Source: Candidatus Acidiferrales bacterium (GTDB lineage Bacteria; Acidobacteriota; Terriglobia; Acidiferrales; UBA7541). Taken from it: a stretch of 64,000 nucleotides of DNA. Shown piece after piece: positions 1-64,000 of the stretch. A program made the translations under genes and the position numbers. The number at the start of each line of letters is the position of its first letter. Position 1 is the first letter of the stretch. The notes under the pieces were generated by a model, which was not told the origin of the DNA, made no database searches, and saw nothing but the letters and a program-made list of their open reading frames with translations. The stretch spans positions 4,599-68,598 of the forward strand of contig DASRQU010000061.1 in the NCBI GenBank assembly GCA_035696345.1, written 5' to 3'.

Positions 1-492
1 AACGCGCTCATCGCTTCCGCTTCGCCGAATCCTTCCACGGAAGGCAAAATTAGAAAAGCGTTCGGCGCGCACTTTGTGGAAGTGGAAGTAGACACCGAAC
101 TGGGGCGCGTGCACGTTCTGAAATACGTTGCCGTGCATGACTCGGGGCGCATCATCAATCCCCTCACCGCCGAGAGCCAGATTAAAGGCGCCGTAACACA
201 AGGCATCGGCATGGCGCTGCACGAAGATCTAATTTATGACCGCGCGAGCGGCCAGCCGATCAACGCGGGCTACTATGGCGCGCGCGTCATGACGCATATG
301 GACGCGCCCGACGTCGAAGTTATCTTCATCGAGAGCGATGACGGCTACGGACCCTTTGGAGCCAAGTGCATCGGCGAAGCGGGAATTGTTCACGCCGTGG
401 CGGCCATCGGCAACGCCGTTTTTAATGCCACTGGCCACCGCATGAAAGATTTACCAATTTCGCGCGACAAGATTTTGGAGGCCACGGCATGA
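1..492 (+). CDS. Molybdopterin-binding large subunit of a xanthine dehydrogenase/aldehyde oxidoreductase family enzyme (C-terminal fragment, 5' end outside window)
   Basis: Frame 1 is open from nt 1 (NALIASASPNPSTEGKIRKAFGAHFVEVEVD...). The C-terminal motifs GPFGAKCIGEAG and AAIGNAVFNATG are typical of CoxL/PaoC/XdhB-type Moco subunits. The stop overlaps the next start (ATGA at 489-492). Confidence 0.85.
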   Translation, partial: NALIASASPNPSTEGKIRKAFGAHFVEVEVDTELGRVHVLKYVAVHDSGRIINPLTAESQIKGAVTQGIGMALHEDLIYDRASGQPINAGYYGARVMTHMDAPDVEVIFIESDDGYGPFGAKCIGEAGIVHAVAAIGNAVFNATGHRMKDLPISRDKILEATA

Positions 493-1481
493 AAACCTTC
501 GCCAACAAAAACGCGCAGAGCATCGAGCAGGCAGTTTCGCTCATGCAGCAGGCCCGCAAAGATGGGCAGGTAACCTCGGTGGCCGGAGGCGGCAGTGATT
601 TGCTGGGCATGGTGAAAGAATATCTCGTAAAACCGGATATTCTCGTGAGCCTGAAAACTGTTAAAGGTCACGATCAGGTCGTGGCCGCTGCGGGCGGCAA
701 TGTGGACATCGGCGGCCTCATCACGCTGGACAATCTGCGCAGCCATTCGCTCGTGCGCAGCAAATACGCCGTTCTGGCGGAGGCCGCGGAAGTCGTGGCC
801 ACGCCGCAGATTCGTAACGTTGGCACTCTCGCTGGAAATGTTTGCCAGCGGCCGTGGTGCTGGTATTTCCGCAACGGTTTTCCGTGCCTGAAAAATGACG
901 GCGACCAGTGTTTTTCAATTACCGGCGATAACCGGTTTCATGCAATTTTTGGCGGCGGCCCCAGCTTCATCGTGCATCCGTCGGACACCGCGCCCGCACT
1001 CGTCGCGCTCGAAGCAAAGTTCCGCGTCGTTGGACCGTCCGGCGAACGCATGGTTCCCGCCGCGGAATTTTTTATTTTGCCGCAGCGGGACGCCAAGAAA
1101 GAAAATGTGCTGGCCGAAGACGAAGTTTTGACCGGAGTGCAACTCCCCGCCGCGGGTGCGGGCCGCCGCAGCACTTATAACAAAGTACTCGACCGCGAAG
1201 CGTGGACCCACGCCGTCGTCAGCGTCGCCGTTGTGCTCGATATCGACAAAAATATTTGCCAGCGCGCGCGCATCGTTCTCGGCGGCGTCGCGCCAGTTCC
1301 CTGGCGCCTGCAAAAAGTCGAAGCTTTGCTCGTCGGCCATCGCATCACACCCGAACTAGCAGCCAAAGCCGGCGAAGCCGCCATCGTGGGCGCGCAAAAA
1401 CTTTCCAAGAACGCATACAAGTTGCCCATGACAAAGGCGCTAGTCCGCCGCACAGTTCTCGATCTGGCGACACGCGCGTAA
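489..1481 (+). CDS. FAD-binding medium subunit of the same molybdoenzyme (PaoB/CoxM type)
   Basis: 330 aa. AGGGSDLLGMVKE is an FAD-binding motif. The four-Cys segment CQRPWCWYFRNGFPCLKNDGDQC resembles the extra Fe-S segment of PaoB-type subunits. Translationally coupled to the upstream subunit. Confidence 0.85.
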   Translation: MKTFANKNAQSIEQAVSLMQQARKDGQVTSVAGGGSDLLGMVKEYLVKPDILVSLKTVKGHDQVVAAAGGNVDIGGLITLDNLRSHSLVRSKYAVLAEAAEVVATPQIRNVGTLAGNVCQRPWCWYFRNGFPCLKNDGDQCFSITGDNRFHAIFGGGPSFIVHPSDTAPALVALEAKFRVVGPSGERMVPAAEFFILPQRDAKKENVLAEDEVLTGVQLPAAGAGRRSTYNKVLDREAWTHAVVSVAVVLDIDKNICQRARIVLGGVAPVPWRLQKVEALLVGHRITPELAAKAGEAAIVGAQKLSKNAYKLPMTKALVRRTVLDLATRA

Positions 1482-1482
1482 C

Positions 1483-1854
1483 GTGCGGCAATCGCCGACC
1501 CCTTGCCGCGCATTTCTAAATTTAACGACCGCGTCCGGCGCACCCGATTTCGTACCTATGGCCCAAACTCTGAATCGCCGCGATCTCCTGCTGCTCGGCA
1601 TCAACCGCCGCCAGCGCTCAGTCGACGTCTCTTGCGAATGGCTGTATATGAAGTACAGCGACACCCTGCTGGACAACACCACGCACGACCTGTTCGACCG
1701 CCTCCAATCCGAATTGCGCAGCGTCGAGACAATTCGCCTCATGGATTCATCATGGCTAACGCGACAGGATTTTAAAGAGTGGCTAGACCCGATCTTCGCC
1801 GGCCTCCGTGCTCGCGGGGCACGAATTGTTCACTGCTCTGATAACAGTAAATAG
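1483..1854 (+). CDS. Hypothetical small protein; start uncertain (GTG 1483 or ATG 1558)
   Basis: The ORF begins 1 nt after the FAD-subunit stop. From ATG 1558 it reads MAQTLNRRDLLLLGINRRQR..., a Tat-like RR motif that is not followed by a hydrophobic h-region. No recognisable family and no clear SD. Confidence 0.4.
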   Translation: MRQSPTPCRAFLNLTTASGAPDFVPMAQTLNRRDLLLLGINRRQRSVDVSCEWLYMKYSDTLLDNTTHDLFDRLQSELRSVETIRLMDSSWLTRQDFKEWLDPIFAGLRARGARIVHCSDNSK

Positions 1855-2131
1855 CTCAAATCAAACCTTCGTCAAAAACTCCTGAACGATTCGCGTAGAC
1901 GATCTTGGCGGGAAACCCTCGCCGCCGGCGCTCCAAATGACTTTGCAGGTCCCCAATGGAATACAGGCTTTACCGGATTGGGGAAAAAATCGCTTGGAGC
2001 GATATTGGGTAGCAGTTAGACAGCCCTTTCCGCCGCACGGATCGCCCGCGTCCATGCCGCTTCGAAATCGTCCACGTACCCGGGGGAACAAATTTAGAAA
2101 CCCTTTTAAGCTGACCGAAGGAGGACGTTCC

Positions 2132-2713
2132 ATGACACCAATCGTCGGGGTTTTTCGAACCAGATCCGAGGCGGAGCAATCTCTCGCGGCACTGACTTCG
2201 GCTGACATTCCCAAGAGCCGGATCCACCTCCTGACTCCGGAAGTGAGTAAAGAAGAGTTATCCTCGATACAGGTGATGGAGGCGGAAGAGCCCGGAATGG
2301 GGAAAGCAATCGGCGCCGTTGTCGGCGGAGCGGTAGGATTGGCAGGCGGGTTCGAGGTGGCGGAAGTTTTGTTATCGCTTGTGCCGGGGATAGGCGCTGT
2401 ATTGGCGATCGGTCTATCGAGCGCAGCCTTGTTGACAGCTTTGGGGGCATTTGGCGGTGGGTCGATTGGCGGCGCGTTTGAGAATGCGGTATTTAAGGGA
2501 CTGCCTGAAGAGGAATTCTTTGTTTACAAAGACGCTTTGCGCCAAGGTCGCAATGTACTGATCGTCACTCCCAAAAGCAGAGAAGAAGAAAACCTGGTAC
2601 GGGAAAAGCTGCTGGCTTCCGGCGCTGAGAGCGTCGACCGGGCCCGGAAGGAAAAATGGCTTGGGCTGAAGGACGAAGGAAAGGAAAAGTACCAGCCCGG
2701 TAGGAAGTCCTGA
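2132..2713 (+). CDS. General-stress-type membrane protein (YflT-like N-domain plus glycine-zipper segment)
   Basis: ATG at 2132 is preceded by GAAGGAGGA. The N-terminus MTPIVGVFRTRSEAEQSLAAL resembles the general stress protein 17M-like domain. The central part GKAIGAVVGGAVGLAGG...GAFGGGSIGGA is a Gly-zipper. Confidence 0.6.
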   Translation: MTPIVGVFRTRSEAEQSLAALTSADIPKSRIHLLTPEVSKEELSSIQVMEAEEPGMGKAIGAVVGGAVGLAGGFEVAEVLLSLVPGIGAVLAIGLSSAALLTALGAFGGGSIGGAFENAVFKGLPEEEFFVYKDALRQGRNVLIVTPKSREEENLVREKLLASGAESVDRARKEKWLGLKDEGKEKYQPGRKS

Positions 2714-2746
2714 AGTAGTTAACCGCGACCCTCGAGGCAAATTAAA

Positions 2747-3226
2747 ATGATAGACGAGCGAAAAGATGGAAAAGCGCAACCGGTACCAGTGGTTGAAGCC
2801 GATGTTTTCGATCGGATGAACGAAACGAAAGAGCTGATTGCTCAGCGAGCGTATGAAATTTATCAGTCCCGCGGTGGCGAGCACGGATTCGATCAAGACG
2901 ACTGGCTCAAAGCCGAAGGAGAACTTCTCCCGAGATTCGACGTCGACTACGACGTAAGTGCCTCGTCACTCCGATTAACCGCGCACGTTCCCGGCTTTGA
3001 TGCGGCGGATTTGGAAGTGGAAGTCGGACACCAACGCGCGGTCGTTTGCGGTATTCACCTTAACTCCGGTCAGACTGCAGACAACCATCATCGTCACAAA
3101 AAAGTCATGCGCATTATCGATCTCCCTTTCGACGTGGATCCGGAATCAGCGCAAGCAACGCTCCGGAGCGAAACATTACAAATCGTGCTGCCTCGCTTGC
3201 AGCATTCAGATATTTCCGAACTGTAA
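2747..3226 (+). CDS. DUF2934-Hsp20 (alpha-crystallin domain) fusion protein
   Basis: RAYEIYQSRGGEHGFDQDDWLKAEGELL matches the short DUF2934 motif. The C-terminal half (LRLTAHVPGFDAADLEVEV...LQIVLPR) is Hsp20/ACD-like. Confidence 0.7.
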   Translation: MIDERKDGKAQPVPVVEADVFDRMNETKELIAQRAYEIYQSRGGEHGFDQDDWLKAEGELLPRFDVDYDVSASSLRLTAHVPGFDAADLEVEVGHQRAVVCGIHLNSGQTADNHHRHKKVMRIIDLPFDVDPESAQATLRSETLQIVLPRLQHSDISEL

Positions 3227-3648
3227 ACACCAAGCCACTTTTGGTTGAAGTGTCGGGTCTCGCCGGATGCCGTACCGTTTGCGCTTTTGCAAAGGGTGCG
3301 GGTTTAGATTCACTTTCAATCGAGGCGGCCGGGCAAGAGGTTGACGCGGCTTGACAGGGCACAGCCGTTGGAAACGGGGCATCTCTAACATTTACTGGCA
3401 ATGCCCTGTCAACGAGCTATCGTTTTCCGGAACAATTTCCGCTGACAGCTCCGGGGAAACTTTCTACAACGTATCGATAACCTTCAGCTCCTCGCCGTGC
3501 GCGTTCCCCAACCAAACGGCCACAGGCGTCGGAGTCTATTACTTGCTACGCAAACAATTTTGAAGCTGAGAATCGCGGTCGATTCCTCCAATCGACTCGC
3601 AATGGATTTTCTCATTGCAGCCTCCTTTTCGAGTTACAATCCCGGCTT

Positions 3649-5034
3649 ATGCGACACTCGATGCGGTACGTATTTTGTTTGCTGGCGATTAGTTTCGCGG
3701 GATTGGCGCGCGCGCAGCAATCTTCCACCGGCGCGCCTCCGGCAAAAGCACCGGCGAAAAAATCTCCCGCTGCGTCGCAGAGTGCGCCGAAACCAAAAAC
3801 GGACGTGCCGCCGGCGCCAGATGCACAGGATGCGACGCCCGATGCGGACGCCGAACTGCAGATCCTCGTGCGCCAGGCCGCAAACGATCCGGCGACGCTG
3901 ATAAAAAATCTGGAATCGTATCTCTCTCGGTATCCGGATTCCCCTCGCCGCGGAGCCATTTACCGCGCGCTGACCGAATCGAACATGAATTTGCACAATT
4001 CGCAAGCCGCGCTCGACTATGCCGAAAAGACGATTGTGCTGCAGCCGGAAGACAGCCAGTCCATGTATCTCGCCGTAACGCTACTTGAAAAAATGCCAGG
4101 CGACGCGAACCAGCAGAAGGCCATCGATTACGCCACGCGCCTGATCGACCGCGTCTCCAAAGCAGACCCCGATTCGCGCCCGCAACAAATGACGCTGGAA
4201 GATTGGCAGTCGGGACGGAACAAATTTTTGGTCGATCTCTACGTCGTGCGTGGGCGCATTCAGCGCAATTTGCATAAGAGTGATGACGCCGTAAAAGATC
4301 TCACCATTGGGTTCCGCATGCTGCCCGACGCAGAAGCCGCATTAACGCTGGGCGAAATTGCGGAAGAAGGAAGGCATTCGGACGAAGCGATTCGCCAATA
4401 CGCCACCGCATTCATGCTGGCCGGCCAGGAGCAATCGGATTCCAACGGCCCGCCGCTGGATCGCGAAATGCTCCGCGCGCGCATGGGAAATCTGTGGCAC
4501 TACTCTCATCCCACGTCGTCTGGCCTCGGCGACATCTTGCTATCGGCCTATGACACGAACCGCGATACCGCAAAGGCCGACAAGGCGGACCCGCCGGTCC
4601 ACAACAAGGGCGTCAGCGATCCGCTGCAATTCAGCCTGCGACACATCGATGGGAGCGCCGCTACGAAATTATCGGAGTCGCATGGCAAAGTGGTCGTGCT
4701 GAATTTCTGGACTACGTGGTGCGTGTATTGCACCTCGCTGGAATCGATGCTCGCGGATGTGCGCTCAAAATTTGCCGGGCGTGACGATGTGTTGTTTCTT
4801 AACGTGAACGCCGACGAGGATGAATCGGTGGTTGCGCCCTTTTTGCAGCAGCAAAAATTCGGGGGCAGTTCTGTGTTTGCGGATGGCGTGAATCAGGCGT
4901 TCAAAGTTGAATCCCTACCCACGGTCCTGGTGCTGGATAAATCCGGGAAAATCGCGTATCGCGTGCAAGGCTTCGCGCCTGATGGCTTCGCCGATCTCGC
5001 CATTGCATCCATCACCAAGGCCGCAGCGCAGTAG
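3649..5034 (+). CDS. Secreted TPR-repeat / TlpA-like thioredoxin-fold thiol:disulfide oxidoreductase
   Basis: Signal peptide MRYVFCLLAISFAGLARAQ. TPR-like helical middle region. The C-terminal redoxin domain carries VVLNFWTTWCVYC (CxxC). Confidence 0.8.
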   Translation: MRHSMRYVFCLLAISFAGLARAQQSSTGAPPAKAPAKKSPAASQSAPKPKTDVPPAPDAQDATPDADAELQILVRQAANDPATLIKNLESYLSRYPDSPRRGAIYRALTESNMNLHNSQAALDYAEKTIVLQPEDSQSMYLAVTLLEKMPGDANQQKAIDYATRLIDRVSKADPDSRPQQMTLEDWQSGRNKFLVDLYVVRGRIQRNLHKSDDAVKDLTIGFRMLPDAEAALTLGEIAEEGRHSDEAIRQYATAFMLAGQEQSDSNGPPLDREMLRARMGNLWHYSHPTSSGLGDILLSAYDTNRDTAKADKADPPVHNKGVSDPLQFSLRHIDGSAATKLSESHGKVVVLNFWTTWCVYCTSLESMLADVRSKFAGRDDVLFLNVNADEDESVVAPFLQQQKFGGSSVFADGVNQAFKVESLPTVLVLDKSGKIAYRVQGFAPDGFADLAIASITKAAAQ

Positions 5035-5050
5035 GATTTAAGTGGCTTTT

Positions 5051-5133
5051 AGTAGGACGGGCTTCAGCCTGTCTGCCGTTGATCTTCACCTATTGCAGAA
5101 GTCAAAAGCAGACAGGCTGAAGCCCGTCCTACT
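5051..5133. repeat. Paired REP-like element, GTAG-stem-TTCA-stem family (two inverted 24-nt arms)
   Basis: The arms are AGTAGGACGGGCTTCAGCCTGTCT (5051-5074) and AGACAGGCTGAAGCCCGTCCTACT (5110-5133). Each arm is itself a 7-bp hairpin with a TTCA loop. The right arm overlaps the stop of the 5129..6040 gene. Confidence 0.85.
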
Positions 5134-6040
5134 GGCCCGACAAAACATCGCGCGCTGCCACGATCGTATTTACGTGGATTTGCACTGTATCCGCGACGCG
5201 ACGCGCGTAGCCGCCGGCCAGGGTGGATGCCACGGGAATACCTCGCCGCCGCGCATGCTTGAACACCAACGTGTCGCGTTGGCGCAATCCCTCCAGCGTC
5301 AATGCTAGGCCGCCGAGTTGATCTTCGCGAAACGGGTCTGCGCCGCCCACGTAAAAAATAATGTCCGGTGTCATCTTCTTCAGCGAGTGCAGCAAGCCTT
5401 CCTCGAGCGCATCGAGATATTCGTGATCGCGAGTGGCGTCCGGCAGCCCGATGTCCTCGTCCGAAGGCGGCTTGGGCTCGGGATAATTATTTTGCTGATG
5501 AATGGAAAGTGTAAAAACGGTCGGATCTTCCATAAAAATCGCGGCCGTACCATTGCCATGGTGGACGTCTGTATCCACGGTCATCGCCGTTCGTATCTTC
5601 CCTGCCGCCTGCAGCGAGCGGATCGCCACGGCCACGTCATGAATCATGCAAAAACCTTCGCCATGCCCAGGATACGCGTGGTGAAAGCCCCCGCCAAGAT
5701 TGGCCGCGAATCCGTCCTCCAGCGCCCTCATGCCCGCAAGTGTCGATCCTCCTGCGGCGAGCCAGAAGCCATTGCGCGTCAACTCCGTCAACGGTATTTC
5801 CAGTTTCATGCGTTCGCTCAAGGTAAGCGAATCGTTCAGCAGCTTGTTCACATAGGCATGCGTGTGAACGCGCAAGATGTCTTCATTCGGTGCGGGCTGC
5901 GGCTCCAGAAAATCGCCGGCGTCGGCGATGCCTTCAGCGAGCAACGCCTCGCGAATCAGCCTGAATTTTTGCGAGGGAAAAACGTGCGTGCCTAAATCGA
6001 GATCGTATCCGTGGTGATAAATGACCTTAAAGGGCAGCAT
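5129..6040 (-). CDS. Histone deacetylase-family (arginase/deacetylase fold) amidohydrolase
   Basis: GGGFHHAYPGHGEGFCMIHDVAVA and DTDVHHGNGT are classic HDAC/AcuC motifs. Confidence 0.9.
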   Translation of the reverse strand: MLPFKVIYHHGYDLDLGTHVFPSQKFRLIREALLAEGIADAGDFLEPQPAPNEDILRVHTHAYVNKLLNDSLTLSERMKLEIPLTELTRNGFWLAAGGSTLAGMRALEDGFAANLGGGFHHAYPGHGEGFCMIHDVAVAIRSLQAAGKIRTAMTVDTDVHHGNGTAAIFMEDPTVFTLSIHQQNNYPEPKPPSDEDIGLPDATRDHEYLDALEEGLLHSLKKMTPDIIFYVGGADPFREDQLGGLALTLEGLRQRDTLVFKHARRRGIPVASTLAGGYARRVADTVQIHVNTIVAARDVLSGQ

Positions 6041-6058
6041 GAGAAATCGGCAGGTTTT

Positions 6059-6125
6059 TGTAGCGCCCGCCTTCAGGCGGGCACTTCGGACTCAAATACA
6101 TGCTCGCCTGAAGGCGAGCTCTACA
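6059..6125. repeat. Paired REP-like element, TGTAGCGCCCGCCTTCAGGCGGGC family
   Basis: TGTAGCGCCCGCCTTCAGGCGGGCA ... GCTCGCCTGAAGGCGAGCTCTACA. Each arm is a GC hairpin with a TTCA/TGAA loop. Confidence 0.8.
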
Positions 6126-6181
6126 CAGGCGATTTCGACTTGTCGCAAAGACACGAGGCAGCTTCGAACCGATGGCTTCAA

Positions 6182-7129
6182 TTAATTGTCGCGTTCGAGA
6201 ATGAAATCCGGAACAGTTCGCAAAGCGCGACCGTAATCGGAGTTTGCGTTCCCGTTCAGGCAGGCTTTCGCGCGCGATGCAAAATCCAGCGCCGCCGCGC
6301 GCGTACGATCGAGCGCGCCCGACTTGTGCACAAGCTCGGTAATTTCTTCCGGCCGCACGCTGTCAAAACCTTTTTCTTCGAGCACGGTACGCACAAGGCG
6401 CTTCCCTGTTGCCCCATCGGTTTCCAGCGCGTAAATCAGCGGTAGTGTGACCTTGCCTTCTTTCAAATCGCTCAGCACAGGCTTGCCCAGCTTTTCGGGG
6501 GAAGCGGTGAAATCCAACACGTCATCTACCAACTGGAACGCGAGCCCCATGTAATGCCCGTAATCCGCCATGGCCTGCTCGCCCGCATCGCTCAGATTGC
6601 CCAGTACGGCGCCCAACCGGGCGCATCCCGCAAACAAGCACGCTGTCTTGCGCGCGGCAAGCTCCACCGCATCCTGCTCGGTCAAATCCATACGGCCGAG
6701 CTTGGCCAACTGGACGAGTTCGCCCTCGACCATGTTTTGCGTGAGTTCGATCAGAACGTCAAGGATCTTGAAATTTCGTTCGGCAAGCGCCATCTGAAAC
6801 GACTGCATGTAAAGCCAGTCACCGGCCAGGACACTGCGATGATTCCCCCAACGGGAATTTGCGGAGGGACGACCGCGGCGGGTATTCGCGCCATCAATTA
6901 CGTCATCATGGATCAGCGTGGCACTATGAATCAGCTCAACGACCGCACCGAGCCGAATTGCGCTCTCTCCACGATATCCGGCATATCCAGCGGAGAGTAG
7001 CAACAGGGCGGGGCGCAGGCGCTTCCCGCCGCCTTCGAGCAAGTAGCGCGAAATTTCCGCAACAGGTTCGATCGCTGAACCATTTTGGAGCGCAAGCTCC
7101 GCTTCGACCTTTACAAGGTCGTCGCGCAC
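6182..7129 (-). CDS. Polyprenyl diphosphate synthase (IspB/HepT-like, chain length not determinable)
   Basis: First and second Asp-rich motifs: LIHDDVIDGANTRRG and FQLVDDVLDF. Confidence 0.9.
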   Translation of the reverse strand: MRDDLVKVEAELALQNGSAIEPVAEISRYLLEGGGKRLRPALLLLSAGYAGYRGESAIRLGAVVELIHSATLIHDDVIDGANTRRGRPSANSRWGNHRSVLAGDWLYMQSFQMALAERNFKILDVLIELTQNMVEGELVQLAKLGRMDLTEQDAVELAARKTACLFAGCARLGAVLGNLSDAGEQAMADYGHYMGLAFQLVDDVLDFTASPEKLGKPVLSDLKEGKVTLPLIYALETDGATGKRLVRTVLEEKGFDSVRPEEITELVHKSGALDRTRAAALDFASRAKACLNGNANSDYGRALRTVPDFILERDN

Positions 7130-7152
7130 GAGATCGAATATTTCCTTCGCCG

Positions 7153-7983
7153 TCAGAAGTGAGATGACGTCCCCCTGGAGACTGACTGATCCCTATTTCC
7201 GGATTTGTCCAAACTAAAGAATCGCCGAAAGTTGCCCGAAGTTATTTCGGCTATTTCGTCCGCTGGCAAGTTTCTCACATTCCCGATGGTCTGCGCCACT
7301 TCCGCGACGTAGGCAGGCTCATTTCGCCTGCCGCGATGAGATTGGGGCGCCAGGAACGGCGAATCGGTTTCCACCAGCAAACGGTCGAGCGGAATTTCCT
7401 TTGCCACGTCTCGCAAATTTTGTGCCTTCGGATAGGTCACGTTCCCAGCGAAGGAAATCATGAAGCCCATTTCCATCCCACGGCGAGCTTCGTCCACTGT
7501 GCCCATGAAGCAATGGAATATACCCCCCAGGCCGGAACTTCGCCAGTCCTGGTCCAGGATATCCAGGCAATCCGGCCATGCGTCCCGGCAATGAATGATA
7601 ACCGGCTTGCCTGCTGCGCGCGCCTGGCTCAATTGATGGCGAAATACGCTGGCTTGCACGTCGCGCGGCGAGTGGTCGTAGTGATAATCGAGACCAATCT
7701 CGCCCCAAGCAATGAGACGCGGATGCTGAGCGATGCGTTCCAATTCGGCGTAGTGCGCGTCGGTGGCCTGCTTAGCTTCGTGCGGGTGGATTCCGGCTGC
7801 CGCGTAGATCCACTCGTGTGTTTCAGCATAAGGGAGCGCTGCGCCCAGCTTTTCCAGTTCAGGACCGTTGCCGATGGCGAGAACAGTGCCTACACCTGCG
7901 GCGCGCGCACGAGCGAGCATAGCGTCACGATCCGCGTCAAAATCGGCCACGTCCACATGCGCATGTGAGTCGGTGAGAGTCAT
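7153..7983 (-). CDS. TatD-family metal-dependent hydrolase
   Basis: Start chosen at MTLTDSHAHVD (HxH motif). The longer ORF to 8064 only translates a REP arm (..DRLKPILL..). Also has GEIGLDY, IHCRDA and ETDSPFL motifs. Confidence 0.85.
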   Translation of the reverse strand: MTLTDSHAHVDVADFDADRDAMLARARAAGVGTVLAIGNGPELEKLGAALPYAETHEWIYAAAGIHPHEAKQATDAHYAELERIAQHPRLIAWGEIGLDYHYDHSPRDVQASVFRHQLSQARAAGKPVIIHCRDAWPDCLDILDQDWRSSGLGGIFHCFMGTVDEARRGMEMGFMISFAGNVTYPKAQNLRDVAKEIPLDRLLVETDSPFLAPQSHRGRRNEPAYVAEVAQTIGNVRNLPADEIAEITSGNFRRFFSLDKSGNRDQSVSRGTSSHF

Positions 7984-7987
7984 GTTG

Positions 7988-8094
7988 AGTAGGATAGGCT
8001 TCAGCCTGTCTGGTTTAGTGTTACGGATGGTGCTATTCAGGGTCAGTTTTCTGCGCACTATCACAAACGAAAACAGGCTGAAGCCTGTTCTACT
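7988..8094. repeat. Paired REP-like element (GTAG-stem-TTCA family) filling the metG-tatD intergenic region
   Basis: AGTAGGATAGGCTTCAGCCTGTCT (7988-8011) and AAACAGGCTGAAGCCTGTTCTACT (8071-8094). The right arm overlaps the metG stop codon. Confidence 0.85.
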
Positions 8095-10093
8095 TTAGGC
8101 GCGCCCCTACGGGCACGTCTTCGAGGAAACCTGCCAACACCGGTGCACCGTCCGGCAGCGAAGCCGCTACGATCATACCGTTGGACTCCACGCCGCGAAG
8201 CTTTCGCGGCTGCAAATTCGTCACCACGACGACTTTGCGGCCGACGAGGTCTTCTGGCTTGTAGGCAAGGGCCAGCCCAGCGACGATCTGGCGCACTTCG
8301 TCACCGATGTCGACTTGCAGCTGCAGCAGCTTGTCCGCGCCCGCGACGCGTTCGGCGGCCTTAACGAGGCCCACGCGCATCTCGACCTTCGCAAAATCTT
8401 CGATGCCAATCTTGGTGGCCGCGGGCGCCGCAGCAGCCGCTGCGGGAACGCTCGCTGCCGCCGGCGCGGGTGTCACGGCCGGTGCCGGCGCCGCTGCCGG
8501 CGCTTTCGTTGGATCCTGTTCCATGGCTTCAATCCTCGCAATCGTTTCAGATTTATCTACGCGCGGAAAAATTCCTTCCGGCTTTCCAATCTTGGTTCCC
8601 GGCTTGAGCTGTCCCCATGCAAGCTGATCAAATTGGACTTGCCCAAGCGGCTCAGTCTGCCCCAATTGGCTCCAAATTTTCTTCGTCGCCTCCGGGAGCA
8701 CTGGATGCGCCAACGCCGCAATGATGCGTAGGCTCTCCGCCGCCGAGTACAGCACCGCCGCCAGACGCTCGCGGTCCTCCGGTTTATCGGCCAGTGTCCA
8801 GGGCTTCTCGACGGTTAGAAATTTATCAATGGCCGCGACCTGTTCCCAGATGGCTTCCAGGGCTTGCGAAAAACTGAAGTGCTCATACAGTTTTGTAATA
8901 TTGCAGAGCGCTTCCGAGGCAAAGTCAGCTGCGGCCGGGGCGTACATCTCCCTGCCCGGAACGGCCGGCGGCGTGGGAATTTCGCCGCCGAAATATCGCT
9001 CAATCATCGTGAGTGTTCGGCTGGCGAGGTTGCCCAGACCGTTTGCGAGGTCGCTGTTATAACGCGTGACCATCGCGTCGTAGGAAAAGCTGCCGTCCTG
9101 CCCGAACACAATTTCGCGCAGCATGTAGTAGCGCAGGGGCTCGATGCCCAGGGCATTCACGATTGGGCGCGGCCGCACGACGTTGCCGCGAGACTTGCTC
9201 ATCTTCTGACTGTCAAACAGCAGCCATCCATGCGCCCAGATTTGCTTTGGCAGCGGCAAATTCGCGGCCATCAGGAACGCAGGCCAGTACACGGCGTGGA
9301 AACGAATAATTTCTTTGCCCACGATGTGCAAATCCGCGGGCCATAGGCCGCGCTCGTCATACTCAGGACCGCCGGCAGCGCTCAAGTATCCGATCAGCGC
9401 ATCGAACCACACGTAAAAGACGTGCGGCGCTTCGCCGGGCACGGGGATGCCCCACTTGATCGTCGTGCGTGTGATGGAAAGGTTTTTCAGACCCCCATTC
9501 ACAAAACTCAACACTTCATTGCGGCGGCTCTCCGGCTGGATAAAATCCGGGTTGGCTTCGTAAAAATCCAGCAGCTTTCGCTGAAACTCAGACAGTTTGA
9601 AAAAATAGTTTTCTTCGGTAACGGTTTCCGTGGGACGCCCGCAATCGGGGCAAGGATCACCCGGTCCGGCTTCCACCACATATGCGTTATCGTGGACGCA
9701 GTATTGTCCCGTGTAACTGCCCTTGTCGATGAAACCGTTATCGCGGCAGCGTTGAAACAGCCATTGCACGGTGCGATGGTGCTTCGGGTCTGTTGTGCGT
9801 ATAAATTCATCGCCCGCAATTCCCAAATCGTCCCAGAGCTGTTTCCACTCGACGGCAATTTCCGTCGAAAAATCCAGTGGGGATTTCCCCGCTTTTTCCG
9901 CCGCGCGTTCAACGTTCACTCCGTGCTCGTCCGTGCCGGTGGTCATGAACACGTCATATCCGCGCATTCGCTTATAACGGCGGATCACGTCTGTCACGAT
10001 CGTCGAATAGGTGTGCCCGATATGGGGCATCCCGTTCGTGTAATACAGCGGGGTGGTCAGGTAATACTTCGGCTTGGTTCGGGAAGTGCTCAT
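8090..10093 (-). CDS. metG: Methionine--tRNA ligase with C-terminal tRNA-binding (Trbp111/EMAP-like) domain
   Basis: TTPLYYTNGMPHIGH (HIGH) and KMSKSRGN (KMSKS). A zinc knuckle DPCPDCGR. A PA-rich linker followed by KVEMRVGLVKAAERV...GMIVAA. Start taken at MSTSRTKPKYYLTTP (ATG 10093); a TTG at 10189 would add a basic extension. Confidence 0.9.
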   Translation of the reverse strand: MSTSRTKPKYYLTTPLYYTNGMPHIGHTYSTIVTDVIRRYKRMRGYDVFMTTGTDEHGVNVERAAEKAGKSPLDFSTEIAVEWKQLWDDLGIAGDEFIRTTDPKHHRTVQWLFQRCRDNGFIDKGSYTGQYCVHDNAYVVEAGPGDPCPDCGRPTETVTEENYFFKLSEFQRKLLDFYEANPDFIQPESRRNEVLSFVNGGLKNLSITRTTIKWGIPVPGEAPHVFYVWFDALIGYLSAAGGPEYDERGLWPADLHIVGKEIIRFHAVYWPAFLMAANLPLPKQIWAHGWLLFDSQKMSKSRGNVVRPRPIVNALGIEPLRYYMLREIVFGQDGSFSYDAMVTRYNSDLANGLGNLASRTLTMIERYFGGEIPTPPAVPGREMYAPAAADFASEALCNITKLYEHFSFSQALEAIWEQVAAIDKFLTVEKPWTLADKPEDRERLAAVLYSAAESLRIIAALAHPVLPEATKKIWSQLGQTEPLGQVQFDQLAWGQLKPGTKIGKPEGIFPRVDKSETIARIEAMEQDPTKAPAAAPAPAVTPAPAAASVPAAAAAAPAATKIGIEDFAKVEMRVGLVKAAERVAGADKLLQLQVDIGDEVRQIVAGLALAYKPEDLVGRKVVVVTNLQPRKLRGVESNGMIVAASLPDGAPVLAGFLEDVPVGARLK

Positions 10094-10235
10094 TCGCCTG
10101 TTCCGCGACTTGCGCGGCTTTTCCTTCTTTCCTTGTAGGTGCAAGGCTTTCCTGGAGCTGGAATGTCGCAGTGAACCACGCGATGGCAAGCCGCGCTCAC
10201 ATACAAGCGGCTATGCGATGTAAAATCGAATTTCG

Positions 10236-10264
10236 ATAGTAAGCGGGCAAGAGTATGGTGTCAA
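10236..10264 (-). promoter_or_regulatory. Candidate sigma-70 promoter for metG (TTGACA-17-TACTAT)
   Basis: The minus strand reads TTGACAccatactcttgcccgctTACTAT. This is a sequence match only. Confidence 0.35.
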
Positions 10265-10516
10265 ATCCCCGGGTTGCCTGCCTTCGTAGCGAACGCTCCG
10301 GGGTTTGGGCGGGCAGTGCCCCTTTCCCTTAACGTTCAGATCTAGAGTTTCAATATGGCCACGGCTCCGCGAGCATCCGTGCCCTCACCGTCCCGAAACC
10401 TGCCGGCCGGTGAGCCCTCTACGAAACCTTTCGTTGTGCACGTTCACCGCTAGAGCGGGCAGCTTTTTTGCCAACGCAAAATTGACGCCCTTACAGAAAT
10501 CTTCGCGCTCTCGATA

Positions 10517-10549
10517 CAAAAAAAGAGGCGCCTTTTTCCAGGCGCCTCT
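10517..10549 (-). terminator. Rho-independent terminator downstream of the 10600..11442 gene
   Basis: The minus strand reads AGAGGCGCC-tggaaaaa-GGCGCCTCT followed by TTTTTTT. Confidence 0.7.
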
Positions 10550-10599
10550 CGAAACGGCTTAGTCCAACCGCCACATTCGCAGCGGGATACTTATTCTTA

Positions 10600-11442
10600 T
10601 CACTGCGCCGGCGGCGGTTGCTTCCGTTCATCGCGGAACCCACCCTTGCCGAAGCCATGCCCCTCGACTTGGGTGAATGCGGGGTTGGGAGTAAACAGCG
10701 ACGCTGCCGGAGACTGCCCGATATTCGATAACTGGTACGTCGTCGAGCCAAAGCGCGGATCAGTGTGCGTATTCTCTAAAACAACTTCCAATGCCGTGGA
10801 AAACCAACGTTCGCTCGTGATCACAATCGCGTTGGTATTGCCGATAGCACCAGCCGGAATCGTGCGCGTAACCAGTTTATCGTCGACCGGATACACGGTG
10901 CCCGTCCCGGGATCTTTATACGATCCCGTCGGATTGTCCGTCACGGCCTCGTCGCTCGGGTCGGCACCAACCGGACGGTGTTTCGGCCCTTGAGGTCCAT
11001 TTCGCGGACGCAGCGGAAACGCCTGATACGTCCCGTCTGTCACGTTGACGATGTATTCCATTCCCGTTGTAACATTCCGAATATACGCGAATTCCTTCAA
11101 CTTACCCGAAGCTGCCCACGGGCCAATCCCCGAAAATTTTACGTCACGATACGTGCTGCCATCCGCACCGCGGGCATAGGTTCCCGTAGACGTGTTCGAG
11201 ATCATGTTTCCGGGCAGACTCTCGGTGTGCGTAATCGTAATCGTGGCCAGAACGGGTTTCCCCGTAACCACGTTACCGCCGAAGCCGCCAATCAGGCCGC
11301 CGATTTCAAACATGCCTGGCATCGGTCCCGGTCCACCGAACCCACCGGGTGGCGGCGGTGGAGGCCCCTGCGCCGATGCTATCATTGCCATGCCACCGAG
11401 CAGCACTGCCCCTACCGACATCCAAAGAGCCACTTTTCTCAC
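10600..11442 (-). CDS. Secreted hypothetical protein with Gly/Pro-rich N-terminal region (last gene of the ECF operon)
   Basis: Signal peptide MRKVALWMSVGAVLLGGMAMIASAQ, then GPPPPPPGGFGGPGPMPGMFEIGGLIGGFGG. No recognisable catalytic motif. Confidence 0.6.
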   Translation of the reverse strand: MRKVALWMSVGAVLLGGMAMIASAQGPPPPPPGGFGGPGPMPGMFEIGGLIGGFGGNVVTGKPVLATITITHTESLPGNMISNTSTGTYARGADGSTYRDVKFSGIGPWAASGKLKEFAYIRNVTTGMEYIVNVTDGTYQAFPLRPRNGPQGPKHRPVGADPSDEAVTDNPTGSYKDPGTGTVYPVDDKLVTRTIPAGAIGNTNAIVITSERWFSTALEVVLENTHTDPRFGSTTYQLSNIGQSPAASLFTPNPAFTQVEGHGFGKGGFRDERKQPPPAQ

Positions 11443-11496
11443 CGAATTGCCTCCTCAACCATCTCTGTCCATCCGTTCCACTTTGGAACAGCTTCA

Positions 11497-12198
11497 CTAC
11501 TGGATTAATTTCACTCCGCGCGGCCAGCCGTCTTCGCCGACCAGCACGTCCGCCAGGATCAAGTCTTCGTCCGGCGTTTCCGCCACCGGGTAGCCAAGTT
11601 GCGCTAAGGAAGCCCGGGTTAACTGCACACGCACAACCATGCCGGGATCGTCCGCCACAATCGAGCCCGAGTAGGGCACAGGAACGAAGTCCGAAGCCAG
11701 ATACGACTCGGTTGCCGAGGCAACCGTCTCAGTGTCACTCGTGTCGGGCGTAGAGAACACGCTTATCCGCTTGGACGACCCTGCGACCTCAGCCTGGAGC
11801 GGCGCAGCCGATTGCGACGAGATATCTTTGTGCGGCATAGGAATGGTTTGCGCCTTTTGCTTCCCATTTCCCAACCAAATAAATAAAAGCAATATAGCGG
11901 CCGCGGCGCCGACGCTCGCCCATTCCAATTTCCGCTGCCAGGAAGTCCGGCGGTGGTGATTCCGAAAGGCCGAAAGCAGCGCCGCTTCGATCTCGGGGGG
12001 CGCGTGTTCTCCGCGCGCGCTTTCACCAATCGATTGCGAAGCCTCCGCCAATGCGGTGGCATCGGCCATTCGCTCTGCGCACAGTGCGCAGTGAGCTGCA
12101 TGTTCCAGCGCAGCCTCACGCACGTTCACATCCAGCAACTCCATGTACACGAAGCCGTGCACCACTTCGTCAAATTCCCTGCACGTCATTTCCTTCAT
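11497..12198 (-). CDS. Anti-sigma factor (zf-HC2 / ZAS type), single-pass membrane protein
   Basis: MKEMTCREF...HAAHCALCAERM contains the Hx3Cx2C motif. TM segment WASVGAAAAILLLFIWL. The start overlaps the sigma gene stop (ATGA at 12198-12195). Confidence 0.75.
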   Translation of the reverse strand: MKEMTCREFDEVVHGFVYMELLDVNVREAALEHAAHCALCAERMADATALAEASQSIGESARGEHAPPEIEAALLSAFRNHHRRTSWQRKLEWASVGAAAAILLLFIWLGNGKQKAQTIPMPHKDISSQSAAPLQAEVAGSSKRISVFSTPDTSDTETVASATESYLASDFVPVPYSGSIVADDPGMVVRVQLTRASLAQLGYPVAETPDEDLILADVLVGEDGWPRGVKLIQ

Positions 12199-12854
12199 GT
12201 GTTGCCTCCGGGGCGAACCCACTGCGCTCTCGCCCCAATTTTCGCCGGTCGAAGCTTGTCCAGAAGCATCGAGCGCGCCCGGTTCAGCCGCGACCGCACT
12301 GTGCCCACCGGGCAGTCAAGCAGCGCAGCCGCCTCTCCGTAACTCTTGCCTTCCAAGTCACAAAGCGTGACAGGTTCACGATAGTGATCTGGAAGGGTCA
12401 AAATCGCATCGCGCAAAAGCTCACTGATCTGCTCCCGCTCCAGCCCTTCGTGAACCGTTTCCGATGGAGTGACCATTGCCGGGGCGTGCCCATTGCCGTT
12501 GGATTGCCCGGAATGAAAGGCGCCGTCGGACGACAGGCCGCTGCTCAACTCATCGGACAACGAAACGTAGCGGCTTTCTTTTTCATACAACTTGCGCAAA
12601 TGATTTCGCGCGATCCCGAAAAGAAACGCGGCCGGGTTCCCTTTTTCCTCGTCGTACTTAGCGACATGGCGAATCAGTGACAGAAAAGTTTCCTGGACAA
12701 CATCCGCGGCGGCTTGTGGGCTTCCACTCATGTGCATGGCGTAGCGGTACAGCCCGCCCTGATGGCGCCGGTAGAACTCCAAAAAAGCGTCTTCATCTCC
12801 CGCTTTCAGACGCCCTAAAAGTTCGACATCCCGTGTCTCAACTGGCTCTGCCAT
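12195..12854 (-). CDS. ECF-type RNA polymerase sigma-70 factor
   Basis: Region 2 (FLEFYRRHQGGLYRYAMHM, DVVQETFLSL) and region 4 (PDHYREPVTLCDLEGKSYGEAAALLDCPVGTVRSRLNRAR). Confidence 0.9.
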   Translation of the reverse strand: MAEPVETRDVELLGRLKAGDEDAFLEFYRRHQGGLYRYAMHMSGSPQAAADVVQETFLSLIRHVAKYDEEKGNPAAFLFGIARNHLRKLYEKESRYVSLSDELSSGLSSDGAFHSGQSNGNGHAPAMVTPSETVHEGLEREQISELLRDAILTLPDHYREPVTLCDLEGKSYGEAAALLDCPVGTVRSRLNRARSMLLDKLRPAKIGARAQWVRPGGNT

Positions 12855-12893
12855 CTACCCCGTTTGGACGTCTCTCCCGCGCCTACATTAGTT

Positions 12894-12920
12894 ATTACGT
12901 TTACAGGCAGGACGAGTTCC
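12894..12920 (-). promoter_or_regulatory. Candidate ECF-type autoregulated promoter (GGAAC-N16-CGTAAT)
   Basis: The minus strand reads tGGAACtcgtcctgcctgtaaaCGTAAt, about 40-65 nt upstream of the sigma start codon. It fits the generic ECF GAAC...CGT architecture. Confidence 0.45.
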
Positions 12921-13027
12921 ACTTTCTTGTCTTTCTGTCGATCGGAAACGGCACCACTATATTCCTAATGTTGTTTTCATGCCCCATGACTTTTCCATTC
13001 CGGGTTTTCTAGTGCCGGCTGTACAAA

Positions 13028-13054
13028 CATGCCCGCCTGAAGGCGGGCGCTACA
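13028..13054. repeat. Single REP unit of the GCCCGCC-TGAA-GGCGGGC family
   Basis: CATGCCCGCCTGAAGGCGGGCGCTACA is the reverse orientation of the unit at 6059. Confidence 0.8.
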
Positions 13055-13210
13055 TGACCATTACCGGCATTTACGCTGGATTTGCGGCCAAATTCCTACA
13101 ATGACCGCCCGCGATCGACATTCTGGAATCATCGCACCGCGCCTGCTAAGATGCAGAAAGGCGAAAAAACGTTTTCGACTCAAGTCCGCTTCGAAACAGA
13201 TAACTTGTCC

Positions 13211-14560
13211 ATGGGGAAACGAAAGATCATGCCGCACACATTTTCACATCGAATTCGTGCCGCCCTATGGATTTTGCCGGTCGCCGTTGGCGGCATGTCC
13301 GCCCCATTCGTGCATGCACAAACGTCGACCGCTGCGCCGCAAGTGCTGAAGGGCGAAGGATCATTTAACGATTGGAACAACGAGCGTCCCGGGAACCGCT
13401 ACTCGATCAAGGCATCGGACTTACCCAAACCTTATGCGACGGACTCCGCGCCAAACGAATCGAAAGTTGTGCCTCGCCCGGCGAATGCCTGGCCGAAAGT
13501 GCCGGACGGTTTTAAAATCGAGCAGGCGTTGACTGGACTGGATGCGCCGCGCACGATTGTCACCGCGCCGAACGGCGACCTGTTTGTTGCGGAAAGCATG
13601 TCTAGCCGCATCCGAGTACTGCGCGGATTTGGCGGCGACGGCAAAGTGATTACGAATGAGGTCTATGCGAGCGATTTAACCCTACCCTACGGCATCGCGT
13701 TTTACCCGCCCGGTCGAAATCCGCAGTTCGTTTACGTTGGCAACACGAATTCGATCTTGCGCTTCCCGTATAAGAACGGCGATCTGAAGGCCAGCGGTCC
13801 AGCACAAGTGATCGTCGCGAACCTCCCGGGCGGCGCGCGATACGGCGGGGGCCACTGGACGCGTAGCCTGGTTTTTTCGAACGACGGCAAGAAACTTTAC
13901 GTGGGCGTCGGCTCGAAAGCCAACGTCGGCGATGACGATTCGGAAAAAAATCGCGCAGACGTCCTTGAATTTAATCCTGACGGCACCGGGCAAAGGATTT
14001 ATGCGGCGGGCGTCCGCAACGCTTCCGGCGTAGCCGTGCATCCGCAGACCGGTCAACTCTGGGTAGCGGTGAACGAGCGCGATGCGCTGGGCGACAACCT
14101 TGTGCCGGACTACGTCACGCACGTGCAGGACGGCGGCTTCTACGGCTGGCCGTGGTATTACACGGGTCCGAATCAGGATCCGCGTTTTGCAGGAAAACAT
14201 CCGGAACTGAAGGAGAAGGTTATCGTTCCCGATGTGCTGCTCCAATCTCATTCGGCACCGCTGACGTTAACCTTTTACGAAGGCAAACAATTCCCTGCGG
14301 AATATCGCGGCGATCTTTTCGTGACTTCGCACGGTTCGTGGAATCGAGCCAAACGGACGGGCTACAAGGTGGTTCGCGTGTACGCGCCGAACGGAAAAGC
14401 TACCGGCGAATATCAGGACTTCGTCACGGGCTTCGTTGTGGACGATGCACGCGTGTGGGGACGGCCGGTGGGCGTCACGGCGGCGGCGGATGGTGCGCTT
14501 GTGTTTACGGATGATGCGTCGAACAGCGTGTGGCGTGTGACGTATATCGGAAGTAAGTAA
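13211..14560 (+). CDS. Soluble PQQ-dependent sugar (glucose/sorbosone) dehydrogenase-family beta-propeller
   Basis: Signal peptide IRAALWILPVAVGGMSAPFVHAQ. Typical motifs are APNGDLFVAE, GGHWTRSLVFS, GVRNASGVAVHPQTGQLWVAVNERD and GGFYGWPW. Start is ATG 13211 or 13229; the TTG at 13082 is unlikely. Confidence 0.8.
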   Translation: MGKRKIMPHTFSHRIRAALWILPVAVGGMSAPFVHAQTSTAAPQVLKGEGSFNDWNNERPGNRYSIKASDLPKPYATDSAPNESKVVPRPANAWPKVPDGFKIEQALTGLDAPRTIVTAPNGDLFVAESMSSRIRVLRGFGGDGKVITNEVYASDLTLPYGIAFYPPGRNPQFVYVGNTNSILRFPYKNGDLKASGPAQVIVANLPGGARYGGGHWTRSLVFSNDGKKLYVGVGSKANVGDDDSEKNRADVLEFNPDGTGQRIYAAGVRNASGVAVHPQTGQLWVAVNERDALGDNLVPDYVTHVQDGGFYGWPWYYTGPNQDPRFAGKHPELKEKVIVPDVLLQSHSAPLTLTFYEGKQFPAEYRGDLFVTSHGSWNRAKRTGYKVVRVYAPNGKATGEYQDFVTGFVVDDARVWGRPVGVTAAADGALVFTDDASNSVWRVTYIGSK

Positions 14561-14657
14561 GACAGGTTTCAGCCTGTCTTCTTTTGAATTTCTTGCATAA
14601 CGGCATCCCGCCAGATTTGCAAAAGTCAAAACAAGGCAGGCTGAAGCCTGTCCTACT
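14561..14657. repeat. Paired REP-like element (GTAG-stem-TTCA family)
   Basis: GACAGGTTTCAGCCTGTCT ... AGGCAGGCTGAAGCCTGTCCTACT. It starts immediately after the stop at 14560. Confidence 0.8.
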
Positions 14658-14724
14658 TATTCCCCTTCCCACGCTGCTCGCCAGTTCCCTATAATCACTA
14701 TTTCTCAAACCAGATGGGAGCCAC

Positions 14725-16740
14725 TTGGTTAACGTACTCGTAGCACGCGTTCGCGCCGCGCTCGCCGCGCATATTCAGAAGCACTATAAGCTGAACGTCA
14801 CGATCGTCACGGAAAAACCTCCCCGCATCGAGATGGGCGAGGCCGCGACGCCCGTCTGTTTTGAGCTGGCGAAACGCCTGAAGCGCGCTCCTCGACAGAT
14901 CGCTCAGGAAATTGCCGTGCAGCTTCCGCCGATTGAAGGAGTCGCGCGTGTGGAAGTTGCCGGCGCGGGCTACGTAAATTTTTATTTTTTGCGGACAGAA
15001 TTCCTGGCTGGCTCGCTGAAAGAAGCTGCCGCGCACACGCCCGCCTTCGCGCCCGATGCGCCGAAGTGCATTGTCGAGCACACGAACATCAATCCCAATA
15101 AGGCCGCACACATCGGACATCTGCGAAACGCCGTCTTGGGCGACACGTTTGTGCGCCTGTTGCGCCGCGCCGGGCAGCGCGTGGAAGTGCAAAATTACAT
15201 CGACAACACTGGCGTGCAAGTGGCCGATGTGGTGATCGGATTTCTGCACATCGCGAAAAAAACGGCGGAAGAAGTTCGCGCGCTTGCCGCGGAACCAAAA
15301 TTCGATTACTACTGCTGGGATTTATACGCCAGCGTGTCGCGCTTTTTTGACGAAGACAAGACACGCTTGAATCTGCGCGGTGAAACTCTGAAATCGATTG
15401 AAGAAGGGGCGGGCGAAGCGTCCGAGATGGCCGGCATCGTGGCTCCGGCAATTGTGCGCTGCCATTTGCGGACGATGGAGCGGCTCGAAATCGAATACGA
15501 TTTTCTTCCTCGCGAGAGCGAAATTCTGCACCTGAAATTTTGGGACGCTGCGTTCGAGTTATTGAAACAGCGCAACGCAATTCACCTGGCTGCGTCCGGG
15601 AAAAATTCCGGCTGCTGGGTGATGCGCATGAGTGAAGGCGCGGACGCCGCCGAGGCGAACGCCGCTTCTGAGGACAACACAAGCGGCGAGCCCGCTTCGG
15701 AAGACGACGACGCGAAAGTGATCGTGCGCTCCAACGGCACCGTGACGTATGTGGGCAAAGACATTGCCTACCAGCTCTGGAAATTCGGGTTGTTGGGACG
15801 CGATTTTCACTACGAGAACTTTTATACTTACCCAGCTGGCCATACACTGTGGTCCAGCACCGCTGCGACTGGTGATTCCGCCGCGCCTGCGTTTGGCCGC
15901 GCCGCGATCGTGTACAACGTGATCGATGCTCGTCAGGCGTATCTGCAAAATGTGGTGACCGCCGGGTTGCGCGCGCTTGGCTTTAATGATCAGGCGTCGC
16001 GCTCGATTCATTTTTCATACGAGATTGTGGCGCTTACTCCACGTTGCGCCTCTGAGCTCGGCTATACGCTGAGCGAAGAAGACGCGAAAAAGCCATACGT
16101 CGAAGTGAGCGGCCGCAAAGGGCTCGGCGTAAAGGCTGACGATTTGCTGGATCGCCTGGAAGCGGCGGCGCGCGCGGAAGTCGATGAACGCCATCCTGAT
16201 ACGCCAGATATGGAACGCGCCGCCATCGCGCATTCCATCGCCATCGGGGCGCTGCGCTATTTCCTTTTGAAATTTACGCGAACAGCGACGATCGCTTTCG
16301 ATTTTAAGGATGCTCTCAGCTTTGAGGGCGAGACGGGACCTTACTGCCAGTACGCCGTGGTACGCGCGCGAAATATTTTCCGCAAGCTGCGCGAACAGCA
16401 ACCGGGCTTCGACGTCGCTTCCTTGGAGAACGTCGATGCCGCTACCGTTTCGGCCTTTTTTTCAGGAGCAGAAGGAAATGCGCTCTGGGAGTTGGCTTTC
16501 CTCGCCGCGTCGCTCGACACCCAAATCGACGCCGCGGTCAACGCGCAGGAACCGGCATTTGTGGCCAAGTATGCCTTCCAGCTCGCGCAGGCCTTCAATC
16601 TTTTCTATCACCATCACCACATCCTTACGGAATCGGACGCCGCAAAGAAAACTTTCTTACTGCAACTGAGCCGCCTGGCCGAAGTGCAACTCGTAGCCGC
16701 GCTCGGATTACTGGGCATCGAATCACCGGAAAAAATGTAG
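14725..16740 (+). CDS. argS: Arginine--tRNA ligase
   Basis: HTNINPNKAAHIGHLRNAVLGD (HIGH) and the anticodon-binding DALSFEGETGPYCQYAVVRARNI. TTG start. Contains an acidic low-complexity insertion (EANAASEDNTSGEPASEDDD). Confidence 0.9.
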   Translation: MVNVLVARVRAALAAHIQKHYKLNVTIVTEKPPRIEMGEAATPVCFELAKRLKRAPRQIAQEIAVQLPPIEGVARVEVAGAGYVNFYFLRTEFLAGSLKEAAAHTPAFAPDAPKCIVEHTNINPNKAAHIGHLRNAVLGDTFVRLLRRAGQRVEVQNYIDNTGVQVADVVIGFLHIAKKTAEEVRALAAEPKFDYYCWDLYASVSRFFDEDKTRLNLRGETLKSIEEGAGEASEMAGIVAPAIVRCHLRTMERLEIEYDFLPRESEILHLKFWDAAFELLKQRNAIHLAASGKNSGCWVMRMSEGADAAEANAASEDNTSGEPASEDDDAKVIVRSNGTVTYVGKDIAYQLWKFGLLGRDFHYENFYTYPAGHTLWSSTAATGDSAAPAFGRAAIVYNVIDARQAYLQNVVTAGLRALGFNDQASRSIHFSYEIVALTPRCASELGYTLSEEDAKKPYVEVSGRKGLGVKADDLLDRLEAAARAEVDERHPDTPDMERAAIAHSIAIGALRYFLLKFTRTATIAFDFKDALSFEGETGPYCQYAVVRARNIFRKLREQQPGFDVASLENVDAATVSAFFSGAEGNALWELAFLAASLDTQIDAAVNAQEPAFVAKYAFQLAQAFNLFYHHHHILTESDAAKKTFLLQLSRLAEVQLVAALGLLGIESPEKM

Positions 16741-16822
16741 CGATTTACAGTTTGGCCGGCGCTAGTCTTGATCGAAGGAATTGCGGCGCGCCGTTTTTGC
16801 TGAACGAATCCAGGAGACTTCC

Positions 16823-17530
16823 ATGACATTTTTCGACCGACGATCGTTTTTTGGAAAGGTTGCGATTGGCCTTGCCACGCTTGGGGCAGCAAAAGCTCCA
16901 GCGGATGCGCAACTGGTTTACAAGCCTGCAGACTGGAATGCGGCGGACTTCGATGGCCTGGTCAAACACCGCGCGCGGGTAAAACAGGTTTTCGATGAAA
17001 TTCAAATTGGCGGCGGACGTTTTCTGAATAATATTAAAAACTCGCTGAACGGATTGCAATTCAGTTTTAATATTCCTGCGGAACAAATCAAAATTGTGGC
17101 GGCGATGCATGGCCCGGCGAACATGCTCAATTTCGACGATTTCATCTGGAATAAATACAAGGTCGGCGAATGGCTGAAGGTGGACGATCCAAAAACCGGG
17201 CAGCCCGCCGTGCGCAATCCATACCTCGTCCGGAAGTCCGCAGCGGAAACTCCGGGCGCCGCGCAAGATCCGAGTGATGAAAACTCTTCCTTTCAGGACT
17301 CCAGCATTCAGGCTCTGCAAGCGCGCAAGGTGCAGTTTCTATGCTGCCATACGGCCACGGAAGAGCAAGCCCGCGCGCTGATCAAGCAATATTCACTCAC
17401 CCAGCAACCGGAAGAAATTGTCAAAGAAATGCTGGCGCATACGGTTCCCGGCGTCATGGTTGTGGCGGCGATGGTTTCGTGCATCGCGCTGCTGCAGAGC
17501 GAAGGCCACTATTCCTATGTCACGGTTTAG
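16823..17530 (+). CDS. Tat-signal protein, DsrE/COG1416-like fold (tentative)
   Basis: ATG 16823 follows AGGAG. Tat motif MTFFDRRSFFGKVAIGLATLGAAKA. The C-terminal VQFLCCHTA...VVAAMVSCIALLQSEGHYSYVTV resembles DsrE-like proteins. Confidence 0.55.
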   Translation: MTFFDRRSFFGKVAIGLATLGAAKAPADAQLVYKPADWNAADFDGLVKHRARVKQVFDEIQIGGGRFLNNIKNSLNGLQFSFNIPAEQIKIVAAMHGPANMLNFDDFIWNKYKVGEWLKVDDPKTGQPAVRNPYLVRKSAAETPGAAQDPSDENSSFQDSSIQALQARKVQFLCCHTATEEQARALIKQYSLTQQPEEIVKEMLAHTVPGVMVVAAMVSCIALLQSEGHYSYVTV

Positions 17531-18500
17531 TTGCGAGGCGCCGCTTCGTTCATGCGCTCGTCGAATTGCGCGGCGAGTCTTGCTCCTAGTTTCTCTGTGG
17601 CCCGCAATCACGATTTCGCTTTTTGCTCAAGCGACTCCGCCCTGGAGTAAAGGGGAAGGCAATCCCGCCGCGGACAAGGGCTACGAGTTCCAGGTCCCGG
17701 ATATAGACAACATCGCCGATTTGCATGGGAATCCGGATGCCGCGAGGCTCGTCCTTTTTATCGGCGGCAATCAATTCTTTGTCTTGCCCGAGCTGGTCAG
17801 CGCGTTTTTAAAACAACATCCGGATTTGCAAAGCCACATTTTTTACGAAACGTTGCCGCCCGGCATTTTGCTAAAACAAATTCAGAGCCACAACACCATC
17901 ACGCTTGGCAATTTCACTTTCGCTATTCAGCCCGATGTTTTCGAGGCCGACTTTACGGTGGTGGCGGATATGGAGAAGCGCAACCTCGTGGAGAAACCGG
18001 TGGCGTATGCAACCAACATACTGTCCATCATGATTTCCGCGGGCAACCCGAAACAAATTCATTCGCTTCAGGATCTCGGTCGCACGGACGTGCGGCTTTC
18101 TATGCCCAATCCGCAGTGGGAAGGGATCGCGAAACAAATTGGCGATGCGCTTCGCAAGGCCGGCGGCGATCCGCTATTTCATTCCGTTTACGAAGCCAAA
18201 GTTCAGGACGGCTCAAGCTATCTGACACAGATTCATCATCGCCAGACGGCCATGCGAATCATGAAAGGCGAATCGGACGCCGGAGTCACCTGGAGTTCAG
18301 AAGTTCGTTTTCAGGAAAAAATCGGCAATCCGATTTATGGCATCGAGATTCCCGGGGAGCAAAACTTCACCGCAGTCTACGGAGCCGCGGTGCTGCGCAG
18401 TGCCCCGCACGCGGAGGCTGCGCGCGCATGGGTGGCGTTTCTCAATTCCCCGGAAGCCCAGGCTGTATACAAGGAGTATGGATTCGGGCCAGCGAAGTAG
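17517..18500 (+). CDS. Periplasmic substrate-binding protein (ModA/molybdate-binding-like PBP fold)
   Basis: The start overlaps the upstream gene by 14 nt. Signal peptide RRVLLLVSLWPAITISLFAQA. Motifs ATNILSIMISAGNPKQI, AGVTWSSEV and YGAAVL...ARAWVAFLNSPEAQAVYKEYGF. Confidence 0.7.
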   Translation: MSRFSCEAPLRSCARRIARRVLLLVSLWPAITISLFAQATPPWSKGEGNPAADKGYEFQVPDIDNIADLHGNPDAARLVLFIGGNQFFVLPELVSAFLKQHPDLQSHIFYETLPPGILLKQIQSHNTITLGNFTFAIQPDVFEADFTVVADMEKRNLVEKPVAYATNILSIMISAGNPKQIHSLQDLGRTDVRLSMPNPQWEGIAKQIGDALRKAGGDPLFHSVYEAKVQDGSSYLTQIHHRQTAMRIMKGESDAGVTWSSEVRFQEKIGNPIYGIEIPGEQNFTAVYGAAVLRSAPHAEAARAWVAFLNSPEAQAVYKEYGFGPAK

Positions 18501-18639
18501 GTTGCATGTCTGTTGTGACGCCGGCGTCTCGGCGCCGCGAAACCATTTCTCGAGAATAGATTTTGCAAGCCTTTACAAATTCAGTGATCTTCTGGAAAAA
18601 TAAGCGCGCGGCGAACCTTTCTCCCGGAAGAAGATCACA

Positions 18640-19281
18640 ATGGCAACGGACAGCTACAATCCAAAAGTGGATACCTACATTGAAAAGGTGCAACCCTTTG
18701 CGCAGCCGATCATGAACCACCTGCGGGAAATCGCGCACAAAGGCTGTCCCGACGTTAACGAAACGGTTAAGTGGGGCATGCCTTTCTTCGAGCATCGCGG
18801 GGAAATATTGTGCTGTATGGCTGCGTTTAAGAAGCACTGCCGCTTCGGTTTCTGGGGCAAGGAAATTCGCGTCGTGATGCGCGAATCGAAGGTCGCCGGG
18901 ATAGACAAATCGGGTTGGTTTGACCGCATCACGCGCGTCGAAGATCTTCCCGCGGATAAGGCTTTGCTCGATTTCGTGCGCCAAGCCAGCGTGCTGATCG
19001 AAAGCGGCAATCAGACGAGCCCTATGGCGGGAAGAAACAAAAAAGCCAAAGCGAGGAGCGCGGCCGTAAACGTTAAAATGATCAAGGAATTTTCTGCCGC
19101 GCTGAAGAAAAACAAAAAGGCGACATCTGTGTTTGGCGCGTTCAGCCCGAGCGCGAAACGCGAATATATCGAATGGATTGCAGAGGCCAAGCGTCCTGAA
19201 ACCCGCGACAAGCGAATCGCCACCGCCATCGACTGGATTTCCGAAGGTAAGCAGCGCAACTGGAAATACCAGAATTGCTAG
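18640..19281 (+). CDS. DUF1801 (YdhG-like) plus YdeI/OmdA-family domain protein
   Basis: N-terminal KVDTYIEKVQPFAQPIMNHLREI..VKWGMPFF. C-terminal SPSAKREYIEWIAEAKRPETRDKRIATAIDWISEGKQRNWKY. Confidence 0.8.
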   Translation: MATDSYNPKVDTYIEKVQPFAQPIMNHLREIAHKGCPDVNETVKWGMPFFEHRGEILCCMAAFKKHCRFGFWGKEIRVVMRESKVAGIDKSGWFDRITRVEDLPADKALLDFVRQASVLIESGNQTSPMAGRNKKAKARSAAVNVKMIKEFSAALKKNKKATSVFGAFSPSAKREYIEWIAEAKRPETRDKRIATAIDWISEGKQRNWKYQNC

Positions 19282-19296
19282 CGCGAGGAAAGTTGT

Positions 19297-19384
19297 TGTG
19301 GCGCGGGCTCTAGCGTGCGGAGGTTCGTCCTTTCAAGGTCAATCTTGCCGGACGAAATTCCGCAGGCTGAAGCCCGCGCCACAT
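19297..19384. repeat. Paired REP-like element (GTGGCGCGGGC subfamily)
   Basis: TGTGGCGCGGGCTCTAGCGTGCGG ... CGCAGGCTGAAGCCCGCGCCACA. Confidence 0.8.
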
Positions 19385-19407
19385 AGAGCGCAACCAAATT
19401 TTAGACC

Positions 19408-20682
19408 TTACTTCTGCAACAGGAACCGCTGGACACGCTCGCCGTTAAATACTTCGCCGGTATACAGATTTCCTTTTGAGTCCGTGGCTTCCATGTGCAC
19501 GCCGAAAAATTGTCCCGCGTTCTGCCCCATGCTGCCCATCGTGCCTAAAACCTTTCCGGACTTGCGATCGAGAAACCAGATGTGATTATTCGTGAGGTCA
19601 GAGATGTAGAGAAATTTTTGATCTTTATCATTGGAGAACATCACGCCGCCCGTCGAGCCGCCGACGCCTGTCCACTCCGCCATCTTGATTTCCTGTTTGA
19701 AATTTCCCTGCTTGTCGGTGACGTGAATGCGGTTGCCGCCGCGATCCGCCGCGTAGACCAAACCGTCGTTTGAAAAATTAAACGTGAGGTGGCCGACAAA
19801 TTCCTTGGCCATCGGCCCGTTCGGCTTGTACGCGTGGTCTTCGGGAGCCGTGCTGATTTCCGAAAGCTTGTGCCCGTACGCGCCCCAGCCCCGCTTGAAT
19901 TCAAACTTGTCGAGCGAGAAAACCATCACGCGGCCGCCGAAGGCGTTGTCCGCAATGTAGATCTCATTAGCAGCATCGTCCGTGCGAATTTCTTCGATGC
20001 CGCCAACGATCATCGGCGTGGTCGGCGGGTACTTTTCAATAAAGGCCTTGCGTGCCAGTCCTGCGGCTGTGCCTGCGGCTTCGCCGCGCGCGCGCTTTTC
20101 AGCGCCCGGAACGATGATGAATCCGGCTATTGGCCCAGCGGTGCCTTCGCCCGGAGCGCGCGTCGGAAGCGTCGGCATCATGAATGGCTTGCCGTCCGGC
20201 GTCTCCGGCACGTGCGGCACTTCCATCACCATTTTTCCGTCCTTGGGATCGTACTTGCGCACGTTATTTTGCCCGAGGTAAAGGAATCCTTGCTTGTCCA
20301 CCGCCATGCCGTGCCCCTGCGGCGCTTCGAACGAACCAATAACATCGCCGTCTTTGTATCCTGGCCCGTCATGCCCGGCGATGTGAATCATGGACGGAGG
20401 ATGCGTGCAGCAATCGGCGATCGGAGGATTGAGTTCCGCTTCCACTTCGATTGAAGTTAAATCGTCCGGACGGTCGTACAGCCAAACGTTGTCATCCTTG
20501 TCCACCGCCAGCCCCGTCACGCCGCCCATCTTCCACTTGTTCGGCAAAACGTGCGGCCAGGTCAGGTCCGCTTTAAATTTAGGAACCGCAGCCGTCTGCG
20601 CTGCAGGTCCCTTTTCAAATGCAAACGCGCACACGAATCCAAGCGCGAGCACGCCTGCACAAACCCATTTGCACCTTGCCAT
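19408..20682 (-). CDS. Secreted NHL-repeat / PAL-like six-bladed beta-propeller protein
   Basis: Start MARCKWVCAGVLALGF is preceded by GAGGAGGA. Repeated ..IYIADxxNxRV.. and GNLYTGEVFNGERVQRF motifs. Confidence 0.75.
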   Translation of the reverse strand: MARCKWVCAGVLALGFVCAFAFEKGPAAQTAAVPKFKADLTWPHVLPNKWKMGGVTGLAVDKDDNVWLYDRPDDLTSIEVEAELNPPIADCCTHPPSMIHIAGHDGPGYKDGDVIGSFEAPQGHGMAVDKQGFLYLGQNNVRKYDPKDGKMVMEVPHVPETPDGKPFMMPTLPTRAPGEGTAGPIAGFIIVPGAEKRARGEAAGTAAGLARKAFIEKYPPTTPMIVGGIEEIRTDDAANEIYIADNAFGGRVMVFSLDKFEFKRGWGAYGHKLSEISTAPEDHAYKPNGPMAKEFVGHLTFNFSNDGLVYAADRGGNRIHVTDKQGNFKQEIKMAEWTGVGGSTGGVMFSNDKDQKFLYISDLTNNHIWFLDRKSGKVLGTMGSMGQNAGQFFGVHMEATDSKGNLYTGEVFNGERVQRFLLQK

Positions 20683-20926
20683 CAGAAATTCCTCCTCGAT
20701 CAAATGTATTCCTCACCCCAGGAGTTCAGTGCGCGCAGTCTATGACGCGAAGGCAGGAAGGTCAACCCGCGATGTAAGGGTGAATCGGTGGCCCGGGAAG
20801 TGACAAGGCTCCCATGTATCGAGCCCCGCGCCGGTCTGCTACTATTCGAAACATCTTCGCAATCCGATTGATAGTGAAGATGCAGTCGTGGCAGCGGTAG
20901 CGTCGGAAGTGAAGGGAGCGGCCCAC

Positions 20927-21688
20927 ATGAAATTTTTCTATATTGCTTTCGCAGTATGCATTTTCTGCACTCCAGCCGCGGCACAGGAAAAAAAGGACGG
21001 CGCCCCCCAGCCCGCAACGTCGGTTCTCGTCAATGGTCAACCCATTCGAGGTAAGGTGCTGGAGATCGATGGAAAACATTTCGTGGCTGTGGAAGATCTG
21101 GCCCAAAGTCTCCGCGGAACGATCGCGTATGGCGAGGGCCAAATTTTACTCACATTTTCAAAGCTGCCGGGTCCCGGGCTTTCCCCTTCGTCCCAATCTT
21201 CTTCCGCAATGGCGCCCGCACCGATAGCTCCTGCGCCGACCATTACGGCACGACCACTGGAAACAGGTGGCGTAAAAGGAACGCTCACCTATTTTTTCGA
21301 TTTTCACACGGGAAATAGACCGGATGCTGGAGCGAAAATATGGCTCGTGCAAGGGCGTGCGGAAATTCCAGCGGATCAAAATTTTGTTGCTGGCAATACA
21401 TCCGTCGGGACGGCCGCGAACCCAGAGCAATACCGGGCTGTTAAATATTCCAGCGCGGACGAAAAAGGAAATTTTGAAATGCTTGACGTTCCGGCAGGCC
21501 AATACACACTGATCCTGCAGTCAGCGCACACCAAGTGGACGCTGAACGATAAAAGGGATATCTTCGGACGCGGCAACGGACACAACGCGAGAGACAGCAG
21601 CGGACGAGTAATATTTTTAAGTGTGACCGTTAAACAAGGTGAGGTCGCTGAGGCCTCGAAAGACTTTGGTCCTGGTATCGATAAGTGA
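20927..21688 (+). CDS. Secreted protein with copper-amine-oxidase-N-like stalk domain and carboxypeptidase-regulatory-like domain
   Basis: Signal peptide MKFFYIAFAVCIFCTPAAAQ. VLVNGQPIRGKVLEIDGKHFVAVEDLAQSL. C-terminal GNFEMLDVPAGQYTLILQS. Confidence 0.65.
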   Translation: MKFFYIAFAVCIFCTPAAAQEKKDGAPQPATSVLVNGQPIRGKVLEIDGKHFVAVEDLAQSLRGTIAYGEGQILLTFSKLPGPGLSPSSQSSSAMAPAPIAPAPTITARPLETGGVKGTLTYFFDFHTGNRPDAGAKIWLVQGRAEIPADQNFVAGNTSVGTAANPEQYRAVKYSSADEKGNFEMLDVPAGQYTLILQSAHTKWTLNDKRDIFGRGNGHNARDSSGRVIFLSVTVKQGEVAEASKDFGPGIDK

Positions 21689-21840
21689 AGTGCTCGTGTC
21701 GCCGTCAGCGTGCCATCAGCGCGGATGAGACTCAGCTTCGCGCAAAATTTGCAAGATAATCCGGCCCTTCCACAAACTGCAAATGTCCGCCGTCGCTTCG
21801 ACTCCGCGGGTCTAGCAGGTTGCGGAAAAAGTGCTTTTTC

Positions 21841-21928
21841 TGTCATTCCGAGCGAAGCGAGGAATCTCTCTTCGAGTTAAACGTAAGAGAATAAACGAAG
21901 GAAAGATTCCTCGCTTCGCTCGGAATCG
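21841..21928. repeat. Paired REP-like element, GTCATTCCGAGCGAAGCGAGGAATC family
   Basis: TGTCATTCCGAGCGAAGCGAGGAATCTCTCTTCG ... CGAAGGAAAGATTCCTCGCTTCGCTCGGAATCG. Confidence 0.8.
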
Positions 21929-21955
21929 TAGAATTTTGGTTTTTTCCGAGGCCTG

Positions 21956-22966
21956 CTAAAGCTTGAGCAAGCGCGCAGCGTTCTCACCGAGAATCATTCT
22001 CTTCTGCGCGGGAGTCATATTCACCCGATCGAGCACCTGCAGGGGCTGGTCATAGCCCATGTCCAGGCAGTAGTCGCTACCGACCATGATGCGGTCGGCG
22101 CCCACTTCGCTGATCACAAATTCCATCACGGATTTTGAGTGGACGATGGTGTCGTACATAAAGCGATCAAGGTATTTGCTCGGCGGGCGAGGCAATCGCA
22201 GCTTTTGGATTTCCGGACGCACGATTGAGCCGTGGTCCATGCGGCCGAGAAGCATCAGCAAAACGCCGCCGCCATGCGGCAGCACAAACCGCAGCTTGGG
22301 ATGCCGGTCAAGCACGCCTCCAAAAATTAAATGGCACACGGCGATTGTGGTATCGAGCGGAAAGCCAATCAGATTGACGAGCGAAAATGGCGCGATGCGC
22401 GGCCCTCCGGCCACCTGCAACGGATGCAGAAAGATCGGAAGATCGAGAGCCTCGATGCGCGCAAGAATGGGCTCAAATAGCGGATCGTCAAGGTCGCGGT
22501 TGTTGATATTCGTTCCCATGTACACGCCGCGCAGTCCCGGCAATTTGCTCGCGCGATTCAGCTCGTCGATGGCGCGATCTGGAAACATCATGGGCAGCGT
22601 CAGCAAACCGAAAAGGCGCGTGGGATATTGCACGTTCGCGGCACTCGCCGCGTCGTTGTACGCGCTGGCTAGTTTGTGCGAAACCTCTTCGTCTCCCCAA
22701 TGCGCCATCGGGCCCGTGAGGGACATTGCCTGCATCGCGGTTCCCTGCGCATCCATGTCCGCAATTCGCAGTTTCAAATCCACAGAGCGGTAAGGGAGCG
22801 GTCCCTGAAAGCGCACCTCGGTCTTGATATAAAAGCCTTCCTCCGCGGCGCGATATTCCACGCCGAATTTCGGCCCGTATTCGGCCAACACATCGAGGTA
22901 GGCCTGCGGAAAAAAATGCGCATGCACATCTACAGGCCGCACGTATTTTGATTCGTCATTAGGCAT
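21956..22966 (-). CDS. Amidohydrolase-2 family enzyme (ACMSD-like decarboxylase/hydratase)
   Basis: VDVHAHFFPQAYLDVL, PIFLHP, VLPHGGG and MVGSDY are typical metal-ligand motifs. GGGAGAG RBS. Confidence 0.85.
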   Translation of the reverse strand: MPNDESKYVRPVDVHAHFFPQAYLDVLAEYGPKFGVEYRAAEEGFYIKTEVRFQGPLPYRSVDLKLRIADMDAQGTAMQAMSLTGPMAHWGDEEVSHKLASAYNDAASAANVQYPTRLFGLLTLPMMFPDRAIDELNRASKLPGLRGVYMGTNINNRDLDDPLFEPILARIEALDLPIFLHPLQVAGGPRIAPFSLVNLIGFPLDTTIAVCHLIFGGVLDRHPKLRFVLPHGGGVLLMLLGRMDHGSIVRPEIQKLRLPRPPSKYLDRFMYDTIVHSKSVMEFVISEVGADRIMVGSDYCLDMGYDQPLQVLDRVNMTPAQKRMILGENAARLLKL

Positions 22967-23062
22967 CGTCCGAGTTCTCTCCCATCAGAACACCAAAATT
23001 TATAATGAAAAATAAATCGCCCACGAAGGTCAAAGCGGGGTCGTACATGTGATTCAAGGTTC

Positions 23063-23087
23063 TGTAGTGCGCGCCTTCGGGCGAGCA
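23063..23087. repeat. Degenerate single REP unit (TGTAG-GC hairpin family)
   Basis: TGTAGTGCGCGCCTTCGGGCGAGCA. Confidence 0.6.
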
Positions 23088-23570
23088 TTGTGGCACACCC
23101 TACGGCAAACAATCGAACACTATCAAGTGCGCCTCTTCGGTCACCAGATCCGAAAGCATCGAAGTTTCCCATCCCGCAGCCTTATCTTTCTTAATTTATC
23201 CCTGCGCGATGTCGTACCCATGGAATAGCGAGAATAGCAACACGCGTTCATTTCCTCGCTCCTCACGACGAAATTCCGGATCGCACTCATTCCGGTGACC
23301 GTTCCTGTGTGCGGGAAATGTAATTCGCCGCCGCGCCCTACTCAAGCGGCGATCTTCCTGAATCGCAATTGACGAGCGCCAGCCGATGTGCGGTGCGATG
23401 ATATTTCAATCTCGCGAAATACGCACATCTTTCCTCGTAACCGCCATCCTGTAGGCAAACTCTAAGGGTCTTACACAAATAGAATGCTGGATTCGCAGTA
23501 TTCTCGCGCGTCGAGCCACTGAACTAAGGTTGGCGAGGCTAAAGAGTGCCTGTGCGCACGCGGCACGGAC

Positions 23571-23632
23571 TGTAGCGCCCGCCTTCACGCGGGCACCGGG
23601 TTGCAATCTGATGTCCGGTAGTGGGCGCTACA
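23571..23632. repeat. Paired REP-like element (TGTAGCGCCCGCC family)
   Basis: TGTAGCGCCCGCCTTCACGCGGGCA ... GTAGTGGGCGCTACA. Confidence 0.75.
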
Positions 23633-23725
23633 CGAACCAAATCCACGTAATTGCACGGGCGTTAACGGGAATCCCTTGAAACGTCCCCGAGCCGAAGTCA
23701 AACCCCCGCTTAGAAAAGGAGTCCC

Positions 23726-24232
23726 ATGTTTGGAAAAGTGAAATCGTTACGAGAACTCTTCGATCTTGAGCTCAATTATGCGTATGACTGCGAGCAAAAA
23801 CTTGTCGAAAAAGGGCTACCCGCGATGATCGAGGCTGCGACGTCTCCTCAACTGCAGGCAGCCCTTAAACAGCACCTGGAGGAAACGCGCCTTCACGTCC
23901 GCCGCCTGGAGCAGGTGTTCGGCGCCATTGGCACCGAACCCGACACGAAAGATAACGAAGTACTGAATGAATTGATGAATGCGGCAGAGGATTCCGTTTC
24001 CAACATTGAGCAATCGGCCCTGCGTGATGCCGCGCTCATCGTGAACGGAAACATGGTGGAGCATCTCGAAATTGCCACATACGGCACGCTCGCCGCTTTT
24101 GCCCGGAACCTCGGCTTTCAAAACGTAGTCAGCGTACTGGAACAGACCCTGCAGGAAGAGAAGACAGCTGATGCGAAACTGACGCAACTTGCCGAAACCA
24201 TGAACCAGCAGGCAAAGCGACAGTCTGCCTGA
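23726..24232 (+). CDS. Ferritin-like YciE/YciF (DUF892) stress protein
   Basis: LRELFDLELNYAYDCEQKLVEKGLPAMIEAATSPQLQAALKQHLEETRLHVRRLEQVF. AAAGGAG RBS. Confidence 0.85.
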   Translation: MFGKVKSLRELFDLELNYAYDCEQKLVEKGLPAMIEAATSPQLQAALKQHLEETRLHVRRLEQVFGAIGTEPDTKDNEVLNELMNAAEDSVSNIEQSALRDAALIVNGNMVEHLEIATYGTLAAFARNLGFQNVVSVLEQTLQEEKTADAKLTQLAETMNQQAKRQSA

Positions 24233-24295
24233 CGCCCAGATCAATCCCCTATTTAAGAAGTAGGATATACGCTCGACGCGCGCCGAGGAGATTCA

Positions 24296-24685
24296 ATGCC
24301 AACGAAGCGAAAAACCAAGCAACTCCGCAAGAAGAAACCCGCACCCAAGGGCCGCGCCCGCAGATCGTCAGCGAAAGATCCGATTCGGAGCGGAACGCTC
24401 AGAAGCGCTCTCGATCCCACTCGTACGAGGGAATTTCAGGAAAGCGGACCGGAGACTGAAGCACCCGAAACAGGCGCTTCCGCGGGAGATCTTGAAGGCC
24501 TGGAAACCGACGACAACGAAGATTTTGAAAGCGTTGCAGAACTGGTGAGCGAAGGCCAGGATTTAGAGGCCGAAGAGCTCGAAAGCATAGAAAAAGCGCC
24601 CAACGCGGATCAAGGCGACTTGAAACCCCGCAAGGTCCCAAGCGGCACCAAACCCGGAAAATTCTCGGACCGCAACCGCCTCTGA
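24296..24685 (+). CDS. Hypothetical, predicted disordered protein (basic N-terminus, acidic core)
   Basis: GAGGAG RBS. MPTKRKTKQLRKKKPAPKGRARR... followed by an Asp/Glu-rich segment. No family recognised. Confidence 0.45.
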   Translation: MPTKRKTKQLRKKKPAPKGRARRSSAKDPIRSGTLRSALDPTRTREFQESGPETEAPETGASAGDLEGLETDDNEDFESVAELVSEGQDLEAEELESIEKAPNADQGDLKPRKVPSGTKPGKFSDRNRL

Positions 24686-24936
24686 AGATGACCGGAGTGT
24701 ATCGAAACACAGATTCGCGAACGGTGCTGCGGTTTCTGCCGAGCGCCGTTCGCACTTTCGCTCGTCGTTGGAGAATCGAAAAACTGAAGCGAGCCCGCAG
24801 CGCCTGCTCCCATTTGCTCGCCCTACAGCGTTTTATCGTGGTTCTTAGTGCAAAACTCGCATAGTTATTTCGCCCGCGTGCCTGTTACAGCTAGAAGAGT
24901 CCGTGCTTCACTCTCAAGTCTCGCGCGCGGGGGATC

Positions 24937-25371
24937 ATGAAACCTATCTATGGAACCGCGATTCTGGCAACGTTTTTAATTTCGCTCGTCATGGGCCTCC
25001 ACGCCCAACCGCAAACAAAATATTCCGCAGAGCAGGTAAAACGCGGAAAATATCTGGTGGAAGAAGTGGCGAAGTGCCCCGAGTGCCACACGCCGCGCGA
25101 CAAAAATAACCAATTGGATGCCCAACGGTGGCTGCAGGGCGCGCCGATCTGGATTCAACCTGTGTTCAAAACGCCGGGTTGGGCGGACGAAGCACCCTCA
25201 CTCGCCGGGCTAACAAGCTACACGGACGATCAAGCTACGCGAGTGTTGGAAAAAGGCGAGCGAGCAAACGGCGGCGGCACGGTGCAACCGCCGATGCACA
25301 TTTATCGTATGCATCATGAGGATGCGCAAGCCATCATCGCATATCTCAGGTCCGTGCCGAATCATCCCTGA
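24937..25371 (+). CDS. Monoheme c-type cytochrome, secreted
   Basis: Signal peptide MKPIYGTAILATFLISLVMGLHAQ. A single CPECH haem-binding motif. A distal Met candidate lies in PPMHIYRM. Confidence 0.75.
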   Translation: MKPIYGTAILATFLISLVMGLHAQPQTKYSAEQVKRGKYLVEEVAKCPECHTPRDKNNQLDAQRWLQGAPIWIQPVFKTPGWADEAPSLAGLTSYTDDQATRVLEKGERANGGGTVQPPMHIYRMHHEDAQAIIAYLRSVPNHP

Positions 25372-25491
25372 ACGCCGAAATGATTTTCCGCACCGACGGC
25401 ACCCACCTTTGCTGGAAGAAGCGGGCTAGTCGGGCAGCCGTGACCTGGTATGTGCGCGGCCTGCAAGTACGGAGCGGCCTTGCGTTATTTT

Positions 25492-26298
25492 TTAATCTTC
25501 CACCAATCGTTGCAGTCCCGGTCTATCTTTTAGCGTTAGCGTCGATCCCTTAATGACCACCAGATTTTTTTTCCTGAAAATCGACAACACGCGGGTGACA
25601 GTTTCTCTCGAGGTTCCAATCATTTGCGCTATTTCTTCATGCGTCAGCGTAAGCTTCGCTTTCACCGCGCCTTTTTCTTCTTTTTGACTGGCGGTCAGAT
25701 CCAGAACGAAGCGGGCCATTTTCTCTTCCGCGGAATGCGAAAGCCCGATGGTGCGCATTTCCGCAAGCGCCGTGTGATACGTCTGTCCTAGTTGCTGCGC
25801 CACGCGCAGAGCCACCTCGCCGTATTCGCGCAAAAAATTCAAAAAATCGTTCGCGGAGACAAAATTGGCCTGGGTTGGCTCAACAACCTCGGCCGTTAGT
25901 TCGTACGGCATCCCGGTGACCGTCGACGGCAACCCCAGCACTTCTCCTGGCTCTGAAAGTCTGGCAATCAACGTTTTCCCGTCGATTGAAGACGTATAGA
26001 GTTTCACCCGTCCGGCGCATAGGATGAAAACGCCTCGCCCGGCCTGCCCTTCCACAAATAATGTTGCGCCCTTGGGGTAGGACGAAGGTGAAGTGATAGA
26101 CGCGAGGCGCTGCACTGCGCTTGGCGAAAGATTACAAAACAATCGATCTTCGCGGTGAGGGCAGGTAAGGCAACTCTCAATAATTTCAAGGCCGTACGGG
26201 GCTCGCATAGGGCTGGATTCTAACGCATGGCCCTTCCCCCGCGCCACCACATGAAAATGACCTAATTGCGGAGCGTTGCTTTCCGTCATGATTTTCAC
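25492..26298 (-). CDS. Crp/Fnr-family transcriptional regulator with Cys-containing N-terminal extension
   Basis: cNMP-binding beta-roll (GATLFVEGQAGRGVFILCAGRVKLY) and a C-terminal HTH (LTHEEIAQMIGTSRETVTRVL). N-terminal CLTCPHREDRLFC. The start is uncertain (M1, M4 or M31). Confidence 0.9.
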   Translation of the reverse strand: MKIMTESNAPQLGHFHVVARGKGHALESSPMRAPYGLEIIESCLTCPHREDRLFCNLSPSAVQRLASITSPSSYPKGATLFVEGQAGRGVFILCAGRVKLYTSSIDGKTLIARLSEPGEVLGLPSTVTGMPYELTAEVVEPTQANFVSANDFLNFLREYGEVALRVAQQLGQTYHTALAEMRTIGLSHSAEEKMARFVLDLTASQKEEKGAVKAKLTLTHEEIAQMIGTSRETVTRVLSIFRKKNLVVIKGSTLTLKDRPGLQRLVED

Positions 26299-26331
26299 TC
26301 TTTTGCTGCCGTTTTACGAATTGTCTCCCGG

Positions 26332-26583
26332 CTAATGAATCTGAAACGGCTGCATCTTCTTTTTGAATTCTCCGATCAACGCCGCAGAATCGCTATTCTG
26401 GTCTGGCAGTGCCCGCATTCGAACGACTTCGCCGGTGGTCAAATCAAGCACATAGATCGGATTCGAAAATTTCCTGACCATTTCTTTGAGCTTCCTTTGC
26501 GCTTTTTTTGTTCCCACGGCGGATTCTCTCCATAGCGACGACTTATCCGGAAACTGCTCGAAAATTTCGTATAGGTGTTTCAT
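26332..26583 (-). CDS. Small hypothetical protein, first gene of the Crp/Fnr operon
   Basis: ATG 26583 is preceded by a G-rich SD. MKHLYEIFEQFPDKSSLWRES... The gene ends 33 nt before the Crp start. Confidence 0.5.
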   Translation of the reverse strand: MKHLYEIFEQFPDKSSLWRESAVGTKKAQRKLKEMVRKFSNPIYVLDLTTGEVVRMRALPDQNSDSAALIGEFKKKMQPFQIH

Positions 26584-26637
26584 GGCAATCCCCCTGGTCC
26601 AATATGGAACCTCCAACCCCCGCTACTATCCTCGATT

Positions 26638-26651
26638 GTTTGTCGACAAAC
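26638..26651. promoter_or_regulatory. Perfect 14-bp palindrome GTTTGTCGACAAAC, candidate Crp/Fnr-family operator
   Basis: TTTGT-N4-ACAAA dyad centred about 61 nt upstream of the ATG of the small-ORF/Crp operon. Confidence 0.3.
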
Positions 26652-26903
26652 GTCGGTGGCACTCGTCACACATGGCCGTGATATGGATTACATCGCTGCA
26701 GTCTGAGGTGCGACATCTCTGGCGGGTGTAGCCTAACTCCCCTCAGTTTTCCGTTGTCTACCGTTATGCGTGGGTCACAGTCCAATGATTTTGTAATTTT
26801 AATCCGACAAAGTTAATGTCAAGCTAATAGGCAGTGCCGCGGTTGGAGTTACGTCAAGTCTGGGCTAAATTGACTGTTTTTAGAGAGGAAACCGGGCAAC
26901 TCC

Positions 26904-28496
26904 TTGTCAACGCCAGATTCGTTAGTTCTGAACACTGAGCCCGAAAAAGTCGCGAGCAGGTCGCCCGCGACCACCCCTGAATTTCAGCCTAACAGTCTGG
27001 TGCCCGTGCTTCTTGGTTGGCTGGTTATCGGAGCCGTAACGGCGACGGTCTTGGCGATAACCATGAAAAATCTCGGTCACTGGTACTACCCGCTCGACGA
27101 TACGTACATCGGCATGTCAATTTCGAAGCACCTGGCTCGCTTCGGCGTGTGGGGGACGTCCTCCCGATTTGCTTCGGCCAGTTCGACTCCCGGATTTGCC
27201 GTCCTTCTGACAGTTCTTTACATGGTGTTCGGTTACAGTGAGTACATCCCTCTCGCGACGTGCCTGGTTTGTACGTTTGGCTGTATTTACGTTTCGAACC
27301 GGCTGTTTCGCGGTTCAAGCGTTCTTTTTCGGTCTGCGGTAACTGTGTTGCTCGCTGTAATGGTCCCGTTTTCAACCATGGTTCTGATTGGAATGGAGCA
27401 CGCGCTACAAATTTTGCTCTGCTTGATTTTCCTTGATTGGGTACTCCCCTGTATCGTCGAGAAATCTGAAATCGACTGGAAGGTTCTCACAGTCGCCGCG
27501 CTGGCTGTGTCTGTTCGATATGAGGATCTATTCGTCGTTGCCGGTGCGTGTTTTATTTTGCTCATTCAACGTCGTTTGAAGTCGTTAGCGCTTCTAACCG
27601 CTGCGGCCTTTTTGCCGGTGGGCGCCTTCGGTCTTTACTTCCGGGCGCACGGCGGGGAATGGTTGCCGAACTCGGTCCTCCTGAAAGGCGGCTTCAACAT
27701 CTATCGCATCCCCACCCTGATCCGATATGGCCCGCACATGATTTTTCCCATGGCCATATTCGCGATCTTGGCATGGCGCTTTCGAAAACGGTTCGACACG
27801 CGAGCACGTGCCTCCGCCATAATCACCGCGGTTGCGCTGTGGTTACACTTTACATTTGCCGGCTATGGTTGGGTATACAGGTATGAAGCGTACCTGATTG
27901 CTCTGGCTGTAATATCGATTGGATTGATCTACGCTGAGCAACGCGTCCCCTTTAAATTCACTGTTGCGGTTTTGCTGGCGGCGGCGTTCATGTTTCTCCA
28001 CACCGTGTACGCGACTGCCACCATCCCTGAAAGATCGCGTGTGTTTTATACGCAGCAATTTCAGACCATGAAACTGATTCAGAATATGCAAGTGCCGACG
28101 GCCGTGAACGATCTTGGGGCGGCCACTTATTTCACGGACGTGCCGATATTGGACCTGGTCGGATTGGGAAGCCAGGATGCTTTCGAACTTCGCTATAAGC
28201 GAAAATATACGACGAACGACATCCGCAACCTTGTAATTGCCCATCACGTCCAGGTGATCGCCATTTATGCGAATTGGTTCAGCACGAAGCCTTTCGCCCC
28301 ATGGGGAGGTCCTCCTCTTCCGTCTGAATATGTTTTGATTGCGAAAATCTACTCGCCAGATCCCTACCGTTACGCTTCGGTTGATACGGTCAGCTACTAC
28401 GCCGTTCCCGGTTCCGAGGGAATGTTGCGCACGGCACTGGAAAAACTTCAGCCAACTATGCCGCGATGGGACTCCTTGACATTCGAACCTCGCTAG
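26904..28496 (+). CDS. Polytopic membrane protein, GT-C (ArnT/PMT)-like glycosyltransferase candidate
   Basis: More than 10 hydrophobic segments. The first loop YPLDDTYIGMSISKH resembles the acidic DD/DE loop of GT-C enzymes. A soluble C-terminal domain of about 130 aa. TTG start is uncertain (alternative ATG 27063). Confidence 0.65.
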   Translation: MSTPDSLVLNTEPEKVASRSPATTPEFQPNSLVPVLLGWLVIGAVTATVLAITMKNLGHWYYPLDDTYIGMSISKHLARFGVWGTSSRFASASSTPGFAVLLTVLYMVFGYSEYIPLATCLVCTFGCIYVSNRLFRGSSVLFRSAVTVLLAVMVPFSTMVLIGMEHALQILLCLIFLDWVLPCIVEKSEIDWKVLTVAALAVSVRYEDLFVVAGACFILLIQRRLKSLALLTAAAFLPVGAFGLYFRAHGGEWLPNSVLLKGGFNIYRIPTLIRYGPHMIFPMAIFAILAWRFRKRFDTRARASAIITAVALWLHFTFAGYGWVYRYEAYLIALAVISIGLIYAEQRVPFKFTVAVLLAAAFMFLHTVYATATIPERSRVFYTQQFQTMKLIQNMQVPTAVNDLGAATYFTDVPILDLVGLGSQDAFELRYKRKYTTNDIRNLVIAHHVQVIAIYANWFSTKPFAPWGGPPLPSEYVLIAKIYSPDPYRYASVDTVSYYAVPGSEGMLRTALEKLQPTMPRWDSLTFEPR

Positions 28497-28788
28497 GAAT
28501 TTTTGTCTTAGACCGTGAGTCTCCTGCGCTTGATCTCCGGGATCCGGTTCTATGACAGTCCTCTTAGTGTCTACATTTGGTTACACTCCCAGATACTTTC
28601 AAGCGCGTTTCGGTTGCAGCAAACTCGATTCCCAGAGGCATTTTGCCTGTAAGTTATTCAAAATAGAAGCCTGCCATTGGCCGCGGAATTGCAATTCCAA
28701 TGCGAGAGTCCAGATCCCGTTCGCCTGGAACTGCGTCCGGCGCCAGACGGATCCTGAATTGCCCGTAAGTTCGAGGACTGGAGGATGC

Positions 28789-30078
28789 ATGGTCGTGTCG
28801 AATCGTATCGAAGAACACAAAATAGCATCCCATTCCACAACCACTCCTGACTCGAACTTCGCATTCGACCTTTCTAAGAGAATCCCGGAGCTCGATGGCT
28901 TGCGGGGTCTGGCTATTGGAATGGTCGTTTTTATGCATTGCGTGTGGGTGGGGAACGGGGATTCATCGTCACACTTTCTGAACTATGTCAGCATGGCGGC
29001 CAGACCGTTTTGGTCGGCTGTGGATCTCTTCTTTGTCCTGTCTGGATTTCTGATCGGCGGAAATCTGCTGGACGCTCGAACCTCCCAAAATTACTTTTCC
29101 ACGTTTTACATTCGGCGTTTTTGCCGCGTGCTTCCGATTTATTTGCTTTTCATTGGCCTGGTTGGTGCTTCCTACCAACTTATCTATTTGCGCGTAGGCG
29201 GACCTTTAGATTGGCTCTATGCCGGGAAAATACCGTGGTATGCGTATCTCTCCTTCGGACAGAACTTTTGGATGGCGAAAGGCAATTACTGGGGGCCGAG
29301 TATCCTCGCGGTCACCTGGGCATTTGCGGTAGAAGTTCAGTTCTATCTTATTGTGCCTGCGATCATTCGATTCGTGCGCCGGTCGGCGCTCCCCTATGTA
29401 TTTGTTGCAGGCTTCGTGATTGCACCCATCATCCGGACATATCTGGGTCTCCACTTTCAGTTATTTGCAACCTACGTGCTCCTACCCAGCCGAATGGATT
29501 CCTTGTTCCTTGGCCTGCTGTGCGCGTACCTCCTGCGCGAACAAAAAAAATTGAACTGGTTTCTCAACCATCAAAGAAGAATATGGGCCGTGTTGCTCGT
29601 ATTGGTCGCGGGAATTCCGCTTGTGTGTACCTACGGAATTCCGTACACACTTCTCTGGGTACTAGTGGGTTACGGCTGGACAGCACTTCTATATGCAGCG
29701 GTATTGATCCTGGCGGTAACCAACTCCCGATGTTTTATAAGCCGCGCATTGCGCTGGAAATGGTTGCGGGGATTCGGAACAATTTCTTACGGCGTTTATC
29801 TTTTCCATTATTTAGTTTACGGCCTCTGTATGTGGCTATTCGGACTGCAGCGAACCCTGCCTGTGGACTGGAAGGACTTCTGGGTCGCCTGCCTGGCAGT
29901 CGCTATCACGACGGCTCTTGCCAGCCTGTCCTGGGTATATTTCGAAAAGCCGATTGTTCGCTGGAGCCATAAACGGCGCTACGATTCGCGAGCTCAGGTC
30001 GAGAACAACGTCCGAGATCCCAATCTTACGAGCGAAAGCGCGAGCGGTCTACCTACCTTTGATATGGCTGCCAAGTAA
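28789..30078 (+). CDS. Acyltransferase-3 family membrane O-acyltransferase, paralogue 1 of 3
   Basis: ATG 28789 follows GGACTGGAGGA. RIPELDGLRGLAIGMVVFMHC and FFVLSGFLIG are the AT3 signature. 429 codons. The longer ORF from 28552 has no support. Confidence 0.85.
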   Translation: MVVSNRIEEHKIASHSTTTPDSNFAFDLSKRIPELDGLRGLAIGMVVFMHCVWVGNGDSSSHFLNYVSMAARPFWSAVDLFFVLSGFLIGGNLLDARTSQNYFSTFYIRRFCRVLPIYLLFIGLVGASYQLIYLRVGGPLDWLYAGKIPWYAYLSFGQNFWMAKGNYWGPSILAVTWAFAVEVQFYLIVPAIIRFVRRSALPYVFVAGFVIAPIIRTYLGLHFQLFATYVLLPSRMDSLFLGLLCAYLLREQKKLNWFLNHQRRIWAVLLVLVAGIPLVCTYGIPYTLLWVLVGYGWTALLYAAVLILAVTNSRCFISRALRWKWLRGFGTISYGVYLFHYLVYGLCMWLFGLQRTLPVDWKDFWVACLAVAITTALASLSWVYFEKPIVRWSHKRRYDSRAQVENNVRDPNLTSESASGLPTFDMAAK

Positions 30079-30336
30079 AAAGCATAGGCCGAGCCTATCC
30101 AGGTGCCGTGGTGTAGTTCAAAAGGTGGAATCCGGGCATAGGCAAAATTGAATTCAGCGCTCTTTTGGTTGTCTCTTATTGTGCACGTTCGATCTTCGCA
30201 TCGGTCACGATTCTAGCTCCTTACTTACATTTTTCGCCGATGAGGACACGTAAGTCGTTGAAGTTGCGGACACGACCTTGGCCACTGAATTGCTAAACAT
30301 ACTGAATCGCCCATAGGTTCGAGGACTGGAGGATGT

Positions 30337-31626
30337 GTGGTCAGGTCGAATAGTATCGAAGAACACGAGAGAGCATTTCATTCCACAACCAATCCTGGGT
30401 CGCGTGCAGCACTCGACCTTTCTAAGAGAATCCCGGAGCTCGATGGCTTACGAGGTCTGGCTATTGGAATGGTCGTTTTTATGCATTGCGTGTGGCTGGG
30501 GAATGGGGCTTCCTCGTCACACTTTCTGAACTATGTCAGCGTGGCGGTCAGACCGTTTTGGTCGGCTGTGGATCTCTTCTTTGTCCTGTCTGGATTTCTG
30601 ATCGGCGGCAATCTGCTGGACGCTCGAACTTCCCAAAATTACTTTTCTACGTTTTACATTCGGCGTTTTTGCCGCGTGCTTCCGATTTATTTGCTTTTCA
30701 TTGGCCTGGTTGGTGTTTCCTACCAACTTATCTATTTGCGCGTAGGCGCATCTTTAGATTGGCTCTATGCCGGACAAATACCGTGGTATGGGTATCTCTC
30801 TTTCGGACAGAACTATTGGATGGCCAGATACAATTACACCGGGCCTATAATTCTAGCAATCACCTGGGCGTTTGCGGTAGAAGTTCAGTTCTATCTTATT
30901 GTGCCTGCGATCGTTCGGTTTGTGCGGCGTTCGGCGCTCCCCTATGTATTCGTTGCAGGCTTCGTGATTGCACCCATCTTCCGGACATATATGGGTCTGC
31001 ATTATCATCTGTTTGCAACGTACGTGCTCTTACCCAGCCGAATGGATTCCTTATTTCTTGGCCTGCTGTGCGCGTACCTCCTGCGCGATCAAAAAACATG
31101 GAATTGGTTTCTCAACCATCAAAGAAGACTATGGGCCGTGTTGCTCGCATTAGTCGCAGGAATTATTCCCTGGTGTACGCATGGGATTCCCTACACGCTC
31201 CTCTGGGTAATCGTGGGCTACGGCTGGTCGGCACTGTTATATGCAACGGTATTGATCCTGGCGGTAACCAACTCGCGAAGCTTCATGAGCCGCGTGTTGC
31301 GCTGGAAACCGTTGCAGGGATTTGGAACAATTTCTTACGGCGTTTATCTTTTTCATTATGCGTTTTATGGCCTCTGCATGTGGCTATTCGGAATGCAGCG
31401 AACACTGCCTGTCGAATGGAAAAATCTCTGGGTCTCCTGCCTGGCAGTCGCGATCACAACGGCTCTTGCCAGCCTGTCCTGGGTATATTTCGAAAAGCCT
31501 ATTGTGCGCTGGAGCCATAAACGGCGATATGATTCGCCAGCTCCGTTTGAAAACGCTATCCGGGATATCGGTCATACAAGCGAACGCGTGGAGAGCCTGC
31601 CGAGACTTAACATGGCCGCCAAGTAA
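30337..31626 (+). CDS. Acyltransferase-3 family membrane O-acyltransferase, paralogue 2 of 3
   Basis: GTG start follows the same GGACTGGAGGA context. 429 codons, collinear with paralogue 1 at a constant 1548-nt offset. Confidence 0.85.
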   Translation: MVRSNSIEEHERAFHSTTNPGSRAALDLSKRIPELDGLRGLAIGMVVFMHCVWLGNGASSSHFLNYVSVAVRPFWSAVDLFFVLSGFLIGGNLLDARTSQNYFSTFYIRRFCRVLPIYLLFIGLVGVSYQLIYLRVGASLDWLYAGQIPWYGYLSFGQNYWMARYNYTGPIILAITWAFAVEVQFYLIVPAIVRFVRRSALPYVFVAGFVIAPIFRTYMGLHYHLFATYVLLPSRMDSLFLGLLCAYLLRDQKTWNWFLNHQRRLWAVLLALVAGIIPWCTHGIPYTLLWVIVGYGWSALLYATVLILAVTNSRSFMSRVLRWKPLQGFGTISYGVYLFHYAFYGLCMWLFGMQRTLPVEWKNLWVSCLAVAITTALASLSWVYFEKPIVRWSHKRRYDSPAPFENAIRDIGHTSERVESLPRLNMAAK

Positions 31627-31745
31627 AAAGTATCGATCAAGTTCCCAAGAGCGGTTGAAGAAATTGGAATGCCAATACGTCAATCTACCGTTTGAAACTG
31701 TGCTGTGGGAAGCGGCCAGCGGTTTCACGGCCGGGCTGCGTTAAT

Positions 31746-33035
31746 ATGTTGAAGCGAACTGAAGAACACGAGAGCGCACTCCACTCCACAGGTATGGGGG
31801 GCTCGCGCGCAGCGCTCGACCTTTCGAAAAGGATCCCGGAGCTCGATGGCCTGCGCGGCCTGGCTATTGGAATGGTCGTGTTTATGCATTGCGTGCGGCT
31901 GGGGATTGCGGATAATCCAAACCGCCTAATGAGCTATGTTCGCGTAGGGACCCGACCATTTGGATCGGCGGTCGAGCTATTCTTTGTCTTGTCTGGATTT
32001 CTGATTGGCGGCAATCTCCTGGATGCCCGTAATTCGCAAAATTACTTTTCCACGTTTTACATTCGACGTTTCTGCCGCGTGCTTCCCATTTATTTGCTTT
32101 TTATTGGTTTGGTCGGGGTTTCATACCACCTTATTTATTTGCGGGTTGGCGCGCCTTTAAGTTGGCTGTATGCCGGGCAAATACCCTGGTACGCATATCT
32201 TTCTTTCGGACAGAATTTCTGGATGGCTAAAGCCAATTACGGAGGGGCTACGATTTTAGGAATTACCTGGGCATTTGCGGTAGAGGTTCAGTTTTATCTT
32301 CTTGCGCCCGCGATCATTCGATTTGTGCGCCGGTCGGCGCTCCCCTACGTATTTGCGGCAGGATTCGTGATTGCACCCGTCATCCGGACATATATAGCTC
32401 TTCATTTTCCATCCAAATTAATTTCAACCTACGTCCTTTTACCGAGTCGAATGGATTCCTTGTTTCTCGGGCTACTGTGTGCGTACCTTCTGCGTGAAAA
32501 AACCGTATGGAGATGGTTTCTCAATCATCAAAGAAGAATATGGGCGGTCTTGCTCACATTGGTCTCGGGAATTCCCCTTCTGTTCACGAATGGAAGTCCG
32601 TATACGATCCTGTGGATAGTGGTGGGTTACGGTTGGACAGCTCTGTTATATGCAGCAATATTGATCCTCGCACTGACCAACTCCCGAAGCTTTATAAGCC
32701 GGGCGCTGCACTGGCGCTGGTTGAGAGGGCTCGGAACAATTTCGTACGGCGTCTACCTTTTTCACTTTGGCATTTATGGCATCTGCAAGTGGTTATTTAA
32801 AGCGCACGCGTATCTGCTCGTCGATTGGAAGGATTTTGCGGTAACCTGCGTGGCAGTTGCAATCACGATCGCTCTTGCCAGCCTGTCCTGGGTATATTTC
32901 GAAAAGCCTATCGTGCGCTGGAGCCAAAAACGGCGCTACGATTCGTCAGCCCAGCTTGAGAACTCAGTCCGGTATCACAATCTTACGAGCGAGAGCGCGA
33001 GTGATCTACCCAGCCTGGATATGGCTGCAAAGTAG
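31746..33035 (+). CDS. Acyltransferase-3 family membrane O-acyltransferase, paralogue 3 of 3
   Basis: ATG 31746 (MLKRTEEHESALHS...). 429 codons, with the same AT3 motifs and the same C-terminal tail ..LDMAAK. Confidence 0.85.
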   Translation: MLKRTEEHESALHSTGMGGSRAALDLSKRIPELDGLRGLAIGMVVFMHCVRLGIADNPNRLMSYVRVGTRPFGSAVELFFVLSGFLIGGNLLDARNSQNYFSTFYIRRFCRVLPIYLLFIGLVGVSYHLIYLRVGAPLSWLYAGQIPWYAYLSFGQNFWMAKANYGGATILGITWAFAVEVQFYLLAPAIIRFVRRSALPYVFAAGFVIAPVIRTYIALHFPSKLISTYVLLPSRMDSLFLGLLCAYLLREKTVWRWFLNHQRRIWAVLLTLVSGIPLLFTNGSPYTILWIVVGYGWTALLYAAILILALTNSRSFISRALHWRWLRGLGTISYGVYLFHFGIYGICKWLFKAHAYLLVDWKDFAVTCVAVAITIALASLSWVYFEKPIVRWSQKRRYDSSAQLENSVRYHNLTSESASDLPSLDMAAK

Positions 33036-33328
33036 GCGGAGCCAGCGAGTTGGGAGAACTTCGATCTTCGTTGTAGCCCCATGCGGGGCATTCAGCGTGG
33101 CCGTTGTGTCCTGGGCGTGACGGTGGGCGGTCCACCGTTCCAACTGCAAGCCAGCACCCCTGCAAAACCGTCTCGTTGGCTTCTTTCAGGCGATTAGCTG
33201 GTGATTGAAGGCCGATGTCTTCAAGGCATTACTTCAAGACCGCCGCCGACAACTCTATTCGAGATAACAGCAAGTCGCAGCAAATTTGACCAATTTGTGC
33301 TTTCAGAGGGGAAATGGGACCGTCAGAC

Positions 33329-35536
33329 CTACTTTTGTCCATGCAACATGGCATTAATTCTTCCCAAAACGCCGCCCCTGTCTTCCGGATCAGCGTCGCT
33401 CGATACGGCATCGCCCGTATCATTCGTCTTTTTCAACGCTCCGGTGGGTAGCGGAATTCGGATGAGCTGCCCATCTTGCAGATGATCGAGGTTTTTCAGG
33501 TCAGGATTCAGTACTTGAATTTGATCGGATAATTTAGTGTCAAAACGGCCAATGTAGCGCAGGCTCAGGTCGCGAATGGATTGGTTTGCGCTCGCGGCTA
33601 CAGTGAGAATTACGCCGTCATTTGTTTCCATGGGCGCGGCGTCGTAGCTCGACGTCCCGTTTTCCGAGGACAGGCCCGCGCCCAAAGGACCGATGGACCC
33701 AGAAGAACTGTCAAACGAATGCGGGGTGATGCCGCGCCTGGATTGCGAACGGCCGAGGATCGCGAGCGCGAGAATCGCCGAAAGCAGAATTGCCGTCACG
33801 ATCACGGAACGAATCTGCCATCGTTTCAAACTTCGGTGCTTGTAATCCTCGTAGGAAATAAAATCGGTCGCGGTCCGACCTGTTTTAGGAGGCAACGTGA
33901 CCGGGGTTAGGGCCGGCTTAGGGAGAGGCTTGAACGGCAGAGTTGCAGCGTGCGTAGCAGCGGCCGCCGCAGGAAGCGGCGGGGCGGGAGTGGGCCGCGC
34001 AACTTGCGCCGAGGCTGCGGGAGAGATCGCGGCAATGGGTGTGGCAGCCGCGACAGGAATAGTGTCGTTCGCGGCCGCGCTCACCGCGCCGGTCGGTGCG
34101 GGCCCCGCGATCGTTTGTGCTGGGGGCAAGGCATTGTCTGCGGCTTCATCCACTGTACTTTTTGCTGCAACAGGTGCCAGAAGAGGCGCCGGGCCGGGCA
34201 CGATAATTTTTGGCGGAGCGGCTATGGAGATCGGCGCGAGTTCCGGCATCGCCGCCTGCGGCAGCGTCATATCCGGCACGGGCGCGGCATCGTAGGCAGC
34301 GGCTTGCTGCAACGCGGGCGGCTGGACTAGCGTCGGCTCGGCCGCTACCATTTCTTGCGGAGCGGTTGCGGGTGTGAATACGATTGTCCGCGGGACGGAA
34401 GGAACGGATTTGACCACGGTACGAGTCTGCGACGCGGGCACCGATCCTGTCTGAGGCGCCCAAGCTGGAGGAGGGGGCTGAGTTGGAACGGGTTCGGCAA
34501 CCTTCGGCGGCTTCGAAATCAAAGCTTCCAGATCGAGGCTGGCCACGGCCTTGCGCACGGTATCCGCCGTCACGATACGCTGTCTTCGGTGAAAGGCCGC
34601 CAGCATGGAATTGAAGCAAATGTTATTAATATTTCGCGGGATGCCGTCGCTCTGCGTCGCAATTTCATCGAGCGCGCCGGAATCAAAAATCGGTTCGCCA
34701 CTCTGCCCTGCGACCGTGAGCCTGTGCACAATATAACTAGCGGTTTCTTTCGCGGTAAATGGCTCCAGATGGCTGACGACGGCGATGCGCTGACGGAGTT
34801 GAGTGAGCCTGGGCTCGGCGAGTTTCGAGGCCAACCGCGGCTGTCCGGCCAAAATAATTTGGACCAACTTTGCATTGTGTGTCTCGAAATTCGACAGCAT
34901 GCGCACGGTTTCGAGTACCGCGTCATCGAGGTTTTGCGCTTCGTCCACCACTAGCACAAACCGCTTCCCTGCCAGCAACTGGTTAAACAGAATCTCGTTG
35001 AGTTTGCCGTGCATGGTGACCAGGCCCATGCCCTCGGGCTCGACGCCTAATTCCTGAAGAATATACGCAATCAACTCGCGAGAGTTGCACTGGGTTTGTG
35101 ACACGAGAACGGTTCGCGCGCTGTCATGCAGATCTTCCAGCAGACGATAAAGCAATGTAGTTTTGCCCATGCCGGGTTGGGCAATCAGCGCAAAAAAGCC
35201 GCGATTTTCCATCACGCCAAATTTTAAGGCGGAAAGCGCATCCCGGTGGGTATCGCTGGCGTACAGGTATGCGGGATCGGGAGTCATCCCGAATGGCTGT
35301 TCGCGCAGACCAAAAAAATCTAGAAGCATAGAAGTTGGCTCGTGATTTGGCTGACGGCCGGAATAATTCAAAACCTGGTGTTGTTCCGGCGCAGCCGAAA
35401 GCTGCAACAATTCCTCTTCAGCCGCCATCCAGTTGTCACGTTCCGTGCCATTTTCACAACCGCGCTGCACATAAATCTCAAACGCGCGCTTGGCGATCTG
35501 GTCCTGGGTGGGGCGCTTATCGTTCAATCCGGCCAT
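33329..35536 (-). CDS. ExeA-like AAA ATPase: DUF2934 - AAA(ExeA/AAA_22) - Pro/Ala-rich linker - TM - LysM-like domain
   Basis: Start taken at MAGLNDKRPTQDQIAKRAFEIYVQRGCENGTERDNWMAAEEELL (DUF2934). FFGLREQPFGMTPDP...AQPGMGKTTL (Walker A) and VLVVDEAQNL (Walker B). TM segment VIVTAILLSAILALAIL. C-terminal IRDLSLRYIG...VLNPDLKNLDHLQDGQLIRIP is LysM-like. Confidence 0.8.
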   Translation of the reverse strand: MAGLNDKRPTQDQIAKRAFEIYVQRGCENGTERDNWMAAEEELLQLSAAPEQHQVLNYSGRQPNHEPTSMLLDFFGLREQPFGMTPDPAYLYASDTHRDALSALKFGVMENRGFFALIAQPGMGKTTLLYRLLEDLHDSARTVLVSQTQCNSRELIAYILQELGVEPEGMGLVTMHGKLNEILFNQLLAGKRFVLVVDEAQNLDDAVLETVRMLSNFETHNAKLVQIILAGQPRLASKLAEPRLTQLRQRIAVVSHLEPFTAKETASYIVHRLTVAGQSGEPIFDSGALDEIATQSDGIPRNINNICFNSMLAAFHRRQRIVTADTVRKAVASLDLEALISKPPKVAEPVPTQPPPPAWAPQTGSVPASQTRTVVKSVPSVPRTIVFTPATAPQEMVAAEPTLVQPPALQQAAAYDAAPVPDMTLPQAAMPELAPISIAAPPKIIVPGPAPLLAPVAAKSTVDEAADNALPPAQTIAGPAPTGAVSAAANDTIPVAAATPIAAISPAASAQVARPTPAPPLPAAAAATHAATLPFKPLPKPALTPVTLPPKTGRTATDFISYEDYKHRSLKRWQIRSVIVTAILLSAILALAILGRSQSRRGITPHSFDSSSGSIGPLGAGLSSENGTSSYDAAPMETNDGVILTVAASANQSIRDLSLRYIGRFDTKLSDQIQVLNPDLKNLDHLQDGQLIRIPLPTGALKKTNDTGDAVSSDADPEDRGGVLGRINAMLHGQK

Positions 35537-36014
35537 AACTTGCGGGGGGCTGGGCGCCCAATTCCCCTTGGAGTTGTTCCCCGCGCACCGTACCGGCTCA
35601 GAATATATGTGCAATCGAATTGCCAATCCCGATCGCAAAAAGTACTATTCTCAATCCCGTGCACCGTGTGGGTCTTTTATCTTATCTTCACTCAAAATAC
35701 CCATCAAATATACACGCCGCGCGGGCACACCCGTCAAGGTCAACTATCTGAATTCCCGATCACGGGCGGGGTGGGGGCTGGTGCCGAAAAGGCGGTTTGT
35801 CTCTCCTAGTGCACGTTGGCTTCTCAGGACGGGCAGCTTTCGTTCGCAGAACGCAAACAAGGGCGCGTGCAACCAAGCAAATTGAAAAGCCAAATCGCCC
35901 TCTCCGTCTCAAAAACTAAGAGACGGAGACCTCTACGAAACACGTCTTCCAGAACTCTACTTGCCGTCGAGCTGACGGCTGTGACATGATTCGGCGCAAA
36001 AGTGGAGGTGTGTG

Positions 36015-37250
36015 ATGCGAATTTGGGATCGATCTTTGGGCGTGCGCTTCGTCACTTATTTTTTTATTATTTTATTTCTTGGCGCCATTTCCGCCGCGGC
36101 GCAAATGGCTCCCACTCGAACTTGGGAAGAATTAAAAGAAGAAACGCAACGCCGCGTGGATAAAAATCTCGGCCCGGTCGGCGGACTGAAATCCGAAGAG
36201 GCGCGTGAAGCGCTCTCCAACATCCACAGCCTGGACCGTGATGAATGGGCCGCAGCGTGGAGCGCCATTGGCGACCGCTACGCCAAGCGCGCAAAAAGCG
36301 AAGAGTCATCGAACAATACCGACGCGGCGCGCGACGACTACTTCTGGGCTTTCAAATATTACACGGCGGCTCGCTGGCCTGTGCCGAACTCCCCTGGCAA
36401 AGAAAAAGCTTACCAAAACGCGCTCGCGGCGTTCCGCAGCTACGGGAAGTTTCTCGATCCTCCCGTGGAGATCGTGCACATACCGTTCGAGGGCAAGGAA
36501 ATTACCGGATACATCCGGCTGCCAAAAAACGTCCGGCCTGCGCCGGTGATTTTCATGATCAACGGAACCGATTCGCGCAAAGAAGATGAAATCGGAGGCC
36601 GCGAGTCCACATTTCGCAGTGGAATTGGCATTGTTGCGGTGGACATGCCCGGTACCGGTGAATCGCCGATCAAAGCCGACGCAGGTTCCGAGCGCATGTT
36701 TTCCTGCGTGCTGGATTACCTGGCCACGCGGCCCGATATTGACAGCAAGCGAGTCGTTGCTTGGGGCACGAGTTACGGCGGGCACTGGTCCGCAATTCTG
36801 GCGTACAAGGATCGCGCGCGCCTTTTAGGAGCCGTGGTGCAAGGCGGCCCGGTGCATGATTACTACACGCCGGAGTGGCAGAAAAAATCCCTGGGCACGC
36901 CTGAGTATTTGTTTGATCTGTTCGCGGCGCGCGCCGCCGTTTACGGAGTCAAAACGCTGGACGAATTTTACGCGTTCAATCCGCGTCTCTCGATTAAGAC
37001 GCAAGGCCTGCTTGGTCAACCGTCCGCGCCGATGCTCGTGTTGAACGGCGAAAAAGACAGCCAAGTGCCGATTTCCGATCTGTACATGCTGATGCAATCG
37101 GGAGGCTCGCCCAAGTGGTCGTGGGTAAATCCTGACGGTGGCCATACGGGCCGGTCGACAGAGTGGCCCAACTCCAGAATCGGCGAGGAAATTATAATGC
37201 CTTGGATCAAGGCAAGGCTGGAACCACCCCACGACAAAAATAAAATGTAG
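36015..37250 (+). CDS. Secreted alpha/beta hydrolase (FrsA/DUF1100-like esterase)
   Basis: GGAGG RBS. A signal or anchor segment. Nucleophile elbow GTSYGGHWS and LVLNGEKDSQVP. Confidence 0.8.
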   Translation: MRIWDRSLGVRFVTYFFIILFLGAISAAAQMAPTRTWEELKEETQRRVDKNLGPVGGLKSEEAREALSNIHSLDRDEWAAAWSAIGDRYAKRAKSEESSNNTDAARDDYFWAFKYYTAARWPVPNSPGKEKAYQNALAAFRSYGKFLDPPVEIVHIPFEGKEITGYIRLPKNVRPAPVIFMINGTDSRKEDEIGGRESTFRSGIGIVAVDMPGTGESPIKADAGSERMFSCVLDYLATRPDIDSKRVVAWGTSYGGHWSAILAYKDRARLLGAVVQGGPVHDYYTPEWQKKSLGTPEYLFDLFAARAAVYGVKTLDEFYAFNPRLSIKTQGLLGQPSAPMLVLNGEKDSQVPISDLYMLMQSGGSPKWSWVNPDGGHTGRSTEWPNSRIGEEIIMPWIKARLEPPHDKNKM

Positions 37251-37256
37251 GTCCAC

Positions 37257-37360
37257 GTGGCGTAGGCTTTAGCCTCCGGGGGCTGGTGCTTGACTGACTG
37301 GACCCCGAGGGGTTTGATCTTTTGCGAGGACTAAACCCCGCGGGCTGAAGCCTACGCCAC
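37257..37360. repeat. Paired REP-like element (GTGGCGTAGGC subfamily)
   Basis: GTGGCGTAGGCTTTAGCCTCCGGGG ... CCCGCGGGCTGAAGCCTACGCCAC. Confidence 0.8.
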
Positions 37361-37372
37361 ATCATCGACTGC

Positions 37373-37900
37373 TCACTTCACGGAATTGCCAGACGCCGCA
37401 GGCCTCGCCGCGGGATATTCCGACTCGTGAAACGTCCCGATGTACCAGTGCCCGTTTTGCTTCGCCATCAACACAATCATCAAGCCCTTGCGCGCGGGAA
37501 TCTCCGACCCATCCGCAGCCTTCGTCCCGGTGATCACCGTGTCGAGGTCAACTGATGCCAGCTCAGGGCTGAAATAGCGAATGCTTCTCACCGTGTCCGT
37601 GCGCACGGAATCTCTCAGGTTTCCGTTAAAAAGTCCCGCAAACCACGTCTCGATATCTTTGCGGCCATGGCTGTGGTTTCCGCGCATGTTGGTGAAATCC
37701 GCGTCGTTGGCGAAGGTCATCGCCACGCCATGCGCATCATGATGCGTGAAATTTTCGGAAAAATCGGCGCACGTCTTGGTGATGGCGACCGAATCCGCTT
37801 CTGTGTTCGCCGCCTGGCTTTGCTGCGCTGAGGAGACGCGCGGAAATGCCGACAGCGCCAGCGAAAAAGTAGAAATCGCCATCATTTTTAGGAAACGCAT
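37373..37900 (-). CDS. Secreted SnoaL-like / SgcJ-EcaC (DUF4440) family protein
   Basis: Signal peptide MRFLKMMAISTFSLALSAFPRVSSAQ. DAHGVAMTFANDADFTNMRG...GHWYIGTFH is typical of the NTF2-like fold. Confidence 0.75.
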   Translation of the reverse strand: MRFLKMMAISTFSLALSAFPRVSSAQQSQAANTEADSVAITKTCADFSENFTHHDAHGVAMTFANDADFTNMRGNHSHGRKDIETWFAGLFNGNLRDSVRTDTVRSIRYFSPELASVDLDTVITGTKAADGSEIPARKGLMIVLMAKQNGHWYIGTFHESEYPAARPAASGNSVK

Positions 37901-38116
37901 GGGACCTCCGCCACGTATTTATATGCGAATAGCTTGTGAATGGGCGACGCAATCATACGCCAAATGAAGTTGAGCAGAAATATATTTGTCCTTGAATAAA
38001 GCGGCACAATCGTTGGTGTCCGGCCGAATTATTATTGACAAAGCACTTAAACTGAAACAAGCTCAGCACCTCAAAACTGACAACCAAGAATATGAATTCG
38101 CTGCGGGAGGCTGTCT

Positions 38117-39727
38117 ATGAGTGGAATCACACGGCGTGGGTTCGTGAAAGGCGCGGCGCTGGCGCCGCTTGCATTTACGCCGCTGAGCGGGATGGCGCAG
38201 CAGTCCGCGCGGCCGGATCGGTTTGACATCGTCGTCGCGGGCGCGGGCCACAACAGCCTGGTGACCGCGGCCTACCTGTCCAAGGCCGGATTTCGCTGCG
38301 TCGTTCTCGAAGGGCGGCCCACAGTCGGTGGCGGCGTGAAATCCGCGCAGCTCACCATTCGCGGTTTCACGCATGACACCTGTTCCTCCGCGCACGGCGG
38401 CATCACCGAAAATCCGCTGCTCCGTGACAAAGAAATCGACCTCGCCCCCTACGGCCTGGAATACATTTATCCCGATCCCGTCTTTCACATGCCGTTTCTC
38501 GACGGCGCGTACATTACGCAATGGAAAGATCCCGAACGCACGCGCGATTCTTTTGCACGAATCAATAAAAAAGACGGCGAGACCTATTGGCGCATGTTCA
38601 AGGAATCCGAGAACATGCAGCCCACCGCAAAGTTCTGGCAGCGACGCCTCGCCATGTCCCACTGGGACATCATTCGCATGAACTTCGAGGATGTGCATTC
38701 GCGGTGTTTCATGCTGGCTTGCCCGTGGTCTCAGCAGCCGCCGCAATTTCCGATGACCGGGCGCGTCGCCTACGGCCCCTTTAATCAGCAAAGAAATGGA
38801 CGCCCTATGCCCAAGGGCGGCTCAGGAAAATTGGGAGAGGCGCTCGCCAAATATATTCAGGCGCATGACGGCGTGATTCTGACGGGAAAGCCTGTCGCGC
38901 AACTCATTATTGAAAACGGAAAATGTACGGGCGTCGAATGCGCCGACGGCAGCAAGTTTTACGCAGACAAAGCGGTGCTCTCAACCATTCACATCAAGCA
39001 CCTCGTAGACATGGCGCCGAAAGAATTGTGGGGGAAAGATTTCGTGGACGGCGTGGAAACGTGGCAGCCGGAATTTCAGATGATGAGCACGAATTATGCT
39101 ACTTCCGTGCCACTCACTTATCAGACTGCAGACGGACCGCTCTCACCCGTGCATTCCGAATTGCTGGCCAGCCCCGAGCGCGCGCTGCGTTTCGCATTTG
39201 ACTATTACTCTGGCGTGCCAAATCTGGAGGAGCCTCCGGTTCATCTCATCCAGACTTCCGTTGCCGATCCCACCCGCGCGCCTGCGGGGATGCACACCGT
39301 TAAGGTAGTTGGCTACCACCCGTACGATCTGAAAGAAGGCCCGCATCATTGGGACAACATCAAGGAACATGTGGCCGACGAAACGCTGAAATATATTCAG
39401 CTTTTTTCGCCGACTCTTACGCACGATAAGATTCTGGAGCGCGAAGTGATGAGCCCGCTTGACCTCGAGCGCATGAATCCGCACAACTGGCATGGCAGTT
39501 GCCACGCGGGAGGTTCGGGCCCCGCGCAAGCCGGTCAGAATCGTCCGATGCCGGGCTGGGCGAATTACAAGATGCCGATTCCCGGCTTGTATCAAACCGG
39601 CGGTACAACGGCTCCGGGCGGATCGGTTTCCGGCCAGCCGGGGCGCAATGCTGCAATCGTGATGCTCAAGGATCTTGGCACCAGCATTGAGCAGGTAGCG
39701 GCCAAGAAAGAAACGAGCAAATCGTAG
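38117..39727 (+). CDS. Tat-exported FAD/NAD(P)-binding oxidoreductase of the phytoene-desaturase-related (COG1233) family
   Basis: Tat signal MSGITRRGFVKGAALAPLAF. Dinucleotide fold FDIVVAGAGHNSLVTAAYLSKAGFRCVVLEGRPTVGGG. C-terminal LYQTGGTTAPGGSVSG. Confidence 0.85.
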   Translation: MSGITRRGFVKGAALAPLAFTPLSGMAQQSARPDRFDIVVAGAGHNSLVTAAYLSKAGFRCVVLEGRPTVGGGVKSAQLTIRGFTHDTCSSAHGGITENPLLRDKEIDLAPYGLEYIYPDPVFHMPFLDGAYITQWKDPERTRDSFARINKKDGETYWRMFKESENMQPTAKFWQRRLAMSHWDIIRMNFEDVHSRCFMLACPWSQQPPQFPMTGRVAYGPFNQQRNGRPMPKGGSGKLGEALAKYIQAHDGVILTGKPVAQLIIENGKCTGVECADGSKFYADKAVLSTIHIKHLVDMAPKELWGKDFVDGVETWQPEFQMMSTNYATSVPLTYQTADGPLSPVHSELLASPERALRFAFDYYSGVPNLEEPPVHLIQTSVADPTRAPAGMHTVKVVGYHPYDLKEGPHHWDNIKEHVADETLKYIQLFSPTLTHDKILEREVMSPLDLERMNPHNWHGSCHAGGSGPAQAGQNRPMPGWANYKMPIPGLYQTGGTTAPGGSVSGQPGRNAAIVMLKDLGTSIEQVAAKKETSKS

Positions 39728-39753
39728 GAAAAGTTTTTCAAAACTATTTTTTC

Positions 39754-40374
39754 GTGCGTTCGCAAAGCAATCTAGGAGGGGATTTGAAAGGGATCACGAA
39801 ACTATCGGTCAGCACTCTAAGCGCCGCCGCGTTATTTGCTGTACTGTTTTTCTTCGCGCAAAGTGCGCGGGCACAACAAACGGCGGCCGCTGCGGCGCCC
39901 GAAATTAAGCAGGAAGTCCCCGATAATCCCGTGGAGCATGCGCCGCCCGACCAGCCGCTTCCCTACAGCCACAAAACGCACGCGGGGACGCTCGGCTTGC
40001 CGTGCATGAGTTGCCACACCAATCCGGAGCCCGGCAATATGATGACGTTTCCCACCGCGGCGAAGTGCATGTCGTGCCATCGCGCCGTCGCTACCAACAA
40101 GCCCGCGATCAGAAAACTCGCGGAACTTTCCAAATCAGCTCAGCCGATTCCCTGGGTACGCGTCTATAAGGTTCTCCCGGGCGTGAATTGGACGCACCGC
40201 AAACACCTCGAAGCCGGGCTGAAATGTCAGATGTGCCATGGGCAAGTGCAGGAACTGGATCGGATGGCTGAGAACACCAGCGTGACTACGATGGGCGTCT
40301 GCCTCAAATGCCATCAGGATCACGGCGCGCCAGTCGTATGCTCGACGTGCCATTCCTGGCCGCCCGCAAATTAG
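39754..40374 (+). CDS. Membrane-anchored pentaheme c-type cytochrome (cytochrome c3/ActA-like)
   Basis: Five CxxCH motifs (CMSCH, CMSCH, CQMCH, CLKCH, CSTCH). N-terminal hydrophobic anchor LSAAALFAVLFFFAQSARA. The start is GTG 39754 or TTG 39784 (the latter follows AGGAGGGG). The gene lies 26 nt after the flavoprotein stop. Confidence 0.8.
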   Translation: MRSQSNLGGDLKGITKLSVSTLSAAALFAVLFFFAQSARAQQTAAAAAPEIKQEVPDNPVEHAPPDQPLPYSHKTHAGTLGLPCMSCHTNPEPGNMMTFPTAAKCMSCHRAVATNKPAIRKLAELSKSAQPIPWVRVYKVLPGVNWTHRKHLEAGLKCQMCHGQVQELDRMAENTSVTTMGVCLKCHQDHGAPVVCSTCHSWPPAN

Positions 40375-40443
40375 AATAGAGTTGAAAGCCACCCGAGAAT
40401 GAATTTTTGTGAATCGCGGCTTCACACGTTGCGCGAAAAAATC

Positions 40444-40534
40444 TGTCATTTCGAGCAACCCATTTCAGCTGAGGAATCTCTCTTCGTTTTGGACTCAACA
40501 TCGAAGAGAGCTTCCTCGCTACGTTCGCAATGAC
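40444..40534. repeat. Degenerate paired element of the GTCATTCCGAGC...GAGGAATC family
   Basis: TGTCATTTCGAGCAACC..GAGGAATCTCTCTTCG ... CGAAGAGAGCTTCCTCGCTACGTTCGCAATGAC. Confidence 0.7.
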
Positions 40535-40546
40535 GATCAGTCGTCG

Positions 40547-40614
40547 AGTAGCACAGCCACTCTCGGCTGTGTGCACCTTGCAAAACCCACACAGGCAAGA
40601 GTGCCTGTGCTACT
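40547..40614. repeat. Paired REP-like element (GTAGCACAGSC subfamily)
   Basis: AGTAGCACAGCCACTCTCGGCTGTG ... CACAGGCAAGAGTGCCTGTGCTACT. Confidence 0.75.
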
Positions 40615-40722
40615 CAAACATTCGCTTAAGCAGTTATGCCGCGGCCTGCTCAGCCGCGGCATAAATTCCGGGAATGGATTCGGCTTTAGCCGCTGAAGGC
40701 CAGTCGAGGTCGGGGGACACTC

Positions 40723-41409
40723 GTGAAGTCATCATCTCAAATTCTTTTGGGCCTTTTGCTATTCCTTGGATTTGGCATCCTAGCGAAGTACTACCTGCAC
40801 GCGCAGTCCAAGCAATTGCCAAGCGAAACCGCTTCATTCCCGAAAGATATTTATCCGGACACCGGCAATCGCCTTCCGGCGATCAAACGAGAGGACCTCG
40901 ACGACGCCGGGAAAAAACTTTTCGATGCCAAAGGGCCTTCCGATACGTATGGTCCGGGCTCGATTCGCCTTTACAGCTTGCCCGTGGAGCAATATGCGGA
41001 AACCACGAACGATTTTCTGCGGCACAAGGCTGGAATTGATCCGCGCATTGTGGAGCTGGTGATTCTGGTAACGGCTCGCGAAGAGGACTGCGCCTATGTG
41101 TGGAACGCGCATGAACCACAAGGTTTGAAAGCGGGATTGCCCAAGGAAACCGTCGACATCGTCCGCGACCGCAAACCATTGGTGGGAGTGGAGGAAAAGT
41201 ACGCTGCGGTGATTCAACTTGGTCGCGAAGTGCTGGAAAAGCACCACGTCGAGTCCGCGACCGCCGCCCACGCATTGAAATTGTTCGGAAAGGAGGGTTT
41301 GGTCAATCTGGTATCTCTGATGGGAGATTATGCTTCCACGGAAATTCTTCTGAACACTTTCGATCAGCATGTCCGCCCGACTGAAAAATCCCTGTTGCCA
41401 GTTCCCTAA
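40723..41409 (+). CDS. Carboxymuconolactone decarboxylase (AhpD-like) family protein with signal peptide
   Basis: GTG start. Signal peptide SSQILLGLLLFLGFGILA. VILVTAREEDCAYVWNAHEPQGLKAGL is CMD-like. Confidence 0.8.
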   Translation: MKSSSQILLGLLLFLGFGILAKYYLHAQSKQLPSETASFPKDIYPDTGNRLPAIKREDLDDAGKKLFDAKGPSDTYGPGSIRLYSLPVEQYAETTNDFLRHKAGIDPRIVELVILVTAREEDCAYVWNAHEPQGLKAGLPKETVDIVRDRKPLVGVEEKYAAVIQLGREVLEKHHVESATAAHALKLFGKEGLVNLVSLMGDYASTEILLNTFDQHVRPTEKSLLPVP

Positions 41410-41433
41410 TCTTTTATTAAGCGGGGCGTCTCG

Positions 41434-41517
41434 AGTAGGACAGGCTTCAGCCTGTCTATTTTGATGTTCTATGCGAACGCAGAAATCAAAGGAAGACAGG
41501 CTGAAGCCTGTCCTACT
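41434..41517. repeat. Paired REP-like element (GTAG-stem-TTCA family), near-perfect copy
   Basis: AGTAGGACAGGCTTCAGCCTGTCT (41434-41457) and AGACAGGCTGAAGCCTGTCCTACT (41494-41517). Confidence 0.9.
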
Positions 41518-41542
41518 TGAGGCGACTGCGCCACAGACCAGG

Positions 41543-42535
41543 TTAGTCACCCTCCGCGTAAAATCGCTCGACTGCATCGGCGATCCAGCCAGGGTTTTCC
41601 CAGTTGGGATATTTTGTGCGGAATTCCACCGTCAGCAATTTCGCGGTTTCCTCCGCTGATTTTCCCTGCGATTTCAAGGCCGCGACGCGCTGTTGCACCA
41701 CCTGAAGATATTCGCGCTCCGTCGCGATCAGCGACGCTTCTCCCGCTCCCCCATGTCCGGGAACGACGATCCGAGGATGCAGCGCGTCCAGCTTGTCCAA
41801 AATGGATAGCCAGTTTTTTCCGCTCGCGTCGGCATCCGGAAAAATGGGGAAGAATCGATTAATCACCGCGTCTCCCGTAAACAAGACGCTATCATCTTCC
41901 ACCAGAACAAACTCGTCGCCGCGCGTGTGCGCCGCACCCAGCCACAGCAGCCGCACGGTCACGCCGCCCAAATCCAGTTTCGCCTCATGATCGAAGACGA
42001 TGTCCGGGGGGCGCGGCTTCACATCCTGCAAAAGCGCTTTCATCTCCGGCGTCCTGCGGCTGAAATTGCGAATAAATTCCGGTTGCTTGCGATCCACTTC
42101 CTCCTGCTGCGCCTCGGGGCGAATCACAATCGTGTCTGCGGGAAATGCCTGTCCGCCAGTCATGTGTTCCGGATGAAAATGTGTTGTCGTGAAAAATAAC
42201 TCGGGATTCTTGCTGACTTTGGCAACTTCGCGTAAAACTGCTTCCCCGTTTTTCGGTCCCATCCCGGCGTCCACGATCAGCGTCGCCCGGCTACCCACGA
42301 TGATGCCAATGTTTGGGACAAGATTTGCGCGGCCATCGGGAATCTCGTAAACGTGCTCCGAAACTTTTATGGTCTTGTTTTCCTGCACGAGTGGCACGGG
42401 TTGCGATTGATTATGGCCCATGGGCGCCGTTTCCTGCGGATTTTTCGCCGGGATGCCGGAGATAGCGCTGGTGATGCAAACGAAAATAAGGACAAAGGAA
42501 ATGGTGAGCGCGTGCGGACGTAAGCAATTGCTCAT
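41543..42535 (-). CDS. Secreted MBL-fold metallo-hydrolase
   Basis: A signal peptide, TTTHFHPEHMTG (HxHxDH-like motif), AHTRGD and VPGHG. Confidence 0.85.
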   Translation of the reverse strand: MSNCLRPHALTISFVLIFVCITSAISGIPAKNPQETAPMGHNQSQPVPLVQENKTIKVSEHVYEIPDGRANLVPNIGIIVGSRATLIVDAGMGPKNGEAVLREVAKVSKNPELFFTTTHFHPEHMTGGQAFPADTIVIRPEAQQEEVDRKQPEFIRNFSRRTPEMKALLQDVKPRPPDIVFDHEAKLDLGGVTVRLLWLGAAHTRGDEFVLVEDDSVLFTGDAVINRFFPIFPDADASGKNWLSILDKLDALHPRIVVPGHGGAGEASLIATEREYLQVVQQRVAALKSQGKSAEETAKLLTVEFRTKYPNWENPGWIADAVERFYAEGD

Positions 42536-42766
42536 GGTTGGCTCTCCTTAATACGGTTTGGCCGAGATGGGTCCTGACGATTGCGCTGTGGGCGAATGCT
42601 ATGGCCGCCGCCGAGTGTTGTCAACTGTCGCGAAGCACAGTCAGACTTCGGCCAATGCCGCCAAGCAAGCTGGCACATTTTAGTTTTACGGGGATTGGGT
42701 TGAGTGTATAAGTGTGTCGACCCGGTTCGGCAAAACCCAAGATTTTCTTTCGGAAAGGAAATTCTC

Positions 42767-43414
42767 GTGCAGCACGTTCTGGTGTACGGCGATTCGTTGT
42801 CCTGGGGAATTGTTCCCCACACACGCAAGAGACTGCCTTTTGACGAACGGTGGCCGGGCGTGCTGGAAAATAAACTGAAAGAGTTGGGTTACCCGCTGCG
42901 AATCATTGAAGATTGCCTGAACGGCAGGCGCACGGTGTGGGACGATCCCTTCAAACCGGGGCGCAACGGCCTCATTGGGCTTGCCCAATGCATGGAAAGA
43001 AATTCCCCACTGGCGCTCGTGATGCTGATGCTGGGCACGAACGATTTTCAGTTTTCGCATCCCCATAATACCGCTTGGGCAGCCGGTCAAGGAATTGCGA
43101 CGCTCGTCCATGAGATTAAACAGGCGCCAATTGAGCCTGGAATGGCGATCCCCCCGATCCTGGTGATATGCCCGCCCCCGATTACGGCTCCGCAAGGCCC
43201 GCTTGCGGAAAAATTTTCCGGCGCGGAAAAACGTTGCGCGGGGCTGGCCGACGCCTACGCCGCGATCTGCGCGGAGGTCGGTTGCCATTTCTTCGATTCG
43301 GCGTCCGCGATCACAAGCAGCAGTTCCGATGGCATTCACCTCGATGCCGAGCAGCATGCAGTATTGGGAAATGCCTTGGTGGGGGTCGTGGCAACCGTTT
43401 TAGCGGTGGTGTAA
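42767..43414 (+). CDS. SGNH/GDSL hydrolase (arylesterase-like)
   Basis: GTG start gives VQHVLVYGDSLSWG (block I GDS). LGTNDF (block III) and DGIHLD (block V). The upstream part of the ORF has no support. Confidence 0.8.
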   Translation: MQHVLVYGDSLSWGIVPHTRKRLPFDERWPGVLENKLKELGYPLRIIEDCLNGRRTVWDDPFKPGRNGLIGLAQCMERNSPLALVMLMLGTNDFQFSHPHNTAWAAGQGIATLVHEIKQAPIEPGMAIPPILVICPPPITAPQGPLAEKFSGAEKRCAGLADAYAAICAEVGCHFFDSASAITSSSSDGIHLDAEQHAVLGNALVGVVATVLAVV

Positions 43415-43434
43415 GCGCGGGACACTTCTAACTT

Positions 43435-44214
43435 CTACGCGCCGGTCCACTTTGGTTTGCGTTTGTTCAGGAACGCGTCCATGCCTTCTTGAAAATCGTG
43501 GCTCATGTAGCAGGCAAGGATCATGCTGCTGTCTTCCTCGGGCGTCATTTTTTCCTTGATGCGGCGGAGGGCTTCTTTCGTGACGCGCAGAGTAAGAGGA
43601 GCGCGTGAAGCCAAGGTGCGCGCGAGTTCGTCGGCGCGCGTTTGCAATGAGGCGAAGTCGGGCAGCACTTCGCTGAGCAAACCAATCGTGCGCGCCTCTT
43701 CCGCTTCCACCAATCGGCCCGTGAAAATAATATCCTTCACACGCGCTTGGCCAAGCAAGGCCACGAGGCGCACATAATTCGCCATCGACAAGCAATTGCC
43801 CAGCGTGCGGGATATGGGCATGCCGAAACGCGCGTTGGCCGCGCCGATACGTATATCGCAACACGATGCAATTGTGCTGCCTCCGCCTGTGCAGGCTCCC
43901 GAAACGGCGGCAATGGTGGGAAGGGGGATTCTTTCTATCCCATCGAGCATGGCGTTGATGCGCGCTTCGTAGTCGAGTGCGTCCTGCGCGCTGGACCATT
44001 TCTTAAACTCGGAAATGTCGGTGCCCGCGGCGAACGCCGTTTCATCCACGCCGCTGAGCACGAGTACGCGGATCGCGGGATCGGCACACGCTTGCTTGCA
44101 GATTTCCACGAGGCGCTCGTACATGCGAAACGTAAATGCGTTGCGCGCCTCGGGACGGTTGAAAGTGATGCGGCCTACTCCGTCGTTCGCTCGGTATAAA
44201 ACTTCCTCACTCAT
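43435..44214 (-). CDS. Enoyl-CoA hydratase/isomerase (crotonase) family protein
   Basis: ITFNRPEARNAF, FAAGTDISEF and AAVSGACTGGG. Confidence 0.9.
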   Translation of the reverse strand: MSEEVLYRANDGVGRITFNRPEARNAFTFRMYERLVEICKQACADPAIRVLVLSGVDETAFAAGTDISEFKKWSSAQDALDYEARINAMLDGIERIPLPTIAAVSGACTGGGSTIASCCDIRIGAANARFGMPISRTLGNCLSMANYVRLVALLGQARVKDIIFTGRLVEAEEARTIGLLSEVLPDFASLQTRADELARTLASRAPLTLRVTKEALRRIKEKMTPEEDSSMILACYMSHDFQEGMDAFLNKRKPKWTGA

Positions 44215-45452
44215 CGTGTCGCGCCTTTCTTCGTCGAGTCCGGCGTTTGCACTGCGCCCTCTTCCACCATGTGATCGATTTCTTTTTCGGAATAGTCTTG
44301 TTCCCGCAAAACTTCGCGCGTGTGCTCGCCGAAGACGGGCGCAGGCCTGTTCACGCCGCCCGGAGTTTCCGAAAATTTAATGGGCAGGCCGATCGCTTTT
44401 ACCTTTCCCGCAACCGGATGCGCGGTCTCGACGATCATTTCGCGCGAGATGGCCTGCGGGTCTGCGTGCATCTGCGCAATGTCCAGCACGGGACCTGCGG
44501 GAACGCCTGCGGATTCCAAGCGCGCCAGCCAATCGGCCACGGTGCGGCGTTTAAAAAGCGGCGTCAGGGCGTCGACCAGCACGGAAAGATTTGTCATGCG
44601 CTGCGCGTTATTCGCAAAACGAGGATCGTCGCCCAGTTGTGGAGCTTCCAGCGCGTTCAGGAGTCGCAGCCAGTTATCCTGATTTGCCGCGCCCACTGTG
44701 ATCCAACCATCGGAAGTGGGAAATGCCTGGTACGGACCATTCAAAGGATGCGCGGAACCCATCGGGCCGGGAGCCTTCCCGGTGGCAAAGCAGATTGCCG
44801 AATGCCAATAGGTGTGCGTGATTCCCGCTTCGAACAGAGATGTGTCCACCATCTGCCCTTGCCCTGTAGATTCGCGGGCGTGGAGCGCCGCCAGAATTCC
44901 GACACAGGCGAGAATTCCCGCGGTAATGTCCGTGACCGGGGCACCGGACTTCATCGGCGGGCCCCCTCGTTTTTCGCCCGTGATGCTCATCAATCCGGTC
45001 ATCCCCTGCGCGACCAAGTCAAAGCCGCCGCGATCCGCGTAGGGACCGGTGCGGCCGAATCCGGAGATTGAGCAGAAAATTAATTTGGGATTCAGGGCAT
45101 GCAGAGTTTCGTATCCGAAACCCATTTTTTCCATCGTGCCGCGGCGATAATTTTCGATCAGCACGTCCGCGTTCTTTAGCAAGCGGGTCAGAACCTCGCG
45201 GCCTTGTTCCGTTTTCAGGTTGAGGGCGATGCCGCGCTTGTTGCGGTTCATGATCAGAAACGCCGCGGATTCCTCCGCGATTTTGGGCGGCACCATGCGG
45301 CGGGAGTCATCACCGCCGGGAATTTTTTCTACCTTGATGACATCTGCGCCCATATCGGCGAGGAGCATCGAGCAGGTAGGCCCCGCCATGATGTGGGAGA
45401 GGTCCACGACTTTCAGTCCGTCGAGCGGTCCAAGTCTTTTCAGATCGTTCAC
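44211..45452 (-). CDS. Family III CoA-transferase (CaiB/BaiF)
   Basis: LDGLKVVDLSHIMAGPTCSMLLADMGADVIKVE and ADVLIENYRRG. The stop overlaps the hydratase start by 4 nt. Confidence 0.9.
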   Translation of the reverse strand: MNDLKRLGPLDGLKVVDLSHIMAGPTCSMLLADMGADVIKVEKIPGGDDSRRMVPPKIAEESAAFLIMNRNKRGIALNLKTEQGREVLTRLLKNADVLIENYRRGTMEKMGFGYETLHALNPKLIFCSISGFGRTGPYADRGGFDLVAQGMTGLMSITGEKRGGPPMKSGAPVTDITAGILACVGILAALHARESTGQGQMVDTSLFEAGITHTYWHSAICFATGKAPGPMGSAHPLNGPYQAFPTSDGWITVGAANQDNWLRLLNALEAPQLGDDPRFANNAQRMTNLSVLVDALTPLFKRRTVADWLARLESAGVPAGPVLDIAQMHADPQAISREMIVETAHPVAGKVKAIGLPIKFSETPGGVNRPAPVFGEHTREVLREQDYSEKEIDHMVEEGAVQTPDSTKKGATR

Positions 45453-45696
45453 CGTATTGAGCTCATTTCATTCTTAATTTAATAAAACCCAGTTCACAAT
45501 TGTATGAACCTACTTGACCGATAAAGCTTCAGGGGCTTAGGCTCCAACATTTGGATTACGGAAATGTCGCGGCTAAAACCGCGACCTACAAAGCGCGTTT
45601 GTAGGTGCCGGCTTGTGGTGGTCGAACTTCCGCGGAAGCGAGTTCTGTTACTCCCAGTACTCACCTAAAATGGCCCTCCCGCAAAGCGATTTTAAC

Positions 45697-45726
45697 TTGA
45701 CACGCTGCCGCGTGCCGCTCTATGAA
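45697..45726 (+). promoter_or_regulatory. Candidate sigma-70 promoter (TTGACA-18-TATGAA) for the cupredoxin/SCO1/PQQ-ADH genes
   Basis: TTGACAcgctgccgcgtgccgctcTATGAA lies about 90 nt upstream of ATG 45813. This is a sequence match only. Confidence 0.3.
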
Positions 45727-45812
45727 CACATGTCGAGAAAATTCCACCTGTTGAAGATAAACTATCCCGCTTCGGTGGGACGAAAATATTTGAAAATTCT
45801 TGTGGAGGATGA

Positions 45813-47015
45813 ATGAGACGCAAATTGTTCCCAGCAGGGATGTGTTTGGTAATGCTCGCGTCAGTGTCCATTTTTTCATTGCCCGCGAAGGCGCAGACCA
45901 CTTACAGCGTGAATGCCGGAGGCGAGACCAAGGATCAATCCGTCCAGGCGAATGCTTTTTTGCCGAATGAAGTGTGGTTACTCGAGGGAGACAGCATTAA
46001 GTGGACCTTCGCTCCCAAGAATGAAGTTCACACGGTTACGCTGCTGACGCCCGGCCAAATTCGGCCCTCAGCGCCCCCGCCAGCCGGACCTCCATTCGCG
46101 GTGCAGGGTGTGAACTGCGGACCCGCGGCCAGCTATGACGGTAGCGCGTGCGTATCCACTCCTGCGGGATTTAACGGTGGCGCGAATTTCACTGTGAAAT
46201 TTCCGAAAGCGGGCAACTACAAAGTTGTCTGCCTGATTCACACGGACATGACCGGCACGGTCCACGTTCTGGTCAACAACGCGGCCAACAGCGCGCTCAT
46301 CAAGAGCCAGCGCTACTACGATGATCAGGGACAGGATGAAGCGGAAGCGATTCTCGTGGACAACGACGGCAGCAGCGTGGATCGTGACGGATGGCGCAAT
46401 CGCCGGAATAGCGGTCACGCAGTGACTGCAGGCATCGGAGAGATCGTAGCGACGGGGGGAGGCTTGCAGTATCGCGCGGTCGTGCGCTATCTGCCGGGAG
46501 AAATTCATATTCACGCCGGCGAGTCCATCGTGTGGACGAATCTCGATCCGACTGAACCGCATACGGTTACGTTTGGCACCGAGCCCGCGGGATTTGTTCC
46601 CACACTCTATTCTCTACCCCCGGCTCTGTTGTTGCCTGCCGGCCCGCCTATTCCGAATCCGCCTGCTCCGTGCTCATCGACGGTCACGACAAATTGTACC
46701 GACCCGGGCACCGGCACAGTGATTGCAACGGTGAATTGCACCACTACTCCGCCTGCCACCGCGGGCACCACGCCGTGTAAGGCCGCTTTTAATCCGTCGG
46801 AGTTGTCTGTCAATCCCCCACCGCCGCCATTTGATGCATTCAGTTTCATCAACTCCGGATTCCTGCAAGCGAGCGTGCCGGATCGAACCGGAACGGCGCA
46901 AACACCGCCGGGAACGACGCGTATTCGCATTACGTTCCCCGACAAGGGCACGTATTACTATCACTGCGCGCTTCATGACGTTGATGGCATGAATGGCGCG
47001 GTGGTTGTTGAATAG
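45813..47015 (+). CDS. Secreted two-domain cupredoxin (two type-1 copper sites)
   Basis: GGAGGA RBS and a signal peptide. Site 1 is EVHTV ... CLIHTDM (C-x2-H-x2-M). Site 2 is EPHTV ... CALHDVDGM (C-x2-H-x4-M). The linker between the domains is Pro/Thr/Cys-rich. Confidence 0.8.
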   Translation: MRRKLFPAGMCLVMLASVSIFSLPAKAQTTYSVNAGGETKDQSVQANAFLPNEVWLLEGDSIKWTFAPKNEVHTVTLLTPGQIRPSAPPPAGPPFAVQGVNCGPAASYDGSACVSTPAGFNGGANFTVKFPKAGNYKVVCLIHTDMTGTVHVLVNNAANSALIKSQRYYDDQGQDEAEAILVDNDGSSVDRDGWRNRRNSGHAVTAGIGEIVATGGGLQYRAVVRYLPGEIHIHAGESIVWTNLDPTEPHTVTFGTEPAGFVPTLYSLPPALLLPAGPPIPNPPAPCSSTVTTNCTDPGTGTVIATVNCTTTPPATAGTTPCKAAFNPSELSVNPPPPPFDAFSFINSGFLQASVPDRTGTAQTPPGTTRIRITFPDKGTYYYHCALHDVDGMNGAVVVE

Positions 47016-47025
47016 TTTCCGGATC

Positions 47026-47694
47026 ATGCAAATGAAGTGGCGAGTATTGGTCAGGACCTTCCTGTTTTTGGTTTTCCTCTTGGGGATTTGTCACCGAGGG
47101 GCGGCTCAGGCGTCGAAAAGTAATCCTGGGTCCGCCTCTTCGGGTGGCTCCGAACCGAAATACCGGGGCGGACTCGTTTCACCGCCCCTGCCAAAACCAA
47201 AATTCGCGCTAACCGACACTTCGGGAGCTTCTTTCGATTTTTCAGCTATGACGCAGGGATATGTCACCCTTCTGTTTTTCGGATACACGCATTGCCCCGA
47301 TATGTGTCCGCTGCAGATGAACACACTTGGGCAGGCATTTCGGAAATTACCGCCGGTCAGCGCTGATCGATTCCGAGTAATCTTTGTGACGACGGATCCG
47401 GCGCGCGACACTCCCGCGGTGCTGCGTGCCTGGCTGGATCATTTCGATAAGCGGTTCATCGGCCTCACGGGAGCGCAAGCGGCGATAGACGCGGCTCAGA
47501 TGGCGGCAAACCTCGATCCCGCAAAAAAATCCGGCGTCCGCCCCGACGGGAATTATGAAGTTGGGCATTCTCTTTTTGTTTTCGCGTACACCAAAGACAA
47601 TCTGGCGCATTTGGTTTATCCCGGCGGCGTGCACGAAGACGACTGGTCGCACGATTTGCCGTTCCTTCCTTCGGAAACCTGGACCACGCATTAA
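47026..47694 (+). CDS. SCO1/SenC copper chaperone (thioredoxin fold)
   Basis: A signal or anchor segment. LLFFGYTHCPDMCP (CxxxC) and H in GHSLFVF. Confidence 0.85.
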   Translation: MQMKWRVLVRTFLFLVFLLGICHRGAAQASKSNPGSASSGGSEPKYRGGLVSPPLPKPKFALTDTSGASFDFSAMTQGYVTLLFFGYTHCPDMCPLQMNTLGQAFRKLPPVSADRFRVIFVTTDPARDTPAVLRAWLDHFDKRFIGLTGAQAAIDAAQMAANLDPAKKSGVRPDGNYEVGHSLFVFAYTKDNLAHLVYPGGVHEDDWSHDLPFLPSETWTTH

Positions 47695-47749
47695 ACTTTC
47701 TGTGAACTTCCGTTTGGTTTCATGCGAGATCCCCGGTATCGCAAAGATT

Positions 47750-47784
47750 CCGGTTTGCTGTGTGAGGCGGCCACAGCAAACCGG
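47750..47784 (+). other. Perfect 13-bp stem-loop between SCO1 and the PQQ-ADH gene
   Basis: CCGGTTTGCTGTG-tgaggcggc-CACAGCAAACCGG with no U-tract. A third GCAAACCGG copy lies at 47816-47824. Confidence 0.6.
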
Positions 47785-47887
47785 ATACAGCGGCGCCGAT
47801 TGCCGCGGCACGCATGCAAACCGGTTGTGCGGAGTCTGCGGGAAAGGTAGGATGCGGTTCTCGGATAAATTGAACAAGGAAGGTTTT

Positions 47888-49579
47888 ATGAACATGCACA
47901 CGTCGATTCGGCGGACGATACTATTTCTGACAATCGCTGTTGCGCTTGGTGCACCCGCGCACTCGGCGCAGCAGCAGGCTACGCCTCCGCCCATCACGGA
48001 ACAGGATCTGCTCGGCGGACTGAAAAATCCAACGCGCTGGTTGACGTTTTCCGGAGACTACAACGGGCAGCGGCACAGCCCATTAAAACAATTGACACCA
48101 CAAAACGTGGCGGGGCTTGTGCCGCAATGGATTTTTCAAACCGATGTGCCGGGAATGGCAGGACGCGGGATTGAGAACACGCCGATCGTGGTGGACGGAA
48201 TTTTATATGTGACAGGAAATAACGATACGGCGTGGGCGCTCGATGGCCGCACGGGCCAACCGATCTGGAGCTACCGCCGCATACTGCCCAACAATTTTAT
48301 TGTCAAGATTTGCTGCGGCCCCGTGAACCGCGGATTCGGAATCCTCGGCGACAAGCTGTACATGGGAACTCTGGACGCACATCTGGTCGCGCTCGACCGG
48401 AAAACAGGAGTGGTGATCTGGGATGTCGCGGTGGGCGATCTGAAAAAAGCGAACGCAATTACCGCAGCGCCGCTGGTGGTTAAAGACAAAGTGATTATCG
48501 GCGTCTCCGGTGGAGATTATTCGAGCCGTGGCTATATCGAATCGTTTAACGCGGAAACCGGGGCGCGGGAATGGCACTTCGATACGATCCCGATGCCGGG
48601 CGATCCGGGCAGCGATTCGTGGCCTAACTCCAATGTAGCGGCGCGTGGAGGAGGGGCGGTGTGGGTGACCGGGAGCTACGATCCGTCGCTGAATCTGGTT
48701 TACTACGGCACCGGCAATCCGAATCCGGATTATTACGGCGATGATCGCGAGGGCGACAATCTGTACACCTGTTCGCTCGTCGCGCTCGATCTCGACACTG
48801 GAAAATTGAAGTGGTACTACCAGTTCACGCCGCACGACGTGCATGATTGGGACTCCGCGCACGTGCCGGTGCAGGCCGATCTGAAAATCGGCGGGCAGCA
48901 GCACAAAGCAATCATGATGGCCAACCGCAACGGCTTTTTTTACACGCTGGATCGCGAAACGGGAAAGCTGCTGGTGGCGAAACCGTTTATTGATGGCTCG
49001 AATTGGGCGAAGGAAATCGGAAAGGACGGGCGCCCCATCATCCTGGACAACAATGGGACCCCGGATAAGTGTCTGCCCGATAATCATGGCGGGACAAATT
49101 TCCAGCCGCCTACGTTCGATCCTGAGCTGGGCTTATTTTTTGTGACCGCGCACGAAACTTGCGCCACTTGGCTGGGCGTTAAGCCGACGGAGCCGATTGA
49201 AATGGGCGTGCGCGTTCCAAGCGGCGGCCGTGAACTGGTGAGCGGGCATCCGCAATACTCCGCGCTCCGCGCAATCGATCCCACGACCGGGCAACGCAAG
49301 TGGGAACACAAGTACCGCGATTATCCTTCGACTGTTGGACTCGATTTGACCGGTGGAGTGATGTCCACGGCTTCGGGCTTGGTGTTTACGGGAGACAACG
49401 AAGGATATTTTCATGCGTTCGAGGGCGCCACCGGGAAAGAATTGTGGAAATTTCAAACCGGCGCGCCGGTGTGGGGATCCGCGGCCGTTACTTACATGCT
49501 CGACGGCCGACAGTGGGTGGTGACTACGGCAGGGTTGACGTTTACGGCATTTGCGCTGCCGACTGCGCCGGCACATTGA
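47888..49579 (+). CDS. Periplasmic PQQ-dependent alcohol dehydrogenase (type I quinoprotein, 8-bladed propeller)
   Basis: AAGGAAGG RBS and signal peptide MNMHTSIRRTILFLTIAVALGAPAHSA. W-motifs, the vicinal Cys pair KICCGP, and FTPHDVHDWDSAH in the active-site region. No cytochrome domain. Confidence 0.9.
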   Translation: MNMHTSIRRTILFLTIAVALGAPAHSAQQQATPPPITEQDLLGGLKNPTRWLTFSGDYNGQRHSPLKQLTPQNVAGLVPQWIFQTDVPGMAGRGIENTPIVVDGILYVTGNNDTAWALDGRTGQPIWSYRRILPNNFIVKICCGPVNRGFGILGDKLYMGTLDAHLVALDRKTGVVIWDVAVGDLKKANAITAAPLVVKDKVIIGVSGGDYSSRGYIESFNAETGAREWHFDTIPMPGDPGSDSWPNSNVAARGGGAVWVTGSYDPSLNLVYYGTGNPNPDYYGDDREGDNLYTCSLVALDLDTGKLKWYYQFTPHDVHDWDSAHVPVQADLKIGGQQHKAIMMANRNGFFYTLDRETGKLLVAKPFIDGSNWAKEIGKDGRPIILDNNGTPDKCLPDNHGGTNFQPPTFDPELGLFFVTAHETCATWLGVKPTEPIEMGVRVPSGGRELVSGHPQYSALRAIDPTTGQRKWEHKYRDYPSTVGLDLTGGVMSTASGLVFTGDNEGYFHAFEGATGKELWKFQTGAPVWGSAAVTYMLDGRQWVVTTAGLTFTAFALPTAPAH

Positions 49580-49694
49580 GCGTTGGCGGCAGGCAGGTGT
49601 GACGGCGGGTAAGCCGGGGTTGTAACGCCGTCGGTTCCCCAGCGGTTTCTTGCTCCGCGTGGAGAAAGACGAAAACTGCAGGCGGAGGCTGGCG

Positions 49695-50825
49695 CTACGA
49701 AACCGTAGTGGATTCCAAGTTGCCCTTCCACGAATTTTTCATTTCGCGCTCCAGCAGTTTAATCTGGATGAGATGCTTTGGATTCATCGGCAACGACGGG
49801 TAGTAGCAATTCGATTCGTGGGTGCAGAAGCAGCCGTCCGCGGCTTTTTTGCGGCGCGTCTCCATGGCACTCGAAAACCACAGTTTTTTGAAATTCCAGT
49901 CGTGGTCGCGCAAATTTCCAACGGGCTCCAGAATTTCGCAGGAGGAAACGGTGCCTTCATCGTAGATCACTCCACCCGCGGTTCCGGCGTAGCACGTCAG
50001 CTGGGCCTGCTGCGTCTCCTGCGTTTTCGCTATCAAGCCGTGCATGTACACATCGAGAGCCGCCTTAAAAAACCCGTTGTCGCCGGCGTAATGGTTTTTG
50101 ATTGCGCCGTGGCGTGAATCCTCATCGATCTTAGCCGCGAGCTGGGCGTAGCGCTCGCTATCGATTTCCAATTCCTTTTGATTTGCTACTGGAGGACGAA
50201 TGTAATTGAAATTAATTTTGTCGGGTTTCAATTCATATTTAAGAAAATCGTACCATTCAAAAATTGTTTCTTGATTGGAGTTCATGAAGCAGGTGCAGCT
50301 TTGCACGTCGAGCCGTGGATATTCTCTCTTCATTTGTTGCAACTGGCGCGCCGTATCGATAACAATGCCCCACGATCCTGGCTTCTGGCGAATGGCGTCA
50401 TGCTGTGGCCGCAAACCGTCTATGCCCAGCGCTATGGTGATATTCAAATTCGGGCACTCCTGCAACATGCGAAGCGTATCGGGAAAAATTCGCGGCTGAA
50501 TCTGGCCGTTGGAAGTGATGTAAAGAGATTCAAGTTTATTGTTGGTGTAAAAGGCGCGAGCGATCGCCGGTAAATCTTTTCGTATAAACGGCTCACCGCC
50601 CGCGAGAACCAGCACGCCCAGATTGCCGCCGAGTGTTTCTGAAATTTTCTCAATCTCGCCCGTGGTCATTTGTAACTTCTTGCGCGGCGCGTCATCCAGC
50701 TGTTCGGTGAAAAAACAATGCGTGCAGCGCATGTCGCACACGGATGTGACCAGAATGTTCAGCATGGCGGGCGAGAATGGCTGCCCCATGGCCAACTTCG
50801 CGTAGCGTTTTAGAAGATCATTCAT
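49695..50825 (-). CDS. Radical SAM enzyme with SPASM/twitch-like C-terminal Cys domain, substrate unknown
   Basis: CDMRCTHC (Cx3Cx2C) and LAGGEPF. C-terminal CYAGTAGGVIYDEGTVSSC (C-x12-G-x4-C) and GCFCTHESNC. Confidence 0.85.
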   Translation of the reverse strand: MNDLLKRYAKLAMGQPFSPAMLNILVTSVCDMRCTHCFFTEQLDDAPRKKLQMTTGEIEKISETLGGNLGVLVLAGGEPFIRKDLPAIARAFYTNNKLESLYITSNGQIQPRIFPDTLRMLQECPNLNITIALGIDGLRPQHDAIRQKPGSWGIVIDTARQLQQMKREYPRLDVQSCTCFMNSNQETIFEWYDFLKYELKPDKINFNYIRPPVANQKELEIDSERYAQLAAKIDEDSRHGAIKNHYAGDNGFFKAALDVYMHGLIAKTQETQQAQLTCYAGTAGGVIYDEGTVSSCEILEPVGNLRDHDWNFKKLWFSSAMETRRKKAADGCFCTHESNCYYPSLPMNPKHLIQIKLLEREMKNSWKGNLESTTVS

Positions 50826-50923
50826 CGTGTGTGCCGCAAATTTCCTGCTCTATGCTGCTCTCCTGATGACCTTACGCCTGGGACTTTCTCGGGTCAACGA
50901 GCGATTTTCTCGACGTGTTGCAT

Positions 50924-52198
50924 TTATGCCGCTTCAAACGGCAAATCAGGGCGCAATCGCGACGCAAGAACTGCGCCAATAAGCAGCAGCATCACTGAAC
51001 CAATAAACGGAATGACCCAGCTACCTGTTTTATCGACCAGATATCCGAAACTCGACGGCGAAATAATTCCGGCAATACCAAAGCCGAAATTCATCATGCC
51101 GCTGGCTGAGCCTGCGTATTGGGGCGCGATGTCCATAGGCATCGACCAGATCGGTGCGACGATGAGTTCCGCGAAAAAGAATGCCAGCGACAGGCAAATG
51201 GCCGCCACGGTTAAATTGTGGATCAGGATTACCGGCAACAGAAAAACGAAGGCTCCGGCAAAACCGACAACGATAACGTAACGGCGCGCGATCACCAGGT
51301 TTCCCGTTTTGCGAAGCAGACGATCGCTGGCCAACCCACCCACGGTATCGCCAACGACTCCAGCGAAAAACACCCCTGCAGAAAACAATGCCGAGGCCTG
51401 GAGTTTTAAGTGATAGTTTTCAAAGAAGAACGCGGGAATCCAGCTGAGAAAAAGCCAAAGCGTCCAGCCATAGCAAAAATCGACAACCGTGACCGGAAAC
51501 ATGCGTCGAGCGAGACGAATCCACGGAACACTCTGATGCCTGATCGTCCGTGGCGGAGGCAACATGGCTAGATCAGTTGCGGTGATTGCAAAATGTTCAC
51601 GGGGATCGTCGCGAAAATACCAGGTCCACACGCACAGCCACGCGAGACTTAGTAACCCCACGATTACAAACGATCCGCGCCAGGATACCCACACGAGGAG
51701 CCCGACGATCAGCGGCGGCGTGAGCGCATTGCCGATGCGGGCAAAGGAATGCGTAATGCCCTGCGCGAATCCCCAGCGAGATTTTGGCGTCCAACTGGCC
51801 ATGGCGCGCGTTGCGGTCGGGAATGCAGCGCCCTCGCCAAAGCCGAGAAGGATGCGGGCTAAAAAGAGCGACGGAAATCCGGCGGCCGCGCCCGTCAACA
51901 TGGTGGCCGCAGCAACGACGGCGCTGCACAGAATCAGGGTGAGCCGCGCGCCAAACCTGTCGCCGATCCAGCCGCCTGCAAGCTGAAACAACGCGTACGG
52001 AAAAGCAAATGCGGAAAACGCCAAGCCGAGCTGCGTGTTGCTGAGATTTAAATCCGCACGAAGCAAGGGAGCGGCAATCGAGATGTTCACGCGATTGATA
52101 TAAAGAATTAGATAGCTGGCGCAGAGCAACGCAAGCACTACGTTCGGCGCGGTCATCCATTTTGCGGACGCAGTTTGAGTACGGTCGTCCATCTTCAC
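50924..52198 (-). CDS. MFS transporter (anion:cation symporter-like)
   Basis: 12 predicted TM segments. GGWIGDRFGAR is an MFS loop 2-3 motif. The start overlaps the upstream MFS stop (ATGA). Confidence 0.85.
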   Translation of the reverse strand: MKMDDRTQTASAKWMTAPNVVLALLCASYLILYINRVNISIAAPLLRADLNLSNTQLGLAFSAFAFPYALFQLAGGWIGDRFGARLTLILCSAVVAAATMLTGAAAGFPSLFLARILLGFGEGAAFPTATRAMASWTPKSRWGFAQGITHSFARIGNALTPPLIVGLLVWVSWRGSFVIVGLLSLAWLCVWTWYFRDDPREHFAITATDLAMLPPPRTIRHQSVPWIRLARRMFPVTVVDFCYGWTLWLFLSWIPAFFFENYHLKLQASALFSAGVFFAGVVGDTVGGLASDRLLRKTGNLVIARRYVIVVGFAGAFVFLLPVILIHNLTVAAICLSLAFFFAELIVAPIWSMPMDIAPQYAGSASGMMNFGFGIAGIISPSSFGYLVDKTGSWVIPFIGSVMLLLIGAVLASRLRPDLPFEAA

Positions 52199-53613
52199 GG
52201 CGCGATTTCCTCAAGGCGCCGGTCGCTGGTTTCCACCATGCGGGTCGCGGCAATTGCGCCTATCACGCTGACGGCCGCGAACATCAGGAAAACGGAGTGA
52301 ATGCCGCTCGCACCGACCATGAAACCCACGAGCGCGGGGCCCACCGCCGAGGCAATTCTCAACCACGAAGTGGCGAGACCAGTTCCAATCGCGCGCATGC
52401 GCGTGGGATAAATTTCCGGTGTGTAGAGGTAAAGGATCGCGTTGATAGAGCCGATGAGACCGTAGCCCAGCGTGCCAAAAATCATCACGCTCATTGCATT
52501 CCTCGCACCGGTGATTCCCAGGTACGCTAGCATTCCGCCGCCCAGAATAAATGCGGCTACGGTCCAGTTTCTGCGGCCGACGCGGTCGATGGTGAATGCA
52601 CAAATGAGCAGGACGGCGACCTGTGCGATGTTGGTCATGGAAGCGGCGCGCAGCGATTCGCGCAAGCTGAGGTGATACACAGTGTTGTAGAGGCTGGCCA
52701 TCCAGTTATTCAGACCGTTAGCAATAAAAAAGGCGCTGGCCCACAGCAGCCACACGATCAGCGTGCGTCCCCGGTAAAAGTGGGAAAGCAGCTCTGTCCA
52801 TCTTCCTCGCCGCGATAAATTCGGAACTATCGCGTCGCCCGAATTTTCCGCCGTAAGCACTCTGTGCGAAGTGCTAGCCTCGATCTGCTCGACAATTTTT
52901 TCCGCTTCCGCAAGACGGCCCTTGGAAATCAGCCACCTTGGCGATTCCGGTAAACGCGCCACAAGATACGCGATGAGGAGCCCGGGAATTCCGCCGAATA
53001 GAAAAATTGACTGCCATCCGAACGCGGGTACGAACCACGCGCCCAGTTGCCCTGTGGCCAGCAGTCCCAGAGGAAAAATCATTTCGTACAGCAGAAAAAA
53101 TCTACCGCGCCCGTGCGCGCGGGACAATTCGTTGATGTAGGTCGCCGCCACAGGCATTTCGCCGCCCACGCCGATTCCCTGCACGAGCCTGCACGCAAGC
53201 AGCGCGGGAAAAGTTCCAGCCAGCGCGCATCCAAAACTTAGGATGGACATGATGGCGATGGCCGCAGTTGTGCCGCGGATGCGTCCCACTTTTTCGGCGA
53301 GCGCGCTGAACGCCAAAGCCCCGGCAAGTTGACCTACGTAGCTTGCGGAAATCAGCAAGCCAATTTGTTTGGGAGAAATGTGCCACAGCCGAATTAAAGT
53401 GGGCAGCGCGAATGCAAGCGACAACGCATTGAACGCGTCAAAAAAAGTGGCGCTGCCCATGATGAGGCGCGCATTCCTGTGCCACGAGGAAAATGGCACC
53501 CGCTCCATACGCGCGAGCAGATTTTGCGCGCCGGTAGCGCCGCGTCTAGATTGTTCGCTTTCCTGCAATTCGGCGCCCACCGGTCCGTTCGTGGAGTTCA
53601 CTGCATCTCGCAA
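52195..53613 (-). CDS. MFS transporter (sugar-porter / aromatic-acid:H+ symporter-like)
   Basis: ALAEKVGRIRG, PESPRWL and EIYPTRMRAIGTG are sugar-porter family motifs. Confidence 0.85.
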   Translation of the reverse strand: MRDAVNSTNGPVGAELQESEQSRRGATGAQNLLARMERVPFSSWHRNARLIMGSATFFDAFNALSLAFALPTLIRLWHISPKQIGLLISASYVGQLAGALAFSALAEKVGRIRGTTAAIAIMSILSFGCALAGTFPALLACRLVQGIGVGGEMPVAATYINELSRAHGRGRFFLLYEMIFPLGLLATGQLGAWFVPAFGWQSIFLFGGIPGLLIAYLVARLPESPRWLISKGRLAEAEKIVEQIEASTSHRVLTAENSGDAIVPNLSRRGRWTELLSHFYRGRTLIVWLLWASAFFIANGLNNWMASLYNTVYHLSLRESLRAASMTNIAQVAVLLICAFTIDRVGRRNWTVAAFILGGGMLAYLGITGARNAMSVMIFGTLGYGLIGSINAILYLYTPEIYPTRMRAIGTGLATSWLRIASAVGPALVGFMVGASGIHSVFLMFAAVSVIGAIAATRMVETSDRRLEEIAP

Positions 53614-53668
53614 TCGATCTAAGAATAAATTCCGAAATCGTGGAAATGAAATAGACGGGCAACCTTAC

Positions 53669-53734
53669 TGTAGCGCTAACCTTCAGGTTGGCATTTTTAA
53701 CTTTGGAACCATGGGCCCGTGAAGGCGGGCGCTA
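53669..53734. repeat. Paired REP-like element (TGTAGCGC...CTTCAGG family, one arm degenerate)
   Basis: TGTAGCGCTAACCTTCAGGTTGGCA ... GGCCCGTGAAGGCGGGCGCTA. Confidence 0.7.
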
Positions 53735-53742
53735 ATTTCATT

Positions 53743-54549
53743 TTAAATTCGTTTTACTAAAGCTAGAAGTTGCTCCGCAATTTGGTCCGGACATTCAACG
53801 GGGGTCAAATGGCGGCCGCCGGGAATAATGGTCAAAGTCGAACCACGGATTGCGCCGTGCAATCCCTGCGACATGGCTACGGGCGTTGCGTAATCTTCAT
53901 CTCCGACAATGACGTCTACGGGCACGCGCAGCGCGGGCAAAAACGGACGTAAATCGGCTTCGCCAAGCATCACGCAGGTTGCCGCATAGCAATCCACATC
54001 GTTTGCGAGAAAAATCTCGGTCATTTGCCTGCCCACATCGGGATGCTCGGCGCGAAATTTGTCGCTGAACCATCGCGTGACTTGAAAATCCACCATTCCC
54101 GCGAGGCCTTTCGACCGCGCAGCCGCGGCGCGCTCCTTCCAATTTTTAGGAGCATCCGGTCCGTACCAGGGCGTCGTGTCGATGAGCCCGAGCGCGTTTA
54201 CGCGATCGGCATAGTGGGCCGCGAAGGCTTGGGCGACACATCCGCCCATGGAGCATCCTGCGACGGCGGCGGACGCCCAGCCAACGTGATCGAGCAATTC
54301 CGCCAAATCTTTCGCAAACAGTTCGGTGGTAAAATTTGAAGCTTCGCGGCCGGAGTGGCCGTGTCCGCGGCAATCGTACGTGAGAACTTCAACGTGGCCC
54401 GCCATTCTGTTGGCAACGCCGTCCCAGACGCTTTTGTCCAGCGCAAGGGAATGAATGAGGGCCAAACGCGGCGCACCTGATCTGGAAGATGGCCGCATTT
54501 GATACGAAATCGCGCAATGGTCGGAAGTCGTGAACGTGTTATCCTGCAA
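53743..54549 (-). CDS. Alpha/beta hydrolase (3-oxoadipate enol-lactonase-like)
   Basis: LIHSLALD, RGHGHS and the nucleophile elbow GCSMGG. Ends with C-terminal GGRHLTPVE. Confidence 0.85.
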   Translation of the reverse strand: MQDNTFTTSDHCAISYQMRPSSRSGAPRLALIHSLALDKSVWDGVANRMAGHVEVLTYDCRGHGHSGREASNFTTELFAKDLAELLDHVGWASAAVAGCSMGGCVAQAFAAHYADRVNALGLIDTTPWYGPDAPKNWKERAAAARSKGLAGMVDFQVTRWFSDKFRAEHPDVGRQMTEIFLANDVDCYAATCVMLGEADLRPFLPALRVPVDVIVGDEDYATPVAMSQGLHGAIRGSTLTIIPGGRHLTPVECPDQIAEQLLALVKRI

Positions 54550-54573
54550 AACAATTCCCCTGAACGGTTTTTC

Positions 54574-55734
54574 TTAAGGAGCCTTTACGAAAGGTTCCGC
54601 AGGAGTGAGTGGGACATTCCACGCGTCGTAACCGTATAGCCAACTCGTGTCTTCGTCTCCGCCCTTCATCCAAGTGTTCGCGCTCGAAATGGCCTGGATG
54701 CGCGACGTACGCGGCTTGCGGTGAGTTTCAAATCTCTGAAACGCGCCGGGAATATCTTCGCTGTCCGTCTCAGCTAGACATCGCGCAAGAACGGCCGCGT
54801 CTTCGATCGCCGTCGCGCCGCCTTGCGCCATGTACGGCGTCATCGGATGCGCAGCATCTCCCAACAAGACCACACGCCCTTCACTCCAGCGATCCAGCGG
54901 TTCACGTTCGAGGATGGCCCACTTGTGGCAGTCCGGGCATGCGTCGAGAACTGTTCGCACGTCGGAATGAAATCCCTGGTAGGCCTCACGCAATTCTTTT
55001 ACGTCGCCTTTGGCTGACCAAGATTCGCGCGTCAGCCATTCGGACGGCTCGGGTACGCTGGTCACAAAATAAAGTTCGCTGCGATCCGCGTTCGTATAAT
55101 AGATCACGATGTGGCGGTCAGGTCCCCACCATTTTGTGCGCGAAGGCCCAATATCCATGCCTTTTAGCAATGCTGCGGGGAAGATTGCGCGGTAGGCGAT
55201 GCGCCCTTTGTGCAGCGGCTCGTCCGCGCCAATGATAATTTCACGCGCAACGGAGTGAACGCCGTCCGCAGCGACAACAGCATCCGCGTTGGCACGCGAT
55301 CCGTCGGCAAAGGTTAGCGTGACTTGGCCCGCGCCTTGCTCCAGCCCCACTAATTTTTTATCCAGGTGAACGATTTCCTGCGGCACAACCGCGGCCAGGG
55401 CGCCGTGCAAATCCGCACGATGCATACACAGGTAAGGCGCGCCGAACAGGCTTTCCGGCATGGGCAACTCGCGCATGACTTCGCCGGTGTCCCACTTTCG
55501 ATTTAGGTGCGAGTACGGCTTGAAAGAAGTCGCAATGACTTTTTCTTCCACACCGATGCGCCGCAGCACTTTCATCGAGTTGGGCATCATCTGAATGCCT
55601 GCGCCGATTCGCAGGAAACGCGGTGCCTGCTCATAGACTTGTACATCGACGCCAATTTGCCGCAGTGTGGCGGCGGTGGCCATCCCGCCGATGCCGGCGC
55701 CGACGATGGCAATTGAAAGTTTTTTCGTGCCCAT
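54574..55734 (-). CDS. FAD-dependent aromatic-ring monooxygenase (salicylate / 6-hydroxynicotinate / 3-hydroxybenzoate hydroxylase-like)
   Basis: IAIVGAGIGGMATAATL, DGVHS and LLGDAAHPMTPYMAQGGATAIEDAAVL. Confidence 0.85.
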   Translation of the reverse strand: MGTKKLSIAIVGAGIGGMATAATLRQIGVDVQVYEQAPRFLRIGAGIQMMPNSMKVLRRIGVEEKVIATSFKPYSHLNRKWDTGEVMRELPMPESLFGAPYLCMHRADLHGALAAVVPQEIVHLDKKLVGLEQGAGQVTLTFADGSRANADAVVAADGVHSVAREIIIGADEPLHKGRIAYRAIFPAALLKGMDIGPSRTKWWGPDRHIVIYYTNADRSELYFVTSVPEPSEWLTRESWSAKGDVKELREAYQGFHSDVRTVLDACPDCHKWAILEREPLDRWSEGRVVLLGDAAHPMTPYMAQGGATAIEDAAVLARCLAETDSEDIPGAFQRFETHRKPRTSRIQAISSANTWMKGGDEDTSWLYGYDAWNVPLTPAEPFVKAP

Positions 55735-55879
55735 TCACGCTCTCCCGCGGTCGCGGCCTCGTGTCCAACTCTAAATCTTGCTTCGAGCGGTGCATGGCGC
55801 CGGCATCTTGCCTGCGGTCTTTGATTTTGCTCAGCGCGGCAGAAACCCGCCGGGAAGATGCAAGCGACACAAAAACGCG

Positions 55880-56764
55880 CTACGCCGCCGGGCTGGCCTG
55901 GCCTTTAATCTGCGTTCGATGCATCACGCGGCGTGAACCGGCGTCAAAAGGATCGCGGCGGTGCATGGTGCAGCGGTTGTCCCAAAAGACCAGGTCGCCG
56001 ACGAGCCATTCGTTGTGCCACGCAATTTCTTCGCGATCCATGTAGGACCACAATTCGTCGAGCAGCGCCTCCGACTCCTGAAGCGGCAGCCCTTGAATAT
56101 ACGCGTTGCGGCGGCGCCCCAGGTAGAGACCGCGCCGCCCGGTTTCCGCGTGCGTGCACACCAACGGATGAAACGTCCCCGGCGATTTCATGGGGTCGTC
56201 CACAGCAGTCACTCCCTGCCGCACGTAGCCGCCGCTGTTGTATGTGCCGTCGTGCTTCAGCATTTTTCCTTCAACGCGTTTTTTCAGCGCGTTGGGCAGG
56301 ATGTCGTAGGCGCGATACATGCTGCAGAAATAGGTGTTGCCGCCGGACCGAGGAACTTCCAGCGCATACAGAATGCTCGCCTTCGGAGGATCGGGAAGGT
56401 ATGACATGTCCGTGTGCCAGGTGGCTTCGCCAGCGCCAAGGCTGCCAATCGGCACGCCGTTTTCCATCACGTTTGATACTACGTAAATTTCCGGGTGTCC
56501 TTCGACGAAGCGGCGGCCCGTTTCCTGAACGGGAGCAAAATCGAGCTCGCCGAATTTTTTACTGAATGCGATGAGATCATCGTCCGTCAATTTCTGTCCG
56601 CGGAAAAGAAGTACGGAGTGATCAAGCCAGGCTTTATGGATGCCCTCGAACTCGTCCGCGCTCACGGCGCTCAGGTCGACTCCCCGAATTTCCGCGCCCA
56701 ATGCTTTCCCCGACGGAATAACCGTGACGTTCGCGACACCTCTTGCTTGTGTTTCGCCTGCCAT
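55880..56764 (-). CDS. Fe(II)/2-oxoglutarate-dependent dioxygenase, TauD/TfdA family
   Basis: WHTDMSY (HxD facial-triad part), VFWDNRCTMHRR. Confidence 0.9.
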   Translation of the reverse strand: MAGETQARGVANVTVIPSGKALGAEIRGVDLSAVSADEFEGIHKAWLDHSVLLFRGQKLTDDDLIAFSKKFGELDFAPVQETGRRFVEGHPEIYVVSNVMENGVPIGSLGAGEATWHTDMSYLPDPPKASILYALEVPRSGGNTYFCSMYRAYDILPNALKKRVEGKMLKHDGTYNSGGYVRQGVTAVDDPMKSPGTFHPLVCTHAETGRRGLYLGRRRNAYIQGLPLQESEALLDELWSYMDREEIAWHNEWLVGDLVFWDNRCTMHRRDPFDAGSRRVMHRTQIKGQASPAA

Positions 56765-56821
56765 GAAAAATTCCCCCTTGCGATTGATCCCTTTTTGCTT
56801 AGCTTTTTTGATTGGTCTGCT

Positions 56822-57286
56822 TTACTTATCTACGCCCAGCAACTCCACGTCGAAAACCAAGGTCGCATTCGGGGGAATTGCGCCGCCCGCTCCGGCCGAA
56901 CCGTAGCCCAGTTCCGGCGGAATTCGCAGTTGACGCTGGCCGCCAACTTTCATTCCCGCCACGCCTTCGTCCCACCCCTTGATGACCTGGCCCGCTCCGA
57001 GGGCAAAAGAAAACGGCTCGTTGCGGTCGCGCGAACTGTCAAACTTTTCGCCACTGGTCAGGTACCCGCTGTAATGTACGTGCACCATATTCCCCGAAGT
57101 CGCAGTCGGTCCGTTGCCCACCACGATATCCCAATATTGCAGGCCGGAAGGAGTGGTTGTGGGCGAGCCGGTGACCTTCATCGGCCCGGACGAACTGGAC
57201 CCGCCTGATTTTTCCGATTTGCCGCACCCATAGACCACCGCAACGATCGCGATGACAGCAACAATCAATCCAATTTGTAATTTCAT
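56822..57286 (-). CDS. FKBP-type peptidyl-prolyl cis-trans isomerase, lipoprotein
   Basis: Lipobox [68 protein letters not shown]. Confidence 0.9.
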
Positions 57287-57328
57287 TATTCCCCTTTCGA
57301 TTTACAGAATCATAGCAGGAGAGAAGCT

Positions 57329-57425
57329 AAGTAGCACAGGCTTCAGACTGTGGGGCTTCGTCCTTGCCGGAACTAAATGCTACAGGCTGCGCTTCGCCGC
57401 ACTTGGGTAAGAAGCCTGTGCTACT
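57329..57425. repeat. Paired REP-like element (GTAGCACAGGC subfamily)
   Basis: AGTAGCACAGGCTTCAGACTGTGG ... GTAAGAAGCCTGTGCTACT. Confidence 0.8.
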
Positions 57426-57486
57426 GGATTGACATCTGCCATCGACCGGAGTACGGTCGCCACACTGAAATTCAGGAGAAAGCGCG

Positions 57487-58497
57487 ATGAAAATTCCCTT
57501 CCACAAATTTTTATTGGCCGCATTACTTGCCGGGTACGCGACGATATCTCCCGCGTTGGCGGACACACTGGCCGTAGTTTGCAAATCAGACTTCCAATTG
57601 GAATTGCTCGATCCCGCGACCGATAAAGTGCTGATGAAGCTGCCAACCGGCCTCGGCCCGCACGAAGTTGCAGTTTCGCCCGACGGCCGCACCGCGTACG
57701 TTTCCGATTTTGGCCGCTACAGTGTGTATCCGGCAGGCGACAGCATGCACGACAAGGCAGGCAACACGATCACGGTGATCGACCTCGTTGACCGCAAAGT
57801 GAAATCCACTTGGGATTTGGGGACGCACACTGGGCCGCACGGAATGATCCTGAGCCATGACGGCAAGTTGATGTGGGCTACAACCGAAACTCCGCAAGCG
57901 GTGCTGGAACTGGATGCCGAGAGCGGAAAAATTCTGCATGTGTGGAGTACCAATCAGGTGCGCAGCCACATGATTGTGGACACGCCCGACGAAAAAAAGT
58001 TTTACGTGACCAATACAGTTTCTGGAAGCGTGAGTGTAATCGATAAAAATACGGGCGAAGTGAAAATCATATCGACCGGGCCGGGCACCGAGGGCATCGC
58101 GATTTCGCCGGACGGAAAAGAGGTGTGGGCCGCGAGCCGCATCGACGCCAAAATTTCGATCATTTCCACTTCCACCGACGCCATCATTGCTGCATTTTCG
58201 AGCGGCGGCAAAGGACCGAAGCGCATGGCCTTCACGCCGGATGGCGCGCAGGTGTGGGTGACAAATTCCGCGAGCAATCAGACAACTGTCTTTGACGCGC
58301 ACTCGCGCGAGATGATTGCCGCGCTGGATATGGCCAAGGCGCCCAGCAGCCTTTATTTTTCGGGGGATGGCCGCCGCGTTTACGTCACTAACGCGAACGC
58401 AAATGAGTTGAGCACCGTGGATGTGGCTGCGCGGAAAATTCTGACGGTGGTGCCGATTGGCACGGACCCGGACGGGATCATCTGGTCTGCTAGGTAG
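57487..58497 (+). CDS. Secreted YVTN-family beta-propeller repeat protein
   Basis: A signal peptide and repeated G.GP.G...SPDG..xYV(T/S)N motifs (AYVSDF, FYVTNT, VWVTNS, VYVTNA). Confidence 0.8.
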   Translation: MKIPFHKFLLAALLAGYATISPALADTLAVVCKSDFQLELLDPATDKVLMKLPTGLGPHEVAVSPDGRTAYVSDFGRYSVYPAGDSMHDKAGNTITVIDLVDRKVKSTWDLGTHTGPHGMILSHDGKLMWATTETPQAVLELDAESGKILHVWSTNQVRSHMIVDTPDEKKFYVTNTVSGSVSVIDKNTGEVKIISTGPGTEGIAISPDGKEVWAASRIDAKISIISTSTDAIIAAFSSGGKGPKRMAFTPDGAQVWVTNSASNQTTVFDAHSREMIAALDMAKAPSSLYFSGDGRRVYVTNANANELSTVDVAARKILTVVPIGTDPDGIIWSAR

Positions 58498-58503
58498 CGT
58501 TTA

Positions 58504-58530
58504 AGTAGCACAGGCTTCAGCCGTGCTACT
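58504..58530. repeat. Single REP hairpin (GTAGCACAGGC subfamily) between convergent genes
   Basis: AGTAGCACAGGCTTCAGCCGTGCTACT. Confidence 0.8.
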
Positions 58531-58550
58531 TAAAGCAAATTCCGCCGGCG

Positions 58551-59570
58551 CTATCTCCCCGCGGCAACCATGGCGATGGCAGGCTGTAAACCCTTCATCA
58601 TGGCGGCGAAGCCTGGCAGATCGAGGGATTGCGGACCGTCAGACAAGGCGCGCTCGGGGCAAGGATGGACTTCGACGATGATTCCGTCGGCGCCGATCGC
58701 GACCGCGGCGCGCGCGGCAGCCGGAACCAGGCTGCGGCGTCCCGTGGCGTGAGAGGGATCGACCACGATGGGCAAGTGGCAAAGTTCCTTGGCGAGAGCC
58801 ACGCCCGCGAGGTCGAGAGTATTCCGCAGCTCCGCGTCAAACGTCTTGATTCCCCGCTCGCACAAAACCACATTGGGGTTTCCGCCCGATAGCAAATATT
58901 CCGCGGCCAGCAGCCATTCTTTAATCGTGGCCGAAGGACCGCGCTTCAACAAAATCGGTCGCGGCACGGTGGCAAGTTTTCGCAGCAGCGGATAATTCTG
59001 CATGTTGCGCGCGCCCACTTGCAGCATGTCTGCGTACTCGACAACTGCGTCGAGGTCTTCTACGCCCATCACTTCGGTGACAATCGGCAGCCCGGTTTCT
59101 TCGCGCGCCTCTGCCATAATTTTCAGACCTTCCAAGCCAAGGCCCTGGAAATCGTAGGGGGAGGTGCGCGGCTTATACGCGCCGCCGCGCAACAGGTGGG
59201 CGCCGGCAGCCTTCACGCCGCGTGCCGTCTGCATCAGCTGATCGCGCGACTCCACCGAGCACGGCCCGGCCATTACTACAAGTTCCGATCCGCCGATCTT
59301 GACGCCCGCCACATCCACGATAGTGCGATCCGGCTGGAGTTCGAGGCTGACCAGCGTGAACGGCTGCGAAATGGAGATAATATCCTCCACTCCGGGCGCG
59401 ACTTTCAAGGCTTCCACTTCGGCGCGGCGTCCCCGGTTTTTTCCGACCACGCCGATCACCGTGCGCTCTGCTCCCTGAATCAGGTGAGGAAGGAATCCGC
59501 ATTCTTTTATTCTGTCCATCACATGCTCCACTTGTTCTTTGGTTGCCGTTGCCGACATATTGACGATCAT
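58551..59570 (-). CDS. aroF: 3-deoxy-7-phosphoheptulonate (DAHP) synthase, class I-beta with N-terminal ferredoxin-like regulatory domain
   Basis: ATG 59570 follows AAGGAGA. The N-terminal domain [32 protein letters not shown], then [29 protein letters not shown] and DPSHATGRR, as in Thermotoga-type DAH7PS. Confidence 0.9.
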
Positions 59571-59640
59571 TTGCAAGTCTCCTTTGGCTTCCTGCTTTGC
59601 TGCGAGCGTTTTTTCAGGAAACGGCTCGCATTCGCCAGGC

Positions 59641-59680
59641 AAAAATAAAAAAGCCGCGGGACCCTTTGGGTTCTCGCGGC
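59641..59680 (-). terminator. Intrinsic terminator inside the aroF leader (attenuator segment 3:4)
   Basis: The minus strand reads GCCGCGagaACCCaaaGGGTccCGCGGC followed by TTTTTTATTTTT. It ends 70 nt upstream of the aroF ATG. Confidence 0.75.
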
Positions 59681-59718
59681 CAGTTCTGGGATTCTTTCGC
59701 GCTTTCTAACTTTTCGCT

Positions 59719-59811
59719 TTACCTCGTCGTGCGCGCGATCCGCCCCTGGCCGCTTCCCACCCAAGGGAAGCGGTACGTAAAGGCGAACCAATAATAAGAG
59801 TTTGAGTGCAT
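59719..59811 (-). CDS. Candidate 30-aa leader peptide of the aroF attenuator (MHSNSYYWFAFTYRFPWVGSGQGRIARTTR)
   Basis: Hand-translated from the minus strand: ATG CAC TCA AAC TCT TAT TAT TGG TTC GCC TTT ACG TAC CGC TTC CCT TGG GTG ... AGG TAA. Eight of codons 6-17 are Tyr, Phe or Trp. The ORF overlaps the 1:2 hairpin. No obvious SD. Confidence 0.65.
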   Translation of the reverse strand: MHSNSYYWFAFTYRFPWVGSGQGRIARTTR

Positions 59812-59821
59812 TGCGAGAGTC

Positions 59822-59850
59822 AGGATACGCAGCTATATACTGATTGTCAA
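59822..59850 (-). promoter_or_regulatory. Candidate sigma-70 promoter for the aroF leader (TTGACA-17-TATCCT)
   Basis: The minus strand reads TTGACAatcagtatatagctgcgTATCCT. The predicted TSS is only a few nt before the leader ATG, which would make it a near-leaderless leader ORF. This is a sequence match only. Confidence 0.35.
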
Positions 59851-59894
59851 GTTTTTTGGGATTCCGCCTGGGCGCGCGAAAAACCTGCATTTCA

Positions 59895-59920
59895 ACACAG
59901 AGGACACAGAGGACACAGAG
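59895..59920. repeat. Short tandem repeat, 9-mer ACACAGAGG x 2.9
   Basis: ACACAGAGGACACAGAGGACACAGAG in the ANTAR-aroF intergenic region. Confidence 0.8.
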
Positions 59921-60070
59921 AATAAGGATGAGAAAAACCGAGGACCTGATCTAACGTTTCTGAAATCGCGGCCCTGCCATTTTTTTCGGGGTTTCTCCTT
60001 TCTTCTCTCTTTGTTCTCCGTTAAAGCTTTTAATCTTTGTTCCGGCTCGAACCGAAACGGTTGGCCCAAA

Positions 60071-60796
60071 TTATTCTCCTGTGCCGCGCCGTACGTCCTC
60101 ACTCAGCACAATCGCCTCGGAAACTTCTTTCATCGATTTACGACGTTGCCGGCTTTGGCGTTGAATGGTGAGGTAAGCCTCTTCCTCGGTAAGCTTTAGC
60201 TCGCGCTGCAAAATTCCCTTGGCGCGCTCCACGAGCTTGCGCGTCTCCAATTTTTCGGAAAGGTGCAGGTTTTCGCTTTCGAGGCGCGCCATTTCAATTT
60301 CCGCGCCCACCAGAAATCCGATCGTCGTGACCAGCATGATTTCGCGTTCCGTATACACATGGGGCTCGCGGTTCTGCAGGTTGATCACGCCGACGATCCT
60401 GCCGCGGCACATTACCGGCACAGACAAAAATGCTTCGAACCTGTCTTCCGGCAAATCCTTGAACAGTTGAAAGCGCGGATCCTGCGAAGCATTCACCGCC
60501 ACAGCGACGGGTTTCCCGTGTTCGGCGACCCATCCCGTAATGCCCTGCCCCAGCCGAAGCTTGAGCCGATCCACGACATCGGGATGCGCATTTTTGGAAG
60601 AGCGCAGAATCAATTCTCCCTCTTCCAACGCGTACAGGAAGCAGGAATCGCAGCTCACGATCGAAGCAGCGAATTCCACGATCTGCGAAAGGACCTCGTG
60701 CAAAGGGTCGGCGGCGGCCATACGGCTGGCCATTTTATGAATGAAATCAACTTCCGGGTTCGGTTGCATGTCTACTTTTGTATGCTCGGGGTTCAC
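60071..60796 (-). CDS. GAF-domain / ANTAR-domain RNA-binding antitermination regulator
   Basis: GAF motifs (CFLYALEEGELILRSS...GQGITGWVAEHGKPV, SVPVMCRGRIVGVINLQN). The C-terminal ANTAR is LETRKLVERAKGILQRELKLTEEEAYLTIQRQSRQRRKSMKEVSEAIV. Start is GTG 60796 or ATG 60769. Confidence 0.85.
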   Translation of the reverse strand: MNPEHTKVDMQPNPEVDFIHKMASRMAAADPLHEVLSQIVEFAASIVSCDSCFLYALEEGELILRSSKNAHPDVVDRLKLRLGQGITGWVAEHGKPVAVAVNASQDPRFQLFKDLPEDRFEAFLSVPVMCRGRIVGVINLQNREPHVYTEREIMLVTTIGFLVGAEIEMARLESENLHLSEKLETRKLVERAKGILQRELKLTEEEAYLTIQRQSRQRRKSMKEVSEAIVLSEDVRRGTGE

Positions 60797-60926
60797 TATC
60801 CAAAGCTACGCGCCGGTGCTGCAGGTGTCCAATTTGACATATCGATGCAAACTATCAGACTTTGTTTGATGTAACGCGGCTGTAACGATACGTAAGCAAA
60901 ACTGGACAAAGCCCGCATCGCTACCT

Positions 60927-61805
60927 TCATTCTACTGCGCTTCTTTTGCGCTGCAAAATTTCGGCACTTTGCTGCGCGGCTTCGCTGACGAGATACCCCA
61001 TTTTCGGATGGGTCGGTTCCATATCAGGCTCGAGTCCATATTCGCGGAGACGCTCGCTGGTTGTGGGTCCTATCGAGATGATCGCCATGCGTCTGAGCGC
61101 TCGGAGCAACGATGCTTGCTGGCTCATTTCAGCCGCAATTTTCAAGAGGTGATCGGCCTGTGTCGCCGTCGTGAATAAGATCACGTCTATCTCATTGTTT
61201 GAAATTGCTACTACCGCCGAGCATAGCGGCGCCTTGTCCTCGGGTAACGCCCATTCGTAGACAGGGACGGACGTAACGTGCGCGCCGCGTTCGGCCAGGC
61301 CGGCAATTAATTCCTTGCTGGAAATTCCGTACTCCTGAAGAGCGACGCGGCGGCCCTCCAATGGAATAGTTTCCGCTGTGTCGTCCAAGGCACGCAGGAG
61401 TTCGCGCCAGGTATTTGGCTCAGGCGCGCTGACGGCGACGGGAACATTCCATTCGCGCAGCACGGCCAGAGGTTTCGGCCCGCGCGCAACCACCGTAATT
61501 TTCCTGAGCTCCGCCAAATAGCTTTCCAGAGGATAGGCAGTTTCAATAACTTTCGCGAGCGCTCGCGTCCCGACGCCGGTCAGAAAGATAATCATGTCGA
61601 AGCCGCCGGCGAAAAGTGTGCGCGCGAAGGCCAAAGCGTCTGTGTTGGTTTCAAGAGGAACTTCGCGCATCGAAGGCGCAACGGTGGCCACGCCGCCGTA
61701 CGTGGTGATCAGCTTGCCCATTTCAGTCCCGCGGCGGCTTTCGAGTGAAAGCACTCGCAGCCCCGCAAACCCGTTCGATGATTTTTCAGGTTCCATAAAC
61801 GTCAT
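60927..61805 (-). CDS. hemD: Uroporphyrinogen-III synthase
   Basis: Two-lobed HemD-like pattern: GLRVLSLESRR...GGVATVAPSMREVPL, DMIIFLTGVGTRAL, DVILFTTATQ and ISIGPTTSERL. Confidence 0.7.
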   Translation of the reverse strand: MTFMEPEKSSNGFAGLRVLSLESRRGTEMGKLITTYGGVATVAPSMREVPLETNTDALAFARTLFAGGFDMIIFLTGVGTRALAKVIETAYPLESYLAELRKITVVARGPKPLAVLREWNVPVAVSAPEPNTWRELLRALDDTAETIPLEGRRVALQEYGISSKELIAGLAERGAHVTSVPVYEWALPEDKAPLCSAVVAISNNEIDVILFTTATQADHLLKIAAEMSQQASLLRALRRMAIISIGPTTSERLREYGLEPDMEPTHPKMGYLVSEAAQQSAEILQRKRSAVE

Positions 61806-61829
61806 GATCCCGCAAAGGAATTGGGTTTA

Positions 61830-61903
61830 AGTGGCGCGGGCGTCAGCCTGCCGAACTTAGGACTTGCAAGGGACCAACCCGCGCAGGCTGAAGCCCGCGC
61901 CAC
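61830..61903. repeat. Paired REP-like element (GTGGCGCGGGC subfamily)
   Basis: AGTGGCGCGGGCGTCAGCCTGCC ... GCGCAGGCTGAAGCCCGCGCCAC. Confidence 0.8.
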
Positions 61904-61910
61904 GCAAGAC

Positions 61911-63158
61911 TCAAGAAGCCACAGTCGTAGCTGCGGGCTCATGAAAGCTGCGGCCTTTACGTTCTTTGCCCAGCGCGATGGTTACGATGAGCACGCCAAT
62001 GGTAACAATTTCAAATCCGGCAAGCGCCCACTGGTAGCCGATATGTTCTTGCAGCAACAACTCAACAGAATTGGTCGGCGCGGCAATCAGAATCCCTAGT
62101 TGATACGCAAGGCCCGGCACGAGGCCGCGCGTTTCATCCGGCGAAAGTTCGCTCAGGTGCACAGGAATTACGCCCCACGCGCCCTGCACGCCGGCCTGCA
62201 TCAAGAATGAACCAATCGCCAGCACGAGCAGCGACGTACCGAAAGCCCACAGCGGAATCACGCACAGTGCCAGAGTCATGGCGACGATCATCGTTACGCG
62301 GCGTCCCATCTTGTCTGAAAATTGTCCAAAGACAATCGCGCCGATAATGGCGCCTACATTGTAGAGAATCGCCATGTACGCGCGCATGGCAGGCGCCACC
62401 TTGTGCACGGTGCCGAGGAAATCCGGATACAAATCCTGCGTGCCGTGCGACAGAAACATCATGAACGTCATGAGCAGCACCAGGTACAGAAAACTTTTCC
62501 ACTGAGTGGCGACAATTTTGAGGACCGCGCCCGTCGAAGGCGCGCGATGCTGCTTCCACGCTTCCGACTCCGGCACGCGCGCGCTGATGTAAAACGCGAG
62601 CAGCGCCGGCAATCCGCCGATCCAAAACATGGGCCGCCATCCCCATGTTGGGAGAATGAAGCGCGCCACCACAGCGGCGAGGATGTAGCCGAGCGAATAG
62701 CCGCTCTGCAAAATCCCGGAAAGTATTCCGCGCAACCGCGGCGGAACGGATTCCATCGCGAGCGATGCGCCGATTCCCCACTCGCCGCCCATGCCGATGC
62801 CGTACAGGGCGCGCATAATCATAAAAAATGTTAGGTTCGGCGAAAATCCACAAGCCAGCTCCACCACTGAAAAGAAAACTACGTTCGCCATTAAGGGGAT
62901 GCGGCGGCCGTAGCGGTCCGTAAGCAATCCAAAAATGAGCGCGCCGACTGGGCGCATCGCCAGCGTGACGAGCACCGACGCAACAACTTTTGCTTTTGTG
63001 ACATGAAAATCCGCTGCCAGCTTATCGAATAAAAATACGACGACGAAAAAATCGAATGCGTCCAGCGTCCATCCCAAGAACGATGCGGTGACAGCGTGGA
63101 ATTGGCCCGAGCTTGAAAGTCCAGCCACGCCGCTGTCGCGGTCTTTGTTAAACAACAC
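61911..63158 (-). CDS. MFS transporter (sialate/organic-anion type)
   Basis: 12 predicted TM segments. LTDRYGRRIPL and FSDKMGRRVTM are MFS loop motifs. Confidence 0.85.
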   Translation of the reverse strand: MLFNKDRDSGVAGLSSSGQFHAVTASFLGWTLDAFDFFVVVFLFDKLAADFHVTKAKVVASVLVTLAMRPVGALIFGLLTDRYGRRIPLMANVVFFSVVELACGFSPNLTFFMIMRALYGIGMGGEWGIGASLAMESVPPRLRGILSGILQSGYSLGYILAAVVARFILPTWGWRPMFWIGGLPALLAFYISARVPESEAWKQHRAPSTGAVLKIVATQWKSFLYLVLLMTFMMFLSHGTQDLYPDFLGTVHKVAPAMRAYMAILYNVGAIIGAIVFGQFSDKMGRRVTMIVAMTLALCVIPLWAFGTSLLVLAIGSFLMQAGVQGAWGVIPVHLSELSPDETRGLVPGLAYQLGILIAAPTNSVELLLQEHIGYQWALAGFEIVTIGVLIVTIALGKERKGRSFHEPAATTVAS

Positions 63159-64000
63159 TGCCTCCCATGGGTTCGATCGTCACGCGCCGCGAAACATTGC
63201 GGTATAGAAACAAGGCACACACTGCGGACAACGCCAGCAAAACGATTCCGGTTCCCAGCGCGCCTAAAAAAAGTTTCCCGGCGCCAAATAATGCCGCGTA
63301 CACCATAGCGCAGCCAAGCGCCCATGCCAGCAAATTTTTCCCCAAGTCGCGCGTTTCCGGCACGTCGGGCGCCAGGGCCGCGATGTGCCGCCAGCCCGCG
63401 GCGTGGGGCCGCACTTTTCTGTAAAACGGCAGCAGAATTTCCTCCGGCTCGGGCGGCGTAAGCAGGGTAACCGCAATCCACACGGCAGTCGTCACGGCCG
63501 TCGTAGCCAGCGTTGTTTTCGCAAAAACGACGGACGCGCTGCCGTCAAAAAATTGCCAGTGGTGCAGCATCAATGTCATGAGCAGCGCCGTGGCCATGGC
63601 TGAAATTTCGCTCCACGCATTGATGCGCCACCAGTACCAGCGCAGGAGATATACTCCGCCAGTCCCCGCGCCCACTTCCAGAACCGCTTCCCAGCCCTGT
63701 CCGATGCTTACGAGTTGCGCTGACACGTAGGCCGAAGCCGCGACCAGCAACAATGTGGAGATGCGAGAAACATTCACGTAATGTTTTTCCGTTGCCTCGC
63801 GCCGCACAAATCGTCTGTAAAAATCTTCCACCAGATACGAACTGCCCCAGTTCAGCTGCGTCGCGATTGTCGACATAAACGCCGCCATGAATCCTGCGAC
63901 GAGAATTCCGCGCAATGCGTGCGGCACGTATGTGGTGGCTACCAGCATGTAGCCTGTTTCCGGATGCTGCAAGCCGGGATACAGCGCCGCAGCCGCGAGC
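63148..64000 (-). CDS. Sodium:solute symporter family transporter (C-terminal part; 5' end outside window)
   Basis: The frame stays open to nt 64000. Motifs AAFMSTIATQLNWGSSYLVEDFYRRF and GGVYLLRWYWWRINAWSE, followed by several C-terminal TM segments. Confidence 0.8.
   Translation of the reverse strand, partial: LAAAALYPGLQHPETGYMLVATTYVPHALRGILVAGFMAAFMSTIATQLNWGSSYLVEDFYRRFVRREATEKHYVNVSRISTLLLVAASAYVSAQLVSIGQGWEAVLEVGAGTGGVYLLRWYWWRINAWSEISAMATALLMTLMLHHWQFFDGSASVVFAKTTLATTAVTTAVWIAVTLLTPPEPEEILLPFYRKVRPHAAGWRHIAALAPDVPETRDLGKNLLAWALGCAMVYAALFGAGKLFLGALGTGIVLLALSAVCALFLYRNVSRRVTIEPMGGSVV

Follow-up and report, generated by a model that had tools for sequence, protein, structure and literature searches.

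Our analysis of a 64 kb stretch of DNA from Candidatus Acidiferrales bacterium (contig DASRQU010000061.1, assembly GCA_035696345.1; hereafter the window, whose own numbering is used for all coordinates, with the features described lying on the minus strand) points to a classical ribosome-mediated transcription attenuator in front of a DAHP synthase gene. This attenuator would sense the charged forms of tRNA-Phe, tRNA-Tyr and tRNA-Trp, and we assign this reading a probability of about 0.85. The elements of the proposed switch are present in the window and conserved among relatives, its alternative pairings are mutually exclusive, and its stems covary. A trp/phe-type attenuator whose regulatory codons specify the pathway's three end products had been put forward in an initial annotation of the same DNA, and is now supported by conservation, coding constraint, covariation and folding energies.

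An aromatic-rich leader ORF and its predicted promoter

The DAHP synthase gene (58551..59570) encodes a type I-beta enzyme of 339 amino acids with an N-terminal ferredoxin-like regulatory domain. The Pfam domains DAHP_synth_1 (PF00793) and DAHP_snth_FXD (PF18152) were detected, and the protein aligns end to end with the DAHP synthase of Thermotoga maritima (1RZM/3PG9, E = 5e-100); the ferredoxin-like allosteric domain named in the initial annotation is thereby borne out. The gene is preceded by the Shine-Dalgarno sequence AAGGAG (59579..59584, 8 nt before the ATG at 59570) and, with a convergent gene next to it, appears to be monocistronic. Between the predicted promoter (59850..59822) and this ATG sits a short ORF with its own start and stop codon, the arrangement of an attenuator. 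It comprises 30 codons plus stop (59719..59811), encodes MHSNSYYWFAFTYRFPWVGSGQGRIARTTR and is kept in three relatives (L001, L002 and L081). Its putative regulatory run, codons 6-17 (59761..59796), reads Y Y W F A F T Y R F P W, so that eight of the 12 residues are aromatic, with three Tyr, three Phe and two Trp. On both strands of the 64 kb it is the sole mini-ORF with at least six aromatic residues in 12 codons. The ORF, the hairpins and the terminator described earlier for this leader, including their coordinates, were confirmed to the base.

Our promoter scan predicted a sigma-70-like promoter for the leader, TTGACA-17-TATCCT, with 10 of 12 matches to the consensus. The -35 hexamer TTGACA (59845..59850) is unchanged in the two closest relatives, L001 and L002, and the -10 hexamer TATCCT (59822..59827) lies about 10-11 nt before the leader ATG at 59811. 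A Shine-Dalgarno sequence is missing upstream of this ATG, and this absence together with the closeness of the predicted -10 box implies that translation of the leader would be leaderless or nearly so. The family as a whole presents a similar picture: a Shine-Dalgarno sequence is missing for 49 of 57 leaders and an SD-like sequence is found at 55 of the 57 orthologous enzyme genes, while in 43 of the 57 leaders the ATG follows the end of a -10-like hexamer at a distance of 5-11 nt, which is 8-9 nt in 31. As strict matching of -35 and -10 boxes missed most acidobacterial promoters, it had been replaced by a -10-only positional profile with a control. Judged from this geometry, the window leader is probably translated in a leaderless manner, as in most acidobacterial relatives. 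The start context is not kept within the window clade, since an insertion of 26 nt in L001 and L002 gives these leaders a 5' UTR of some 30 nt that lacks a good Shine-Dalgarno sequence. To our knowledge, leaderless translation has not been shown so far in Acidobacteriota. The leaderless geometry near the promoter is a point that the initial annotation had missed.

Competing hairpins in the leader RNA and the proposed switch

Folding of the leader RNA delineated four segments. Segment 1 (59765..59790), inside the aromatic run, and segment 2 (59736..59758) are the 5' and 3' arms of a 1:2 anti-antiterminator hairpin with an outer stem of 12 bp and an inner stem of 9 bp. The core of this structure, CCGCTTCCC-ttgggt-GGGAAGCGG at 59773..59750, thus belongs to a longer 21-bp hairpin (59790..59736) of about -32.8 kcal/mol (z = -4.25; none of 200 shuffles equal), the 5' arm of which covers codons 8-16. 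Segment 3 (59676..59690), CCC-AGAA-CUGGCCGC, pairs either with segment 2, forming the antiterminator, or with segment 4, forming the terminator. Complementarity of GCGGCCAG (59753..59746) to CTGGCCGC (59683..59676) is extended by a GGG:CCC pairing beyond a 4-nt bulge, and the core of segment 2, GCGGCCAGGGG at 59753..59743, doubles as the 5' arm of the 2:3 antiterminator; the 2:3 partner coincides exactly with the 3' arm of hairpin 1:2. The 2:3 duplex reaches -28.1 kcal/mol compared with -18.8 +/- 2.6 for shuffles, of which four in 1000 were as good. The intrinsic terminator (59641..59681) consists of a stem-loop at 59681..59653 (about -18.7 kcal/mol, z = -3.2, loop of 3 nt) followed by the T-run TTTTTTATTTTT at 59652..59641. 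A simple terminator scan did not find the terminator at 59641..59681, probably because its stem has internal bulges. In addition, a constrained fold and invariant alignment columns revealed an inner hairpin, UCGCGC...GCGCGA (59697..59738), within the antiterminator loop. It holds the leader stop codon, and its box AGCGCGAA is common to all four window-type leaders; we infer that this hairpin stabilises 2:3 or serves as a pause site.

Minimum-free-energy and constrained folds, which had been suggested earlier as a check on the attenuator, identified 1:2 as the strongest structure and 2:3 and 3:4 as mutually exclusive alternatives. The constrained energies were about -32.7 kcal/mol for 1:2, -20.8 for 2:3 and -18.2 for 3:4, giving the order 1:2 > 2:3 >= 3:4. 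The minimum free energy of the whole leader is not significant (z = -1.29), which is what a switch with competing folds should give. This value of only -1.29 would also suit a chance ORF beside an ordinary terminator without any regulation, but the significance of the individual hairpins as well as the enrichment, conservation and covariation described below are all contrary to such a coincidence, which is very unlikely, with a probability close to nil.

How the ribosome could select between these folds was explored with a footprint model. In the window, this model-dependent calculation favours the antiterminator only with one of codons 6-15 (YYWFAFTYRF) in the A site, and a ribosome at the stop codon leaves the RNA in the terminator state; when pairs with the T-tail are included, the antiterminator range shrinks to codons 12-14. 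Across the family, equilibrium footprint runs depended strongly on the T-tail, and many loci were in the terminator state at any ribosome position; these family-wide runs were given no weight as evidence. In a truncated co-transcriptional proxy, the freed 5' arm paired upstream in nearly every state; its sole informative outcome was that segment 3 was freed with the ribosome at or near the stop codon in about a dozen loci. The initial annotation had assumed that a ribosome at the stop codon covers segment 2, which did not hold: with the stop (59721..59719) in the A site, the footprint reaches back only to about 59736-59739, so that the core of segment 2 (59753..59743) is left uncovered. Termination would instead follow the re-forming of 1:2 behind the ribosome rather than masking of segment 2, a view with which the footprint model agrees.

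Taken at this level, the attenuator could work as follows; the transcription start, the leaderless translation, the stalling and the response to amino acids are inferred from sequence. Transcription would begin at the leader AUG (59811) or a few nucleotides before it, and the leader would be translated without a Shine-Dalgarno sequence. When all three aromatic aminoacyl-tRNAs are ample, the ribosome would pass the aromatic codons and reach the stop at 59719, hairpin 1:2 (59790..59736) would re-form behind it and sequester segment 2, segment 3 would consequently pair with segment 4, and RNA polymerase would terminate at the T-run (59652..59641). If any one of the aromatic tRNAs were scarce, the ribosome would stall within codons 6-15 and cover segment 1, leaving segment 2 (GCGGCCAGGGG) to pair with segment 3 (CCC..CUGGCCGC) once the latter has been transcribed. 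Formation of 2:3 would then prevent the terminator, and the polymerase would enter the DAHP synthase gene. Feedback inhibition via the ferredoxin-like domain of the enzyme would provide a second, faster tier of control.

Immediately upstream of the leader, and on the same strand, lies a gene for a GAF-ANTAR protein (60071..60796), in which the ANTAR domain was found. Since ANTAR is an RNA-binding antiterminator domain and hairpin 1:2 of the window has a hexanucleotide loop, this protein might bind the leader hairpins and block termination upon recognition of a GAF ligand. Known ANTAR targets consist of two tandem hairpins with hexaloops, the second of which overlaps the terminator. The window has a single such hairpin, the loop of which (UUGGGU) is not conserved in length, being shorter in L001, and the terminator loop has 3 nt. 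Moreover, the gene neighbours the leader in L001 only and is absent beside L002, L081 and about 150 other loci. With both synteny and hairpin anatomy against it, an ANTAR-regulated terminator is highly improbable and was rejected.

Conservation and covariation among relatives

For the comparison, we searched upstream of orthologous DAHP synthase genes for ATG-initiated mini-ORFs with at least six aromatic residues in 12 codons. Qualifying mini-ORFs were present in 30 of 79 genomes, whereas the antisense strand gave one in 79 and shuffled sequences 0.06%, and among metagenome loci 36 of 70 carried at least five aromatics in 12 codons. Nearly all qualifying leaders are then followed by a hairpin and T-run of -14 to -29 kcal/mol. 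Phe, Tyr and Trp occur together in 60 of 62 leaders, and 33% of the leader residues are aromatic. The acidobacterial loci compared all come from metagenome-assembled genomes. Two relatives with 73-75% protein identity (L082 and L083) lack the leader, which shows that it is dispensable. Alignment of the upstream regions, likewise suggested earlier, revealed conservation of the aromatic codon run and of the terminator together with compensatory changes in the stems.

The alignments also carry marks of translation. Inside the ORFs, 31 of 40 gap runs have a length divisible by three, compared with eight of 42 further downstream; Phe and Tyr are each encoded by both of their codons, and across the family the start codon is kept at a constant spacing from the -10 box. 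By these frame-keeping gaps, the synonymous variation and the fixed start, the leader is seen to evolve under coding-type constraint. L001 has lost 1 nt, which puts the C-terminal half of its peptide out of frame, yet the nucleotide sequence of that half is still conserved; this indicates that codons are what counts in the 5' half and the RNA itself in the 3' half.

Analogous leaders, each with an aromatic ORF and a terminator, were found in Desulfuromonadales, Limnocylindria and Methylomirabilota; the Geobacter-type one occurs in Geomonas propionica Red259 (L075). Between the four phyla, the nucleotide sequences are unrelated and only the aromatic ORF and the terminator are in common. We conclude from these sequence comparisons that there is a candidate, so far undescribed leader family upstream of DAHP synthase in at least four bacterial phyla.

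A different kind of element, an RNA switch that binds a protein or ligand in the manner of a riboswitch or T-box, with an untranslated ORF whose aromatic codons are a by-product, could also make use of the terminator and antiterminator, because these alternatives need no ribosome, and the lack of a Shine-Dalgarno sequence in the leader would be in keeping with it. The frame-preserving indels and synonymous codon variation speak against this, as do the start codon that is always there at its fixed spacing to the -10 box and the restriction of what four phyla with unrelated nucleotides share to an aromatic ORF and a terminator. Furthermore, no Rfam family matched, T-box included: a scan of 59300..60200 at E <= 10 yielded no leader (Trp_, Phe_, His_, Leu_ or Thr_leader), T-box or riboswitch family, and the leaders of eight related loci gave zero matches at the gathering score. 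We therefore regard such a switch as improbable.

Within the window clade, covariation rests on few events, as there are only four window-type leaders (the window, L001, L002 and L081). In these, 96% of the alignment cells of the 2:3 helix are paired vs 26-46% when the arms are slid against each other, and the helix shows three compensatory pairs (reached by five of 500 shuffles), including an A-U to G-C exchange in the 8-bp core in L081. Hairpin 1:2 is significant in the relatives as well (z = -3.5 to -5.8), and its outer stem is preserved by compensation in L081 as GCUUCGCC:GGCGAAGC. The terminator keeps its outer 6 bp unchanged throughout, and its inner stem has diverged with compensatory changes.

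For the larger, main family of acidobacterial leaders, a covariance model (R1) was built from 17 leaders and matched about 68 of 160 loci over its full length. Here, the terminator is 100% paired with three compensatory pairs, the antiterminator is 91.6% paired with five compensatory pairs (reached by seven of 500 shuffles), and helix 1:2 is 82% paired with zero compensatory changes; RNAalifold independently returned 1:2 + 3:4 as the ground state. At E <= 1, R1 did not match the window, L001 or L002, and its match to L081 was marginal (10.9 bits, E = 0.6). Homology of the two types is thus unproven, as the model does not recognise the window type. Both types precede the same gene in the same phylum, both follow the order promoter, leaderless aromatic ORF, 1:2, 2:3 and 3:4 as predicted here, and they have a peptide core, Y/F-R-F/Y-(P)-W, in common. 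However, the terminator of the main family is conserved as CCCACTCG...GAGTGGG and its segments 1-4 are unrelated in sequence to those of the window. The placement of the codons differs as well: in the main family, the aromatic ones occupy the loop that joins segments 1 and 2 and the stop directly adjoins segment 2, whereas in the window type the aromatic ones are inside segment 1 and the stop lies well beyond segment 2.

The common core raises the question of whether the peptide itself acts. Instead of or besides tRNA starvation, the core [FY]-R-[FY]-W, which reads Y-R-F-P-W in the window, might cause arrest of the nascent chain or form a sensor like TnaC. The Arg is indeed kept in the aromatic run of most acidobacterial leaders with synonymous variation between CGA, CGG and CGC, and in the main family the core codons are located in the 1-2 loop, outside every consensus helix. 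Against this, L041 has Ser and L044 has Pro in place of the Arg, the leaders of Desulfuromonadales, Limnocylindria and Methylomirabilota are aromatic-rich yet lack the motif, and in the window the Arg codon belongs to the stem of segment 1. The enrichment of all three aromatic amino acids is, moreover, what the hungry-codon model predicts, and arrest by the nascent chain is in our judgement unlikely. Only slightly more credible, as a speculative addition, is a nascent-peptide module that gates arrest, for example by free aromatics in the exit tunnel, or a terminated leader RNA or leader peptide acting in trans. TnaC is a nascent-peptide sensor, and a trans-acting role has been reported for rnTrpL/peTrpL of Sinorhizobium. 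If true, a nascent-peptide or trans-acting role would mean that, across a major and poorly studied soil phylum, entry into the shikimate pathway is governed by a regulator with several inputs.

Known attenuators and meaning for Acidobacteriota

The initial annotation had noted that leader-peptide attenuation of a DAHP synthase gene is not a standard annotation, especially in this kind of genome. This overstated the novelty: the aroR-aroF locus of Corynebacterium glutamicum is, by published accounts, an experimentally shown leader-peptide attenuator of such a gene (Neshat et al. 2014; PMC11802643, PMC4046766, PMC7356990). As described there, aroR resembles the window leader in being a peptide with aromatic codons directly before the DAHP synthase gene, and ribosome stalling at these codons raises expression atop feedback inhibition of the enzyme, the same logic that we propose for the window. 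By the same descriptions, aroR has a short Phe-Tyr-Phe run and responds to Phe, not Tyr, whereas the window leader has eight aromatic codons for all three amino acids. The two loci also belong to different phyla, Actinomycetota and Acidobacteriota. The C. glutamicum AroF is presumably a type I-alpha enzyme, in contrast to the type I-beta enzyme with ferredoxin-like domain of the window.

Compared with trpL and pheL (pheA) of Escherichia coli, the window leader has the same four-segment logic, with the regulatory codons in segment 1 and a terminator with a T-run. However, trpL and pheL contain a run of one amino acid, while three are mixed in the window. Moreover, unlike in these systems, the window stop lies about 25 nt past segment 2, which is therefore left unmasked by a terminating ribosome; a Shine-Dalgarno sequence is absent, the ATG adjoins the predicted promoter, and no Rfam leader family matches. 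With regard to the start of translation, parallels are the 14 predicted leaderless leader peptides of Deinococcus deserti (PMC4007540) and the leaderless polycysteine short ORFs of mycobacteria (bioRxiv 10.1101/834739), which likewise have an ORF at or within 1-2 nt of the 5' end, no Shine-Dalgarno sequence and a -10 box just upstream. The examples from D. deserti and mycobacteria come with start-site or ribosome-profiling evidence, whereas the geometry in the window is predicted, and they differ from it in amino acids, target genes and phylum.

In the literature, searched mostly without subscription journals, so that a prior prediction is possible, we found no account of DAHP synthase genes preceded by an aromatic leader for Acidobacteriota, Geobacter or Chloroflexota. 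Acidobacteriota are among the most abundant soil bacteria, and we are aware of almost nothing that is known on their cis-regulatory RNA. An earlier survey assigned a function to almost none of the predicted acidobacterial attenuators (PMC2965389). The leader extends a textbook mechanism and the aroR precedent; the concept is not new, and the leader family is absent from Rfam. This leaves an annotation gap that comprises the main family at about 68 of 160 loci, the four leaders of the window type and analogues elsewhere, none of which is in Rfam. Leaderless translation in Acidobacteriota is a further prediction that follows from the leader geometry. Overall, our analysis proposes a concrete and testable way in which Acidobacteriota could regulate the committed step of aromatic amino-acid synthesis. 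By this reading, one leader would sense all three end products, in keeping with DAHP synthase being the first enzyme of the pathway they share.

A predicted attenuator in front of the DAHP synthase gene

The leader of aroF, on the minus strand of the window, is predicted to be a tri-aromatic leader-peptide attenuator of a type I-beta DAHP synthase, a reading to which we assign a probability of roughly 85%. All elements named in the initial annotation are present where it placed them when the region is read on the minus strand, to which all positions in this paragraph refer. Downstream of a predicted sigma-70-like promoter (TTGACA-17-TATCCT, 59850..59822), the leader ORF (59811..59719) encodes MHSNSYYWFAFTYRFPWVGSGQGRIARTTR and reads Y Y W F A F T Y R F P W over codons 6-17; it is the only mini-ORF with at least six aromatic residues in 12 codons on either strand of the 64-kb window. 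The 9-bp hairpin already noted (59773..59750) is the inner part of an extended 21-bp hairpin (59790..59736; about -32.7 to -32.8 kcal/mol, z = -4.25), which none of 200 shuffles equalled. The terminator stem (59681..59653; about -18.2 to -18.7 kcal/mol, z = -3.2) is directly followed by its tail TTTTTTATTTTT (59652..59641), and the DAHP synthase ATG (59570) has AAGGAG 8 nt upstream. The gene product combines DAHP_synth_1 with a ferredoxin-like DAHP_snth_FXD domain and aligns over its full length with the Thermotoga maritima DAHP synthase 1RZM/3PG9 (E = 5e-100). An Rfam scan of the leader region gave no match even at E <= 10, and the element is absent from Rfam 15. Between the terminator T-run and the DAHP synthase Shine-Dalgarno sequence lies an inverted repeat, GCGAGC-16 nt-GCTCGC (59602-59629), partly kept in the related locus L002 and missing in another, L001.

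ANTAR domains are RNA-binding antiterminators whose target is a dual-hexaloop RNA, and a GAF-ANTAR protein encoded directly 5' of the leader promoter (60071-60796, minus strand) might act on the leader. However, the leader hairpins do not match such a target, and among relatives the gene is linked to the leader in L001 only. The leader does not appear to be the RNA target of this protein, and we regard such an action as extremely improbable. The GAF-ANTAR gene is preceded by a gene for HemD (uroporphyrinogen-III synthase; 60927-61805, minus strand), a pair also found in L001, and a tandem repeat of TCTGTGTCC (about 2.8 copies; 59895-59919, minus strand) separates its end from the leader promoter.

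Aromatic leaders in related genomes

An enzyme-based scan of species-representative genomes yielded 80 loci, the closest from Terriglobia MAGs near Candidatus Acidiferrum (L001 and L002, 89% and 90% protein identity), and a metagenome scan added 80 more, including L081 (79% identity). The 300 nt upstream of each orthologous gene were scanned for ATG-started mini-ORFs with at least six aromatic residues in 12 codons. The ORF and its aromatic codons are conserved, recurring upstream of orthologous genes far above chance: such mini-ORFs occur on the sense strand at 30 of 79 loci, on the antisense strand at one of 79 and in 0.06% of dinucleotide-preserving shuffles, and among the metagenome loci 36 of 70 reach five or more aromatic residues in 12 codons. 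Phe, Tyr and Trp occur together in 60 of 62 leaders (aromatic share of all positions, 33%), and a hairpin with a T-run follows nearly every leader (-14 to -29 kcal/mol).

The carriers are mainly Acidobacteriota. Aromatic leaders of seemingly unrelated sequence, all with a strong terminator behind them, also stand before this enzyme gene in at least three further phyla, with carriers among Desulfuromonadales/Geobacter (L054, L060, L071, L079, L111, L137, L150 and L075, the last from the cultured isolate Geomonas propionica Red259), Limnocylindria of the Chloroflexota (L056, L069, L073, L077, L128, L144, L151) and Methylomirabilota or similar bacteria (L042, L076, L080, L149); example peptides are MNPVSAYAAYYFFFWFGFYFRPSARGCV, MSHYFYFRCPA and MTLDRTARYYFWFSFPGLCPLGSGCRMR. 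At Blastocatellia/Pyrinomonadaceae-type loci an aromatic leader ORF (e.g. ...SSFAFSFYFYFSY...) lies about 1.1-1.3 kb 5' of the DAHP synthase gene (L004 1811-1948, L005 1562-1666, L006 1875-1976, L008 1711-1821, L010 1859-1975, L084 169-255). That of L004 lies 5' of a prephenate dehydratase gene (PDT + ACT), which implies a leader-pheA-DAHP synthase operon. No aromatic leader was found upstream of DAHP synthase in L082 and L083 (73-75% protein identity), which points to gain or loss on short evolutionary time scales.

Competing helices and ribosome position

Three conserved segments recur in most acidobacterial leaders: segment 1, UACGCCA(G/A)(C/U)UCG; segment 2, (C)GAGUGGCGUUGG; and the terminator, CCCACUCG-loop-GAGUGGG-UUUU. 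In a 17-sequence alignment of this main family, 100% of cells pair in the terminator 3:4 (23-52% with the partner slid; three compensatory pairs), 91.6% in the antiterminator 2:3 (29-47%; five compensatory pairs, reached by 7 of 500 shuffles) and 82% in the anti-antiterminator 1:2 (33-52%; no compensatory pairs), and unguided RNAalifold gives 1:2 + 3:4 as the consensus ground state. The derived covariance model has full-length sense-strand matches directly 5' of the gene at about 68 of 160 loci, all with the aromatic ORF in register. Three of the matching leaders (L030 2836-2980, L045 2855-2983, L106 1078-1189) have only three or four aromatic residues in the ORF and may be weakened or decaying attenuators. 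At E <= 1 the model fails to recognise the window leader and those of L001 and L002, and L081 is a marginal hit, so the window leader represents a divergent sequence type built on the same plan. That the two types descend from one ancestor is suggested by a single hint, the peptide core Y/F-R-F/Y-(P)-W found in both.

Within the window clade (four sequences: the window, L001, L002 and L081), computed energies fit the competing states first proposed: in isolation 1:2 is strongest (-32.7 kcal/mol), followed by 2:3 (-20.8 kcal/mol) and 3:4 (-18.2 kcal/mol), which in these models is the hierarchy required by an attenuator. The best duplex of the terminator 5' arm with the upstream region (-28.1 kcal/mol; shuffles -18.8 +/- 2.6, 4 of 1000 as good) coincides exactly with the 3' arm of hairpin 1:2 (59763..59737), and the pairings are therefore mutually exclusive. 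Helix 2:3 is 96% paired across the four sequences versus 26-46% with the partner slid, with three compensatory pairs (reached by 5 of 500 shuffles), one of them in its 8-bp core (GCGGCCAG:CUGGCCGC to GCGGCCGG:CCGGCCGC in L081). The outer 1:2 stem is kept in L081 with other sequence (GCUUCGCC:GGCGAAGC; -32.5 kcal/mol, z = -5.8), compensated changes occur in the inner stem of the terminator, and a conserved box AGCGCGAA is predicted to pair with UCGCGC as an inner hairpin within the antiterminator loop.

For a ribosome covering P-12..P+15 nt on an RNA that ends at the terminator stem, minimum-energy folds favour the antiterminator only with the A site at codons 6-15 (YYWFAFTYRF) and the terminator elsewhere, including the stop codon; this result is model-dependent, the range being codons 12-14 when T-tail pairs are included. 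A truncated-RNA proxy of ribosome positions was uninformative. Contrary to the initial annotation, a ribosome at the stop codon would not cover segment 2 (59753..59743), as its back edge reaches only about 59736-59739; termination would instead follow from 1:2 re-forming behind it.

Probable translation of the leader and known systems

The window leader ATG starts 11 nt past the -10 hexamer and lacks a Shine-Dalgarno sequence. Family-wide, SD-like sequences precede 8 of 57 leaders versus 55 of 57 enzyme genes. In 43 of 57 leaders a -10-like hexamer has its 3' end 5-11 nt upstream of the ATG, and the distances peak sharply at 8-9 nt; the enzyme ATG, used as control, shows no comparable peak. 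This predicted promoter geometry points to a leader that is probably translated from leaderless or near-leaderless mRNA, as documented for leader peptides in Deinococcus deserti (PMC4007540) and mycobacteria (bioRxiv 10.1101/834739). In L001 and L002 a 26-nt insertion sets the leader ATG further from the -10 box (columns 91-116 of alignment A1; window 59811-59822), with a predicted 5' UTR of about 30 nt and only a weak purine tract, and Geobacter-type leaders have an AGGTGG SD.

In the 17-sequence alignment, 31 of 40 gap runs inside the ORF are divisible by three versus 8 of 42 downstream, and both synonymous codons are in use for Phe and Tyr. In L001, loss of one nucleotide from the hairpin loop shifts the reading frame for the C-terminal half of the peptide, where the nucleotides are nearly invariant. 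By these patterns, the 5' part of the leader evolves as coding sequence and the 3' part as RNA. An RNA switch operating without translation of the ORF is contradicted by this constraint on coding and by the constant spacing of promoter and ATG, and we consider it very unlikely. The main feature not accounted for by a simple hungry-codon model, with ribosomes stalling at Phe, Tyr or Trp codons when charged tRNA is scarce, is the conserved core [FY]-R-[FY]-W (window codons 13-15, 59767-59775; columns ~41-54 of alignment A2). Its Arg codon varies synonymously (CGA/CGG/CGC), and in the main family its codons lie in no predicted helix. These observations would fit a role of the nascent peptide through its Arg-containing core, which we nevertheless judge unlikely.

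For the window leader we propose the same mechanism as in trp/phe attenuators. This reading is supported by the conserved ORF, the terminator and the mutually exclusive helices, with two corrections to the initial annotation, concerning masking at the stop codon and novelty. The novelty of DAHP synthase leader attenuation had been overstated: such an attenuator is established by experiment in Corynebacterium glutamicum (PMC11802643, PMC4046766, PMC7356990), its leader aroR carrying a Phe-Tyr-Phe run and responding to Phe limitation. What stands is that we found no description of the element in the searched literature on Acidobacteriota and the other carrier phyla, which included few subscription journals, and an earlier prediction is possible. 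The mechanism class itself is thus already known, and the predicted window attenuator belongs to an undescribed but widespread set of aromatic leaders.
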